64,000 nucleotides of DNA from Candidatus Marinacidobacterales bacterium (lineage in GTDB: Bacteria > Acidobacteriota > Vicinamibacteria > Marinacidobacterales > DATDRI01). The translations under genes and the position numbers were made by a program. The notes below the pieces were generated by a model. That model did no database searches, was not told the origin of the DNA, and was given only the letters and a program-made list of their open reading frames with translations. Location of the stretch: assembly GCA_965219415.1 (NCBI GenBank), contig CBDCNP010000002.1, positions 4,704,001 to 4,768,000 on the forward strand, written 5' to 3'. Below are positions 1 through 64,000 of the stretch, piece by piece (positions within the stretch are counted from its first letter, which is position 1; each line of letters begins with the position of its first letter).

Positions 1-461
1 TGCTCGATCCGGAGACGCCCGTCCCGGGTGTCACGCAAGGCGCATTGCGGCCGGAGATTGTCGCAATCGCCGTACCCACAACGACGGACGGACACAACAT
101 GACCGGCGACGATTTTTCGGTGACGGCAGGATGGGGACACTTCGGAATTGGCGACGCCGTGATGCCTGGCCAAGGCCGGGTTGTCGAGCGTCCCTACACG
201 CCGGAGGAGCTGGTCGCTTTGGGCGAGACAGTTGCCACCCTTGGTGAGACGACGTTCGACGTGTATCTCAATGCCCGCGCCTTCTGGCGTAACATCCCTG
301 CTTCCGTCTGGCGCTACAAACTGGGCGGCTACCAGGTTCTCAAGAAATGGCTCTCCTACCGTGAGCGCTCTATTCTCAACCGCCCGCTCAAACCCGAGGA
401 AATCCAGCATTTTGCTGACACCGGTCGGCGGATTTCGACGATGGCGCTTACCCGCGTTTAA
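1..461 (+). CDS. Type ISP restriction-modification enzyme, C-terminal specificity domain (5'-partial)
   Basis: Motif NIPASVWRYKLGGYQVLKKWLSYR resembles the Type ISP (LlaBIII-like) C-terminus; the gene appears to start upstream of the window. Confidence 0.7.
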   Translation, partial: LDPETPVPGVTQGALRPEIVAIAVPTTTDGHNMTGDDFSVTAGWGHFGIGDAVMPGQGRVVERPYTPEELVALGETVATLGETTFDVYLNARAFWRNIPASVWRYKLGGYQVLKKWLSYRERSILNRPLKPEEIQHFADTGRRISTMALTRV

Positions 462-1057
462 AGACACTGCCGCTTGGCCTGTGCTCTGCAAAAAGTCGAT
501 CCAGCGTTGATTGCGCGGTTTAGACCTGCCATGTTCGGCTGTTTCTTGCCGCCACCTCTTCCGTCGGTGCAAACGCTCCCCTCGGAAACCAGGATTCGAG
601 ACCGAGACGCCAAGTAGTGACCTGGGTACACGGGCGGTGCGCCGGGGAAGAACCACAGGAGGTGCAGAACCTTGGTTGAGGCCCAATTCGAGACAACAAA
701 GGACATGAAGGAGGTTCAGGCGCACCTGGACCAGAACGTGCTAGTCCGCTACGCCCCAGTAGCCCCGGCCTCGATTCTGGACCCCTCGGGTGGCCTCTTT
801 TTGGCGGCCGCACGGCCCGGTCAGCGCCCGTTCTCCTATTTGGGCGCAAACGTGGCACTCGAAAATCGGGATTAGAGACGAATACCGAAAACGAGGCCCT
901 TTCAGCCCTTCTAGCGCGTCTCTGGTGACACCTACCCCTGCAAAACCCCGCCAACCGCGCGGAAAATCTCACCCGTCTCTGCAGTGCCACAATTGGCCAG
1001 ACTGGGTGGCGGATGGCACAGTTTGGAGCTATCCGGTCTCGGCTGGAAACCAGCAAG

Positions 1058-1243
1058 AACAGGGAAAAACAGGGAATTTGGGCCATTATTGAGGCTGATC
1101 GGGCCGTTTTTGACGTGGTAACCATCTGTATCTAAAATGGTTAGATGACAATTCCCTGTTCCGAAATAACAGGGAATTTGAGATGACCGAACAGGGAATT
1201 TGAAATAGGCAAACAGGGAATTGCTCTGGAAGAACAGGGAATT
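1058..1243. repeat. AACAGGGAA(TT) iteron-like repeat cluster
   Basis: Direct copies at 1058, 1068, 1168, 1190, 1212 and 1233 (last four spaced 21-22 bp); inverted copy AATTCCCTGTT at 1150-1160. Confidence 0.85.
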
Positions 1244-1582
1244 AAGAATCACGCGCTCGCCGATGCGGCTACCGCGTAACCCGCTCGCGAGCTAGAGTTT
1301 GAGCCTGACTTCGAGAGACGCCGTTCTTTCGGTGATGCCGGTTGGGCTGACCACGCGGTGCCTGACGTTCAGAGACATGTCTGTATGTACGCCGACATCC
1401 TTATTGATAGCGATGGCTTGCGCCGACACGCCCAGGCCAACTGACACTAGCATTCAAATACCTCTACCGCGACGACCAAGAACGTCCCAGGGTTGGATCG
1501 GCGTGCTCATGACCGAGTATTCCAGCTTCCCTTGGCGGAGCAAGCGTAGACGCGTCTATACGAAACGCTCTGGCTGATGCAG

Positions 1583-1735
1583 GTCTTGAGTCCGTTCGCG
1601 TTTTTTGGACACGACGGGAAGGTCTGCTCGGAATTGCCTATCGCAGACCCAGTGCCGCATCGGCTGGTCTCCGCGAATTTCGACAACGCCTATAGGATTC
1701 GAGATTTCGGCTCCGCTCGCATTTTCGGACACGAC
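1583..1735. repeat. Orphan IS-end-like repeats ending TTTT(C/T)GGACACGAC
   Basis: 1661-1735 recurs at 53844-53918; related ends at about 1614, 53243, 55635 and 56736; family not assigned. Confidence 0.55.
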
Positions 1736-1865
1736 GCCAGTGCGTTAGCAGCGCTCGCTGGGATCTGTGCGGGGAGCCGCCCGTAAGGGCGGTCCCTACC
1801 GCGAACGTATCGCTTGCTTCCACCAAGCAATTGACCAACATCTGTATACAATATAGAATACCCAC

Positions 1866-2099
1866 ATGAAAGCTATACAGGTGACTTTCGACGAGCAGTT
1901 GCTCGCGGAGCTCGACAACAGCGAAGAAGTGACACGTGAGGGACGGTCCGCCGTATTGCGCCGTGCCGTCAAGGAGTACATCCGGCGGCGACGGCGACGC
2001 TCCATCGCAGATCAGTACCGCCAAGCCTATGGCGAGGAAGGTGGTCTCGGCGAGGAATACAAGGGTTGGGAGGAGCAGGGCGGATGGCCTCTCGACTGA
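1866..2099 (+). CDS. Ribbon-helix-helix antitoxin (MazE-type)
   Basis: RHH pattern IQVTFDEQLLAELD...RSAVLRRAVKEYI, acidic tail, overlaps the toxin start. Confidence 0.85.
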   Translation: MKAIQVTFDEQLLAELDNSEEVTREGRSAVLRRAVKEYIRRRRRRSIADQYRQAYGEEGGLGEEYKGWEEQGGWPLD

Positions 2100-2413
2100 A
2101 TCGCGGTGAGATTTGGATGTTCACGTTCGCGCCGCCGGACAAACGACGCCCGGTTTTGGTGCTCACCCGACAAGAAGTTATTGAAATGCTGCGGACCGTC
2201 ATGGTCGCCCCAATCACCTCGACGATGCATGGAGCCCCCAGTGAAGTCATCGTTGGGACCGACGAAGGCTTGAAGAGAGAATCGGCGATAAACCTTGATC
2301 ACGTGCAGACCGTGGACAAAGCGCGCCTCAAACGCTTTATCGGCAGTGTCGGGCCAGAGAAGATGACTGCGGTTTGCCAGGCCCTCAACATAGCTACAGG
2401 ATGTGCAAGCTGA
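2084..2413 (+). CDS. mazF: PemK/MazF family toxin
   Basis: RGEIW...PDKRRPVLVLTR...VMVAPITST and INLDHVQTVDK motifs. Confidence 0.9.
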   Translation: MASRLNRGEIWMFTFAPPDKRRPVLVLTRQEVIEMLRTVMVAPITSTMHGAPSEVIVGTDEGLKRESAINLDHVQTVDKARLKRFIGSVGPEKMTAVCQALNIATGCAS

Positions 2414-2505
2414 CTTTGTTTAGGCTAATTGGTGGGGACGGTAGTGGTCTAGTTTGAATTTCCTGCCTCTTGCAACGTGGGCAGCCTTTGGTCAATACTC
2501 CTGCC

Positions 2506-2720
2506 ATGAAAATAGAGGATGGAACCCAATCAGCCTTCCGCGTTCTCCAACAAGTCATTGACGAGACCGAGGACGGCGAAGTCTCCCACAAGAATCCGGC
2601 TGCCGTGGCTCTCGGCCGCAAGGGGGGCTGGCATCAGCCAAAGTTCGTATGAAGAAAATATCGCCAGAACGGCGGTCGGAAATCGCTCGCAAAGCAGCTA
2701 ACGCGAGATGGAAAGAGTGA
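2506..2720 (+). pseudogene. Small basic protein (KNPAAVALGRKGG...RSEIARKAANARW), frameshifted
   Basis: The two halves lie in different frames joined at the G-run near 2622-2627; may be a homopolymer sequencing error. Confidence 0.6.
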
Positions 2721-2892
2721 AAGCCTAGACTGCTAGGATCCGCCGTGTGGAGGACTGTGGCCGCGGCAAGAACTTGGCCAGAGAACCGGGTGGCGCTGGA
2801 GCAGCCGACGTGAGGCCTGGGACGATGGACCACTGTTGTCTTGTATAATGGTGGAATATCAAGAAAGGAGGGGCTTGACCACCGCCCAGCAT

Positions 2893-3591
2893 ATGCCGAG
2901 TCATATCAGTGATTTGATCGGCTTGGGTATCTATTCGGTGCCCGAAGCCGGCCGCCTTACTGGCATCAAGTCGCGAACGATTCGAAGATGGCTCCGTGGC
3001 TACAGCTACAAAGTTGGCGACGAACTCCACCACTCGTCAGAGGTCGTCCTTGCGGATCTCAGGCAGACTAAGGAAGCCTTCGCACTAAGCTTTCGCGACC
3101 TCATTGAGGTCCGATTCGTACAAGCGTTTCGACGCCACGGCGTGAGTTGGAAGACTCTCCGAGCGGCCAGCTGCCTTGGTCAGAAGATGCTTCAGACCAC
3201 CCATCCCTTCTCGACGAAGGCCTTCCGTACTGACGGAAAAAAGATTTTCGCTGAACTCGCCGATGGCAGTAGAGACCCAAAACTGTTGGATCTTCTCGAT
3301 AACCAATATGTATTCAGGGAGATCCTGGCGCCGCACCTTTACAGCGGCCTCGAGCGATCGCCTGACGACGAAGTTCTCCGGTGGTGGCCGATGAACCGGA
3401 CCGGTTTGGTCGTCCTAGATCCAGGTCGCAGCTTTGGACAGCCGATAATCAACGAAGAGGGAGTGTCGACCTGGGTTCTGGCCAAAGCCTTTGAGGCGGA
3501 AGAATCGATCAACCGGGTGGCGGGATGGTTTGATGTGAAACCAGCTTCAGTACGTGCAGCGGTCACATTCGAAAATAGACTGGCTGTATGA
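2893..3591 (+). CDS. DUF433/VapB45-like antitoxin (N-terminal HTH)
   Basis: YSVPEAGRL HTH, LSFRDLIEV, LDPGRSFGQPII DUF433 motif. Confidence 0.85.
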   Translation: MPSHISDLIGLGIYSVPEAGRLTGIKSRTIRRWLRGYSYKVGDELHHSSEVVLADLRQTKEAFALSFRDLIEVRFVQAFRRHGVSWKTLRAASCLGQKMLQTTHPFSTKAFRTDGKKIFAELADGSRDPKLLDLLDNQYVFREILAPHLYSGLERSPDDEVLRWWPMNRTGLVVLDPGRSFGQPIINEEGVSTWVLAKAFEAEESINRVAGWFDVKPASVRAAVTFENRLAV

Positions 3592-4001
3592 ATTTTTTTG
3601 CGGACAACAACATTTCCCCCGCGATCGCAAACGCTTTAAGTTCATTGAGCCAAAGGGAAGGCGTCGAGGTTGTCCCACTCCGAGAGAAATTCCCACCGAG
3701 CGTCGAAGATCGGGTCTGGCTGGAGTCACTTGGTAAGGAACGAAACTGGGTAATTTTATCTGGAGATATTTCGATCACTCGCAAACCGCACGAGCGCCTT
3801 GCGTGGCAGCAGTGTGGCCTGACAGCGTTCTTCCTTCAGAAGGGTTGGATGGGCATTCGCTTTTGGGATCAATCGTGGAAGCTCGTCAAATGGTGGCCAA
3901 CGATTATAGAAACAGCCAAGCGTTTCGAGACGGGACACTTATTTTCGGTACCAGTCAAAGGAAGTAAGTTAAAGACGATCGCCACGCCAGGCTCAGCATG
4001 A
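3588..4001 (+). CDS. VapC45-like PIN-domain toxin
   Basis: MNFFADNNI, DRVWL, WVILSGD...RKPHE; ATGA overlap with the antitoxin. Confidence 0.85.
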   Translation: MNFFADNNISPAIANALSSLSQREGVEVVPLREKFPPSVEDRVWLESLGKERNWVILSGDISITRKPHERLAWQQCGLTAFFLQKGWMGIRFWDQSWKLVKWWPTIIETAKRFETGHLFSVPVKGSKLKTIATPGSA

Positions 4002-4245
4002 TGACAACCGTGAGGGAAGTACGCAGGTGAAACGTTCAGAACCCGTGAGGTCAAAATACTCATGCGGCTTCCCGATCCGCCGAGTATGAGACCCAGTCCT
4101 CGGCAGGCAATTCGCCAACCAAACCTAGACACCTCTAATCCGAAACGGCCCGGCGTGAAGGACGCCATGAGCTTCCAGTACGGGCCTCGTGACTCGATTC
4201 ATTTGTGGCATCCAGGAACTCGACCCGCGCATCACTGATATAGGG

Positions 4246-4663
4246 CTAATTCTTCACCGCAAGCTCGAACAAAGCCGCCTCCCGGTCACTGCGCACCAAA
4301 AGATACGGACCAACGAGCGCGGGGCTATTCCACAGCTTGCTGTCGAACAAATGGAGCCGTCCCAGCTCCAGGAGCTCCTCGGGGTTAGGCTCGACGAGCA
4401 TCATCTCACCGTGCTCGGTCTGGACTAAGAGTAGACCCTCCACCAGGAGCATCTGGCCGTGACCGTAGCGACCCCGCTTCCACTGGCGTTCACCGGTCGC
4501 AGCGTCCAGGCAGACCATGATCCCGTCATCGAGTCCGTAGATAAATCCCTCGTGCACGACGAAGTTGGCGAATTTCGCCTTGAGTCGATTGTTTTCCCAG
4601 ACGAGCGTTGCCTCGAGCTTCCCGTTGGCTCCGCGCTGGATCTGAAAACGTTTGGCACCGACC
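4246..4663 (-). pseudogene. PQQ-binding-like (BamB-type) beta-propeller, C-terminal fragment
   Basis: IYGLDDGIMVCLDAATGERQWK, WNSPALVG motifs; 5' part replaced by the IS at 4664. Confidence 0.75.
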
Positions 4664-5948
4664 TGTGCATCGTCAAAACTGCTCCGCCCACGAAATCAAG
4701 GACTTACGCTCCGCTTGAATTCCGGGCCGAAGACGGCGAAACTCTGCCGCTATGCTCGACGTTGTTGTCTTCCTCGTCTCACTTGGCGTCCGTGTCATTC
4801 GGGCGATGTGTCGGCGCCGCGCCGACCTGGTGTTGGAGAACGTCGCTTTGCGGCAGCAAGTGACGGCGCTGAAGAAAGAGCGCCCACGCCCACCGCTCGA
4901 CGACACGGAACGGGCTTTCTGGGTTGCTCTTCGAGGTTCGTGGCCCGTATGGGCGAGCCGCCTGCTCATCGTCCACGCGGACACCGTGGCCCGTTGGCAT
5001 CGCGACCGATTCCGACGGTACTGGGCAAAGATCTCGCAGCGCCGCCATCCCGGTCGGCCTCGGATTGATGCCGAGATTCGCCGCCTCGTCCGCACGATGG
5101 CGCAAGACGGCTGGGGGGCGCCACGCATCCATGCTGAGCTCACCAAGCTCGGTTTCATCATCTCCGAGATTACGGTGTCGCGATACCTGCCGCGGCATCC
5201 TGCGGAGCCCGACCAACTGAAGCGATGGATGGCTTTCTTGCGCAACCATAAAGACGATATCGCCGCCATGGATCTGTTCACCGTGCCCACCGCTTCGCTC
5301 CGGCTGCTGTACGGCTTCTTCGTCATCGAGCACGGGCGTCGGCACATCGTTCACTTCAACGCCACGTTCCACCCGACGTCTGCTTGGGTTATTCAGCAAC
5401 TGCGTGAGGCGTTTCCCTACGACACCGCTCCGAAATATCTCATCTTCGATCGCGACTTCATCTTTAGCGCTGCGGTCATCGAGTTCATCAAAGCAACGGG
5501 CACAAAACCCGTTCGCACTTCGTTTCGCAGCCCATGGCAAAACGGAACTGCGGAGCGGTGGGTCGGCAGCTGCCGTCGCGAGCTCCTTGAGCACGTCGTG
5601 GTTCTCGGCGCATGTCATCTCATCCGGCTCGTGCGAGCTTACATCAGCTACTATCACGAGGACCGTTGCCACTTGGGGCTGAACAAGGACACACCGAGCT
5701 TGAGAGCGGTCACGCACCGACCGTCTCCTACGGCGAAAGTCGTCGCACTGCCGCGAGTCGGTGGATTGCACCATCGATACGAGTGGCGAGAGGCAGCCTG
5801 AGTCAGCTTGGTCGCTCGCGTTACTCGGCTGGTCGCCGAGAAGTTCGTCCTCAGCACCTTCCCTCGCGCGCTGACCACGCTCTCCAGCATGGGCTCGAGG
5901 GCAGTCCGGGCCTAGAGTGCAGTCCCGGATAGATAATGATGATGGACA
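4664..5948 (+). mobile_element. IS481-like element (TGT...ACA ends), copy 1
   Basis: Ends TGTGCATCGTCA / TGATGATGGACA; encodes an rve transposase; no target duplication. Confidence 0.85.
4752..5801 (+). CDS. Integrase-core (rve) DDE transposase
   Basis: AMDLFTVP, LIFDRD and QNGTAERW triad; WGAPRIHAEL HTH. Confidence 0.9.
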   Translation: MLDVVVFLVSLGVRVIRAMCRRRADLVLENVALRQQVTALKKERPRPPLDDTERAFWVALRGSWPVWASRLLIVHADTVARWHRDRFRRYWAKISQRRHPGRPRIDAEIRRLVRTMAQDGWGAPRIHAELTKLGFIISEITVSRYLPRHPAEPDQLKRWMAFLRNHKDDIAAMDLFTVPTASLRLLYGFFVIEHGRRHIVHFNATFHPTSAWVIQQLREAFPYDTAPKYLIFDRDFIFSAAVIEFIKATGTKPVRTSFRSPWQNGTAERWVGSCRRELLEHVVVLGACHLIRLVRAYISYYHEDRCHLGLNKDTPSLRAVTHRPSPTAKVVALPRVGGLHHRYEWREAA

Positions 5949-6458
5949 GGGAGTTGAAATCCTGTTCGAGACCCTCTTCAGCGCTCTTTCGGGTATAGAT
6001 GGCGCAGCGGATTTTCGTCATGTCAGGCCTTGCGCTTGGGCGTCAGACCGAAAAAGCGTGGTCCCGACCAGTGTGTGCCGGTGATTCGCTTTGTGATGGT
6101 GGTGAGGGACGGGTAGGTTTTGCCATCAAACCGATAGCCGTTGTCGGAGTACCTCGACCTGATAGGTCCTGCCATTCCACTCGCGGACGAGATGGGTGCC
6201 GGCAGAAACGGACCCTGCGGGAGCAGAGTGTTTTGGTGTGCCGTTCGCCATGGCGGCCAGAGCGCGTCGGGTTGCGGCCGAATGCCCCCCATGGGTCCGG
6301 CACTGGTGTTCGCACGCAAGAACGCGGCGCAGGAGAGCGCGTGAGAGCGAGCTTGGCGGAGCGGACCCAAAGGTCTGCTCCCAGGCCCGCCGCAGGCTGG
6401 CGAGGTCCAAACCGTCCAGAACGACCCTCCGGCCAACTCTTGTATCCTGCGGCATCAC
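5949..6458 (-). pseudogene. Frameshifted DUF2924 gene plus the first ~24 codons of the serine recombinase
   Basis: Near-identical to 23804-24304; recombinase cut by the IS right end at 5948. Confidence 0.8.
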
Positions 6459-6723
6459 CGGACGTTCGCTCTTTTGCGCCGTAAAGTCCAGTCCAATGGG
6501 CGCTTCCGCGGGTGCGCAGTTCGCGGCCTGCAGCTCGTCCTGCAGCCGATTTGAGCCAGCCAGCCGTGCGTACCCCAGTGGGCCTGTCGCCCGCCACCCG
6601 CAGCCCAGGGGTCGGAAGCACGCCCCGCGGCGCGAAATACCCTGGATTCTGCGCGGATTCCAAGGGCGTCTAAGCTGCTGATTTGTGGTCTATTGCAAAA
6701 GGGCCGAGTTTTGGCACAGGACG

Positions 6724-7167
6724 ACAGCGCATAGAGAGTCCGGACCGTTTCGGCCTCAGCCTCGTTGATGCGCAGCGTGCGCCCGTCCTGCTCGTAGCCG
6801 AGCGGTACATGGCCGCCCATCCATAGTCCCTTGCGCTTGGAGGCAGCGACCTTATCGCGGATCCGCTCGGCCGTGACCTCTCGCTCGAATTGCGCGAAGG
6901 ACAGCAGCATATGCAGCGTCAGTCGTCCCATGCTGGTCGCGGTGTTGAAGGACTCGGTCACCGAGATGAAAACCGCGCCAGCCGCCTCCAGCCGTTCGAC
7001 GGGCTTCGCAAAGTCGGAGAGGGAACGGGTCAGCCGGTCGACCTTGTAGACCACCACCTGCTCGACGAGATCGGCATCGATGTCGGCGAGCAAGCGCTGC
7101 AGGCCCGGACGCTCCAGGGTTCCTCCCGAGATCCCCGCGTCCTCGTAGACAGTTGGCAGCAGCACCC
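6724..7167 (-). pseudogene. Internal fragment of the large serine recombinase
   Basis: VYKVDRLTRS, SFAQFERE; bounded on both sides by CGTCCTGTGCC ends. Confidence 0.85.
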
Positions 7168-7250
7168 CGTCCTGTGCCAAAACTCGGCCCCTTTTAATAG
7201 ACCATAAATCAGCAGCTTAGTGTCCGTGTTTGCGACCGGGCCAAGGGCCG
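7168..7250 (+). repeat. Orphan transposon end CGTCCTGTGCCAAAACTCGGCCC... (representative of ~16 copies)
   Basis: Right-facing at 7168, 12742, 26153, 26357, 33686, 51329, 55565, 58129, 59487; left-facing ending at 6723, 13056, 24573, 33044, 33674, 52337, 62762; 9-nt remnant at 11779. Confidence 0.85.
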
Positions 7251-7341
7251 TAAGTGCGGACGCTCAGGACTGGTTCGCGGTCGGGGTTTTGCACGGGCAC
7301 CCTGTTACTAATTTCAGGGAAAATTGTTACGATAGGGTCCC

Positions 7342-9276
7342 ATGAAGGATCGCTTTCTTGCGGCGTATCTGAAAGACTTTACCGACGACTTCGGGCTTGC
7401 GGAATTCGATGAGAACGAATTGTTCGAACACTTCGTGAACTATTCAATAATCTCCAAGCACCACCCTGAATCCTTCCAACCCGAAGACGTTGCCGTTGGA
7501 GGCTCAGGAGACCTCGGCATCGATGGACTTGCGATCGTCGTAAACGATCACCTCGTCACCTCGACGTCCGACGTGGATTACTTGAAGAAGGTGTTGAGAA
7601 GACTCGATGTGGACTTCATCTTCATTCAAGCCAAAAGTTCTTCTCATTTTTATGCCGCGGAGATCGGCGCGGCCTTCTCAGGAATCCGTCAATTCTTCGG
7701 GCCAAGCGTACCCAACGGCGCCAATAACACAATCCGCGGGCTTCATTCGGTTAAAGAGTACATCTTCGACCATAGCATAGACATGGAACAAAGCCCATCG
7801 TGTCGCATCTATTTCGCCACGACGGGAGTCTGGACCAATGAGCAGGTGCTGCGGACCCGCGCGGACCAAGGCGTCGCTGACCTGCGGGCGACTCAACTTT
7901 TCTCGTCGGCATCTTTTGTTCCGGTCGATGCGGAGGCACTCAAGAAGCTTTATCGAGATCTGAAGAAGAAGATCGTTCGGGAGTTTTTGTTCGAGAAGCA
8001 CACGATTGTTCCGCAGATCAGCGGCATACAGGAGGCATACATCGGTATCGTTCCCTGCTCCGAGTACTTAAAACTGGTGTGTGACGAGGATGACTCTCTG
8101 AACAGACGACTATTCTTCGACAATGTTCGAGACTTCCAAGGCCACAATCCTGTCAACTCCGAAATCGAAGCGACGATTAACGATGCTACGCGAAGCGACC
8201 GTTTTGCTCTGCTCAACAACGGCGTCACGGTCGTGGCTCGGGACGTTAACAAGGTTGGCGCGCGCTTTCGGCTCAATGACTACCAGATCGTGAACGGCTG
8301 TCAGACGACACACATTCTTTACTCGAATCGTGGGAAGCTGAAGCCCAGTATATACCTGCCGCTTAAGCTGATCGTCACGACGGACGCGGAGGTGACTAAC
8401 CAAATAATTCAGGGCACGAATAGACAGACTGAAGTCAAACTCGAAGCATTCGAGTCCCTTGCCCCTTTTCAGAAGGAGCTTGAAGAACTCTATCTCACGA
8501 TGGGGCGTGGCCGTGGCGAACCGTTGTATTACGAGAGACGGTCCAAACAGTACGAGCACTTGGAGATTCGGCGGGAACGAATCATTTCGCTGGCCGTCCA
8601 GGTCAAGTGTTTTCTCGCAATGTTCTTGAATGAACCCCACAGCACGCATCGCTATTACGGCGAACTGCTTAGCGCCTATCGAAACCGGTTGTTCATCGAA
8701 TCACATTCGCCGACCCCCTACTACGTGAGCGGCTTGGCTCTGGCTACACTGGAGCGCCTCTTTCTGAACGGTAAACTTCCGCGCTCGTGGCGGCGTGACA
8801 AGTACCAGTTGTTGATGGTGTACCGCCTTCAGAACAAGTCTGACCTCTCGGCACTGAACGGCAAGGGGATCGAAAAATACTGTGACGGCCTGCTCACAAA
8901 GCTCGGTGATACGCTAGCGGTTGAAGCCGATTTCCGACGCGCAGGCGAGCTAACAGAGGTGGTGCGCCAGCAATCCGCGCCATTTCGGGAGCCTCCGGAA
9001 CGAACCCGCGCGTTCACAGAAGCCCTTGAGAAGGCAGTCGTTCGTCCCGGCCAGTCTACTCTCGCCAAGACCGACCAGGAGACGGGAACTGTCAAGCGAT
9101 TCAGCGACATCCGGGGGTACGGGTTCGTAGAGCGTGATTCTGGCGGCGACGCGTTTGTTCACTATTCGTACATATCTGGCAAAGGCTACCGCTCCTTGTC
9201 GGAGGGCCAGCGCGTCAGGTTCTCGGTAGTTGAGACACCTCGCGGAATTCAAGCAGTTGATGTAGAGACTATCTAA
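7342..9276 (+). CDS. AIPR family protein with C-terminal cold-shock domain
   Basis: DLGIDG, FDNVRDFQG, LLNNGVTVV, QIVNGCQT (AIPR); GTVKRF..RGYGFV...DAFVHYS (CSD RNP1/RNP2). Confidence 0.9.
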   Translation: MKDRFLAAYLKDFTDDFGLAEFDENELFEHFVNYSIISKHHPESFQPEDVAVGGSGDLGIDGLAIVVNDHLVTSTSDVDYLKKVLRRLDVDFIFIQAKSSSHFYAAEIGAAFSGIRQFFGPSVPNGANNTIRGLHSVKEYIFDHSIDMEQSPSCRIYFATTGVWTNEQVLRTRADQGVADLRATQLFSSASFVPVDAEALKKLYRDLKKKIVREFLFEKHTIVPQISGIQEAYIGIVPCSEYLKLVCDEDDSLNRRLFFDNVRDFQGHNPVNSEIEATINDATRSDRFALLNNGVTVVARDVNKVGARFRLNDYQIVNGCQTTHILYSNRGKLKPSIYLPLKLIVTTDAEVTNQIIQGTNRQTEVKLEAFESLAPFQKELEELYLTMGRGRGEPLYYERRSKQYEHLEIRRERIISLAVQVKCFLAMFLNEPHSTHRYYGELLSAYRNRLFIESHSPTPYYVSGLALATLERLFLNGKLPRSWRRDKYQLLMVYRLQNKSDLSALNGKGIEKYCDGLLTKLGDTLAVEADFRRAGELTEVVRQQSAPFREPPERTRAFTEALEKAVVRPGQSTLAKTDQETGTVKRFSDIRGYGFVERDSGGDAFVHYSYISGKGYRSLSEGQRVRFSVVETPRGIQAVDVETI

Positions 9277-9390
9277 GGTTACACCATGGCGGTTGCGGCA
9301 TCGGTGAGCGCTGCCGGGTTTCGGGGCAAGCGTCTCAGGCTTTCTGACGACGACCGGCGTAGGCTCGCCGTCAAGGCCCAGGCTTTGAGC

Positions 9391-9490
9391 GGTGCTTGCG
9401 CTGTTTACTGTTGGTGATGTGTACGCATCCCTTTGAAAAAAAGCGCTTACGCTCCATTTAGCGCGCAGCGAAGGTCACGAGCGCTATTTT
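9391..9490 (+). mobile_element. IS1-related MITE, truncated copy
   Basis: Matches the left ~100 bp of the 166-bp element. Confidence 0.8.
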
Positions 9491-9496
9491 AGGGGT

Positions 9497-10169
9497 TGTG
9501 CATCGTCAAAACTGCTCCGCCCACGAAATCAAGGACTTACGCTCCGCTTGAATTCCGGGCCGAAGACGGCGAAACTCCGCCGCTATGCTCGATGTTGTTA
9601 TCTTCCTCGTCTCACTTGGCGTCCGTGCCATTCGGGCGATGTGTCGGCGCCGCGCCGACCTGGTGTTGGAGAACGTCGCTTTGCGGCAGCAAGTGACGGC
9701 GCTGAAGAAGGAGCGCCCACGCCCACCGCTCGACGACACGGAGCGGGCTTTCTGGGTTGCCCTTCGAGGTTCGTGGCCCGTGTGGGCGAGCCGCCTGCTC
9801 ATCGTCCACGCGGACACCGTGGCCCGTTGGCATCGCGCCGGATTCGGACGGTACTGGGGAAAGATCTCGCATCGCCGCCATCCCGGTCGGCCTCGGATTG
9901 ATGCCGAGATTCGTCGCCTCGTCCGCACGATGGCGCAAGACGGCTGGGGGGCGCCACGCATCCATGCTGAGCTCACCAAGCGTGGATTGCACCATCGATA
10001 CGAGTGGCGAGAGGCAGCCTGAGTCAGCTTGGTCGCTCGCGTTACTCGGCTGGTCGCCGAGAAGTTCGTCCTCAGCACCTTCCCTCGCGCGCTGACCACG
10101 CTCTCCAGCATGTGCTCGAGGGCGGTCCAGGCCTAGAGTCCAGTCCCGGACTAATAATGATGATGGACA
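9497..10169 (+). mobile_element. IS481-like element, internally deleted copy 2
   Basis: Both ends intact; ORF jumps from AELTK to GLHHRYEWREAA, losing the DDE core. Confidence 0.9.
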
Positions 10170-10199
10170 GCTACCTCATCGCAGCCAAGTACGATGGTT

Positions 10200-10253
10200 G
10201 TGCTCCGCAAAAAATCGATCCAGCGGTACGCGATCTTCTTTTTTGCGGATCAC
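10200..10253. repeat. 54-bp mini inverted-repeat element (GTGCTCCGCAAAAAA...TTTTTTGCGGATCAC)
   Basis: The same ends occur separately at about 480, 26203 and 26575. Confidence 0.6.
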
Positions 10254-10276
10254 TAGAGTCTGACGCCGAGCAGCCG

Positions 10277-10627
10277 TCACACCAGCGCCAGACTGCCTTC
10301 GTCTACCTCCACGTCGTATATGCCCAGCTGTCCCTTGACCGGAAATGGCTTCAGTGCCCGAACGTCACGTAGAATCCACGCGAACGCGCCAGCATAAATC
10401 GCGCATCGTGCTTTGATTTCATCGGATTTAGTCATTGGCCGACACTCGACGAGCTGCGCTACGGCGACCGCGCAGCCCGCAGGCGGAATGGCGGGGGTCT
10501 TCGACGACACGATCAACAGCGGGCCACGGTAGGCGGTCGGCCATTTGCGCGTCTCAATCGTCTTCTCTCCCGAGGCAATCATGTTCGCCCACGGCTGTTT
10601 CAGCGACAGGGCTTTGAGTCTCTGCAT
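10277..10627 (-). CDS. ASCH domain protein
   Basis: ALSLKQPWANMIASGEKTIETR, YRGPLLI, PVKGQLGIY. Confidence 0.9.
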   Translation of the reverse strand: MQRLKALSLKQPWANMIASGEKTIETRKWPTAYRGPLLIVSSKTPAIPPAGCAVAVAQLVECRPMTKSDEIKARCAIYAGAFAWILRDVRALKPFPVKGQLGIYDVEVDEGSLALV

Positions 10628-10723
10628 GCTGGTGCTATAGCTTCAGACGCCTTGGGACGGCACGCACTGGCCGATCTGCGTATTCGCGTTGCCATCCGCG
10701 ACGAGCGCCACGCGGGCCTGACC

Positions 10724-10822
10724 TGACCCCACGGTTGGTACCACGTTGTATCTCAGTTATTCGGTGCTGACAAGAGCTGGTTGAAGCCGGCGTAGCGGAG
10801 CCGGTTTCAACCAAATCGTTTC
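10724..10822. repeat. ~100-bp hairpin-containing repeat (TGACCCCACGG...AAATCGTTTC)
   Basis: Copies at 51970-52068 and, inverted, 59610-59708; internal stem GGTTGAAGCCGG...CCGGTTTCAACC. Confidence 0.8.
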
Positions 10823-10846
10823 CGGCGACGTTAGAATGGCTTCGTT

Positions 10847-11605
10847 ATGTCGAAGCTGTACTTTCGGACTCTATGGGCCGGCGTCGCGTCGCCCTTTGCG
10901 GCAGCGGGTCTTGGCCTGTTCGTCTATCGGAGCCTGACGCGTGCGAGCACCGACAGGGACGCCGACTTCGTCTTCCGTCTCTCCATAGTCGCGATCGCGA
11001 TGGCCTTGCCGGGCGTCATCACTCTCGTCCTCGCGCTCGCCGACCACCGCAAAGGAGCCTTCTCAACCGTGAGCAAGGTGGGCCTGATGCTCGGCATTCT
11101 GTCGCTCGGTCTCGTGTTCCTTCCGATTCGAGGCGTCGTCGAGCGCGCTACGCAGGCGCGGAACCTAGCGCTCAGTGACGTCGAGGCGCCGCCTTTCTCG
11201 ACGGCGGATATCCACGGCAACACGCATCGTCTCGACGAGCATGGAGGAAAGGTCGTGCTCGTAAACGTTTGGGCGACCTGGTGCCCGCCGTGCCGCAAGG
11301 AAATGCCGGACCTCGACAAGCTCTATCAGGAACGCAAGAAACAGGGATTCATGGTCTTCGGCCTCTCCATAGAGGACCTCGAAACGCAGCTCGACTTCGA
11401 AGAAAACGTCCTGTCGGTGAGCTACCCCCTCCTGACGATCGAGGGGGACGTCCCCGAGATTTATCAGACGACGGCGCGATACCCCGCCAACTACCTAATC
11501 GATCGCGAAGGACGGCTGCAACCCGCTCCGAGCACGGAGCAGCCTTTCGAGAATCTCGTCGTCGCCGTCGACGCGCTCCTGAAGCAGCAGATCAATCGTC
11601 GGTAG
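10847..11605 (+). CDS. Membrane-anchored TlpA family disulfide reductase
   Basis: Three hydrophobic segments, then GKVVLVNVWATWCPPCRKEMP. Confidence 0.9.
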   Translation: MSKLYFRTLWAGVASPFAAAGLGLFVYRSLTRASTDRDADFVFRLSIVAIAMALPGVITLVLALADHRKGAFSTVSKVGLMLGILSLGLVFLPIRGVVERATQARNLALSDVEAPPFSTADIHGNTHRLDEHGGKVVLVNVWATWCPPCRKEMPDLDKLYQERKKQGFMVFGLSIEDLETQLDFEENVLSVSYPLLTIEGDVPEIYQTTARYPANYLIDREGRLQPAPSTEQPFENLVVAVDALLKQQINRR

Positions 11606-11612
11606 CGACGGC

Positions 11613-11778
11613 GGTGCTTGCGCTGTTTGCTGTTGGTGATGTGTACGTATCCCTTTGCAAAAAAAGCGCTTATGCTTCATTTAGCGCGCGGCGAAGGTCG
11701 TGAGCGCTATTTGGGCTGTAATTTAATGCAGCGTAAAGTCTTAGCGTCATCTCACCAACACTTAATAGCGGAAGCACC
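11613..11778 (+). mobile_element. 166-bp IS1-related MITE
   Basis: Terminal IRs GGTGCTT...AAGCACC with inner TGTTGGTGA/TCACCAACA; partial inverted copies at 12955-13020 and 63032-63130. Confidence 0.85.
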
Positions 11779-11844
11779 CACAGGACGGGTTCGCGAACCT
11801 GCAATTGCGCTCGTCGAAACCCGCGGTCTACACTGCGCATCCAC

Positions 11845-12725
<881 letters not shown>

Positions 12726-13140
12726 ACCATGGCTGGGACGTCGTCCTGTGCCAAAACTCGGCCCTTTTGAAATAGGCCATAAATCAGCAGCTAGTGTCTG
12801 TGTTTGCGACCGGGCCAAGGGCTGTGGGCTTTACAATCGTCTGGCCCGAGGGTGTTATCTTCGGATCCACCATGACGTACCATGTGCAAATCCTACTGTT
12901 GGTCAGGCAGCCGTTGTTCGATCGGGCAGCCCTGCTGCCCACACAGACCTCATGGGTGCTTCCGCCATTAAGTGTTGGTAAAATGACGCTAAGACTTTAC
13001 GGTGCATTAAATTACAGCCATGGTCTTTCAAAAGGGCCGAGTTTTGGCACAGGACGCGGTCGAAACCGACGTTTACCGGGCACTGAGAAACCGCATCGGC
13101 CTTTTCGAATCCGTGGTCGGCCGCTTGCAGCCGATTCTGG

Positions 13141-13306
13141 GGTGCTTGCGCTGTTTACTGTTGGTGATGTGTACGCATCCCTTTGCAAAAGAGGCGCTTA
13201 CGCTCCATTTGGCGCGCAGCGAAGGTCACGAGCGCTATTTTGGCTGTAATTTAATGTACCCTAAAGTCTTAGCGTTATCTCACCAACACTTAATGGCGGA
13301 AGCACC
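13141..13306 (+). mobile_element. 166-bp IS1-related MITE
   Basis: Full copy; no target duplication. Confidence 0.85.
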
Positions 13307-13358
13307 AAAGATGGCAGCGAAGGCACGCTGGCAGAAGAAGTAGGCGCTCGGCTGTTCT

Positions 13359-14540
13359 TCAGTTCTTATTGCGAAAATGGATTACCGATTCCGACTTTTC
13401 TCCATCGACAAGCCTAAGTTTCATGTTTGGTCCCTCCATGGTCGTTATTGATCCAGGTGGTAGTCCAAAAAGCTCCTCTTGCAGACTGCACGGAAGGGGG
13501 ATTCGCTTGCGGAGGACGTTCGCTATTTTTGTCGGGCCGCCAAGGGCGTCGATTGCTTTAGCGATGAGTTGAGGTTGCTCGGGCGCCAGCTCATCGTCTA
13601 GGGGCTCACGACGCCTGTAACCACGCGCTCCGTAAAGACGCCAAAGTCTAGTATTGTATGCATCGTCGATGAGCCCGAGTTCTCGTAGGCGCATGAGCAT
13701 GGCCCCTATAGAAACACCCCACGTTGGTTTTAACGTCCTTAGGTAATCGAGACTTATCGCATCGACATCATCAAGGAAAGACTCTTCTGGCATTAGAAAT
13801 GCCCCTGCAAATTGAAAAGCCTGGGTTTCCACAAGCTTCAAAGTCTCTGGCTTCCTGAGAAGCGTAGGCGACATATGACGGTGCAGTATCTGATGGCCGA
13901 TCTCATGAGCGGTATCAAAACGTATTCTCGCTGCAACGTTTTTCTCTGTGTTCAAAAGAACAAACGGCCGCGCGGAACACTCAGGCCAGCGAGAGAAAGC
14001 ATCAAGAGCTTCAGACTCCATGAGAAATTGACTAACAACGAATCCCGCCGTCTCAGTGATCCGAACAAGGTTGCCAACCGGCCCATCTTCAATACTCCAG
14101 TGTTCGCGTAGGCTGGTCGCCGCAGACTCGATCATTTCACATGTTATTGACTGAGGGTCATCGGGCAAATCAAATTCTGGGATGTTCACCATGGGAAATT
14201 CGACAAGTTCCTCAAGAAAATCAACAGCCTCTCGCAACCAATCCGCGCGCAACTCGGCTTTGCGTCGGGCGCTCTTCGTCGCCGCGGAGAGCGATCGATA
14301 GAACGTGGGTGCGGTATCAGGTGTAGGCGGGGTACAGGAGAAAAAGCCGATTGGCATAGCCAACCGCAACGAGATTTGCTCAAGCAAATCGGCATCTGGT
14401 GCCAGTTCATCCTTTTCGTACTTAGAGAGCGTGTACCGGCTTATGTTTAGTATCTCAGCAAGTGAGATAATCGTTAGTCCACGCGCCTCGCGGGCTTGAC
14501 GTAAACGTTGTCCCTTGAAGCTGCTTAGGCCCTTGTGCAT
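13359..14540 (-). CDS. XRE-family HTH fused to an ImmA/IrrE metallopeptidase
   Basis: RLRQAREARGLT HTH; RFDTAHEIGH (HExxH); ETQAFQFAGAFLMP; 5' end abuts an IS. Confidence 0.9.
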   Translation of the reverse strand: MHKGLSSFKGQRLRQAREARGLTIISLAEILNISRYTLSKYEKDELAPDADLLEQISLRLAMPIGFFSCTPPTPDTAPTFYRSLSAATKSARRKAELRADWLREAVDFLEELVEFPMVNIPEFDLPDDPQSITCEMIESAATSLREHWSIEDGPVGNLVRITETAGFVVSQFLMESEALDAFSRWPECSARPFVLLNTEKNVAARIRFDTAHEIGHQILHRHMSPTLLRKPETLKLVETQAFQFAGAFLMPEESFLDDVDAISLDYLRTLKPTWGVSIGAMLMRLRELGLIDDAYNTRLWRLYGARGYRRREPLDDELAPEQPQLIAKAIDALGGPTKIANVLRKRIPLPCSLQEELFGLPPGSITTMEGPNMKLRLVDGEKSESVIHFRNKN

Positions 14541-15818
14541 CGTCAAAACTGCTCCGCCCACGAAATCAAGGACTTACGCTCCGCTTGAATTCCGGGCCGA
14601 AGACGGCGAAACTCCGCCGCTATGCTCAACGTTGTTGTCTTCCTCGTCTCACTTGGCGTCCGTGCCATTCGGGCGATGTGTCGGCGCCGCGCCGATCTGG
14701 TGTTGGAGAACGTCGCTTTGCGGCAGCAAGTGACGGCGCTGAAGAAAGAGCGCCCACGCCCACCGCTCGACGACACGGAACGGGCTTTCTGGGTTGCCCT
14801 TCGAGGTTCGTGGCCCGTGTGGGCGAGCCGCCTGCTCATCGTCCACGCGGACACCGTAGCCCGTTGGCATCGCGACCGATTCCGACGGTACTGGGCAAAT
14901 ATCTCGCAGCGCCGCCATCCCGGTCGGCCTCGGATTGATGCCGAGATTCGTCGCCTCGTCCGCACGATGGCGCAAGACGGCTGGGGGGCGCCACGCATCC
15001 ATGCTGAGCTCACCAAGCTCGGTTTCATCATCTCCGAGAGCACGGTGTCGCGATATCTGCCGCGGCATCCCGCGGAGCCCGACCAGCTGAAGCGATGGAT
15101 GGCTTTCTTGCGCAACCATAAAGACGATATCGCCGCCATGGATCTGTTCACCGTGCCCACCGCTTCGCTCCGGATGCTGTACGGCTTCTTCGTCATCGAG
15201 CACGGCCGTCGGCACATCGTTCACTTCAACGCCACGTTCCACCCGACGTCTGCTTGGGTTATTCAGCAACTACGCGAGGCGTTTCCCTACGACACCGCTC
15301 CGAAATATCTTATCTTCGATCGCGACTTCATCTTTAGCGCTGGGGTCATCGAGTTCATCAAAGCAACGGGCACAAAGCCCGTTCGCACTTCGTTTCGCAG
15401 CCCATGGCAAAACGGAACCGCGGAGCGGTGGGTCGGCAGCTGCCGTCGCGAGCTCCTTGAGCGCGTCGTGGTTCTCGGTGCATGTCATCTCATCCGGCTC
15501 GTGCGAGCTTACATCAGCTACTATCATGAGGACCGTTGCCACTTGGGGCTGAACAAGGACACACCGAGCTTGAGAACGGTAACGCACCGACCGTCTCCTA
15601 CGGCGAAAGTAGTCGCACTGCCGCGAGTCGGTGGACTGCACCATCGATACGAGTGGCGAGAGGCAGCCTGAGTCAGCTTGGTCGCTCGCGTTACTCGGCT
15701 GGTCGCCGAGAAGTTCGTCCTCAGCACCTTCCCTCGCGCGCTGACCACGCTCTCCAGCATGTGCTCGAGGGCGGTCCGGGCCTAGAGTCCAGTCCCGGAT
15801 TAATAATGATGATGGACA
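14534..15818 (+). mobile_element. IS481-like element, copy 3 (transposase 14622-15671)
   Basis: Near-identical to copy 1; intact 349-aa ORF. Confidence 0.9.
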
Positions 15819-15847
15819 GGCTTGACTAGAGGAGTCCAGATATGTTG

Positions 15848-17023
15848 CTACGCGGCTACGGGCAGTGGTTCAGGTGCGGAAGAGACCGGGTTGCGCGCCC
15901 CAGTGAGCAGGAAAACCTCGATCCGGAACCACAAAGGAATTGTCGTCGCCAAGAAGATGTCTCGAAAGGTGAGCCGTCGCGTGGTCAGACCGGCTTGCAT
16001 GGCGGGAGTTCGGATCTCACGTCCGAACTTCAGAGCTCCGTGCGGTCGGACGAAGTTGTAATAGCAACGGAGCAACTCCAGGTGCTCATCGAGCCTCTCC
16101 GTCGAGCGAGCGTGGGAAAGCGTTCGTCTCGAAAGGTATGCCGAGCTTCGCCGGATGGTCAGATTTAACCGCTCGATGAACGACGTGTTCAATGTCGAGG
16201 AGTCCTCGGAGTTATTGAGCGTGTCTTCGAATCGCCGCGGCTCCGTGCAGCGCTCTGCGTTCGACCTTGATGATACGATTGTTCCTGCGCGTTTTGAGGA
16301 CCTGGCCGTAGAGACACGCTGGCCCGAAGAAGCGACGGATGACCTTCTGGTAGAATTCGAATCCATCCGTGACGATCAGGGGAAGACGCTCGAAATTCAT
16401 CCGTCTCGAAAGGTCGCGAAACAGAGCGTGAGTGTTCCGGTAGCTTCGCCTTCCCGTCACCGTCGATGGCCAGAGCCGAGACCAGACTTCGATTGTAACG
16501 AAGACCCAACTCGGTGTCTTCTTGTTGCCCGCGAACGTGCGAATCTCGTCGGCTTGAAGCTCTTCGGCAGCGAAGCCAGCGATCCTTCTGTGATTGAATC
16601 GACGACACACTTGGGCTGCCTTCTCGAGCCAGCGGGCGACGGTGTTCCAGGCAATCCCTTTGATCCGGGAAATCGAGGAAATGCTGACACCCTCGACTCT
16701 GAGAGCGATGACCCCATCGAAAGTAGCTCTTCGATGTTGGAGACGGTAGTAGGGCGTGCCTTTCGTCGAGGAGAACGTCTTTCCGCACTCGCCGCACCGG
16801 TATCGACGGCGTTTCCCGGACCTGGTTCGGTAGAATCCGTGGCGAACGATGTTTCCCGGAACTGACTTTGCCCCGCAACGGACATGCGAGATTGAGACAT
16901 CCGCGATTCTTCACTTCGGCTCGGCCCTGACGATGAGAGAACTGTGTCTTCGGAATTCTGGTTCAAACTCTAGCACGCAGACCGGTTAGGGGCTGGCCGC
17001 CAACACTTAATTGCGGAAGCACC
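15848..17023 (-). mobile_element. IS1-family element with doubly frameshifted transposase
   Basis: Zn-finger RRYRCGECGKTF, LQADEIRTF, VTDG, TSFIERLN in different frames; end GGTGCTTCCGC at 17023. Confidence 0.8.
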
Positions 17024-17288
17024 CCAACACCAACTCGAAATGACCTTCGAGCACATGCCACACCGGCTTCCAATACACTCCGGTCGCTTCCATCGCTACA
17101 ATCGTGCAACCGCTCTGCCCCAGCCAATCCGCCATTTCCAGCAATTCGCTCGTGGCTGTACCGAACACACGCGTCTCGCGTACCACCTTCCGCTTCAACG
17201 CAACCCGCACGCAAGCCGTAATCGATTTCTGGTGGACGTCCAATCCGGCGCATCGCTTATGAACCACTCTCATCGCAGCCTCCTTCAC
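17024..17288 (-). pseudogene. IS110 family recombinase, N-terminal fragment
   Basis: CAGLDVHQK and VAMEATGVYWKPVW (DEDD RuvC-like start); truncated by the IS1 end. Confidence 0.9.
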
Positions 17289-17505
17289 GTCGCACCGGCG
17301 TGGAGCCCACGAACTTGTAATCTAATAGACGCGCTCAACAATCCCAGCTGGATAGAAAACGCAATTTGGGGTACGCGCAGGACTCCCAGCCAAACTTGAC
17401 AACGGGCTCAGTCGCACCAACGTTGAGCCGACCTCTGAGCCGGTGCCACCTACAGAGACTACCGCGTTTCATTCATTCGGGGTGGCCGTCAGGCCGTGAA
17501 AAACT
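17289..17505 (-). ncRNA. Putative IS110 bridge RNA / non-coding left end
   Basis: ~215-bp non-coding region directly upstream of the IS110 ORF, where IS110-group elements encode bridge RNA; contains a 10-nt match to the presumed junction. Confidence 0.55.
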
Positions 17506-17533
17506 TGACAGTACCATTAGCAAAGAAGATAAT
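17505..17533 (+). promoter_or_regulatory. Sigma70-type promoter of the TonB receptor gene
   Basis: TTGACA (17505-17510), 17-bp spacer, GATAAT (17528-17533); AGGAGG RBS before ATG 17586. Confidence 0.7.
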
Positions 17534-17585
17534 CCGAAGGTTTCTAGTGCTGACTAACACTGCCCCGAATATAAGGAGGACGAAC

Positions 17586-20537
17586 ATGAGATCGAAAGAT
17601 CATGCGATCTTGGGGACCACTTCTTTAGTCTTATTCCTATATTTGAGTCTTCTGGCGGTTCCAGCGTCCGCGCAGGTTGGAGAAACCAGTATCACCGGAA
17701 CGATCGCTGATGGGACTGGAGCTGTTCTACCGGGGGTGACCGTTACCGCAACCTTCGCGGCGATGAATGTCGTTCGCACCACGGTCTCCGGCGCCGATGG
17801 GAGGTATCGCTTTAACAATCTTCCGGTCGGCAGGTGGAGTTTCGACTTCACGCTGGATGGCTTCGACTCCACCAAGCTCGAGAACTTTGAGCTCAATGTG
17901 GGTCAAAGCCCTACGATCAACATCACGATGCAGGTGGCTGGAGTCGCGGAGACCATTACCGTGCAAGCCGAGACGCCGGTCATCGAGACGACTCGGTCCG
18001 AGCTCTCACACACGATCCAAGACATCCAGGTCGAGGAGCTCCCGCTCCTCGGCAGGAACTGGCTGGACCTCGCGGTTCTGGCAGCGGGCGTGAAGTCCGA
18101 TGGCGGCTCGGCGGACGACGCTCCCACTGCGGGCATCGGTGTGGGTCGCCAGGACAAGGTCCTCATCGATGGATCGGACGTCAACAACCGCTCCACACAC
18201 CGGACGGTCGACATCAAGCTTTCCAGGGAGTCCATCGCCGAGTTCGAGATCAAGACCAACCAGTTCGACGCCCAGCTCGGCCAGAGCGGCACGTCGGTGA
18301 CCCAGGCGGTCACGAAATCGGGAACCGATGCTTTCCACGGAAGCGGCTTTTACTACCGCCGCGACGGTGACTGGGCAGCCGCGGACTTCTTCACCGGGAC
18401 AAAGAACTCAGATTTCTCGAACACGCAGGTTGGCGGCACGATCGGTGGCCCGATTCTGGAGGGAAAAGCCTTCTTCTTCTTCAGCTACGAGTGGCAGGAC
18501 ACGCCGCAAACCTGCTCCTCCAATACAGGAATCGCCGGAATCGACTCGCAGGAGGTCGGCTGTGGGGACAATCGAAATCTCTGGTTCATCCGAGGCGACG
18601 TCACGATCAACGAGAACCACCGCACTGCGTTTCGCTACAACCGAACGACACGCATACAGCCTTTCGCCCGCACCGGCGGGAGCACGCCACCGGGCGGCGC
18701 GCTCGACTACGACTTCTCGTTCAACCGCTTCAACTGGTCCTTGAACTCGGTGTTCGGCGGCAACGTCGTGAACCGCTTCATCTACAACTACCTCGACACC
18801 AACCGCTTGTTCGGCAAGGTGGGCGACGAGATCATCGGCCCCTCGGTCAGCCCGAAGCTCACCACCGCCGGTCCGAGCCATCAGTTTCCGAGCGCCATCC
18901 TGGGTGGGACCCGAGGCGGTGGTTTCGAGAACCCCGACTATTGGTCCATCCGCGATGACGTCTCCACCTTCTTCGAGAAGGGCGGGGATCACAATCTGAA
19001 GTTCGGTGGCTATCTGGAGCGGGCGCAGCTACAGGGCTTCTTCCTCTTCCAGACCAACGGGGTCTACTTCTTCGACCAAGACCCGGCCAACATCCAAGAG
19101 TGTTGCAACTCCGTGAACTGGACGGAGTGGGATACCTCTCAGTTCCCGATCCCGCTTCGATACTCCGCCAACCTGGGTCAGCCCGAGATCTTGACCCCCC
19201 AAAACGTCTACTCGGCCTATGTCCAGGACGATTGGACCATGAACGAAAAGCTCACGCTGAACCTGGGGTTGCGATGGGACTTGGAGACCGGCTCTATGTT
19301 CAATGACGAGCCGGACCTCCTACTCCAAGAGCAGTTCGGTAACGACTTGAACAACTTCCAGCCGCGGCTCGGCGTCGCCTTCGACACCGGAGGGAACGGA
19401 AAAACGGTCGTTCGAGGCGGGCTCGGGAGGTTCCACTCACAGGCCTTCTTGAACATTGCGCTCTTCGTCCAGCGCTCCAATCGACCTCAAGAGATCAACG
19501 TCACCGTCACCAACGATGACATGGACCCCAGGTTCTACGAAGATCCTCTAGGCGGGCGAGGGTTCGAAGACTTCGCGGGCCAGATCGGATCGATTCCGTT
19601 CGACGTTTCTATTTTTGCCCCCGGCTCGGTGATCCCGAGCCTCTGGTCGTTCACCGGTGGCGTGGCGCACCAGATTACGCCTTCGATGGCTCTCGAGGTC
19701 GACTACATCCACCAGAGGACCGACGATCAGTACCGCTCGGTGGATACCAACCTCTTCCCGAATGCCAATGGCACCGGGAACCTCCCAGTCAACGACGGGT
19801 TCTTTCCCGAGCTCGGCGGTCACGTGACCGGTGTCGGGCGCCCGGACCCGCGCTGGGCGGTCGTCCGGAGCTTCGTGAACGAGGGCACCGCCCGCTACAA
19901 CGCCCTTTCGGTGTCTCTCCAGAAGCGATTCCAGAACAACTACTCCCTCGGCTTTACCTATCTGCTATCGAAGAACCAAGACAACTTCAACGATGTCTTC
20001 GACTATCCCAGTAATATGTTCGACCTCGCCGACGAGTACGGCACTTCGCTCCACGATCAGAGACACCGCATGACGGCGAACTGGGTGTGGGTATTGCCGT
20101 ACGAGTTCGTCTTCAGCGGCCTAATGTACACCGCGTCGGGAATCGCGAGGCCGACGGTGGCCAATGGACAGGATCTCTTCGGTATCGCTCCCGAGCAGCG
20201 CGGTCTGAGCCCGCGACCAACCTGTGGACTCGATCCGCAGTTCGACGGCGCGTGCAGTGTCCTGGGGATCGCCGATGGGACGCGCGTGCCTCGAAATGCG
20301 TTTCGTAGCGACAGCGTCTTCCGACTCGACGTCCGCCTCGGCTGGCGTGGTTACATCTCCGAAGGCGTCTTCGTCGAGCCGACCCTTGAGGTCTTCAACC
20401 TGTTCAACCGGCAAAACAACGACCCCCGCCGCTTCAACACGAACCTGGCGAGCGGCGGCTTTAGCGCACCTGGTCGATCGACCAACCTGCCCTACTTGCC
20501 GCGTACGCTTCAACTCGGTGTAATCCTGCGTTTCTAG
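17586..20537 (+). CDS. TonB-dependent receptor (Oar-like, carboxypeptidase-regulatory N-domain)
   Basis: Signal peptide, ITGTIADGTGAVLPGVTV, LPLLGRNW, TKSGT, YVQDDW, terminal Phe. Confidence 0.92.
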   Translation: MRSKDHAILGTTSLVLFLYLSLLAVPASAQVGETSITGTIADGTGAVLPGVTVTATFAAMNVVRTTVSGADGRYRFNNLPVGRWSFDFTLDGFDSTKLENFELNVGQSPTINITMQVAGVAETITVQAETPVIETTRSELSHTIQDIQVEELPLLGRNWLDLAVLAAGVKSDGGSADDAPTAGIGVGRQDKVLIDGSDVNNRSTHRTVDIKLSRESIAEFEIKTNQFDAQLGQSGTSVTQAVTKSGTDAFHGSGFYYRRDGDWAAADFFTGTKNSDFSNTQVGGTIGGPILEGKAFFFFSYEWQDTPQTCSSNTGIAGIDSQEVGCGDNRNLWFIRGDVTINENHRTAFRYNRTTRIQPFARTGGSTPPGGALDYDFSFNRFNWSLNSVFGGNVVNRFIYNYLDTNRLFGKVGDEIIGPSVSPKLTTAGPSHQFPSAILGGTRGGGFENPDYWSIRDDVSTFFEKGGDHNLKFGGYLERAQLQGFFLFQTNGVYFFDQDPANIQECCNSVNWTEWDTSQFPIPLRYSANLGQPEILTPQNVYSAYVQDDWTMNEKLTLNLGLRWDLETGSMFNDEPDLLLQEQFGNDLNNFQPRLGVAFDTGGNGKTVVRGGLGRFHSQAFLNIALFVQRSNRPQEINVTVTNDDMDPRFYEDPLGGRGFEDFAGQIGSIPFDVSIFAPGSVIPSLWSFTGGVAHQITPSMALEVDYIHQRTDDQYRSVDTNLFPNANGTGNLPVNDGFFPELGGHVTGVGRPDPRWAVVRSFVNEGTARYNALSVSLQKRFQNNYSLGFTYLLSKNQDNFNDVFDYPSNMFDLADEYGTSLHDQRHRMTANWVWVLPYEFVFSGLMYTASGIARPTVANGQDLFGIAPEQRGLSPRPTCGLDPQFDGACSVLGIADGTRVPRNAFRSDSVFRLDVRLGWRGYISEGVFVEPTLEVFNLFNRQNNDPRRFNTNLASGGFSAPGRSTNLPYLPRTLQLGVILRF

Positions 20538-20553
20538 GCCTCCGAAACGCGGG

Positions 20554-20582
20554 AAAAAAAGCCCCGGCCCTCACGGGCCGGG
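20554..20582. terminator. Intrinsic terminator hairpin, truncated on the right
   Basis: A7 tract, then CCCGGCCC-TCAC-GGGCCGGG; an IS end begins immediately after. Confidence 0.65.
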
Positions 20583-20965
20583 TGTGCCTTCTATTTATTC
20601 ATCTGCGCGCACCGAACTTGATTAGTCTCCGGTCTGCCGGCACCATGCCTGCATGATGTTGTCGTTTGTTCGCGCTCTCATCTCTGCCTTCAAGGCTCGT
20701 TGCGAGCTGGCTCTCGAGGATGTCGCTCTTCGGCAGCAGCTCGCCGTCCTCCACCGTTCGGTGAAACGGCCGCGGCTCTCGAATGTCGACCGCGAGTTTT
20801 GGGTGCTGTTGCGCAGAATCTGGACTGACTGGGAGAGTGTCCTCGTCATCGTGAAACCTGAGACGGTCGTCCGCTGGCACCGTCGGCGTAGGCCTGGACG
20901 ACCAGGCGTCGCTCTCGAAATACGTGGGCTGATACGGAACATGAGCAGGGCCAACCCCGTGGGAA
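20583..20965 (+). mobile_element. Left end and 5' remnant of a second rve-type IS (TGTGCCTTCTA end)
   Basis: ALRQQLAVL...VKPETVVRWHR; the same end occurs at 58966, 62801 and inverted at 58306. Confidence 0.75.
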
Positions 20966-20992
20966 ACGCTCGTACTTGCTGTCGTCGGAGGT

Positions 20993-22338
20993 TGTGCATC
21001 ATCAATATCCGTCCGCTCCTGAAATCAAGGATTTACGCACCGTTCACGCCTCGGCCAACGAGCGCATCTCCCGCTTGAGATCCCGGTCTTGAGACGGCAA
21101 ACTCTGCCGCCATGCTCCGTGTCCTCATCTTTCTCGTCTCACTCGGCGCCCGTGCGATCCGGGCGATGTGTCGGTGCCGAGCCGACCTCGTGATTGAAAA
21201 CCTGGCCCTGCGGCAGCAAGTTACGGCGTTGAAGAAGGAGCGCCCCCGGCCACCGCTCGAGGACACGGACCGAGCATTCTGGGTTGCGCTCCGAAGCTCG
21301 TGGCCAGCGTGGGCGAGCCGGCTCGTTATCGTGAACGCCGACACGGTCGCCCGGTGGAATCGAGATCGGTTCCGCCGATACTGGGCTCGGATCTCCCGTC
21401 CGCGCTATCCAGGTCGACCTCGGATTGATGCCGAGATTCGTCGTCTCGTCCGCACGATGGCCCAAGACGGCTGGGGTGCACCTCGTATCCACGCTGAGCT
21501 GACGAAGCTCGGATTCGTTGTCAGCGAGATGACGGTGTCGCGATACATGCCGCGCCGCCGAGCCGAACCCGACGAAGTGAAGCGATGGATTGCGTTCTTG
21601 CGGAACCACAAGGACGACATCGCCGCGATGGATCTGTTCGCCGTACCGACGGCGTCGCTACGGCTGCTGTACGGCTTCTTCGTCATCGAGCACGGCCGTC
21701 GCCATATCTCGCACTTCAACGCGACGTACAACCCCACGTCAGCGTGGGTGATTCAACAACTGCGCGAGGCGTTCCCATACGACACGGCACCACGATACTT
21801 GGTCTTTGACCGCGACGCGATTTTCAGCCCTGCAGTGGTGGAGTTCATCAGGGCCATGGGCACAAAGCCTGTTCGCATTTCTTATCGCAGCCCTTGGCAA
21901 AACGGTACCGCCGAACGCTGGATCGGAAACTGCCGCCGCGAGATGTTAGAGCGTGTAGTTGTCCTCAGTGAGCGGCATCTCGTCCGGCTCATGCGCTTGT
22001 ACATCAGCTACTACCACGAGGACCGTTGCCACTTAGGTCTCGACAAAGACACCCCGAACTCAAGACCCGTCACGCCCCGACCATCACCGACCGCAAAAGT
22101 CGTCGCGTTGCCGCGAGTGGGTGGGCTCCACCACCGCTACGAATGGCGCGACGCCGCCTGAGCCAGTTTAGTCGCTGCGCGTCGATTGCTGGGGTCCCTC
22201 GCGATTGTGTTGTCCAGCTCCGCGACCCATTGATCGCGTGATCTCGGCAAGTGCCCCCGCGCGCCGACCCGGGTTTCTTCGTTCGTCGTAGGGCCACCAG
22301 CGGTACCATTCCCGCTGGATCAATAATGATGAAGGACA
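20993..22338 (+). mobile_element. IS481-like element, diverged copy 4 (transposase 21112-22161)
   Basis: TGTGCATCATCA...TGATGAAGGACA ends; 349-aa paralogue. Confidence 0.88.
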
Positions 22339-23876
22339 GCCATGAAGGCATAGCCGATGGCCTTGCGCACGCGGGCCGTTGAGATGGCGTCTTCGATGGC
22401 AATCTCCTCATAGGTTTTGCCCGCTTTGATTCGGTCAAGCCAGGAGAGGGCATTGGCGATATTGCGCAGGAGGGTGCGGTCAACGGATTTCGTGGGGTTG
22501 CCCAGAACGAGCTTGGTCTCGACGCCGCGTCGACGCAAGCGGAACGGTGCGTGGATGCGGAGTGCATCCTCGCGAATGCGGTCGGGTCCCATAGACAGGC
22601 AATCAGCGAACGTATTGCGGTCGAGCAGGATGGACACAGAGCCTGGGCTGATATCGACCCGCCGGATGAAACGGAGCAGGCTGGCTGCCGAGGCACTATC
22701 ATCATTACTACCGGAACACAGCCCGTCTAAAAAGCGACGCACCGAGGCGAGCTCTTGCATCGTCGGAGTGTGGATCAACGAGGCCGAGAAGGTCGTGGCA
22801 TCCACATGCTGTCGGATGAGATGCACGACGGTCTGTTCCAGCATCGGGGCGGGCAGTCGCCAGCCGGAGAGGTCCTTTTGGCCACTGTGCTGGATGAGGC
22901 GCCGGGAGACGTAGTAGCGGAGCCGTTGCCCGTTTTTCTTTTTGGTGTGGCTCGGCGTCAGCCGGTCCCCGGTCTCATCGAAGAGCTTGCCTGCCAGTGG
23001 GGAACGGGTTGCACGGCCCTTCGTCGTGCGTCTCCTTGGTTTGGCAGCCCCTGCCTGCAGCTGCGTTTGAACCGCGTCCCAGAGCTCCGGAGCAATGATC
23101 GATGGATGCTGGCCCTCGTAGACACGCCTCTGGTGCCGGATGCGGCCGGCGTAGAGAGGATTGGTCAGCAGGCAGTGGAGGTGTCCGCGACGGAACGGCA
23201 GCCCGCCCGTTAGGGTTCCATCCGCGGCGAAGCGTCGCTTGGTGCGCAGTCCCAGACGGTCCGCGTCGGCCTTCACCTGCCGGAGCGTTCCGTGCTTTCG
23301 GTACAGCGCATAGAGCGTCCGGACCGTTTCGGCCTCAGCCTCGTTGATGCGCAGCGTGCGCTCGTCCTTCTCATAGCCGAGCGGTACGCGGCCGCCCATC
23401 CATAGTCCCTTGCGCTTGGAGGCAGCGACCTTATCGCGGATCCGCTCGGCCGTGACTTCTCGCTCGAATTGTGCGAAGGACAGCAGCATATGCAGCGTCA
23501 GTCGTCCCATGCTGGTCGCGGTGTTGAAGGACTGAGTCACCGAGACGAAAACCGCGCCGGCCGCCTCGAGTCGCTCGACGAGCTTTGCAAAGTCGGAGAG
23601 GGAACGGGTCAGCCGGTCGACCTTGTAGACCACAATCTGCTCGACGAGACCGGCATCGATGTCGGCGAGCAAGCGCTGTAGGCCCGGGCGCTCCAGGGTT
23701 CCTCCCGAGATCCCCGCGTCCTCGTAGACGGTTGGCAGCAGCACCCAGCCCTCCGCTTTCTGGCTTGCGACATACGCGGCGCAGGCCTCTCGCTGCGCAT
23801 CGAGGGAGTTGAAATCCTGTTCGAGACCCTCTTCAGCGCTCTTTCGGGTATAGATGGCGCAGCGGATTTTTGTCAT
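22339..23876 (-). CDS. Large serine recombinase, C-terminus clipped by an IS
   Basis: CAIYTRKS, VDRLTRS, NPLYAG recombinase domain; the natural tail is seen at 53385-53520. Confidence 0.9.
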
Positions 23877-23877
23877 G

Positions 23878-24304
23878 TCAGGCCTTGCGCTTGGGCGTCA
23901 GACCGAAAAAGCGTGGTCCTGACCAGTGTGTGCCGGTGATTCGCTTTGTGATGGTGGTGAGGGACGGGTAGGTTTTGCCGTCGAACCGATAGCCGTTATC
24001 GAGTACCTCGACCTGGTAGGTGCGGCCATTCCACTCACGAATGAGATGGGTGCCGGCAGAAACGGACCCTGCGGGAGCAGAGTGTTTTGGTGTGCCGTTC
24101 GCCATGGCGGCCAGAGCGCGTCGGGTTGCAGCCGAATGCCCCCCATGGGTCCGGCATTGGCGTTCGTACGCAAGAACGCGGCGCAGGAGAGCGCGTGAGA
24201 GCGAGCTTGGTGGAGCGGACCCAAAGGTCTGCTCCCAGGCCCGCCGCAGGCTGGCGAGGTCCAAACCGTCCAGAACGACCCTCCGGCCAGCTCTTGTATC
24301 CTGC
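23878..24304 (-). CDS. DUF2924 domain protein
   Basis: GTHLIREWNG...YPSLTTITKRITGTHWSGPRFFGL; directly upstream of the recombinase. Confidence 0.88.
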
Positions 24305-24819
24305 GGCATCACCGGACGTTCGCTCTTTTGCGCCGTAAAGTCCAGTCCAATGGGCGCTTCCGCGGGTGCGCAGTTCGCGGCCTGCAGCTCGTCCTGCAGC
24401 CGATTTGAGCCAGCCGTGCGTACCCCAGTGGGCCTGTCGCCCGCCACCCGCAGCCCAGGGGTCGGAAGCCAGCCCTGCGGCGCGAAATACCCTCGATTCT
24501 GCGCGGATTCCAAGGGCGTCTAAGCTGCTGATTTGTGGTCTATTTCAAAAGGGCCGAGTTTTGGCACAGGACGGGAAGGATGACGCGTTGTTCTTCCATC
24601 GGAGTTGGACCGGATTCTGCACATACGTCGTACGTTTCGCCGCAGACGGGGACACCTGGAGGATGATTCGGGCGGACATGAATCGAGACCGCCGGCAGTA
24701 CGGGGAGACGGATGACGACGGGGGTCTTCGATGGCAATCTCCTAAGCGCTGCACCTCAACCGACCGTTCCGCACGTCGAACGTACCAACTCCTTCAGACG
24801 GTCTCTTGTGCTGGACGAC

Positions 24820-25935
24820 TCAGGGGGTGGCGGGTCCGAGTTTTTCCGCCAGAAAAGCCAGCGTCGCAGCATCGCGGAGTCGACACACGACGTTCTGGTT
24901 CGCGAAGATCCCCGGCATCGTGTACGCATCGGATACGGAGACAGTCTGAACCCAGCGCACCGCTGCCAGCCACTCGCACTTCTCTGCATCGTCGGAGTTC
25001 TTCTTCAGGCCCGGCTGGTCGAGTTCTGCGTCGAGTATCGTACCGGTCTCCCCGATCTTAAACTCCTTTACCGGCACAGCCTTGGCCACGACCTCACCCA
25101 GTCCAACGTATCCCGCACCTTTCTGATACGCGTAGATCTTGTCTCCAGGCTGCAGCTTTCGTAGTGAGCTACTCCATTTATGCGCGCCGCCGGCCGACAC
25201 GAAACCGTATCGGCGGAAATCCTCCCAGCTTCGTGATTTTCCCTCGGCGACATTTACGTAGAAGTAACCGGTCCAGTCGCCCCGGATTCGATGACGCTGT
25301 GCAATGCTTTTCTCTCGGATCCGCACTTGGTAGTCGGCAGCTTCGGGCAACGGGATTATCTGCTGCACATCAAGTAGTACACGAGCTCCGAGTCGGTAGG
25401 GCGAAATTCGGATGCAGCGGATATCAAGGTCGCGCCCGCTCAACCACATCACGGCGGTCGTGAGCTCTCGAGAGAAGTCCTGGGCGACGAGCAGGACTCG
25501 AACATCTGAGGCGAAGCTCTCCTCGTCGACATCGTCCCATTCGAGAAAATCAAGAATCTCCTGCTCTGGGTCGGTGTCCTTGCCATCGAGTGTGAGGATT
25601 CCACGATAGGCTTCTACCGCTTGCGCGAAGGTCATTGTCGAGACCATTGCTGCGTACCGGAGCGCTTGCAATTCCATGTGGCCACCATCTTCGGTTCTCT
25701 TCAACTCAATCACCACCAGATTGGCTTTCCGGTCAAGGGCGAGCAGATCGATACGACGGCGACTCTCTTCCCAGTTCCCGTACTCTTCCGCGAGCACTAG
25801 CAAATCTGGGTCCAGAATATCGATTCGCGACCTGAAAATTTTTTGTAGGTTTTTCCTCTCCTTTACTTCCTCGGCGATGAAGGAGGTCTTCGGCAGCTGG
25901 ACGATTTGGTCTTTCTCAAGTTCGAAGATGCTCAC
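24820..25935 (-). CDS. NucS-like PD-(D/E)XK nuclease with C-terminal EVE/PUA-like domain
   Basis: RIDLLALD...VVIELKR; C-terminal RSWED..YGFVSAGG...LQPGDKIYAY..GYVGLGEV. Confidence 0.7.
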   Translation of the reverse strand: MSIFELEKDQIVQLPKTSFIAEEVKERKNLQKIFRSRIDILDPDLLVLAEEYGNWEESRRRIDLLALDRKANLVVIELKRTEDGGHMELQALRYAAMVSTMTFAQAVEAYRGILTLDGKDTDPEQEILDFLEWDDVDEESFASDVRVLLVAQDFSRELTTAVMWLSGRDLDIRCIRISPYRLGARVLLDVQQIIPLPEAADYQVRIREKSIAQRHRIRGDWTGYFYVNVAEGKSRSWEDFRRYGFVSAGGAHKWSSSLRKLQPGDKIYAYQKGAGYVGLGEVVAKAVPVKEFKIGETGTILDAELDQPGLKKNSDDAEKCEWLAAVRWVQTVSVSDAYTMPGIFANQNVVCRLRDAATLAFLAEKLGPATP

Positions 25936-26662
25936 GAATCACCTCTACAAAACGCGATAACGCTGCCAAATTTGTCGAACCGCGCAGCCTGATGCAGGGC
26001 CGGAAGTGTGGGCCTGCGCAGTGAGCGTGGCCTCTTCCCCCCTTCGGGCGGCCTTTACTGCTCGCACGAGGTCTGCTCCTTCAGCGAATCGACTAGGCCG
26101 GACGGGTCGAGATTACCATAAGACTCGTTGTATTCCTTAAGGGTGACCATCCCGTCCTGTGCCAAAACTCGGTTCTTTTGAAATAGACCATCAATCAGGG
26201 TTGTGATCCGCAAAAAAGAAGATCGCGTATTGACGGGCAGACAGCCATGGGAGTTGAGGTCCTGCGAACTCGTCTTCGCCTCGGTGGAGGTTCTGCACTC
26301 TGTTGCTGCCGGGCCACCGACGCAATAACGTGCTCGAGAAAGAACGCTTTGTTCCCCGTCCTGTGCCAAAACTCGGTCCTTTTGAAATAGACCATAAATC
26401 AGCAGCTTAGTGTCTGTGTTTGCGACCGGGCCAAGGGCCGTGGGCTTTACAATCGTCTGGCCCGAGGGTGTTATCTTCAGATCCATGATGACGTACCACT
26501 CGTCGTCGCGAAACGGCCAATCCTGGCAGGTCTAAACCGCGGAATCAGTGACGGATCGAGTTTTTGCGGAGCACAGGTGTTTCAATATCGATAAACCACC
26601 CCGGTCTTTCCCGCTCGAGCAAGACTTTCGTACCCGCTATGAGAATGCGTTATGCTGATACC

Positions 26663-26899
26663 ATGGCGAGGCTCCGAGGACGCACCAAGCTCGCCAGGCT
26701 GATGGTCAACCTGGACCGCCCGACCTACGCTTCCCTAGTCGAAGTCGCCAAACGGGAGGATGTATCGGTCTCATGGGTGGTCCGCTACGCCATAGAGGCG
26801 CTTCTCGAACGGGATGGTACGACCGCTGTCGGACCAGCGCTCGCGTCGACGATAGACCAAGGCAACCGGATCAGTTTCGGCGATATCGCGCCACAATGA
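26663..26899 (+). CDS. RHH/CopG-type regulator of the RM operon
   Basis: LMVNLDRPTYASLVEVAKREDVSVSWVVRYAI; ATGA overlap with the MTase. Confidence 0.75.
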   Translation: MARLRGRTKLARLMVNLDRPTYASLVEVAKREDVSVSWVVRYAIEALLERDGTTAVGPALASTIDQGNRISFGDIAPQ

Positions 26900-29088
26900 G
26901 CATCGAACGGAGGTTCGACGTTTCGCTCATCGCGCAAATGGCGCTCCGGGAGAAGCAGATCCAGCAAAACTACCGCCCCATCATCGGTGTTCACAAGTGG
27001 TTCGCCCGCCGTCCGGGAACCTTGTTTCGTGGCCTCATCCTCGCGGAATTCAGCGACGACTACCTGGAACAAGCCTTTTTCCAATCGAATGACTTTCCCG
27101 GCCTGCGGATCGTCGACCCTTTCATCGGTGGTGGCACGCCACTGATCGAGGCAAACCGCGTTGGCTGCAACGTCGAAGGCTTCGACGTCAACCCTATGTC
27201 CGCCTGGATCGTCCGCGAGGAGATCGAGCACCTCGACATTGGCGCCTACGAACGGGCGGCGAACGCCCTCATCGCCGCACTCCGTGCCGAGGTCGACCGC
27301 TACTACAGGACTTCCTGCCCCCTCTACGGCGACGAGAATGTACCTGTCAAATCCTTTCTCTGGGTCAAGGTACTCGACTGCGAAGCCTGCGATTCGTCCT
27401 TCGATTTGTTTCCAGGGTACCTGCTGGCGGAGAATCGCCGGCATCCGAAGAACGTCCTAGTCTGCCCTGCATGTGGTGATCTCAACGAAGTCGAAGATCG
27501 GAAGAACCCCGGAAGTTGCACGACCTGCGAGGCCGCACTCCACCAGGCCGGACCTGCTCGCCGCAGACGATGCGATTGTCCGCACTGTGGCCATACCAAC
27601 GCCTATCCCGGTAAAAGAAAGACCCCACTCGACCACCGCCTCTTCGCGATCGAGTACTACAACCCTGAACGGAAGGCCGAGCACAAGGGCCGTTTTTTCA
27701 AAAAGCCCGATGCAGAGGACATCGCCCGCGTGTCTGCCGCGACGAGGCAATGGGAGCAGATGGCGGCTCGCTTCGTGCCAAAACAGCACATCCCGGCTGG
27801 CGACGAAACGGCTCGCCTGCATCGATGGGGCTATTCCAGCTATCGCGAGATGTTCAATCCGCGTCAGCTCCTCGGCTTGGAACTGAGCTGCCGACTGATT
27901 GCCGGGACCAAAGATGAGCGCATCCGCCATGCGCTCGCTACCAACCTTTCCGACCTTCTGCGCTACCAAAACTTGCTGTGCCGCTACGACACGATGGCAC
28001 TCAAATCACTGGACATCTTTTCGGTCCACGGCTTCCCCGTCGGCTTAGTGCAGTGCGAGTCCAACCTGCTGGGGATTGTCAACAGCACCGGGTCGAATGT
28101 CGGCTCCGGCGGTTGGTCCAACATCGTGGCCAAGTATGTCAAGGCTAAACGCTATTGCGAGGCGCCTTACGAGGTCCGGCACACGGGCTCGCGCAAGGTC
28201 CGGGTTGCGATTGAAGGCGAACGGATCGGCGGGAGTCTCAACGGAGACCGTCGCCGCGTAGCCATCCGTTGCAAGAGCGCGACCAAGACTAGGTTTGCGG
28301 CCAATAGCCTCGACGCCGTGTTTACCGACCCGCCTTACTTCGACAACGTGCAGTACGGAGAGTTGATGGACTTCTGCTATGTCTGGCTACGGCGCCTCGT
28401 CGGGAAGGAATCCGAGGGTTTCGACCGACTGTCGACACGATCACCGGACGAGTTGACGGGCAACGTCACCCAAGAACGTAGCCTCGAGCATTTCACCGAA
28501 GGGCTATCCGAGGTCTATTCCCGCATGGCTCGAGCCCTGAAACCGGGCGCACCCCTCGTCTTCACCTACCATCACAACAGGCTCGACGCCTATTGTGCCG
28601 TCGGTGTGGCGATCCTGGACGCCGGCCTTGTCTGCTCCGCATCCTTGCCTTGTCCCGCGGAAATGGGCGGCTCGATCCACATTCACGGAACGATGTCGTC
28701 GATCGTCGACACCGTGTTCGTCTGCCGGGTATCCGGCGAGACGCCCGAGAAGTGGCTATTCGACTCGCCCGAGCGACTGGTCGAGATCGTCAGCGAGGAT
28801 CTCGCGCAATTGTCGACCGCTGGCAGGAGGGGCACCTACGGCGACACCCGTTGCATCGTTTTAGGCCACCTAACCCGAATCGCCGTATGGCAGCTCCGGA
28901 CGGACTGGGATCGATCGAGATCGACGGCAGAGAAGATCGTCGCATTGCGCGACACAATGAATGGATACGGGGACCCCGATGAGCTTGCGCGACTGGCGGC
29001 AACCGCCGAACCACCCGGAGACTTGCCGCTGTTCGCGCCGATAGCGACCCGGCCGGAGGAAGGAATTCAGAGTGCCGTTTCCTTTTGA
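26896..29088 (+). CDS. Amino-DNA methyltransferase (DUF1156-like) with Zn ribbons
   Basis: VHKWFARR, DPFIGGG (motif I), several CxxC pairs, TDPPY (motif IV). Confidence 0.88.
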   Translation: MSIERRFDVSLIAQMALREKQIQQNYRPIIGVHKWFARRPGTLFRGLILAEFSDDYLEQAFFQSNDFPGLRIVDPFIGGGTPLIEANRVGCNVEGFDVNPMSAWIVREEIEHLDIGAYERAANALIAALRAEVDRYYRTSCPLYGDENVPVKSFLWVKVLDCEACDSSFDLFPGYLLAENRRHPKNVLVCPACGDLNEVEDRKNPGSCTTCEAALHQAGPARRRRCDCPHCGHTNAYPGKRKTPLDHRLFAIEYYNPERKAEHKGRFFKKPDAEDIARVSAATRQWEQMAARFVPKQHIPAGDETARLHRWGYSSYREMFNPRQLLGLELSCRLIAGTKDERIRHALATNLSDLLRYQNLLCRYDTMALKSLDIFSVHGFPVGLVQCESNLLGIVNSTGSNVGSGGWSNIVAKYVKAKRYCEAPYEVRHTGSRKVRVAIEGERIGGSLNGDRRRVAIRCKSATKTRFAANSLDAVFTDPPYFDNVQYGELMDFCYVWLRRLVGKESEGFDRLSTRSPDELTGNVTQERSLEHFTEGLSEVYSRMARALKPGAPLVFTYHHNRLDAYCAVGVAILDAGLVCSASLPCPAEMGGSIHIHGTMSSIVDTVFVCRVSGETPEKWLFDSPERLVEIVSEDLAQLSTAGRRGTYGDTRCIVLGHLTRIAVWQLRTDWDRSRSTAEKIVALRDTMNGYGDPDELARLAATAEPPGDLPLFAPIATRPEEGIQSAVSF

Positions 29089-30100
29089 GGTCACTTTCGA
29101 CCAGCTCCAATCTGATCTCGACACCTATGTCGACGCTGTCTTCCGCTGTCTCGAGTCCGAGTTTCTCGTCATGCCCAAGGGCGAAGGGTTCGTCGAATTC
29201 CCAGCATTTGAGAACGGATACGAAGCCCTGAAGCGCGCCACCGGGAGCTTCCGCAACGTTACACCCGACACTATCACTCCGGTCATCGTCCAAACACCGA
29301 TCGCCCTTATCGTCCTTCGTTGCATGCTGGGCTTCACGCCACCGGAGTGGGCCTACTACGCCAGCCGGCACACCGGCGTCGAGGTGACACAGGGCGCGGC
29401 CCGCACGATCGACAGGAACATTCGCATGGACCCGGAAGCCCAATTGCCGAAGGGAGGTGTGACCGAACGGCGCATTCGCGCACTGATCACCGCCGCCTGC
29501 CACGCCCTGGAATCCGGTGTGCCGGAACAATCCTCCGATACCCTTCACAGGCTCGAAAAAGCCGACACCAAGGCCGGACTGGTCAGCGTTCGATCATCGG
29601 CCGACCTTGGAGTTCCCTATTCTATCCTGCTCTACGAACGTCTTCTCGGCCGTCCTTTTGCGGGCCATCGTGATTCCATCAGCGAGCTGATCGGCAACAT
29701 CGTCGAGAATGCTATCGAGGACGCACTTTCCCGCGCGGGCATCAGCTACCGGAAGACCAAGCGGGCGGAGCGCCTCCACGGATTCGATCAAGCACCCGAC
29801 TTCGTCGTCCCGAACGAATTCAATCCCCAAGTGGTCATCGAAGCGAAGCTAACCGAGGACGACGGCACCGCGCGCGATAAGGTGACCCGCGTCCAGCATC
29901 TCGGCTCGCTCAGCATGCAGGGCGAGCCTCCGAATCAACCCAGATTCGAAGTCGTCGCCTGCATCGCGGGACGCGGATTCGGCATCCGACGCCAAGACAT
30001 GAAAAAACTGCTCCTATCTACGCGCGGGAAGGTCTTCACGTTACAGAACATGTGTCAGCTGGTAGACCACACCCGTCTTGCCGAATTCCGCTCTCGGTAG
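29072..30100 (+). CDS. Putative restriction endonuclease (PD-(D/E)XK)
   Basis: APDFVV...VIEAKL motif; overlaps the MTase gene end. Confidence 0.75.
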   Translation: MPFPFEVTFDQLQSDLDTYVDAVFRCLESEFLVMPKGEGFVEFPAFENGYEALKRATGSFRNVTPDTITPVIVQTPIALIVLRCMLGFTPPEWAYYASRHTGVEVTQGAARTIDRNIRMDPEAQLPKGGVTERRIRALITAACHALESGVPEQSSDTLHRLEKADTKAGLVSVRSSADLGVPYSILLYERLLGRPFAGHRDSISELIGNIVENAIEDALSRAGISYRKTKRAERLHGFDQAPDFVVPNEFNPQVVIEAKLTEDDGTARDKVTRVQHLGSLSMQGEPPNQPRFEVVACIAGRGFGIRRQDMKKLLLSTRGKVFTLQNMCQLVDHTRLAEFRSR

Positions 30101-30227
30101 CTAGCCCGATGCATCGACGGCTACCAACGTCTGAGCGAGGTTCTCGAACACGCGGAGGTTGCCGCCTGATATGATACTCTGATGACGGAGTGGAGGGTGC
30201 CGTTCTTTTTCCACGAACCTCGGGACA

Positions 30228-30375
30228 CATCCGACATGCGGGATTGAGACATCTGCGATTCTTCACTTCGGCTCGGCCCTGACGATGAGAGAACTGTGTC
30301 TTCGGAATTCTGGTTCAAACTCTAGCACGCAGACGGGTTAGGGGTTGGCCGCCAACACTTAACTGCGGAAGCACC
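30228..30375 (-). mobile_element. IS1-family left-end remnant
   Basis: Near-identical to about 16880-17023. Confidence 0.8.
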
Positions 30376-30691
30376 CTGTGGTGGCATCACTGAGTGAAGT
30401 GGAAATGTGAGAAGCTTCCGGATGGATCAGTACTGGTCAGGCCGCCGACCTCGGCCCCGATCTCTTCGGAGAAGAAAGTGCTGAATTGGCCAAGGCCCAT
30501 GCCGCCGTTGAGCAAAGGGTCGTCATAAGCGCGCGCGGTGGGCTGCGCCTGCCTGAAGTGCAACGCCGCTTCATCTGGCATTCGACCCGCATCGGCGACC
30601 TGCTCGCATCGCGCTACCGTAGCGATTCTGGTCGTTTCCCCACGAAACCGTACCTGCAATTAGCGCCCCCTCGACTCGAGACGGAAAGCCC

Positions 30692-32788
30692 ATGAAAGCC
30701 ATCGACTGTCCCTTTGCAAAAATCATCAATGGAACCTCCCAGTTTCTAATTCCCGTCTTTCAGCGCGACTACAGTTGGAACGAGGTGGAGTGCGAACAGT
30801 TGTGGCGGGACATCCTCCAGATCGCATCGGATCCGTCCGAGCGAGGTCACTTCCTGGGGTCCGTCGTCTACATCCCGACGAGAGACACCTCGGCTGCATT
30901 CACTCGCTGGCTCCTAATTGATGGTCAGCAACGCGTCACCACGCTGACGCTCCTCCTGGTAGCGCTTCGCGACCACATCGTCGAAAGCGAATGGTCCGGG
31001 ACCGATGATGGGCCGACCGCGAGGCGTGTCGAGGCTTACTTCTTGAAGAACGTCGAAGAGAAGGGTAGCCGCCGGCCCAAGCTCGTGCTGCGTCGTCGCG
31101 ATCAGGCGACCTTGCGGGCGATCCTCGACGGAAATGAGCCTCCCAAGGAGATCTCTGAGCGCATCCGAGATAACTACGACTGGTTCCGCGAGCAATTAGC
31201 CAATGCTGACCCTGAGCTCGTGTACCGCGGCATCAACCGGCTGATTGTCGTCGATGTCACCCTCGATCGTGGCACTGACAACCCTCAGCTTATCTTCGAG
31301 AGCCTGAACTCGACTGGCATGGATCTGAGCCAGTCCGACCTGATCCGTAACTTCGTCCTGATGCGCCTTCCGGAGGCGGAACAGACCCGTTTGTATGAGA
31401 CCTACTGGAGTAAGATTGAGAGTCTTTTCCGTGGCTCTGAGAGGACCTTCGACGCGTTTGTAAGGGACTACCTTGCGCTTCGGTCGCGTGCCACAAAACA
31501 AGAGAAGGCCGACGAGATCTACTTCGCCTTCCGCCGCGAGTTTGGAGCCATTGGGACTGAAGAGAAGCGACTCGACAAGTTGCTCGAAGAGCTACTACGG
31601 TTTGCTCGTTACCACGCTGCTTTCAGCCTCGGAGCCGCCGTGCCCGAGCCAGTGCGAAAGCCTTGCGCGCGCCTGCGGCGCCTTCTGGACGTTCCCGCCA
31701 TCCTGATAATGCGACTATTCGAGTGTTACGATGTGCACGGGACGCTGGAGCCCGGTACGTTCGCGGAGGCCATCGAGCTGATCGAGAGCTACGTGTTTCG
31801 GCGCACGATCTGCGGCGAGCAGACTCGTGGGTACTGGCAAGTATTCGCGAACCTCGCTTACCAGATCGATTCCGTTCGTCCGCTCAAGTCCTTGGCTGTC
31901 GGGCTCGCCAGGCAGCGAGACACGTACAGATTTCCGGACGATACAGAGTTCCATCGGGCGCTCACGGATCGTGATGTCTACGGGAAGCGGGTGTGCGTTG
32001 ATCTCCTGGACCGACTCGAGAACTACGGCAGCCAGGAGCCCACCGACACCAGCAACTATTCGATAGAGCACATCATGCCGCAGAACGAGAAGCTGTCGTC
32101 AGAGTGGCGACAGATGCTCGGCGCGGACTGGGCCGATATTCAGCAGCATTGGCTCCATCGCCTCGGCAACCTCACTCTGACTGGCTACAACAGCGAGTAC
32201 TCGGACCGCCCGTTTGACGAAAAGAAGACCATCAGCGGGGGTTTCGAAGAAAGTTCGGTTCGACTCAACAAGTATGTCCGCGAGCAAACGCAGTGGACGG
32301 CATCACAGATCGAAGCTCGCGGAGAGTTGCTGGCTCGGCGGGCGCTCTCGATCTGGCCGCGGCTTGAGGTTGATGCCGCTCTGGTCCAGGCGGCTGAACA
32401 TGAGGACATACGGCAGCGTGCCAAGCGGAGAGATGTTGCCAAGGTCCAGATGACAGAGGTGGCCCGCGAACTCTTCGAACAGCTTCGAGCGATGGTCCAC
32501 GAGATTGACAGCGACATCATCGAGCTTGCAGAGCCTCGCTCTGTTAGCTACCACGGGCCTGAGTTTTTCCTCGAGGTCTTGCCCCGAAAGAACCGTATCA
32601 ACCTGCTCCTTGCGCTCGACTTCAACGAAGTCGAGGACCCGCACGGTATCGCCAAGGACACTTCGCAGAAGAAATTCTTTGTTCACGCGCAGTACGAGGG
32701 GGGCGTATACATCCCTATCTGGAGTCCCGAGGACATCGAGAAGGCGTTACCAATCGTCCGGCAGGCACACGCTCTAATCTCTGCTTAA
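30692..32788 (+). CDS. GmrSD-family type IV restriction protein (DUF262 + DUF1524 HNH + C-terminal DUF5655-like)
   Basis: IPVFQRDYSW, IDGQQRVTT, IFESLNSTG, SIEHIMPQ...LGNLTL. Confidence 0.92.
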   Translation: MKAIDCPFAKIINGTSQFLIPVFQRDYSWNEVECEQLWRDILQIASDPSERGHFLGSVVYIPTRDTSAAFTRWLLIDGQQRVTTLTLLLVALRDHIVESEWSGTDDGPTARRVEAYFLKNVEEKGSRRPKLVLRRRDQATLRAILDGNEPPKEISERIRDNYDWFREQLANADPELVYRGINRLIVVDVTLDRGTDNPQLIFESLNSTGMDLSQSDLIRNFVLMRLPEAEQTRLYETYWSKIESLFRGSERTFDAFVRDYLALRSRATKQEKADEIYFAFRREFGAIGTEEKRLDKLLEELLRFARYHAAFSLGAAVPEPVRKPCARLRRLLDVPAILIMRLFECYDVHGTLEPGTFAEAIELIESYVFRRTICGEQTRGYWQVFANLAYQIDSVRPLKSLAVGLARQRDTYRFPDDTEFHRALTDRDVYGKRVCVDLLDRLENYGSQEPTDTSNYSIEHIMPQNEKLSSEWRQMLGADWADIQQHWLHRLGNLTLTGYNSEYSDRPFDEKKTISGGFEESSVRLNKYVREQTQWTASQIEARGELLARRALSIWPRLEVDAALVQAAEHEDIRQRAKRRDVAKVQMTEVARELFEQLRAMVHEIDSDIIELAEPRSVSYHGPEFFLEVLPRKNRINLLLALDFNEVEDPHGIAKDTSQKKFFVHAQYEGGVYIPIWSPEDIEKALPIVRQAHALISA

Positions 32789-32802
32789 TCGGTCGGTAGG
32801 GT

Positions 32803-32968
32803 GGTGCTTGCGCTGTTTACTGTTGGTGATGTGTACGCATCCCTTTGCAAAAAAGTCGCTTACGCTCCATTTAGCGCGCAGCGAAGGTCGTGAGCGCCAT
32901 TTTGGCTGTAATTTAATGCACCGTAGAGTCTTAGTGTCATCTCAGCAACATTTGATGGCGGAAGCACC
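32803..32968 (+). mobile_element. 166-bp IS1-related MITE
   Basis: Full copy. Confidence 0.85.
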
Positions 32969-33757
32969 GGCACGGCCGCAAATACAGACACTAAGCTACT
33001 GATTTATGATCTATTTCAAAAGGGCCGAGTTTTGGCACAGGACGGGGAACAACCGCAACAGGAGCAAGGAGAAGCTCACGATGGAGGACCCCGGGTCATA
33101 TACTACATACCGGATAATGGGCGTATGCGGAAAATGCCGGGGGACGAGATCGTGCAATTGCCAGAAGAAAAGCGAAATGGCTCAACGCGGTTCGAAGGAG
33201 ATGAATGACGAATGAGCCAACGGGCAAAATCCCGCTTTGTGGCCAGAATCCCCGCCAATCCTCACTATTGTCCAAAAAGTAGCAAAATGCTGAAGGCACC
33301 CGATGTGCTGCGGAGTATTCAGAAGGCGCCATTCGCGGCGAGTCATCCAATAGGCGAGTTCGGGCATCCGCGTCCGACTGCATAGAGTCCGTGTCCACCC
33401 CGCCTATCGCGGAGCGGCCGTGGCCGAATCACGGCGGAGGACAACGATGGAGCCTGACCAGAAGCCCGCTGCGCCAGACGGTTCCCCCGCTGATGCTCAG
33501 GGTGCCGACTATAATAAATGATGAAGGACACGCAACCGATGCACCGATGGGTGCTTCCGCAGTCAAGTGTTGGCGGCCGCTGCGTAACCTGTTCGCGTGC
33601 TAGAGTTTTAGCTTGATTTCGATAGACGCAGTTCTTTCGTCGATGCCGGCTGGGCCGAGTTTTGGCACAGGACGGGGACGGATCCCGTCCTGTGCCAAAA
33701 CTCGGCCCTTTTGAAATAGACCACAAATCAGCAGCTTAGACGCCCTTGGAATCCGCG

Positions 33758-33923
33758 GGTGCTTGCGTCGTTTACTGTTGGTGATGTGTACGCATCCCTT
33801 TGCAAAAAAGGCGCTTACGCTCCATTTAGCGCGCAGCGAAGGTCACGAACGCTAATTTGGCTGTAATTTAATGCACCGTAAAATCTTAGCGTCATCTCAC
33901 CAACACTTAATGGCGGAAGCACC
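33758..33923 (+). mobile_element. 166-bp IS1-related MITE
   Basis: Full copy. Confidence 0.85.
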
Positions 33924-34078
33924 GTCCGGCAAGCCACGCCTGGCGCCGCAACAAGCCCGCCTCTATGGTCTTGCCGAGGCCAACCTCGTCGGCGATCAGA
34001 AGTCTGGGAAGGCCAATCGCGATAAAGCCGCTCAAAAGCCCTCACCTGATGCGGCCAGGGGGTGACCGCCGAGGTCAC
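33924..34078 (-). pseudogene. SNF2-type helicase fragment
   Basis: PWPHQVRAF, then (frameshifted) [16 protein letters not shown] Walker A. Confidence 0.75.
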
Positions 34079-34136
34079 TTCCCGGCGCCGCGCCAGCAGT
34101 ACTCGATTTTTGTCCAGTAAATAGCGTCCACCTCAC

Positions 34137-36794
34137 TTGTTTGACGGGAGGAGTCCATATACGGGCTGTTACATCTTGACCACCTCCCCGATCAGTGAGA
34201 GGATCGCTGACCATATTTCCAAGGTGCTCGTGAGCGACAGCCCCCACTCTCCTCAAGTCGATGGACCGATCGCCCACTGGCGATCTTCGGATAAGCACCC
34301 CCACCATCTGCGTGACCACCTGAAGGACGTTGGGGCGCTGAGCGCGGCCTTCGCTTCCAAGCTTAAGCTTGACGAGGCTGGGGAACTCATCGGCCTCCTT
34401 CACGATCTGGGCAAGTACAGCAAGGAGTTCCAGGACTACATCCGCTCCGCGCTTGGACTCAAGAACCCGGACGAGGATGACTACGTCGATGTCGCGGCAA
34501 GGCGGGGTAAGGTCGATCACTCCAGTGCCGGCGCACAGTTCGTTTGGCGGGCGCTTTCAGCCAAGGGACCAACGGAGCGCGTGATTGGTCAATTTCTCGC
34601 GCTTTGCATTGCGTCGCATCATTCGGGCTTGATCGACTGCCTGGACCCGGATGGGGAAGACACCTTCGGAAGGCGAATGATGAAGGGGCAAGAGAAGACC
34701 CACCTGGACGAAGCGTCTGGTGCCGCAGACGCAGGGATCTTGGCGAGGTGTGATGAGATCCTCGAGAACCCAGGACTCATTCAGGGATTGAAAGTCCTTA
34801 TTGACCGAATAGTGAAAGCGAATCCCCCGATTACTGACCAAAGATCGGTTGGGCCCGTTCTGCAAATCGGCCTGGCTCTGCGCTTTTTATTCAGCTGTCT
34901 GATCGATGCAGATCGAATCGACACCGCCGACTTTGAGCGAAATCTCAAAAGCCAGGATCGTCCCAGCGGAGACTATGTTGAGTGGGCGGTGCTTATTGAC
35001 CGCCTAGAGCGACATTTATCCGACTGGCGGCCGAGTCGGCCGATCGACGCCATCCGCCGCAATATCTCGCAGCATTGCCTCAACGCTGCATCGCGGCCCG
35101 TCGGCGTCTACACCCTTACGGTACCGACAGGCGGAGGCAAGACCCTCGCGAGCCTCCGCTTCGCTCTGCATCACGCTCAGCAAAGGCAGATATCTCCTCA
35201 AGCTGCCCCCGTCTCCAAGAGGCAGGGGCTGGATCGGATTATCTACGTCGTTCCGTTCAATTCCATCATCGACCAGAACGCGCGCGAAGTTCGAGCGATC
35301 CTGGAGCCGGTCGACGCGCCCGCCGATCAGGGGCGTGTCGTCCTCGAACATCATTCTAGCTTGACACCGGAACAACAATCGTGGCGAGAGAAGATTCTTA
35401 GCGAGAACTGGGATGCTCCGGTCGTCTACACCACCATGGTGCAGCTTCTGGAGTCGCTCTTCGGCGCCGGGACACGCGGGGCGCGTCGGATGCACCAGCT
35501 TGCTAACGCCGTCGTGGTGTTCGACGAAGTGCAGGCCCTGCCGATCAAGTGTGTGCATCTGTTCAACAATGCGGTGAACTTTCTGGTCGAGCAGTGCAAC
35601 AGCACCGTTGTCCTATGTACGGCGACGCAACCGCTCTTGGATCGGGTGGCACCGGAGAAAGGCGCAATTCGCCTTGCTCCCGAGCATGAGCTGATGCCAG
35701 ACACGAAGGCGCTCTTCGAGACCCTGAAGCGTGTCGAAGTGCGTGATCGCAGGAAACCGAGAGGCTGGAGCGACGGCGAGGTGGCGGAATTGGCCCTCGA
35801 CGAGACGCGCCGGACGGGAAGCTGTCTCGTGATTGTGAACACGAAACGAGCAGCGAGAGCCGTCTATAAGATCTGTAGCCAGCGCCTCAAGAAGGAGGAA
35901 GTGTCTCACCTAAGCACCGATATGTGCCCAACCCACCGGAAGAACACGCTTGGGAGCAAGCGGGACCCCAGCGCCAACACCGTAATTGGGCGGCTGGAAC
36001 GGGGCGTCCCGATTCTCTGTGTCAGCACCCAGTTGATAGAGGCGGGAATCGATGTGGACTTCGGCGCCGTCGTCCGGTTTAGCGCCGGACTTGACTCGAT
36101 CGCCCAGGCCGCAGGCCGCTGCAACCGCAACGGAAATCCCGCGCCCGGCACCGTGCACGTGGTAAACCCAACCGATGAGAATCTCCGGCGCCTGCCGGAT
36201 ATCGCGGTCGGTCGTGACAAAGCCCAGCGCGTGATGGATGACTTTCGTGAAGACCCTGCTCGCTACGCCGACACTCTCTTTGGTCCAGAGGCGCTAGCCG
36301 AGTACTACAGGTACTACTTCTTTGATCAGCAGGGTGAGATGGAATACCCGGTCCCTGCTAGCGAGATCGGGCACGACGACACCCTTCTCAATCTGCTCTC
36401 TTACAACGATGCTGCAACCAGTGCCGCCCAACGCCAACATGATCAGGTGCCGCCCGGCCGTCTGCTGCATCAGGCCTTCATGGCAGCTGGTAGGGCATTC
36501 AAGGCGATTGACGCGCCGACTCGGGGCGTAATTGTTCCCTACGAGAGGGGTGGCGCGGAACTTATTGCTGATTTGGAGAGGTCGCCCGATGCCAAGGCAG
36601 AGTTCGGCCTGTTGCGCCGAGCTCAGCAATATACGGTGAACGTCTTCCCTCACATACTCCGACAGCTCGGTGCCGCAAAGGCTGTCCGCGAACTGCCGGA
36701 CACCCGGATTCTCTGCCTCGACAAGCGTTACTACAGTTCGATGTTCGGGCTTGCAACTGAGACTGTGTCGCCCATGGAGATGCTCTATGTCTAA
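34137..36794 (+). CDS. cas3: Cas3 HD nuclease-helicase (true start may be slightly downstream)
   Basis: LLHDLGK, LIDADRID, PTGGGKT, DEVQ, TAT, QAAGRCNR. Confidence 0.97.
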   Translation: MFDGRSPYTGCYILTTSPISERIADHISKVLVSDSPHSPQVDGPIAHWRSSDKHPHHLRDHLKDVGALSAAFASKLKLDEAGELIGLLHDLGKYSKEFQDYIRSALGLKNPDEDDYVDVAARRGKVDHSSAGAQFVWRALSAKGPTERVIGQFLALCIASHHSGLIDCLDPDGEDTFGRRMMKGQEKTHLDEASGAADAGILARCDEILENPGLIQGLKVLIDRIVKANPPITDQRSVGPVLQIGLALRFLFSCLIDADRIDTADFERNLKSQDRPSGDYVEWAVLIDRLERHLSDWRPSRPIDAIRRNISQHCLNAASRPVGVYTLTVPTGGGKTLASLRFALHHAQQRQISPQAAPVSKRQGLDRIIYVVPFNSIIDQNAREVRAILEPVDAPADQGRVVLEHHSSLTPEQQSWREKILSENWDAPVVYTTMVQLLESLFGAGTRGARRMHQLANAVVVFDEVQALPIKCVHLFNNAVNFLVEQCNSTVVLCTATQPLLDRVAPEKGAIRLAPEHELMPDTKALFETLKRVEVRDRRKPRGWSDGEVAELALDETRRTGSCLVIVNTKRAARAVYKICSQRLKKEEVSHLSTDMCPTHRKNTLGSKRDPSANTVIGRLERGVPILCVSTQLIEAGIDVDFGAVVRFSAGLDSIAQAAGRCNRNGNPAPGTVHVVNPTDENLRRLPDIAVGRDKAQRVMDDFREDPARYADTLFGPEALAEYYRYYFFDQQGEMEYPVPASEIGHDDTLLNLLSYNDAATSAAQRQHDQVPPGRLLHQAFMAAGRAFKAIDAPTRGVIVPYERGGAELIADLERSPDAKAEFGLLRRAQQYTVNVFPHILRQLGAAKAVRELPDTRILCLDKRYYSSMFGLATETVSPMEMLYV

Positions 36795-37515
36795 AGGACA
36801 CCGCAACGCCATCGAATTCAAGGTATGGGGGCGGTACGCACTATTTGCCGATCCGCTCACCAGGATTGGTGGTGAGAAGTGCTCTTACCACATGCCTACC
36901 TACGAAGCACTCAAGGGTATCGTGAAGTCGATCTACTGGAAGCCCACGCTCATCTGGGTGATCGACGACATGAGGGTCATGAAGCGCATTCGCACCCAGA
37001 CCAAGGGTACGAAGCCCCAGGAGTTCAGCGGCGGAAACACGCTGGCGATCTATACATTCCTGGCGGATGTCGAGTACCAGGTACGTGTGCACTTCGAGTG
37101 GAATACCGTGCGGCCAGAACTGGCTGGTGACCAGAACGAGAACAAACACCACAACATGGCGAAGCGTTTCCTGGAACGAGGCGGGCGGCAAGACATCTTC
37201 CTTGGCACACGGGATTGCCAAGGGTACGTTGAACCGTGTGAGTTTGGCTCAGGGCAAGGGGAGTTGGATGGGACTGGAGAACTGGCCTTCGGCCTGATGT
37301 TTCATGGCTTCGACTACCCGGACGAAACCGGCGGGCGGGAGATGCATGCACGCTTCTGGCAACCGAAGCTTGTTAATGGAGTCATCACCTTTGCGCGGCC
37401 AGACAAATGCCCTGTCAAACGGCTAGTTCGGGAAATGAGCGTGAAGCCCTTCGGAATTGGGAAGAGCCAGCGTTCCGTGGACCACGAGGCCGTTAAGTTG
37501 GAGGCCGAGAAATGA
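36787..37515 (+). CDS. cas5: Cas5c (Cas5d)
   Basis: WGRYALF.DP, PTYEALKG, SIYWKP, FLGTRDC. Confidence 0.95.
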   Translation: MSKGHRNAIEFKVWGRYALFADPLTRIGGEKCSYHMPTYEALKGIVKSIYWKPTLIWVIDDMRVMKRIRTQTKGTKPQEFSGGNTLAIYTFLADVEYQVRVHFEWNTVRPELAGDQNENKHHNMAKRFLERGGRQDIFLGTRDCQGYVEPCEFGSGQGELDGTGELAFGLMFHGFDYPDETGGREMHARFWQPKLVNGVITFARPDKCPVKRLVREMSVKPFGIGKSQRSVDHEAVKLEAEK

Positions 37516-39425
37516 ACTGGCTTCTCAAGCTGTATGAGACTTATGAGAACTACGCGGAACATGAGCCCGAAGGTGCCGAACTGCTGATGCCTGTTGCCCA
37601 CACAACCCAACAGGCGCAGATTGAGATCGTGTTGGACGGCAAGGGCGCCTTCAGGCGGGCGTCAGTCATCGAGAAGGGCTCAGGAGTCACGATGATTCCT
37701 TGCACCGAGGAGTCAGGAGGCCGTGCTGGCAGCAAGCCCGTGAACCACCCCCTTTGCGACAAGCTCCAGTATGTTGCTGCGGATTTCGTCAAGTTCGGAG
37801 GCGACGTCACATCTGGCTTCGCGTCAAACCCGGCCGAGCCCCACGCTGCCTTTGTGAAGTCACTGACGGCGTGGGCGAAATCAGACCACGGCCATCCGAA
37901 GTTGGACGCCATCCGGAAATATGTGGTGGGCGGGCGGGTCATCGCAGATTTGGTGAAGGCAGGGGTCCTCCCAACGGACAAGAAGGGAAAACTGCTCAAG
38001 GCGTGGGACGGTGTTCGTGGCTCCACCCCGACCATCTTTCGAGTCATTCAGAAAAGCCAAGCGCCGGGGGATGCCTTTGTACGCTGGCAGGTGGAGAGCC
38101 AGGCCGGAGACGCCGTTTCCAAGACATGGAATGACCCCGCGTTGGCCTCCGCTTGGATTGACTACTATCACACCATCCAGACTAAGCGAGGGTACTGCAT
38201 GGTGACTGGCAAGGAGGCCCCCTTGGCCATCCAGCATCCGGCCAGGCTGAGGGGCGGTGGTGACAAGGCGAAGCTGATCTCTTCCAACGACACGAGCGGC
38301 TTCACGTTTCGAGGCAAGTTCATCAAAGCCGATGACGCCGCCGGCGTTAGCTTTGACGTCTCTCAGAAGGCCCACAACGCTCTCCGTTGGCTCATTGCTC
38401 GCCAAGGGTACGTGGACAGCAAGCGAAAGCAGGCTGTGGTCAGCTGGGTGGTTGCGGGAAAGCCGCACCCGGATTGGTTCTCGAGCACTCTTGAACTTTG
38501 CGGCCTTGACGGGGGAGCGTTGGAGGTAGCGCCCCACGGCGCAGATACGGATCAAGCATTCGCGATCAGGCTGAAGAAGGCGATTGCAGGCTACGGGGCG
38601 AGCCTTGACCCAACGGATGTCGTCGTCGTGATGGCGTTGGATTCCGCTACCCCAGGCCGCATGGCGATCACGTTCTACCGAGAACTCAAGGGATCCGAGT
38701 TTCTCGACCGGCTCCAGGCGTGGCACGCGAGATGCGCCTGGCCACAGAATATGGGCAAGGAGCGCAAGTTTGTTGGCGCTCCTTCACCCCGGGACATTGC
38801 TGAGGCCGCCTACCATCGTTTGGACGAAAAACTCGGTAAGGCGACCATCGAGCGACTCCTGCCATGCATCGTTGACGGCCTGCCGATTCCGCACGCGTTG
38901 GTCATGTCAACGACCCGCCGAGCGAGCAATCGAGTGGGCCTCGAAAACTGGGAGTGGGAGAAGTGTTTGGGCATCGCCTGCGCGCTCTTCAAAGGGTATT
39001 TCACCGAAAGGAATTATCAAATGACGCTGGAAACTAATCGAACAACTCGCGACTATTTGTATGGTCGGCTTCTGGCTATAGCGGAGCACATCGAATCACA
39101 CGCCCTTTATGTGGCCGGCGAAAACCGCGACACGACCGCTGCCCGTCTGATGCAGCGCTTTGCGGATCGGCCCTACTCCACCTGGAAAACGATAGAGCTT
39201 TCGCTCACTCCCTATAAGACTCGCCTGCGGAACATGCGTGCTGGCTTTCTCTATAAGATGGAGAAGGACCTTGACGGAGTGATGAATGCTTTCGCAGCCG
39301 AGGATTTCAGGCGGGATACCCAACTTTCGGGGGAGTTCCTGCTGGCCTACCACTGCCAACGGCAGGTGCTGCACCTGAGGACAACTGCTCCAACCGAGAA
39401 CGAGCCCACCGCGACCAAAGAATGA
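37512..39425 (+). CDS. cas8c: Cas8c (Csd1)
   Basis: HPLCDKLQY, AKLISSND, ATPGRMAI, YLYGRLLA. Confidence 0.95.
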   Translation: MNWLLKLYETYENYAEHEPEGAELLMPVAHTTQQAQIEIVLDGKGAFRRASVIEKGSGVTMIPCTEESGGRAGSKPVNHPLCDKLQYVAADFVKFGGDVTSGFASNPAEPHAAFVKSLTAWAKSDHGHPKLDAIRKYVVGGRVIADLVKAGVLPTDKKGKLLKAWDGVRGSTPTIFRVIQKSQAPGDAFVRWQVESQAGDAVSKTWNDPALASAWIDYYHTIQTKRGYCMVTGKEAPLAIQHPARLRGGGDKAKLISSNDTSGFTFRGKFIKADDAAGVSFDVSQKAHNALRWLIARQGYVDSKRKQAVVSWVVAGKPHPDWFSSTLELCGLDGGALEVAPHGADTDQAFAIRLKKAIAGYGASLDPTDVVVVMALDSATPGRMAITFYRELKGSEFLDRLQAWHARCAWPQNMGKERKFVGAPSPRDIAEAAYHRLDEKLGKATIERLLPCIVDGLPIPHALVMSTTRRASNRVGLENWEWEKCLGIACALFKGYFTERNYQMTLETNRTTRDYLYGRLLAIAEHIESHALYVAGENRDTTAARLMQRFADRPYSTWKTIELSLTPYKTRLRNMRAGFLYKMEKDLDGVMNAFAAEDFRRDTQLSGEFLLAYHCQRQVLHLRTTAPTENEPTATKE

Positions 39426-39443
39426 GAACCCAGGAGAACCACT

Positions 39444-40316
39444 ATGACCATCTTGAGCCACAAGATCGACTTTGCCCTTGTCATTCGCGTCAACCGCGCC
39501 AACCCAAACGGTGACCCGCTCAACGGGAACCGGCCGCGAACCGACTACGCCGGTCTCGGTGAGATCACCGACGTTTGCCTCAAGCGCAAGCTGCGTGATC
39601 GCCTTGCGGAGCGCCACACGGCCCTACCCGAAAAAGAGAAGGCGGGGCAAGCGATCTTCGTTCAGTCGGACGATCGAAAAACGGACGGAGAGCCAAGTCT
39701 CCGCGCCCGTGCCGAATCTGAAACCAACGGGCTTGGGAAGAGGGTCTTTGGGAAAAGCGCAAAGAAGGATGAGACGGCGAAGCTTGCCGCCGCGAAGTGG
39801 TTCGACGTGCGCGCGTTTGGGCAGGTGTTCGCTTTTAGTAAGGGGGACGACGCGAGCGGTGTTTCCATTCCGATCCGAGGACCGGTCACCATTCAGTCCG
39901 CCTTTAGCAAGGAACCCGTGAGTATTACCAGTACTCAGATCACAAAGAGCGTTAGCGGAGAAGGCGATGGGACTAAGCGTGGGTCCGACACGATGGGAAT
40001 GAAACACCGTGTCGACAGCGGCATCTACGAATGCTACGGCAGCATCAATCCGCAACTCGCCGAGCGAACAGGCTTCACCGACGCCGACGCCGATGTCATC
40101 AAGGCAATCCTACCGAAACTGTTCGAAAACGATGCTTCCTCAGCACGCCCCGATGGAAGCATGCAGGTGCTGAAGGTGATTTGGTGGAAGCACAAAAGCA
40201 AGGCGGGTCAGTACTCGTCGGCGAAGGTGCACGGGTCCCTAACCGTCAATTCTGACGGGTCGATCAATCATTCAGACCTCTCTGGCTTGCTCCCGGAAGA
40301 GATCGAAGGGTTCTGA
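39444..40316 (+). CDS. cas7: Cas7c (Csd2)
   Basis: NPNGDP, TDVCLKRKLR, DVRAFG, TMGMKH. Confidence 0.96.
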   Translation: MTILSHKIDFALVIRVNRANPNGDPLNGNRPRTDYAGLGEITDVCLKRKLRDRLAERHTALPEKEKAGQAIFVQSDDRKTDGEPSLRARAESETNGLGKRVFGKSAKKDETAKLAAAKWFDVRAFGQVFAFSKGDDASGVSIPIRGPVTIQSAFSKEPVSITSTQITKSVSGEGDGTKRGSDTMGMKHRVDSGIYECYGSINPQLAERTGFTDADADVIKAILPKLFENDASSARPDGSMQVLKVIWWKHKSKAGQYSSAKVHGSLTVNSDGSINHSDLSGLLPEEIEGF

Positions 40317-40326
40317 AAACGTCGTC

Positions 40327-40962
40327 GTGCACGAAGACGATTTCCTACCGCTGTCAGGCATCCAGCATCTCGTTTTCTGTGAACGGCAGGCGGCCCTCAT
40401 CCATGTGGAGCGAGTCTTCGAAGAAAACGTGTTCACAAGCGAAGGGCGCCTCCTGCACCAATCCGTCGCGACACCCGGCGGTCGTGTGCGGGAGGGCGTT
40501 CGGGTTGAGACCGATGTTTGGTTGCGATCCGAGCGCCTCGGCCTTGTGGGCCGGGCGGATCGAGTCGAGACACGGAGGGTCGCAGGAGAGAAAAGGGTTC
40601 AGCCAGTCGAGTCGAAGCGAGCGCGCCGTAAGAGTCTCCGAGCCGATTGCATCCAGCTCTGCGCTCAAGCGATGGCGCTTGAGGAAATGCGCTCTGTCGT
40701 AGTTGAGTCAGGCGAGCTGTACTATATCAACTCGCGGCAACGGCTGACGATTCCGATCACGGGTGACCTCCGCGAGGCTACAGCGAAAGCTGCTCGCCGC
40801 TTCCACGAGATATGTCGGACGGGCCTCCTGCCGAAGCCGAAGTTCGATGCGCGCTGCAAGTCGTGCTCGCTGAATCAAATCTGTCTGCCCGCTGTTTTTG
40901 AGCGACCGACGAAGATTACGGACTACCTTGCCGTCGCATGGGATGACCATGATTCTCAGTGA
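40327..40962 (+). CDS. cas4: Cas4
   Basis: FCERQAAL, GRAD, QLCAQ, CKSCSLNQIC Fe-S cysteines. Confidence 0.95.
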   Translation: MHEDDFLPLSGIQHLVFCERQAALIHVERVFEENVFTSEGRLLHQSVATPGGRVREGVRVETDVWLRSERLGLVGRADRVETRRVAGEKRVQPVESKRARRKSLRADCIQLCAQAMALEEMRSVVVESGELYYINSRQRLTIPITGDLREATAKAARRFHEICRTGLLPKPKFDARCKSCSLNQICLPAVFERPTKITDYLAVAWDDHDSQ

Positions 40963-41983
40963 GCCACTCAATACACTGTTCGTGACCCTCCCCGGCGCGT
41001 ATCTGGCAAAGGATCACGAGAATCTCGTCGTGAAGGTCGAGCAGAAGGAGCGTGTCCGCGTGCCTCTTCACCACGTGGGTAGCGTTGTTCTGTTCGGCGG
41101 GACGATTGCCAGTATCGGCGCGCTTGGAGCCCTTGCGGAGCGAGGCATCCAGGTGTCATTCCTGACAGCGGGCGGGAAGTTTCTCGGACGAGTGGAGGGG
41201 CGGTGGCAGGGCGGCTCGCTGCTTCGCAAGGCCCAGTACGCGGCCGCGAACTCTCCCAAGGAGTCACTCAAGGTAGCTCAGGGCGTCGTGCTCGGGAAGC
41301 TCGCCAACCAGCGCCAGATGGTGATGCGCTCGGCGCGAGACGCGCTGCCCGAGCCAGCCCGCGCTCTCCGGCGAGGAGCAGATGGGCTTTCGAAGGCGCT
41401 GTCGAGCGCACGGAAGGCGAGAGACATAGATGTTCTCCGAGGATTCGAAGGGTACGGAGCGAGTGTCTACTTCGAAACTTTCCCTTCGATGCTCCGCAAC
41501 CGAGCGAACGGTGTGAGCTTTGAGAAGCGGCAGCGGCGCCCGCCGATGGACCCCGTCAACGCTCTCCTGTCGTTCCTCTACGCCGTCCTGCTAAACGACG
41601 TCTGCTCGGCGTTACTGGCGACTGGACTAGATCCGGCGGTCGGCTTTCTCCACCAAGATCGCCCCGGACGGCCTTCGCTCGGTCTTGATCTCATGGAGGA
41701 GTTTCGCGCTCCTTTTACGGACCGCGCTGTCCTTGCACTGCTGAATCGCGAGCAGATCGGCGCGAAGGACTTCGAGAGGGATGGCTCGGGAGCGCTGAGG
41801 TTGAAGAGTGGGGCTCGCAGAACTGTTCTAGTCCACTGGCAAGAGCGACGCCAAGAAGTCGTCCGGCACCCTTTGACTGAAGAGAAGGTCGCGCTGGGCG
41901 TCCTGCCACATGTCCAGGCGCGGATCCTCGCGCGTGTGTTGCGGGGCGATGCGGCCGAGTATGCGCCGTACATCATGAGCTGA
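40943..41983 (+). CDS. cas1: Cas1 (type I-C)
   Basis: LRGFEG, DPVNALLSFLY, GFLH, LDLMEEFR. Confidence 0.97.
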   Translation: MTMILSEPLNTLFVTLPGAYLAKDHENLVVKVEQKERVRVPLHHVGSVVLFGGTIASIGALGALAERGIQVSFLTAGGKFLGRVEGRWQGGSLLRKAQYAAANSPKESLKVAQGVVLGKLANQRQMVMRSARDALPEPARALRRGADGLSKALSSARKARDIDVLRGFEGYGASVYFETFPSMLRNRANGVSFEKRQRRPPMDPVNALLSFLYAVLLNDVCSALLATGLDPAVGFLHQDRPGRPSLGLDLMEEFRAPFTDRAVLALLNREQIGAKDFERDGSGALRLKSGARRTVLVHWQERRQEVVRHPLTEEKVALGVLPHVQARILARVLRGDAAEYAPYIMS

Positions 41984-41993
41984 CAGAACTGCG

Positions 41994-42290
41994 ATGGCAT
42001 TGGTTGTGGTAGTGAGCTACGACGTGGATACAACCACGAAGGAGGGCCGCAGGCGTCTGCGAAAAGTCGGCCGTGCTTGTCTAGACAGCGGCCAACGGGT
42101 CCAATTCTCGGTCTTTGAGTGCACCGTCAACGAGGAGCAGTGGGTGAGACTTCGGGGCCGGCTCTTGGGTCTCATTGACGAGAAGAAGGACAGTCTTCGC
42201 TTCTACAACCTTGGAGAAGAGTCGTCACGCCGGATCGAGCATCATGGAATAAAAGCGACGATGGACCCGCAAGGAATTCTCTTGGTATGA
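41994..42290 (+). CDS. cas2: Cas2
   Basis: VSYDV, GQRVQFSVFEC, DSLRFY. Confidence 0.97.
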   Translation: MALVVVVSYDVDTTTKEGRRRLRKVGRACLDSGQRVQFSVFECTVNEEQWVRLRGRLLGLIDEKKDSLRFYNLGEESSRRIEHHGIKATMDPQGILLV

Positions 42291-42471
42291 GCCGCGAACC
42301 TGAGGTGGGACTGAAAGTCCGCGAGCTTCGCGATTCGTCTGAAAGTGTTGAAAGCGAGTCGGTTAGCAACATATTTTCGCTCTCCTTCGATCTATGGGAG
42401 CAAGTTGCCGAGCGGGTATCGCGAAAAGCGACCCATAAGCTACTGTTGAATCCGGCCTTCCGGGGTCGGCT
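42291..42471 (+). promoter_or_regulatory. CRISPR leader
   Basis: 181-bp non-coding region between cas2 and the first repeat. Confidence 0.8.
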
Positions 42472-45400
42472 GTCTCCCCTCGCTTCGGCGGGGGGAGTGG
42501 ATTGAAACCCGCTTCGCTCAGTCGGTGAAGGAGCACGAGAACCGGGAGTCTCCCCTCGCTTCGGCGGGGGGAGTGGATTGAAACTGTACGGTCCGAAGGT
42601 ACTGCTCCAGAACATCAACGCGTCTCCCCTCGCTTCGGCGGGGGGAGTGGATTGAAACCATTCAACCCGCAGCCGCGACGACAGTGATAGTCAGGGTCTC
42701 CCCTCGCTTCGGCGGGGGGAGTGGATTGAAACACTTTAAAAACCGAGTGGAGCTCTAGTTCTTCCGGGACGTCTCCCCTCGCTTCGGCGGGGGGAGTGGA
42801 TTGAAACCTTTTTACCTGTTTGAGGTTTTACGAGTGGTCGCAAGTCTCCCCTCGCTTCGGCGGGGGGAGTGGATTGAAACCGACTTTTCACTACCGCGTC
42901 GCGGAGGACATCGAGTCTCCCCTCGCTTCGGCGGGGGGAGTGGATTGAAACTCGTAAATTCCCGCTTTGCGGAGGTGCACTCTCCAGGTCTCCCCTCGCT
43001 TCGGCGGGGGGAGTGGATTGAAACTACGAAAATCGCTTCGTATGGGTGGGCGGTTTCCAGTCTCCCCTCGCTTCGGCGGGGGGAGTGGATTGAAACTGCG
43101 AAGGCTACCGCAGCGCGCTGGTAAGGACGTAGGTCTCCCCTCGCTTCGGCGGGGGGAGTGGATTGAAACGCATCTTCGACAAGGAATCATTCCTTGCTCT
43201 CCAAATGTCTCCCCTCGCTTCGGCGGGGGGAGTGGATTGAAACCTACGATTTCGCGTGCGATGAATGCGGTACGGTCGGTAGTCTCCCCTCGCTTCGGCG
43301 GGGGGAGTGGATTGAAACAAGACGATGATGATTGCAGGCTCTTCCTCGGCTCGAGTCTCCCCTCGCTTCGGCGGGGGGAGTGGATTGAAACCAGTGAACG
43401 TATTTCACCGGAACCGGCTTCGAAAGGAGGTCTCCCCTCGCTTCGGCGGGGGGAGTGGATTGAAACAAAACGACAGATGCCGGCGATTACCTAGTGAGGG
43501 GTCTCCCCTCGCTTCGGCGGGGGGAGTGGATTGAAACGACACGAATTACCCGGCGATGCAGGGCTACTGGGAGTCTCCCCTCGCTTCGGCGGGGGGAGTG
43601 GATTGAAACAGGGTGGATCGAGGGGAAATCAGTTGATTACCTCAAGTCTCCCCTCGCTTCGGCGGGGGGAGTGGATTGAAACTCCCCCGCTACGATTGGC
43701 TTGGTCGGCCCGGAGACATAGTCTCCCCTCGCTTCGGCGGGGGGAGTGGATTGAAACTGTACTCGTCACCGATCAGGCCGAGGCCGATAAGGTCTCCCCT
43801 CGCTTCGGCGGGGGGAGTGGATTGAAACAGCGATCGTCGACGGCGAGCTGCGCGATACGTCCGACGTCTCCCCTCGCTTCGGCGGGGGGAGTGGATTGAA
43901 ACATGCCGGTCCGCATAGCGATGGCCCTACAGGAAGGTCTCCCCTCGCTTCGGCGGGGGGAGTGGATTGAAACCTTGATGAGAAATCAAGGCTAACTGGC
44001 GGTCCGTCGTCTCCCCTCGCTTCGGCGGGGGGAGTGGATTGAAACATTGTCAGCCGGTAGTTTGCGGGTACTTTCGAGAGGTCTCCCCTCGCTTCGGCGG
44101 GGGGAGTGGATTGAAACTCGAATGCGCGGTGGGACCCGCAGCACAGCAATAGTCTCCCCTCGCTTCGGCGGGGGGAGTGGATTGAAACCTGCCACTTGAT
44201 GAGCGGACGTGGATCGAAACGCGGTCTCCCCTCGCTTCGGCGGGGGGAGTGGATTGAAACCTTCATGCGTGCGTGTATACCAGGGTTGGCCACAGTCTCC
44301 CCTCGCTTCGGCGGGGGGAGTGGATTGAAACAGTCCTAGGGCCGCGGGGTCCATCGATCGGAATGTCTCCCCTCGCTTCGGCGGGGGGAGTGGATTGAAA
44401 CATCCTGTGAGCCGAGTGCTAGACAATGGGCCATGTCTCCCCTCGCTTCGGCGGGGGGAGTGGATTGAAACGTTGAGGGCAGGAGAGGCGCATGACTGAG
44501 TTCTGGTCTCCCCTCGCTTCGGCGGGGGGAGTGGATTGAAACTTGTCAGCTTTGCGACAAGTGCGCTTCGTTTTCGGTCTCCCCTCGCTTCGGCGGGGGG
44601 AGTGGATTGAAACGTCATGTACTCCACACTACACAAATGGAAGCGTTGTCTCCCCTCGCTTCGGCGGGGGGAGTGGATTGAAACACTGTGCCACGGTCTA
44701 TCCTTCCGTCAAGCAGCAGTCTCCCCTCGCTTCGGCGGGGGGAGTGGATTGAAACACTGTGCCACGGTCTATCCTTCCGTCAAGCAGCAGTCTCCCCTCG
44801 CTTCGGCGGGGGGAGTGGATTGAAACTCTTCCAAGTGTCCAGGGCGGATTCGGTCGAGGTGTCTCCCCTCGCTTCGGCGGGGGGAGTGGATTGAAACACG
44901 GAAGAGAAGCCGTACACGTGGTTTCAGCTCTGTCTCCCCTCGCTTCGGCGGGGGGAGTGGATTGAAACTTTCCGGTGGCGCCGAGCCTGTACTACTGTGC
45001 TGTCTCCCCTCGCTTCGGCGGGGGGAGTGGATTGAAACTTTCTCCCACTCAGCGCACCACCTCGGGACCGAGTCTCCCCTCGCTTCGGCGGGGGGAGTGG
45101 ATTGAAACGGGAGCTTCTTCCGGAGGCCCTCGAGGTCAACCAGTCTCCCCTCGCTTCGGCGGGGGGAGTGGATTGAAACACAAGAGCACCGCCAACTACG
45201 TCCCGTCGAGCAGCCGGTCTCCCCTCGCTTCGGCGGGGGGAGTGGATTGAAACATCGCGTGCTCCGAGCTACGCCAGATTGATCTCCTGTCTCCCCTCGC
45301 TTCGGCGGGGGGAGTGGATTGAAACAGCTAGAACCTGTTCGTCTATTCCGGTTTCGACCGTCTCCCCTCGCTTCGGCGGGGGGAGTGGATTGAAACGGTC

Positions 45401-48377
45401 TACGCGGGACCGAGCCCGCACGCCTATCCTCGTCTCCCCTCGCTTCGGCGGGGGGAGTGGATTGAAACGTGCTGGACCCGGCGGCGCCGTGGAATCCGGA
45501 CGGTCTCCCCTCGCTTCGGCGGGGGGAGTGGATTGAAACTGTTTTTTCCAGGTCGGAGACGTAGATCCATCCGCGGCGTCTCCCCTCGCTTCGGCGGGGG
45601 GAGTGGATTGAAACTGGTTTCCGGGCGAAGGGGCAGCGCGGCAAAAAGTCTCCCCTCGCTTCGGCGGGGGGAGTGGATTGAAACATCCTCTTGATGAGCT
45701 TGACGAAACCGATATCGCCGTCTCCCCTCGCTTCGGCGGGGGGAGTGGATTGAAACCAAGGTAGCGACCGCCGCGTCCGCAATGTGGAAAGCCGTCTCCC
45801 CTCGCTTCGGCGGGGGGAGTGGATTGAAACGATCTCCGTATCACTGAACGGAATCTCCGTCTCCGGGTCTCCCCTCGCTTCGGCGGGGGGAGTGGATTGA
45901 AACGTGGTTTAAAAAGTGTTTGTGGCTCGTCCAAGCGCGTCTCCCCTCGCTTCGGCGGGGGGAGTGGATTGAAACGCCGGCAAGGTCTATTTCGAAGGTG
46001 GAGAAAACGCGCTGTCTCCCCTCGCTTCGGCGGGGGGAGTGGATTGAAACAGGACACGGTTGTCCGCATCGAGCGCTTGTGCTCGTCTCCCCTCGCTTCG
46101 GCGGGGGGAGTGGATTGAAACCGCTTCCTCGAGCGCGTTCACAATCGGCCCGTAAAGTCTCCCCTCGCTTCGGCGGGGGGAGTGGATTGAAACAATGCGT
46201 ATTAGATCAATTAGATATATTAGATCCGTCTCCCCTCGCTTCGGCGGGGGGAGTGGATTGAAACTTTCGGTAAATCGCGCGCTGATGGGAAATCGTCCGG
46301 GTCTCCCCTCGCTTCGGCGGGGGGAGTGGATTGAAACGTCTCGGTGCACGGCCATAACATCCCGGCGGGCGGTCTCCCCTCGCTTCGGCGGGGGGAGTGG
46401 ATTGAAACCTGTTCGCCGCGCCGTTTCCAGTTGTAAAACGTCGTCGTCTCCCCTCGCTTCGGCGGGGGGAGTGGATTGAAACCCCCCGCGCTTGGTCGAG
46501 CCCTGCATCCTTGCTGGCACGTCTCCCCTCGCTTCGGCGGGGGGAGTGGATTGAAACATCGAGACCGGCCTCGTTGTGATCGCGGTCGTCTGGTCTCCCC
46601 TCGCTTCGGCGGGGGGAGTGGATTGAAACGTCGACCGGGCGATCGGGCAGTTGGATCGGATTCGTCTCCCCTCGCTTCGGCGGGGGGAGTGGATTGAAAC
46701 AAGCCGACCGCGGCGGACGCCATCACGATCCTCGACGTCTCCCCTCGCTTCGGCGGGGGGAGTGGATTGAAACCACTTTCCTTGACCTAGGAGAGCCTTC
46801 GACAGCACGTCTCCCCTCGCTTCGGCGGGGGGAGTGGATTGAAACTGTTTTTTCCAGGTCGGAGACGTAGATCCATCCGCGGCGTCTCCCCTCGCTTCGG
46901 CGGGGGGAGTGGATTGAAACTGGTTTCCGGGCGAAGGGGCAGCGCGGCAAAAAGTCTCCCCTCGCTTCGGCGGGGGGAGTGGATTGAAACTGTTTTTTCC
47001 AGGTCGGAGACGTAGATCCATCCGCGGCGTCTCCCCTCGCTTCGGCGGGGGGAGTGGATTGAAACTGTTTTTTCCAGGTCGGAGACGTAGATCCATCCGC
47101 GGCGTCTCCCCTCGCTTCGGCGGGGGGAGTGGATTGAAACTGGTTTCCGGGCGAAGGGGCAGCGCGGCAAAAAGTCTCCCCTCGCTTCGGCGGGGGGAGT
47201 GGATTGAAACATAATTAGCTCCGCTGGCCGCTTCTGGAGCGAAGCCGAGTCTCCCCTCGCTTCGGCGGGGGGAGTGGATTGAAACCGCTTGATAAAGTTC
47301 TCGTAGGCCGCTATCTCTGTTGTCTCCCCTCGCTTCGGCGGGGGGAGTGGATTGAAACTCAAGGCCATGCTCAAAGAAGGGCGGTTTTGGAAGTGTCTCC
47401 CCTCGCTTCGGCGGGGGGAGTGGATTGAAACTGGCGAATGTATCTTACCTCAAAGACCTGGTTCACGAGTCTCCCCTCGCTTCGGCGGGGGGAGTGGATT
47501 GAAACTGTTTTTTCCAGGTCGGAGACGTAGATCCATCCGCGGCGTCTCCCCTCGCTTCGGCGGGGGGAGTGGATTGAAACCGCTTGATAAAGTTCTCGTA
47601 GGCCGCTATCTCTGTTGTCTCCCCTCGCTTCGGCGGGGGGAGTGGATTGAAACTCAAGGCCATGCTCAAAGAAGGGCGGTTTTGGAAGTGTCTCCCCTCG
47701 CTTCGGCGGGGGGAGTGGATTGAAACTGGCGAATGTATCTTACCTCAAAGACCTGGTTCACGAGTCTCCCCTCGCTTCGGCGGGGGGAGTGGATTGAAAC
47801 GTGTTGGAGAAGTCGTCGCAGTATGAGAAGGTCCCGGTCGTCTCCCCTCGCTTCGGCGGGGGGAGTGGATTGAAACCTGACCGAGCATACAAAATATCGT
47901 CTAATCCTCCGGTCTCCCCTCGCTTCGGCGGGGGGAGTGGATTGAAACCTGTATCTGAGCGACCACCACAGCATTAACCAGGCGTCTCCCCTCGCTTCGG
48001 CGGGGGGAGTGGATTGAAACGTTGACTAGGTAGACTTGCCGCGCTTCCGCGGAGAGAGGATGTCTCCCCTCGCTTCGGCGGGGGGAGTGGATTGAAACCG
48101 GATCGGACTGTTAGGCCAGATGGCCGACGCAGGGTGTCTCCCCTCGCTTCGGCGGGGGGAGTGGATTGAAACCCGTAATTGAGGCGCCCCATCGGTCGTC
48201 CGGGTTGCTGTCTCCCCTCGCTTCGGCGGGGGGAGTGGATTGAAACCACCAACGAGGACGTAGAGGAGTGCCCTACTTTCAAGTCTCCCCTCGCTTCGGC
48301 GGGGGGAGTGGATTGAAACTAACAAGACAGCATCGCGTCCATGACGTTGCGCGAGTCTCCCCTCGCTTCGGCGGGGG
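42472..48377 (+). CRISPR. CRISPR array part 1 (~82 repeats, last one split by IS3)
   Basis: 37-nt repeat GTCTCCCCTCGCTTCGGCGGGGGGAGTGGATTGAAAC; spacers about 33-41 nt; hand count. Confidence 0.99.
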
Positions 48378-49640
48378 TGACCCTGCCCGGGTTTTGTGGA
48401 CACCAATCGAGGCGCGACAATGCGCCTGGAGGCGTCCATGGGAAAACGACGACGCAGGAAGTTCACGGGGGAGTTCAAGAAGGAAGCGGTCCGGTTGTTC
48501 AGGGAAGGCGAGCGCAGCATCGGCCAGGTCGCTAAGGAACTGGACCTGACGGAATCATCCCTTCGAAACTGGGTGAAACAATACAAAGTTGATCACGGTG
48601 AAGGTCCACGCGAGGCTCTGACGACGGCGGAACGTGATGAGCTGGGTTCGCTACGACGTCGAGTGCGCACGTTGGAGCAAGAGCGAGAAATATTAAAAAA
48701 GGCGGCGGCCTTCTTCGCGAAAGAAAGCGAATGAGATTCAATTTCATTCACGCGGAGCGGGCCAACTACCCGGTGCGGGTGATGTGCCGAGTCCTGAGGG
48801 TATCGACCAGCGGCTACTACGCTCAGATGAAGCGCGCGCCCAGCAAGCGACAGTGTGAGGATGGGAAGCTGAAGCTGCGCATCCAAGCGATCCACGCCCA
48901 TAGCCGTGGTACCTACGGCAGGGAGCGTGTACGTCGCCAGCTTGACGGAGAGAACGTCGAGGTGGGCAAGCAGCGAGTGGCACGGCTGATGCGTGAGATG
49001 GATCTGCAGGGCCTGCCCAGCAAGCGTTTTCGCCGCACGACTGACAGCAAGCACGATCGTCCTGTCGCACCCAACGTGCTCGGTCGGAACTTCGAAGCCG
49101 AACGACCGAACCAGTTCTGGGTGACGGACATAACCTTCATCCGGACTTGGGAAGGCTGGCTCTACTTGGCGGTCATCCTCGATCTGTTCTCGCGTCGTGT
49201 CGTCGGCTGGGCGATGCAGCCCCACCTGCGCGCGGAGCTTGCTCTCGAGGCGCTTCACATAGCCTTGGGGCGCCGCCTGCCGGAAAGTGGCTTGGTGCAT
49301 CATTCAGACCGTGGTACTCAATACACGGCTGCGACCTACCAGGCCGTGCTCGATGAGTACGGCATCGTGTGCTCGATGAGCCGCAAGGGTGATTGCTGGG
49401 ACAACGCCGTGACCGAGAGCTTCTTCGGCACACTCAAGACCGAACTCCTCCACCGACGTAGTTGGCCAACACGACGTATGGCCAAAGACGCGGTCGCGAG
49501 CTACATCGAGGGGTTCTACAATCCGTATCGACTCCACTCGTCACTCGATTACAACAGCCCAATGGTGTTCGAACGGATTCATGATCTCAAAACTGCTCAT
49601 GCGAGATAATCAACCTGTCCACTTTTCCTGGGCAAGGTCA
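48378..49640 (+). mobile_element. Intact IS3-family element (orfA 48438-48734, orfB 48731-49609)
   Basis: IRs TGACCCTGCCC / GGGCAAGGTCA; A6G slippery site at 48695-48701; WVTDIT, HSDRG, ESFF. Confidence 0.95.
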
Positions 49641-51308
49641 CGGGGAGTGGATTGAAACACCAATCGGACGCAGCATCTACCAAGTCCTTGTAGGGTCTCC
49701 CCTCGCTTCGGCGGGGGGAGTGGATTGAAACATATTACGTCGTTCCTGAAATGCTCCGTAGTGAAAGTCTCCCCTCGCTTCGGCGGGGGGAGTGGATTGA
49801 AACTGTACCCATACCTCGGTTTCGTGAAAATCATTTGTCGTCTCCCCTCGCTTCGGCGGGGGGAGTGGATTGAAACCTGGCACTTCGGGCTTCTGATGCC
49901 GCTCGCCTCGAGTCTCCCCTCGCTTCGGCGGGGGGAGTGGATTGAAACTTGAAGGCGTCGGCATTTTTGATCGCTTTCGTTTGGTCTCCCCTCGCTTCGG
50001 CGGGGGGAGTGGATTGAAACACGGATGCAGCACCGACGATGCCGATCCCTATTGTGGTCTCCCCTCGCTTCGGCGGGGGGAGTGGATTGAAACTCGTTCC
50101 CGATCCGTAGATCGCCGGCCTTGTTTCCGGTCTCCCTCGCTTCGGCGGGGGGAGTGGATTGAAACGTTTCGGTGGAACCGTTGATCGCCCCGGTCGATTT
50201 GTCTCCCCTCGCTTCGGCGGGGGGAGTGGATTGAAACATATTACGTCGTTCCTGAAATGCTCCGTAGTGAAAGTCTCCCCTCGCTTCGGCGGGGGGAGTG
50301 GATTGAAACATATTACGTCGTTCCTGAAATGCTCCGTAGTGAAAGTCTCCCCTCGCTTCGGCGGGGGGAGTGGATTGAAACTGTACCCATACCTCGGTTT
50401 CGTGAAAATCATTTGTCGTCTCCCCTCGCTTCGGCGGGGGGAGTGGATTGAAACTCAGCTCCGCCGAGTAGCCCATGAAATTGGCCGAGGTCTCCCCTCG
50501 CTTCGGCGGGGGGAGTGGATTGAAACTTCGAGGACCTGGCGGCGCCGGGTCTGGGGATGTCGTCTCCCCTCGCTTCGGCGGGGGGAGTGGATTGAAACGT
50601 TGCTCGTGGCGCTGGGCGATCCTCCGTGGACGTCTCCCCTCGCTTCGGCGGGGGGAGTGGATTGAAACTTTCCTGGCCCGTCGCCAATCCGACAGACACG
50701 AGTCTCCCCTCGCTTCGGCGGGGGGAGTGGATTGAAACGTTGCTCGTGGCGCTGGGCGATCCTCCGTGGACGTCTCCCCTCGCTTCGGCGGGGGGAGTGG
50801 ATTGAAACTTTCCTGGCCCGTCGCCAATCCGACAGACACGAGTCTCCCCTCGCTTCGGCGGGGGGAGTGGATTGAAACCTCGTGAACTTGTCGGAATCCT
50901 CCAGCAACTTGTTGTCTCCCCTCGCTTCGGCGGGGGGAGTGGATTGAAACCTAGACGTGCACGATGTCCGTGAGATTCCACGTTTGTCTCCCCTCGCTTC
51001 GGCGGGGGGAGTGGATTGAAACCCTTTTCGGTGGCGGCGGTGCAGCCGCTAGCGGTGGTCTCCCCTCGCTTCGGCGGGGGGAGTGGATTGAAACGTATAG
51101 CCCCACCTAATATGCAGAGCGCTTCATCGTCTCCCCTCGCTTCGGCGGGGGGAGTGGATTGAAACCATTCCGGCCAGATCGTCAGCACATTGGCGGGCAG
51201 TCTCCCCTCGCTTCGGCGGGGGGAGTGGATTGAAACAAGTACACCGAAAAGACGTAGCAACCCGGCTGCTCGTCTCCCCTCGCTTCGGCGGGGGGAGTGG
51301 ATTGAAAC
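49641..51308 (+). CRISPR. CRISPR array part 2 (half repeat plus ~23 repeats)
   Basis: Same repeat; followed by a partial spacer cut by the transposon end at 51329. Confidence 0.98.
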
Positions 51309-51413
51309 CGTCCAACGAATCGCCATCGCGTCCTGTGCCAAAACTCGGCCCTTTTGAAATAGACGATAAATCAGCAGCTTAGTGTCTGTGTTTTCGACCG
51401 GACAGTGAGCGTG

Positions 51414-51935
51414 TTACTTCGGCCAGCAGCCGGATACGATCCGGCGCCGTTTGATGCGGGTCGCCTCGACCGTGTAGACCCAGGCGAGTTCCCGGACTCC
51501 GTGGACCGTGGCGGGCACCAGCACACGGCGGTACAAGCTGGAACCGCCTGGACGGAAGCCCTCCAGCCCGTCGATGGCAGGCAGGCGAGATTGTGGGTCG
51601 TCGAAGGTGAGCAGTTCCCCGTACACGGCGCCCCAGGCGCCCACTGTGGTGCTTTCGGAGACCGGTCGGGGACGCCACTGCCCGGACAGGCGCGCCTGTG
51701 TGCCCACGTCGGCTAGGGGGTCTCCAGTTCCGTGAGCGAGGATGTTCTCGTCGGGCACCTCAAGAACGGGGAAGCCGGGCCCTTCGAAGAGGCGGCCTCG
51801 AACTTGGGCCTCCTGGATCGCCAGCACGCCCCGGCAGAAGGGGTCGTGGTTCCAGTACCCGCGCTTGAGCGTCCCGTAGACGAAGAGTCTCAACACGCCG
51901 GAAGAGTTCTCTTTCGGAGATTCTCTGGGTTTCAC
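51414..51935 (-). CDS. Gamma-glutamylcyclotransferase (AIG2-like)
   Basis: LFVYGTLKRG, VYGEL, IDGLEG, YRR, AWVY. Confidence 0.85.
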   Translation of the reverse strand: MKPRESPKENSSGVLRLFVYGTLKRGYWNHDPFCRGVLAIQEAQVRGRLFEGPGFPVLEVPDENILAHGTGDPLADVGTQARLSGQWRPRPVSESTTVGAWGAVYGELLTFDDPQSRLPAIDGLEGFRPGGSSLYRRVLVPATVHGVRELAWVYTVEATRIKRRRIVSGCWPK

Positions 51936-52068
51936 TCAGGAGTTGTCCTCCTGTCCGTGAAAGGTGACTTGACCCCACGGTTAGTACCACGTTGTATCTC
52001 AGTCATTCGGTGCTGACAATGGCTGGTTGAAGCAGGCGTAGCGGAGCCGGTTTCAACCAAATCGTTTC

Positions 52069-52170
52069 CGGCGCTGGCGGTCGGTAACCTAAAGAGCTGT
52101 GGGGTCTGAAGCGATTGAACTCTTGCCGCCACCTTTCGATCAATGCCTTGGCCTCCTTCAAGTGCTCAGG
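52069..52170 (-). pseudogene. IS3-family orfB C-terminal fragment
   Basis: EAKALIERWRQEFNRFRPHSSLGYRPPAP. Confidence 0.7.
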
Positions 52171-52337
52171 GAAACAACGTCCAGAAACGGGATGCCAAAG
52201 GTGGTCATCTGCATGGTGACGACCCGCCCGCCCAAGACGATTGTAGAGCCCACGGCCCTTGACCCGGTCGCAAACACAGACACCAAGTTGCTGGATTTAT
52301 GGCCTATTTCAAAAGGGCCGAGTTTTGGCACAGGACG

Positions 52338-52506
52338 GGGTAAGGTCCCCTTCTACCAAGACAAGCAGAAGACGCCGTTGCACATCTTGATCGACAGCAG
52401 CGGTCTCGCTGTCCACGCCGGCCAGCTGCGCAGAGCACCAAAGAGCAGGGACTATCGCAAGCTCCATCTGTGTGTCGACGAGCAGACTGGCGAAGTCGTT
52501 GCCGGC
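52338..52506 (+). pseudogene. IS5 (IS903 group) transposase internal fragment
   Basis: LHILIDSSGL...RKLHLCVDEQTGEVVA. Confidence 0.75.
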
Positions 52507-52518
52507 GTGGTGGGGAAG

Positions 52519-53207
52519 GTTTCAATCCACTCCCCCCGCCGAAGCGAGGGGAGACTCGCAGAAGTCTTGCCTAGCGAAAACTCAACCGGAACGTTTCAAT
52601 CCACTCCCCCCGCCGAAGCGAGGGGAGACTAGACCTGAAGATTCGGGCTGAGGCGGCCCGGAAGGTTTCAATCCACTCCCCCCGCCGAAGCGAGGGGAGA
52701 CTAGACCTGAAGATTCGGGCTGAGGCGGCCCGGAAGGTTTCAATCCACTCCCCCCGCCGAAGCGAGGGGAGACCAGCGACGCCGCGGCCGCGGCCGTCCC
52801 CCCGACGAAAGTTTCAATCCACTCCCCCCGCCGAAGCGAGGGGAGACAGGCGATCACATCGCAGCAAGTGGGCCGAATGGAGTTTCAATCCACTCCCCCC
52901 GCCGAAGCGAGGGGAGACGGGTTATCTGCTAGCCAATTGCAAAAAGTTATGCAGGTTTCAATCCACTCCCCCCGCCGAAGCGAGGGGAGACCGCAATAAA
53001 ACTGACTATGTTGGCGCAATATCGTATGTTTCAATCCACTCCCCCCGCCGAAGCGAGGGGAGACTCGGCGCTGCGCACCAACGACAGGATATTGTTAACG
53101 TTTCAATCCACTCCCCCCGCCGAAGCGAGGGGAGACCGTGGGAATAGACACCTCGGAGCTGTCGCGGGACGTTTCAATCCACTCCCCCCGCCGAAGCGAG
53201 GGGAGAC
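52519..53207 (-). CRISPR. Inverted leaderless CRISPR array (10 repeats)
   Basis: Exact reverse complement of the main repeat; one tandemly duplicated spacer. Confidence 0.97.
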
Positions 53208-53384
53208 GGCGCTCGTCTCTCGTCATTGTCAAGGTGAACCGCGTCGTGTCCAAGAACACAAATGAACTCAAGACCCGCACGCCGCCGATATCATCGTTAG
53301 TAGGGGGCGATGCCGTTCGCCGACTGATGGAGACCAAGAGCGAGCGTGGCCGCGGCCGCGGGTTGGCTTACAGCGTGACCTGCC

Positions 53385-53645
53385 TCACAGCGTTGCGACG
53401 AGGGCACGCTGCTCCTCCCAATCGTCGGGAAGTGGATGATGGAGGAGGTAGCTCGATGTCAGCCCAACGGGCTGGCGACCGTCCACAATGGCGCGGACGA
53501 TGTCGGGGGCCATGAAGGCATAGCCGATGGCCTTGCGCACGCGGGCCTTTGGGATGGCGTCTTCGGTGGCAATCTCCTCATAGGTTTTGCCCGCAGAGGG
53601 CGTTGGCGATATTGCGCAGGAGGGTGCGGTCAACCGATTTTAGGG
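53385..53645 (-). pseudogene. Large serine recombinase C-terminal fragment
   Basis: Overlaps 22339-22500 in sequence and continues APDIVRAIVDGRQP...LPDDWEEQR. Confidence 0.8.
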
Positions 53646-53652
53646 AGTTGCC

Positions 53653-53818
53653 GGTGCTTGCGCTGTTTGCTGTTGGTGATGTGTACGTATCCCATTGCAA
53701 AAAAAGCGCTTACGCTCCATTTAGCGCGCGGCGAAGGTCGCGAGCGCTATTTTGGCTGTAATTTAATGCAGCGTAAAGTCTTAGCGTCATCTCACCAACA
53801 GCCAACAGCGCAAGCACC
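53653..53818 (+). mobile_element. 166-bp MITE, variant with two left-type ends
   Basis: Right end AACAGCGCAAGCACC is a perfect IR of the left end. Confidence 0.85.
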
Positions 53819-53964
53819 CGGTGCCACCCACAGAGACTATCGTCGGCTGGTCTCCGTGAATTTCGAGAACGCCTCCAGGATTCGAGATTTCGGCTCCGTT
53901 CGCATTTTCGGACACGACGGGTCAGGTCAACTGGTCGGCCGTGCTTCGGCTACTCACCCAACTT

Positions 53965-55398
53965 CTACCGGTCGGTAAGGGATTCCGACAGCAACCGTCG
54001 CGCCGCTGCTAGGAGTCGATCCTTCCAGGCAACGCGTTCCCGCCAGTGGTTGGGGATGGCGTTCAGGCCGTAGAGGGCGCCGGCGAGCTGTCCCGTCACT
54101 GCTGCTACCGTATCGGCGTCGTCGGCCAGGTTGGCCGCGAGCAGCACCGCGCTGCGGAAGTCTCCGGTGCGGGCGACTGACCAGATGGCAGCTTCGAGCG
54201 TGTGAACGACGTACCCGCTGGAGCGGATCGTATCCCGTGTCCGTCCTCGCCAGCTGCCAGCTATGACCTGAGCGATTGCCGCCGCTCCCGTGAACCGTCT
54301 CGGAGCCAGAACGTCCGAGAACGGTGACCCGGCGATGGCGTCTGCCAGGAGTGCGCCGAACACCCGGCAGGCATCCACTGCCTCCTCGGCTCCGTGGGTC
54401 GTCCGGGACTGGTCGGCGGCGGCTCCGATCAGGCGCGGCCGGTCTAGTCTGAACCGGAGCGCGATGGGGGCGAGCCGCATCAGCGAGCCGTTGCCTGCGC
54501 TCCAGGGACCGGTCGAACCCGCGACCGGATCACACGTCTGCAGGTACCAGGCGAGTGCTTCTTGGGTCGTGTTTCCGATGTCGAAGCAGTGTCCGGTGCA
54601 CGAGTAGTCTCCATCTCGCCACCACTTCACGAAACGGTCCATAAGGTCCCGGCAGTCGAGCGTCTTGGATTCCGCCAGGCTGTCGGCAAGGGCCAGCGCC
54701 ATGGCCGTGTCGTCGGTCCAAGCGCCGGCCGGCAGATCGAACGGGCCGCCACCGACCATGTCTTCTAAACGCGGCTGCGTATCGCGAGAGCAGAATTCGA
54801 GCGTCGTGCCGACTGCGTCGCCCACCGCCAGACCGAGGAAAGCCCCGAGCGCCCGGTCGTGGATGTCGTCCGCGGTCCGGGATGGAACCGATGGTGCTCG
54901 TGCCGAACACTGCCTCACGTGGGCCAGCTGGGAGTCGTTCTCGATGGTCCCTTCGTGGGCGTCGCGCACGCGGCGGATCGCATCGTCCGGTTGTACGCCC
55001 AACTCCACCAGCAGGCGGGCTGTGATGGTCCCGGCACGTCCCAGACCACCCCGGCAGTGGAGCAGCACGTCAAAGCCGAGCCGCAGCCGGTTCCGGATGG
55101 ACTCGCCGGTGGCCTTCCAGGCGTGCTCGAAGTCCTGTTCCGGCGCCTCTCCGTCGGGAATCGGGGCATGCCACCACTCCATGTGCCGGTCTCGAACCGC
55201 CCTCGGGAGATCGTGCACCTTCAGATAAGCGAGCTCTTCGTGGGTGATCAGGCTGACCACCGCAGTCGCTCCCCAGTGCTGAATCGCGTCGAGGTCGGTG
55301 TCGAGATTTCGCTTCCAGGGCCCGGATATTGCGTAGCGATCGATCCTACCGGGGCACTGCGAGAAGCCGATCCGGCCCCGGCCGTCGCCCAGGGTCAT
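53965..55398 (-). CDS. CDKN3/dual-specificity phosphatase fused to ADP-ribosylglycohydrolase (start uncertain)
   Basis: HCRGGLGRAG (CX5R); GLAVGDAVG, WTDDT, GNGSLMR, DDADT. Confidence 0.88.
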   Translation of the reverse strand: MTLGDGRGRIGFSQCPGRIDRYAISGPWKRNLDTDLDAIQHWGATAVVSLITHEELAYLKVHDLPRAVRDRHMEWWHAPIPDGEAPEQDFEHAWKATGESIRNRLRLGFDVLLHCRGGLGRAGTITARLLVELGVQPDDAIRRVRDAHEGTIENDSQLAHVRQCSARAPSVPSRTADDIHDRALGAFLGLAVGDAVGTTLEFCSRDTQPRLEDMVGGGPFDLPAGAWTDDTAMALALADSLAESKTLDCRDLMDRFVKWWRDGDYSCTGHCFDIGNTTQEALAWYLQTCDPVAGSTGPWSAGNGSLMRLAPIALRFRLDRPRLIGAAADQSRTTHGAEEAVDACRVFGALLADAIAGSPFSDVLAPRRFTGAAAIAQVIAGSWRGRTRDTIRSSGYVVHTLEAAIWSVARTGDFRSAVLLAANLADDADTVAAVTGQLAGALYGLNAIPNHWRERVAWKDRLLAAARRLLSESLTDR

Positions 55399-55707
55399 CG
55401 CCGTGATGCGGAGTGATGAGCTGATAGTGATCCACGAAAGACCTTTGATTGCCTTTATCCGTTCCTGTGCCGAAAATTGATCCACTGGCAACGTTACAAG
55501 CGAGCAGTTGACGCGGCGTGGACGGTGGGGCCCGAGCCTGGCCGCCCGTTGGAACTCCAACACCTGTCCTGTGCCAAAACTCGGCCTTTGGTGGATAGAG
55601 TCTTGGAGGGATCTCGGTTGTGTTTTTGACACGACGGGGTGAAACGACGGAACGTTCCGCGCATCTCGAAGAACTCAAACAACTCTTCGAGGCGGCTCCG
55701 ATCAGCT

Positions 55708-55974
55708 GCCTTGGTGCACAACTCCGATAGAGGCCGAGAGCTCGCTTGGCCCCGACTCCCGTCATCTGATCATCTCGCTATCAGGCATCCCGAGCGCCCT
55801 CATGGTGTTGAGAAACTTGCACCCGATCCTTGCCTCACCTCTCTGTGCCGCCAACCCTCTCGCTCGCATCGCTGAGCCCACGATAGCCTTGTAGCGATGG
55901 AACGTTGTCTCGACTTTGCTCCGTTTGCTGTAGCCCGATTCTGTGTGCCACTTTCGTTTGCCGAGCCGAGCTTG
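55708..55974 (-). pseudogene. IS5 (IS903 group) 3' remnant with terminal IR
   Basis: GYSKRSKVET...FLNTMRALGMP; end GCCTTGGTGCACAACT. Confidence 0.75.
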
Positions 55975-56627
<653 letters not shown>

Positions 56628-56736
56628 TGAGGTCGAATCGGCCACGGGACGAAAGTGTAGCCCTGGGGGCTGTTCTGGAGGGACTCCAAGCAGGCCGGTG
56701 TGCCGGTCTTGAGTGCGTTTGTGTTTTTGGACACTA

Positions 56737-56900
56737 CGCGCACCATCAGCTCTTCGATGTCGGCGTCGACCTGCGGTCGCCCTGGATACTGACGGTTCTT
56801 GGAGCTATCGAACTTCTTCGCGACAAGCCTCCGGTGCCAACCTAGGATCGTGTCGGGGTTCACGATACTCGCGACCTCATCAAGGGCTTGCTTACCCAGC
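56737..56900 (-). pseudogene. rve-type transposase fragment
   Basis: IVNPDTILGWHRRLVAKKFD...GRP; a related piece lies at about 9320-9390. Confidence 0.6.
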
Positions 56901-56913
56901 GATTACTTCAAGC

Positions 56914-57719
56914 GGTATTGTCAAATTGAGCTGGTGACTGACAGAATGGTCCAATGAAGACCGATGCGCCAAGCTACCACGGCTATCGATTTCCACCGGA
57001 AATCATCAGCCACGCCGTCTGGCTCTACCACCGATTCTGCGTGAGCTTTCGAAACGTCGAAGAGTTGCTCGCTCAGCGAGGCATCACGGTTTCTTACGAA
57101 GCGGTCCGACTGTGGTGCATTAAGTTCGGGCCGGAATACGCTCGGCGACTGAAGCGTCGGCAGGGTCGTCTCGGTGACACATGGCACCTGGACGAGGTCT
57201 TCATAAAGATACAAGGTGAACGCCAATACCTCTGGCGCGCGGTAGACCAAGATGGTGATGTAATCGATATCCTCGTCCAGCCTCGCCGTGATCAGAAAGC
57301 CGCCAAACGATTCTTCCGCAAGCTGTTGAAGGGGCAAGGCCGTCCGCCCTGGCAGCTGGTCACCGACAAACTGAGAAGCTACAGCGCCGCTCACCGCGAG
57401 GTCATGCCGTCCGTCGTCCACGACACTGACCAGTACAGAAACAACCTAGCCGAAGTCTCGCACGAACCGACGCGACAACGGGAACGACAGATGCGGAAGT
57501 TTAAAGCTCCTGGGCAGGCGCAACGATTCTTGACCGTGCATGGACTCGTGCAAAATCTCTTTCGCGTCGGACGGCATTTGTTGCAAGCGCATCATCATCG
57601 GGAGCTACGAGACCGCGCTTTCATCGTCTGGCAGGAGGTAACCTGTGCCGTCCGATGAGAGCAAAGGAAGTCAGCTCGACGCGATAGGTTCGCTCGCTCA
57701 ACGTCAACTTGACAATACC
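56914..57719 (+). mobile_element. IS6-family element (transposase 56954-57658)
   Basis: IRs GGTATTGTCAAATTGA / TCAACTTGACAATACC; WHLDEVF, YLWRAVD, TDK, NNLAE. Confidence 0.93.
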
Positions 57720-58128
57720 GCGATGAGCGCTGTGATTCTCGATTGCCTCATAGACGCCGCCGGCGGGAACCGACGTCGAAGTGTTCACGGCGATTGCTTG
57801 CGGGTCACGCGCCTGTACGAACTGCCGGAGATCCGTGCTTGCACCGAAGAAATCATAGATTTCGCCGTCACCCTCGCGAATCCCTTCGTTGCGTCCTCCG
57901 AGAACCGCCCGCTCGATCCTCTCGCTCCCGCGATCGGTAAAGATGAAATAGGAGGTAGTACCGCGCAAGTCCAACGGCGTCCCCAAATCGAGCGCTAGAG
58001 GATCTGGGTTGCCGTCGCGGATGACGTGCATCCACATATCGACGCCGTTGTCACGCATTGCGCCGGGCAAGACGAGATCGAATTTCTCTCGTTGAATCAG
58101 TGTAAGTAGATCAGCCCGACTGCGAGCC
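57720..58128 (-). pseudogene. M24/Xaa-Pro peptidase N-terminal fragment
   Basis: REKFDLVLPGAMRDNGVDMWMHVIR...DPL; cut at both ends by mobile DNA. Confidence 0.55.
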
Positions 58129-58306
58129 CGTCCTGTGCCAAAACTCAGCCCTTTTGAAATAGCCCATAAATCAGCAACTTAGAGTCTGTGTTTGCGGCCG
58201 TGCCCAGGGCCGAGCGCGAACAGACGACGAAATCATGCAGGCATAGTCCCGGCAGATCGGAGACCGATCAGGTTCGGGGCGCGCGGATGAATAAATAGAA
58301 GGCACA

Positions 58307-58873
58307 GGCGATTTGCTGGAATCCCTCCTTGGCCTTGCGACGTAGATCCCTTACCAATTTCCCCGCCGTTGCCTGAGCGATTGTCCAGCCAGTGCGACGT
58401 TGTTCTATGGTACCCAGCGTCTGTATCGTCTTGACCTCAAACTCCCTATCGCGTACCAAGAAGTCCCCAACGCGTTCATCTTTCGCGTGCTTCTGGCACA
58501 GTGCGACCGCGCCCGGATGGTGTCCCACCGCCTCGGCCATAAGTTCCGCTTGATAGCGGCTGTGCATCAGCTCGAACGCACTCGACGTGCGTCCCAATAC
58601 ATTAATGTTGAGCTGCAGTCGGCATCTCCTTATCGCGGATGCCAGTCTCCATAGATCCACCAGAGCATACGCGCCACCACGTTGGTTCGCGTACGTCGCC
58701 CAAGTCGACATCAACCTCTTCTTGTTTACCTTGAGTAGCCGCCGAGTCTCGTCCGTATCCACGGAGTCAATTACAACCCCAGAGTAACCCCGCCCACCGT
58801 AGTCTTCAGCCAGCACCACTTGGTCGCCTTGCTTAAAGATACCGATCCCCTCCGGTGTGTCACGGTTGCTCAT
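58307..58873 (-). pseudogene. Hypothetical protein with possible PD-(D/E)XK motif, 3'-truncated
   Basis: GDFLVRDREFEVKT; ORF runs into an IS end at 58306. Confidence 0.45.
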
Positions 58874-59004
58874 CGTCGGATCCTTCCTTCCCGTGCACCT
58901 ACCGGCTTGTTAGCGGCGGACGTAAATTGAACATTTATGGCGGACGAAAATGGCACACTCGGCGCTGTGCCTTCTATTTATTCATCCGCGCGCACCGAAC
59001 TTGA

Positions 59005-59405
59005 GTTGTGTGCAGCAGGGCCCCTTTGCTCCACGGGCGTTGCCCCGTTTCAACGCTACTACGGACCCAGCCGCCACCGTCTCGTCTTCGACCGTTTTCC
59101 CGGGGCCTCCGGTTATGCGGTCTACCTTGCTCCGTCGATTTCTCGACGGGACGAGGACGGCTTCTCCAGTGGCTTGGCATGTCCTTGTCACCGTGCTGTC
59201 CCTACCACCCCGCCAGAGGGATGTGCCTCATCAGATAGTCTGGCGACACATCCTGTTGCCTTCGTCCGACACGAGAAAACTCGGCCTCTGGGGTCTATTT
59301 TTTTGTCGGGGCCACCTATGGGTTCACTTGTGTTACGGCCCGGTGACTCGCTCACCATCCTCAAGATGGCTTTGTCAGTCAGCTTCATCCGTCTCGTTTC
59401 CACCC
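59005..59405 (-). mobile_element. Group II intron RNA fragment (5' domains, no ORF)
   Basis: Minus strand reads GGTGAGCGAGTCACCGGGCCGTAACACAAGTGAACC...GTAGTAGCGTTGAAACGGGGCAACGCCCGTGGAGCAAAGGGGCCCTGC, typical of domains I-III. Confidence 0.7.
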
Positions 59406-59761
59406 GAGCGAGACGACGGCTTCAGGCGCGCATTCTCACGCTCGAGTTCCTTGAGCTTCGGGTCCTCTGCCTTTGCCTTCCGCCCCCGTCCTGTGCCAAA
59501 ACTCGGCTGTCCCTTCCATAAACTAAGAAGCGCCCCACGGCGCCATAGGCAAGGGTGGCGACCAGACCTAACAACATCCCATTTCAGGGGAAAGACAGAC
59601 ACAAAACTTGAAACGATTTGGTTGAAACCGGCTTTGCCACGCCGGCTTCAACCAGCCCTTGTCAGCACCGAATGACTGAGATACAACGTGGTACTAACCG
59701 TGGGGTCAGGTCATCCTGCCATGATAAGTCCCGCCCCAAGGGTAAGGACTTCAAAAAAACG

Positions 59762-59950
59762 ATGAATCTCGAGGTCCTCGAAGCTGACTTGAACAACTTC
59801 AAGCATGCCGAGGCGGTTCGGCAGTTGGTGGACGAGTATGCGCGGCTACCGATCGGCCAGGGAACTCCGCTGGCGGCCAGGGTGTTGGAGCAACTCGTAC
59901 CCGGACTAAAGAGACACCCGGGGACGCTGGTTTTTCTCGCTTGGCTGGAC
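59762..59950 (+). pseudogene. GNAT acetyltransferase N-terminal fragment
   Basis: HAEAVRQLVDEYARLPIG...LKRHPGTLVFLAW, then unrelated sequence. Confidence 0.55.
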
Positions 59951-60372
59951 CCGTCTGGTCAAAATACTCGAACGCCCAGCGGGTCAGCAGTTTGCACCTT
60001 TCCGAGGGCTGCTTGAATCTGGCATCGCGGTCGGATACGTATTTCTTCCGGGTGCGCAGTTCGTTGCCTGCAGCTCGCCCCGCAGCCGATTTGAGCCAGC
60101 CGTGCGCACCCCCGGTGGGCCTGTCGCCTGCCACCCGCAGCCCAGGGGTCCTCCTCGCCTTTACAGGCGTGGTTTGGTTTTGCTTAACCGGAGGTTACGG
60201 CATTCTTATTTCCACGGGAATCGGGACGGATCCCGCACATGGCTGAGCGCACCGGAAAACGAGTATTGAGATGCCTAGGGGTTGATTCACATTGAACCAA
60301 CTACGTTTCCGCGAATAGGGATGCGAGGCACATCGGGAATCCTCTGCGCTTCCGCAATATGATGAGTGTCGA

Positions 60373-61353
60373 ATGCACCATTCCCACAACGCCATAATCC
60401 TTTTCGTGGGCACGGCATTGCTTCTCGCATGCGCGTCCCGTCCGACTGACCGAGACGAAGCCCGCGAAGAGCTCCGCAAGCGGGGCATCGAGTCGACCCA
60501 TGGTTCTTTCAAGAACGCCATTCTTGCGGGCAACACCGAGGTCGTGAGCCTACTCCTGAAGTCCCGCGTGAAACCGCGTCGGAGTCTCCGGCTCGCGGCC
60601 AAAGAGGGACGTTGCAGTGTTCTTGCCCAGTTGCTCGACGTCGGCTACCGCGTCGACGGAATCCTCGCCGCCGAGGGTTTGGCGTGGGCCCTGTTCAGTG
60701 GACATGATGGGTGCGTCAAGCTCCTCGAGAACGCGGGAACTGACCTGAACGCGCCGAGTCGTGCGGGCGAAAACTCACTAACCAAAGCAGCCCAGCAAGG
60801 AAATATCCGGTTTCTCAAAGTCCTCCTCGCAGTCGGTGTGGATCCCAACGAGCCCAACCGTAACGGGCAGACCGCTTTGATCCGAGCGGTCGAGGGAGAA
60901 CAGCAAACGTCGATTCGCGAGCTCGTCAGGCTTGGGGCAGACGTGAACGTGGCCGATCTCGACGGCTGGACACCGTTGGCCTACGCTGCCCGAAATGGCA
61001 CCGACCGCATCGTTCGCATGCTCATTGACTTAGGTGCAAACGTCAATCTGCCGACAAAAACCGGGTGGACGGCCGCCGCATTTGCTGCCATGGAAGGGCA
61101 CCGAGTCGTTCTACAAATGCTGCTGGAGGCAGGCGCCGACCCGAACGCCGCGAGCAAGGCAGGGCTCACCCCGCTCATGCGAGCCGCGCAGAGAGGCGAT
61201 GCACGGATGGTGCGCTTCTTGTTGCGGATGGGAGCCGACCGTGACCTGAGCATCGACGGCGTGGACGCGGCCTGGTGGGCCCAAGTCACCGGGCACGAAA
61301 CGGTGGCGCAACTCTTATCCGACGGCACTTCCGCAGGCCCAAACGGATCGTGA
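60373..61353 (+). CDS. Ankyrin-repeat lipoprotein
   Basis: Lipobox LLAC; repeated G.TPL..AA..G...V..LL..GAD.N units. Confidence 0.9.
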   Translation: MHHSHNAIILFVGTALLLACASRPTDRDEAREELRKRGIESTHGSFKNAILAGNTEVVSLLLKSRVKPRRSLRLAAKEGRCSVLAQLLDVGYRVDGILAAEGLAWALFSGHDGCVKLLENAGTDLNAPSRAGENSLTKAAQQGNIRFLKVLLAVGVDPNEPNRNGQTALIRAVEGEQQTSIRELVRLGADVNVADLDGWTPLAYAARNGTDRIVRMLIDLGANVNLPTKTGWTAAAFAAMEGHRVVLQMLLEAGADPNAASKAGLTPLMRAAQRGDARMVRFLLRMGADRDLSIDGVDAAWWAQVTGHETVAQLLSDGTSAGPNGS

Positions 61354-62381
61354 AGACTCCTCCTCGCTGGGGCTCGAAAGTTTGTCTCCTCATCGGGAGC
61401 GTCTTCGCCAGCCTGCTCGTGGCTGAGATCCTGTTACGCTGGACGGGCTACGAGTATCGTCCCCTCAAGATCGAATTCGGCGCTATCGATGACCGCTACT
61501 TCCACATCTTCGAGAATAGGCACTTCGTCTACGATCCCGAACTTCTTTGGCGTCCGAGGCCGAGTTTCGAGTTCTTCAACGCGCAGGGTTTTAGCGGACC
61601 CGAGCTAGATCTGGCAAAGCCTGGTGGAGAATTTCGGATCTTTGCTCTCGGGGACTCCAACACGTTGGGATTCCCAGAAACGAACTGGCCGGAAGATTTG
61701 CAAGAAATTCTTAGCCAGTCATGTGATGGTTTCCAGGTCGTCAATGCAGGTGTGTGGGGCTACACTTCGGACCAGGGTCTGCGACGTCTCGAGGAAGTAC
61801 GAAAGTTTCAACCGGATATGGTGCTCATCAGCTTCGGAGCGAACGATGCCCATCCAACGACAGTGCCGGACAAACAATACACGGCCCGCTCCATGTGGTC
61901 CCGAAGGTTGGAGGGGCTCATCCATTCTTCTCGTGTGGCGAGGCTGGCCACGGGAGTGCTGACCCATCTCACCGTCTTGCGCACGGGCGAGATGATCCAC
62001 CGCGTGAGCCTAGAGGACTACAGCAGCAACTTGGAAGAGATGGCGAAGCGTGTTCTCTCGGACGGTGCAGTGCCGGTCCTTCTTACCCGGCCCTACCACG
62101 GCAAAATGCCTCGGGTGACCAAATGGAAGTCCTTCGGCCACGCATACAACGCAATGACTGCAGAGGTGGCCGAGCGCCTCGATCTGCCGCTGGTCGATCT
62201 GTATACGCACTTCAGGGAGCGCGACGAGCTGTTCGTGGACGACTCTCACTTCAATCCGGAAGGCCATCGTTTGGCGGCGCAAATCGTTTACGAAAGGATA
62301 CAGCCATTCCTTCGGGGTGACGGCTTCGATCCATGCCCCCACACTTCCGAGAGAAGGATGCGGCCTGACGATTCCAACTAA
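61350..62381 (+). CDS. Membrane-anchored SGNH/GDSL hydrolase
   Basis: LGDSNT, NAGVWG, GAND, DDSH. Confidence 0.9.
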   Translation: MKTPPRWGSKVCLLIGSVFASLLVAEILLRWTGYEYRPLKIEFGAIDDRYFHIFENRHFVYDPELLWRPRPSFEFFNAQGFSGPELDLAKPGGEFRIFALGDSNTLGFPETNWPEDLQEILSQSCDGFQVVNAGVWGYTSDQGLRRLEEVRKFQPDMVLISFGANDAHPTTVPDKQYTARSMWSRRLEGLIHSSRVARLATGVLTHLTVLRTGEMIHRVSLEDYSSNLEEMAKRVLSDGAVPVLLTRPYHGKMPRVTKWKSFGHAYNAMTAEVAERLDLPLVDLYTHFRERDELFVDDSHFNPEGHRLAAQIVYERIQPFLRGDGFDPCPHTSERRMRPDDSN

Positions 62382-62664
62382 ATCCTCTGCGCTTACTAGC
62401 TCCCGAGTTCCCGCTGGGATCGCGGCCCTCGCACTGGTTGTTCTGGGCTTGGTGTATGGCGGTTTGGCGATCGACGCTGAGGACGCGACAGCCTACTTGG
62501 TATTGACTCTTGCAGTCGGCGCTACTGCAGGTGCGGACGTACTGAGTCACATCCAAGTGATTGGCGGTTCCCTGGACGCCATCGTCGATCAGGTCAGTAC
62601 CTCTCTTTATGCCGGGGTCGTGACCGTGCTTGCCAAGAGGGCGCTCAAGCTCGTCAAGGGTTGA
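62362..62664 (+). CDS. Small hydrophobic membrane protein
   Basis: Overlaps the SGNH gene end; several hydrophobic segments; start uncertain. Confidence 0.45.
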   Translation, partial: GLTIPTKSSALTSSRVPAGIAALALVVLGLVYGGLAIDAEDATAYLVLTLAVGATAGADVLSHIQVIGGSLDAIVDQVSTSLYAGVVTVLAKRALKLVKG

Positions 62665-63130
62665 AATCTTGTTTCCAGGAGCTAAGGGCCCGGTCGCAAA
62701 CACAGACACCAAGCTGCTGATTTATAGGCTATTTCAAAAAGCCCGAGTTTTGGCACAGGACGGGGTCCAAGAACGCGGCAACCAGCTTGCGATGCTCGAT
62801 TGTGCCTCCTATTTATTCATCCGCGCGCACCGAACTTGATTAGTCTCCGGTCTGCCGGCACCATGCCGGCATGATTTCGTCGTTTGTTCGCGCTCTCGTC
62901 TCTGCCTTCAAGGCTCGTCGCGAGCTGGCTCTCGAGAATGTCGCTCTTCGGTAGCAACTCGCCGTACTCCGCCGTTCGGTGAAACAGCCGCGGCTCTCGA
63001 AGGTCGACCGCGAGTTTTGGGTGCTGTTGCGGGTGCCTCCGCCATTGAAGTGTTGGTGAGATGACGCTAAGACTTTACGCTGCATTAAATTACAGCCAAA
63101 ATAGCGCTCGTGACCTTCGCTGCGCGCTAA

Positions 63131-64000
63131 GTGGTCAGCGCGCGAGGGAAAGTGCTGAGGACGAACTTCTCGGCGACCAGCCGAGTAACGCGAGCGACCA
63201 AGCTGACTCAGGCTGCCTCTCGCCACTCGTATCGATGGTGCAATCCACCGACTCGCGGCAGTGCGACTACTTTCGCCGTAGGAGACGGTCGGTGCGTGAC
63301 CGCTCTCAAGCTCGGTGTGTCCTTGTTCAGCCCCAAGTGGCAACGGTCCTCGTGATAGTAGCTGATGTAAGCTCGCACGAGCCGGATGAGATGACATGCG
63401 CCGAGAACCACGACGTGCTCAAGGAGCTCGCGACGGCAGCTGCCGACCCACCGCTCCGCAGTTCCGTTTTGCCATGGGCTGCGAAACGAAGTGCGAACGG
63501 GTTTTGTGCCCGTTGCTTTGATGAACTCGATGACCGCAGCGCTAAAGATGAAGTCGCGATCGAAGATGAGATATTTCGGAGCGGTGTCGTAGGGAAACGC
63601 CTCACGCAGTTGCTGAATAACCCAAGCAGACGTCGGTTGGAACGTGGCGTTGAAGTGAACGATGTGCCGACGGCCGTGCTCGATGACGAAGAAGCCGTAC
63701 AGCAGCCGGAGCGACGCGGTGGGCACGGTGAACAGATCCATGGCGGCGATATCGTCTTTATGGTTGCGCAGGAAAGCCATCCATCGCTTCAGCTGGTCGG
63801 GCTCCGCGGGACGCCGCGGTAGGTATCGCGACACCGTGATCTCGGAGATGATGAAACCGAGCTTGGTGAGCTCAGCATGGATGCGTGGCGCCCCCCAGCC
63901 GTCTTGCGCCATCGTGCGGACGAGGCGACGAATCTCGGCATCAATCCGAGGTCGACCGGGATGGCGGCGCTGCGAGATCTTTGCCCAGTACCGTCGGAAT
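63131..64000 (-). mobile_element. IS481-like element, copy 5 (partial; runs off the window)
   Basis: Near-identical transposase ending at 63208; right end replaced by a MITE fragment. Confidence 0.9.

Follow-up and report, generated by a model that had tools for sequence, protein, structure and literature searches.

Within the window analysed here (the whole 64-kb stretch of DNA, part of an 8.05-Mb genome in three contigs designated G000), the minus strand carries at 17024-17503 a remnant of an IS110-family element, 1,482 bp long when complete, that retains the left end, the gene for the bridge RNA and the recombinase reading frame as far as codon 83. The remnant is 99% identical over 492 nt to the copies at C3:4303133-4304660 and C3:4290594-4292121, which are the only full-length copies in the genome among 21 matches to the left end. 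Specifically, positions 17274-17503 form the 5' non-coding end of the element (approximately 231 nt), while the adjoining stretch at 17010-17273, also on the minus strand, encodes an N-terminal DEDD recombinase fragment of 88 aa to the stop (Pfam PF01548 DEDD_Tnp_IS110, E 6e-9), in agreement with an earlier interpretation made from the sequence alone (hereafter the sequence-only reading), which had placed an IS110 upstream non-coding region here. That reading had also remarked that the right end is missing, and the cause is an unrelated multi-copy IS of 1,183 bp (15843-17023, no strand assigned) that interrupts the element at 17024, such that the right junction of the window copy, together with the IS6-type body it had entered, is lost. 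The interrupting IS is present in dozens of copies (192 blastn matches including partial ones; 32 of the 40 matches listed span approximately 15843-17023) and shows a weak match to rve_3. The decamer AAACTTGACA, reported by the sequence-only reading in the non-coding part of the element and again at its boundary, has exactly two occurrences in the window, at plus-strand positions 17392-17401 and 17501-17510. Beyond the boundary a promoter-like arrangement, TTGACA-17 nt-GATAAT (17505-17533, plus strand), precedes a gene for a TonB-dependent receptor-like outer-membrane protein (17577-20537, plus strand; OMP_b-brl_4, 1.5e-78; CarboxypepD_reg, 1e-19).

The surroundings are crowded with other repeats, located at 15843-17023, 14622-15671, 21112-22161 and 56739-56899, and include a pair of rve_3 integrase genes that each encode 349 aa, a 161-bp repeat present at least 14 times, and a 46-bp repeat (57720-57765) found in more than 35 identical copies. 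Additionally, the minus strand at 13359-14561 encodes a 400-aa protein with HTH_3 and IrrE/ImmA-type Peptidase_M78 domains, a typical mobile-element regulator.

The full-length copies encode a 412-aa protein in which Pfam detects the DEDD (RuvC-like) N-terminal domain (PF01548, E 1.1e-26) as well as the C-terminal Tnp domain with its serine (PF02371, E 1e-23), as the IS110 family requires, and homology to the IS621 transposase (PDB 8wt6) is found at E 7e-10. In the alignment with that protein, S298 of the motif PRLHESAG falls on the serine of PRRYESGS, and the acidic residues D12, E62, D98 and D101, whose equivalence to those of IS621 was set by motif context and alignment, are all present in the copy at C3:4290643-4291878. 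The second full-length recombinase (C3:4303376-4304611) differs from the first at 14 residues and has its catalytic Glu62 replaced by lysine (MKATG as against MEATG), suggesting that this copy is probably inactive. The fragment in the window retains E62 and departs from the full copies after residue 83.

The boundaries of the element were obtained by comparing empty with occupied sites. Five intact 120-bp MITEs in the genome are empty and read GGTAY TGTCA AGTT GAGGCATTC...CCTCAACTTGACARTACC; one further copy, the sixth, holds the element, with a left junction of ..GGTAC TGTCA AGTT TTCCACGG.. and a right junction of ..GTTTCTTATT AGTT GAGGCATTC.., in which CTTATT stands before AGTT. This comparison sets the length of the element proper at 1,482 bp. 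In general form, the empty site is GGTACTGTCA-AGTT-GAGG, the occupied left junction ..TGTCA-AGTT-TTYCACGG, and the occupied right junction ..CTTATT-AGTT-GAGG. The ends of the element are not inverted repeats, and AGTT alone is common to element and target; in the window this overlap, which holds the crossover, occupies 17502-17505 on the minus strand, and the core within it would be AG (CT on the plus strand, 17504-17505). The boundary presumed by the sequence-only reading was thus right to within 2 nt, the crossover falling inside the decamer, and TGACA (17506-17510) and GTACC (17511-17515) lie on the target side of the junction. Homology between copies extends in BLAST comparisons to 17515, for which reason TGTCAAG first looked like part of the element, and this extent fits a unit that begins at GGTAC (17515), with TGTCAAG as its own end and the internal copy of the sequence as a donor-binding guide. 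Such a unit is, however, ruled out by the empty sites, given that GGTAYTGTCAAGTT runs directly into GAGG or GACG at at least 26 IS110-free sites, intact MITEs and IS6 copies among them; moreover, the donor guide is a different window, one that matches the right end. We accordingly regard a unit beginning at GGTAC as very improbable, and the boundary at AGTT is used throughout what follows.

When the junctions of other copies were inspected for TTGACA, all 20 left junctions in the genome were found to read TGTCAAG, in one orientation relative to the repeat tip. At 18 of the 20 the flank is a GG-tipped repeat end, the GGTACTGTCA tip that also heads IS6 copies and MITEs, the exceptions being GATAC and ATTGC. 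The genome contains 85 TGTCAAGTT sites, consisting of these 20 occupied left junctions, 26 empty sites with a GGYRY tip, 10 internal guides and 29 others. On the opposite side, the right flanks of the two full copies and four mini-elements start with TTGAG (four), TTGAC (one) or TTAAG (one), and in five of the six cases the flank runs on into the repeat. Similarly, in a 96%-identical relative represented by a metagenome-assembled genome, TGTCAAG is found at the left junction of all seven full copies, and the right flanks of two full copies enter an IS6 end or a MITE.

Several derivatives of the element accompany the full-length copies. Mini-elements of approximately 155-160 bp, composed of the left end's first 68 nt plus the final 80 nt or so, including the C-terminal codons of the recombinase, are located at C3:4602938-4603093, 4618555-4618709, 3521492-3521647 and 4370100-4370254 of G000 and, in the locus L052 of a relative, at 3753-3893. 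Their junctions are proper ones (TGTCAAG-TT...TTATTAG-TT), and they contain neither guide loop, such that their movement would need RNA and enzyme supplied in trans. These internal-deletion products also account for a 160-bp repeat with the IS110 element inside it (80 bp on the left and 80 bp on the right), a candidate that was rejected on finding that the supposed right part is recombinase C-terminal coding sequence. At L052:3740-3900 and at the right junctions of L103, L113, L123, L124 and L130, ends of one family abut head to tail, a left end beginning immediately after a right end (..TAG TT); each case reflects either tandem insertion into a left junction that was already occupied or the fossil of a circle junction. 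Additionally, left-end stubs at C3:2514215-2514250, 4338635-4338666, 4462867-4462900 and 4500940-4500980 retain the first 25-40 nt after TGTCAAGTT before passing into unrelated DNA; in two of them that DNA is one shared repeat of another kind (TCCTGTGCCAAAACTCGG..), suggesting that a different IS interrupts the left end at a constant position. Lastly, at approximately 40 nt from the junction the left end carries a conserved motif, ATGAAAC (17466-17474 in the window, minus strand), whose inverted complement corresponds to GTTTC, a sequence that every relative has conserved at 7 nt from its right end, and the two may constitute a short subterminal inverted repeat or allow RNA pairing across a circle junction.

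The element inserts into the terminal inverted repeats, 17 bp long (GGTAYTGTCAAGTTGA), that bound the resident IS6-family elements and 120-bp MITEs. An intact and unoccupied representative, an IS6-family IS of 806 bp, is present in the window itself (56914-57719, plus strand; 234-aa transposase; Pfam PF13610 DDE_Tnp_IS240, E 1.1e-37) and is one of seven copies in the genome. Its ends are GGTATTGTCAAATTGAG and GGTATTGTCAAGTTGAC, and the repeat at both ends takes the form GGTATTGTCAA(A/G)TTGA, with the GG tip and cTGTt motif present. The left repeat has CAAATT where the right has CAAGTT, and consequently only the right repeat matches the IS110 guide perfectly. The mini-element at C3:3521492-3521647 lies inside the left repeat of an IS6 copy. 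None of the seven copies is flanked by an 8-bp target duplication, the absence of which is common where such elements move by cointegrates and recombination. Passages of PMC7986276 give the IS6 family a GG tip, cTGTt and caaa motifs, repeats of 15-20 bp and a size of approximately 800 bp. At the IS110 junction in the window, all that is left of an IS6-type terminal inverted repeat is its outer 10 bp (GGTACTGTCA, 17506-17515, minus strand), the target flank.

The sequence-only reading had proposed that the bridge RNA is set for a consensus -35 hexamer and that the element, in search of a safe harbour, inserts immediately upstream of sigma-70 promoters. The guide does hold the complement of TTGACA, the hexamer survives insertion, as that reading had anticipated, with TGACA and the core T on the target side, and the window copy does have GATAAT 17 bp downstream. 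Across the genome this arrangement is exceptional, however. Matches to a -10 box were scored as at least 4 of 6 positions, with A2 and T6 required and a spacing of 16-18 bp, against a background of 20,000 random positions; by this measure only 5 of 87 TTGACARYRCC sites score (background 1.8%), and among the 18 occupied junctions that match the pattern the window copy alone scores (GATAAT, 5/6), the other 17 scoring zero. One further row, labelled 'IS110' by the script, is a MITE, scores zero, and stands outside the 18. The missing -10 boxes at 17 of 18 junctions indicate that the element does not home to promoters. The continuation of 18 of 20 left flanks as an IS6-type tip, the entry of right flanks into the repeat in five of six cases, and a specified sequence that exceeds the hexamer (approximately CAAC|TTGACA, with GAG on the other side) likewise speak against promoter seeking, which we judge very improbable. 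The safe-harbour proposal accordingly gives way to IS6 and MITE repeats as the target.

The link between the internal copy of the decamer and the junction was examined in relatives of the element drawn from two sources. The first was a recombinase search of 401 genomes of the phylum, 31 of which gave a match at E <=1e-40 (G049 was left out), and the second a collection of species-representative genomes that supplied 80 loci at 59-96% identity. The frame A[G/A]CCCG-N-(9 nt), located 100-175 nt before the start codon, was present in 91 of 105 loci, and the other 14 were dropped. Among the 35 distinct guide 9-mers so obtained, 31 have AG at positions 6-7; the four variants without it were excluded as likely mis-hits. 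When the first seven bases of each guide were sought upstream, with G-to-A permitted at position 7, 24 of the 31 variants showed them again at a distance of 100-125 nt, mostly exactly 109 nt, as compared with 4 of 930 cross pairings with the upstream regions of other families. Most of the seven non-recurring variants differ from their junction by a single base. Furthermore, guide positions 8-9 match the first two bases of the element, with TT, CT, TC, CC, AA and AT covarying. Brevity is the one feature that would allow the pair of decamers in the window to be a chance repeat, the match being only 10 nt long. The expectation is, however, 0.07 copies per window, none of 100 shuffles produced two or more copies, and the same relation of guide to junction holds in the 24 of 31 variants of differing sequence, leaving chance with next to no probability. 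The guide-junction relation is therefore taken as real in what follows, and the covariation, together with the junction mapping and the unpaired position described below, upholds the proposal that the internal UGUCAAG is the target guide.

An alignment of 30 non-redundant left ends yielded a consensus structure for the RNA, the structured core of which spans 17292-17446 on the minus strand of the window. The structure consists of six helices and 29 pairs, with 91.6% of alignment cells paired and compensatory changes on both sides at 21 of the 29 pairs. None of 500 shuffles reached any of these measures, and controls in which the structure was slid along the alignment paired at no more than 43% of cells; shuffles overstate significance for related sequences, and the slid controls and the explicit swaps in helix P2, in which GGUC/GACC is replaced by GAUC/GAUC, GACC/GGUC or AGUC/GACU, are thus the stronger evidence. 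P1 forms an outer stem, P2 closes the target loop, and P3 is a hairpin within it; P4, with its one-pair extension P5, closes the donor loop, which contains the hairpin P6, five pairs of which were added by hand. Folded as a single sequence, 17286-17452 was no better than its shuffles (z -0.66), and its minimum-energy fold agrees with the comparative structure in the outer stem only. Scanning 16800-17800 against Rfam with an E limit of 10 returned no bridge-RNA family and only a chance snoRNA match.

Three windows of the consensus structure are unpaired and variable. Window var2, UGUCAAG+UU (17393-17401, minus strand), lies in the target loop between P3 and P2', so that the guide is located in a loop and covaries with the junction, as opposed to residing in an invariant stem. 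Window var1, GCUCAACG (17421-17428, minus strand), is situated between P2 and P3, and window var3, CUAUUAG+AU (17320-17328, minus strand), follows the donor hairpin. A conserved G stands two bases, and a conserved A seven bases, ahead of the start of var2 and likewise of var3, and both windows carry AG at positions 6-7. Right ends across the family have the form GTTTC-NNNNN-AG, and var3 matches them exactly in 18 of 28 variants and with at most one mismatch in 27 of 28. The var1 window is antisense to the right flank, over 6 nt in a full copy of this element and over 9 of 9 nt in locus L064; family-wide its signal is weak, a run of at least 5 nt occurring in 12 of 68 own junctions versus 82 of 2,108 cross pairings. 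Two copies in the genome, as well as all seven in the 96%-identical relative, have CUUAAC in place of CUCAAC in var1, and one mini-element has a TTAAG right flank; the pair constitutes a small natural reprogramming. As to the donor loop's 5' guide, the only candidate is a short match of AAAUU type to the core plus TTT. RNA contigs of run X20 fit other IS110 or mini-element copies, and a scan for sigma-70 consensus promoters, the only type covered, across the natural right-end/left-end tandem junction at L052 found none.

Taken together, these data make it highly probable that the guide of an IS110-family bridge RNA, matched to the terminal repeats of IS6-family elements and MITEs, directs insertion of the element. 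The repeat itself, the boundaries, the RNA structure, the covariation of guide with junction and the identity of the target are observed directly, while RNA-guided recombination, presumably along the lines of IS621, is inferred, as are the CT core and strand polarity. The minus-strand remnant represents the left 480 bp of the 1,482-bp element, with an IS621-like bridge RNA encoded by its 5' non-coding end. In this RNA an outer stem encloses a target-binding and a donor-binding loop, and each loop is predicted to have a hairpin flanked by a short guide on its 5' side and a 9-nt guide window on its 3' side. In the target loop, the 3' window UGUCAAG+UU (17401-17393) would pair with the flank CTTGACA, including the CT core, its last two bases matching the element's own start in the manner of 'handshake' bases formed after strand exchange, and the 5' window GCUCAAC matches the other flank. 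In the donor loop, the 3' window CUAUUAG matches the right end of the element. The sequence so specified, ..TGTCA|AG|TTGAG.., is that of the terminal inverted repeat of the resident IS6-family IS and 120-bp MITEs, from which it follows that the element inserts 10-14 bp inside such repeats, always in one orientation, leaving on neighbouring DNA a repeat tip with an outward TTGACA.

Comparison with IS621 reveals several similarities. Both systems have a DEDD domain and a C-terminal serine domain in the recombinase, an RNA encoded upstream of the gene, two internal loops with two guides each around a hairpin, a conserved A and G before the windows, and a core that pairs with positions 6-7 of the 3' window, two handshake bases coming next. 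As set out in passages of PMC11208158, the IS621 loop runs in the order stem, left guide, hairpin, right guide, with a flipped-out A and a syn G before each guide; its right target guide is G77-G80, extendable by 74-76 before it and followed by handshake bases 81-82; and G80 and its neighbour pair with the CT core. By analogy, the placement of var2 and var3 is that of the IS621 right guide, and the target guide, which the sequence-only reading had assigned to the left-guide position of IS621, is instead found in the 3' window of its loop.

Despite these similarities, differences from IS621 are evident. Firstly, the recombinase has 412 aa as compared with about 326, the similarity amounting to E 7e-10, and an outer stem surrounds both loops of an RNA that has no Rfam match. 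Secondly, the long guide (7 nt + 2) is found in the 3' window and matches the flank adjoining the left end. The methods of PMC11208160 place the right end 5' of the CT core, with the RNA-encoding left end following it. The IS621 right guides are antisense to the flank by the right end and to the left end; here, in contrast, var2 is sense to the flank by the left end and var3 is sense to the element's right end. The match of the long guide to the left-end flank is what would place the core CT on the strand antisense to the genes. The simplest reading would be that the geometry of RNA, DNA and protein is conserved with the CT core antisense to the genes, giving AAA|CT|TGACA on the plus strand.

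The element is one aimed at the ends of another transposon, and IS1383, IS4321/IS5075 and ISEc21 are precedents for targets within other transposons. Titles of works cited in PMC11208160 and PMC11187229 have IS1383 targeting IS1384 inverted repeats and IS4321/IS5075 targeting the terminal repeats of the Tn21 family. These are likewise IS110/IS1111-family elements directed at another transposon's terminal inverted repeat, whereas the targets here are IS6 elements and MITEs and the host belongs to another phylum; additionally, IS4321/IS5075 belong to the IS1111 group, in which the RNA is encoded downstream, while here it is encoded upstream. The seekRNA of ISEc21 targets, in passages of PMC11187229, a conserved sequence in IS3-family transposase genes, and ISEc21 resembles the present element in its IS110 type, its upstream non-coding region, a target within other IS, and natural reprogramming among relatives. 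According to the same passages of PMC11187229, IS1111-type seekRNAs and ISEc21 have their top- and bottom-strand matches in opposite order: in ISEc21 the bottom-strand match comes before the top-strand match, and here the top-strand complement comes first. The guide order is therefore the IS1111-type one, though the RNA is upstream of the recombinase. Transposases of 395-455 aa are assigned in that source to the IS110-proper subgroup, into which the 412-aa recombinase fits.

A separate question is whether the repeat tip left behind acts as part of a promoter. The sequence-only reading had pointed to TTGACA-17-GATAAT upstream of the TonB receptor gene, and the promoter scan agrees, with 11 of 12 consensus positions matched: the -35 hexamer (17505-17510) consists of the core T and the repeat tip, and the -10 hexamer (17528-17533) is unique flank. 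Passages of PMC7986276 present hybrid promoters, in which the repeat supplies the -35 and the flank the -10, as a general property of the IS6 family, and the window shares with these the outward -35 inside a terminal repeat, the flank -10, the GG tip and the cTGTt motif. The difference is that only the outer 10-12 bp of the repeat are left here, as the IS110 element split it. Judged by its sequence, the pair could be a working hybrid promoter of the receptor gene in the IS6 style, being close to the consensus at 17-bp spacing, with a good ribosome-binding site and an ATG following approximately 37 nt downstream; a -10 box matching at 5 of 6 positions is expected about 0.08 times by chance among some 58 repeat ends. 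Against this, it is a single case among those ends, -10 boxes are not enriched at them, and the scan used the sigma-70 consensus, with the promoter rules of this phylum lying outside it. The upstream region of the receptor gene is not conserved in orthologues, homology starting only at 17596, and relatives are thus uninformative on the promoter. Contigs from DNA runs X1 and X2 bridge 17485-17952 exactly, and RNA contigs of X22 fit a receptor gene that is 93% alike. The hybrid promoter is therefore suggestive as a single case, and we hold it as a tentative possibility with somewhat the lesser share of the probability.

In its broader context, the element belongs to a clade with recombinases of approximately 400-412 aa that is found in Acidobacteriota, Planctomycetota, Gemmatimonadota and other metagenome genomes. 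The RNA of this clade would lie upstream, as in IS621 and ISEc21, while its guide order and strand polarity would be those of IS1111-type seekRNAs, with a long 7+2-nt guide in the right-guide position and a CT core antisense to the genes. With regard to the host, the data describe an IS110-type element specialised on IS6-family and MITE ends in an IS-rich acidobacterial genome, and the TTGACA held in its guide is a transposon-end sequence as opposed to a promoter-homing strategy. The system provides a clean natural example of bridge-RNA programming, in which approximately 31 guide variants can be compared with their own junctions, and empty and occupied sites are found in one genome. For the engineering of bridge recombinases, the clade is a source of orthologues whose long guide occupies the right-guide position and whose strand layout is seemingly different. 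More speculatively, and with a probability we would set clearly on the low side, the clade may constitute a third bridge-RNA layout and the element in this genome a parasite of transposons, one that cuts off the tip of the repeat and keeps its outward -35 for neighbouring genes.
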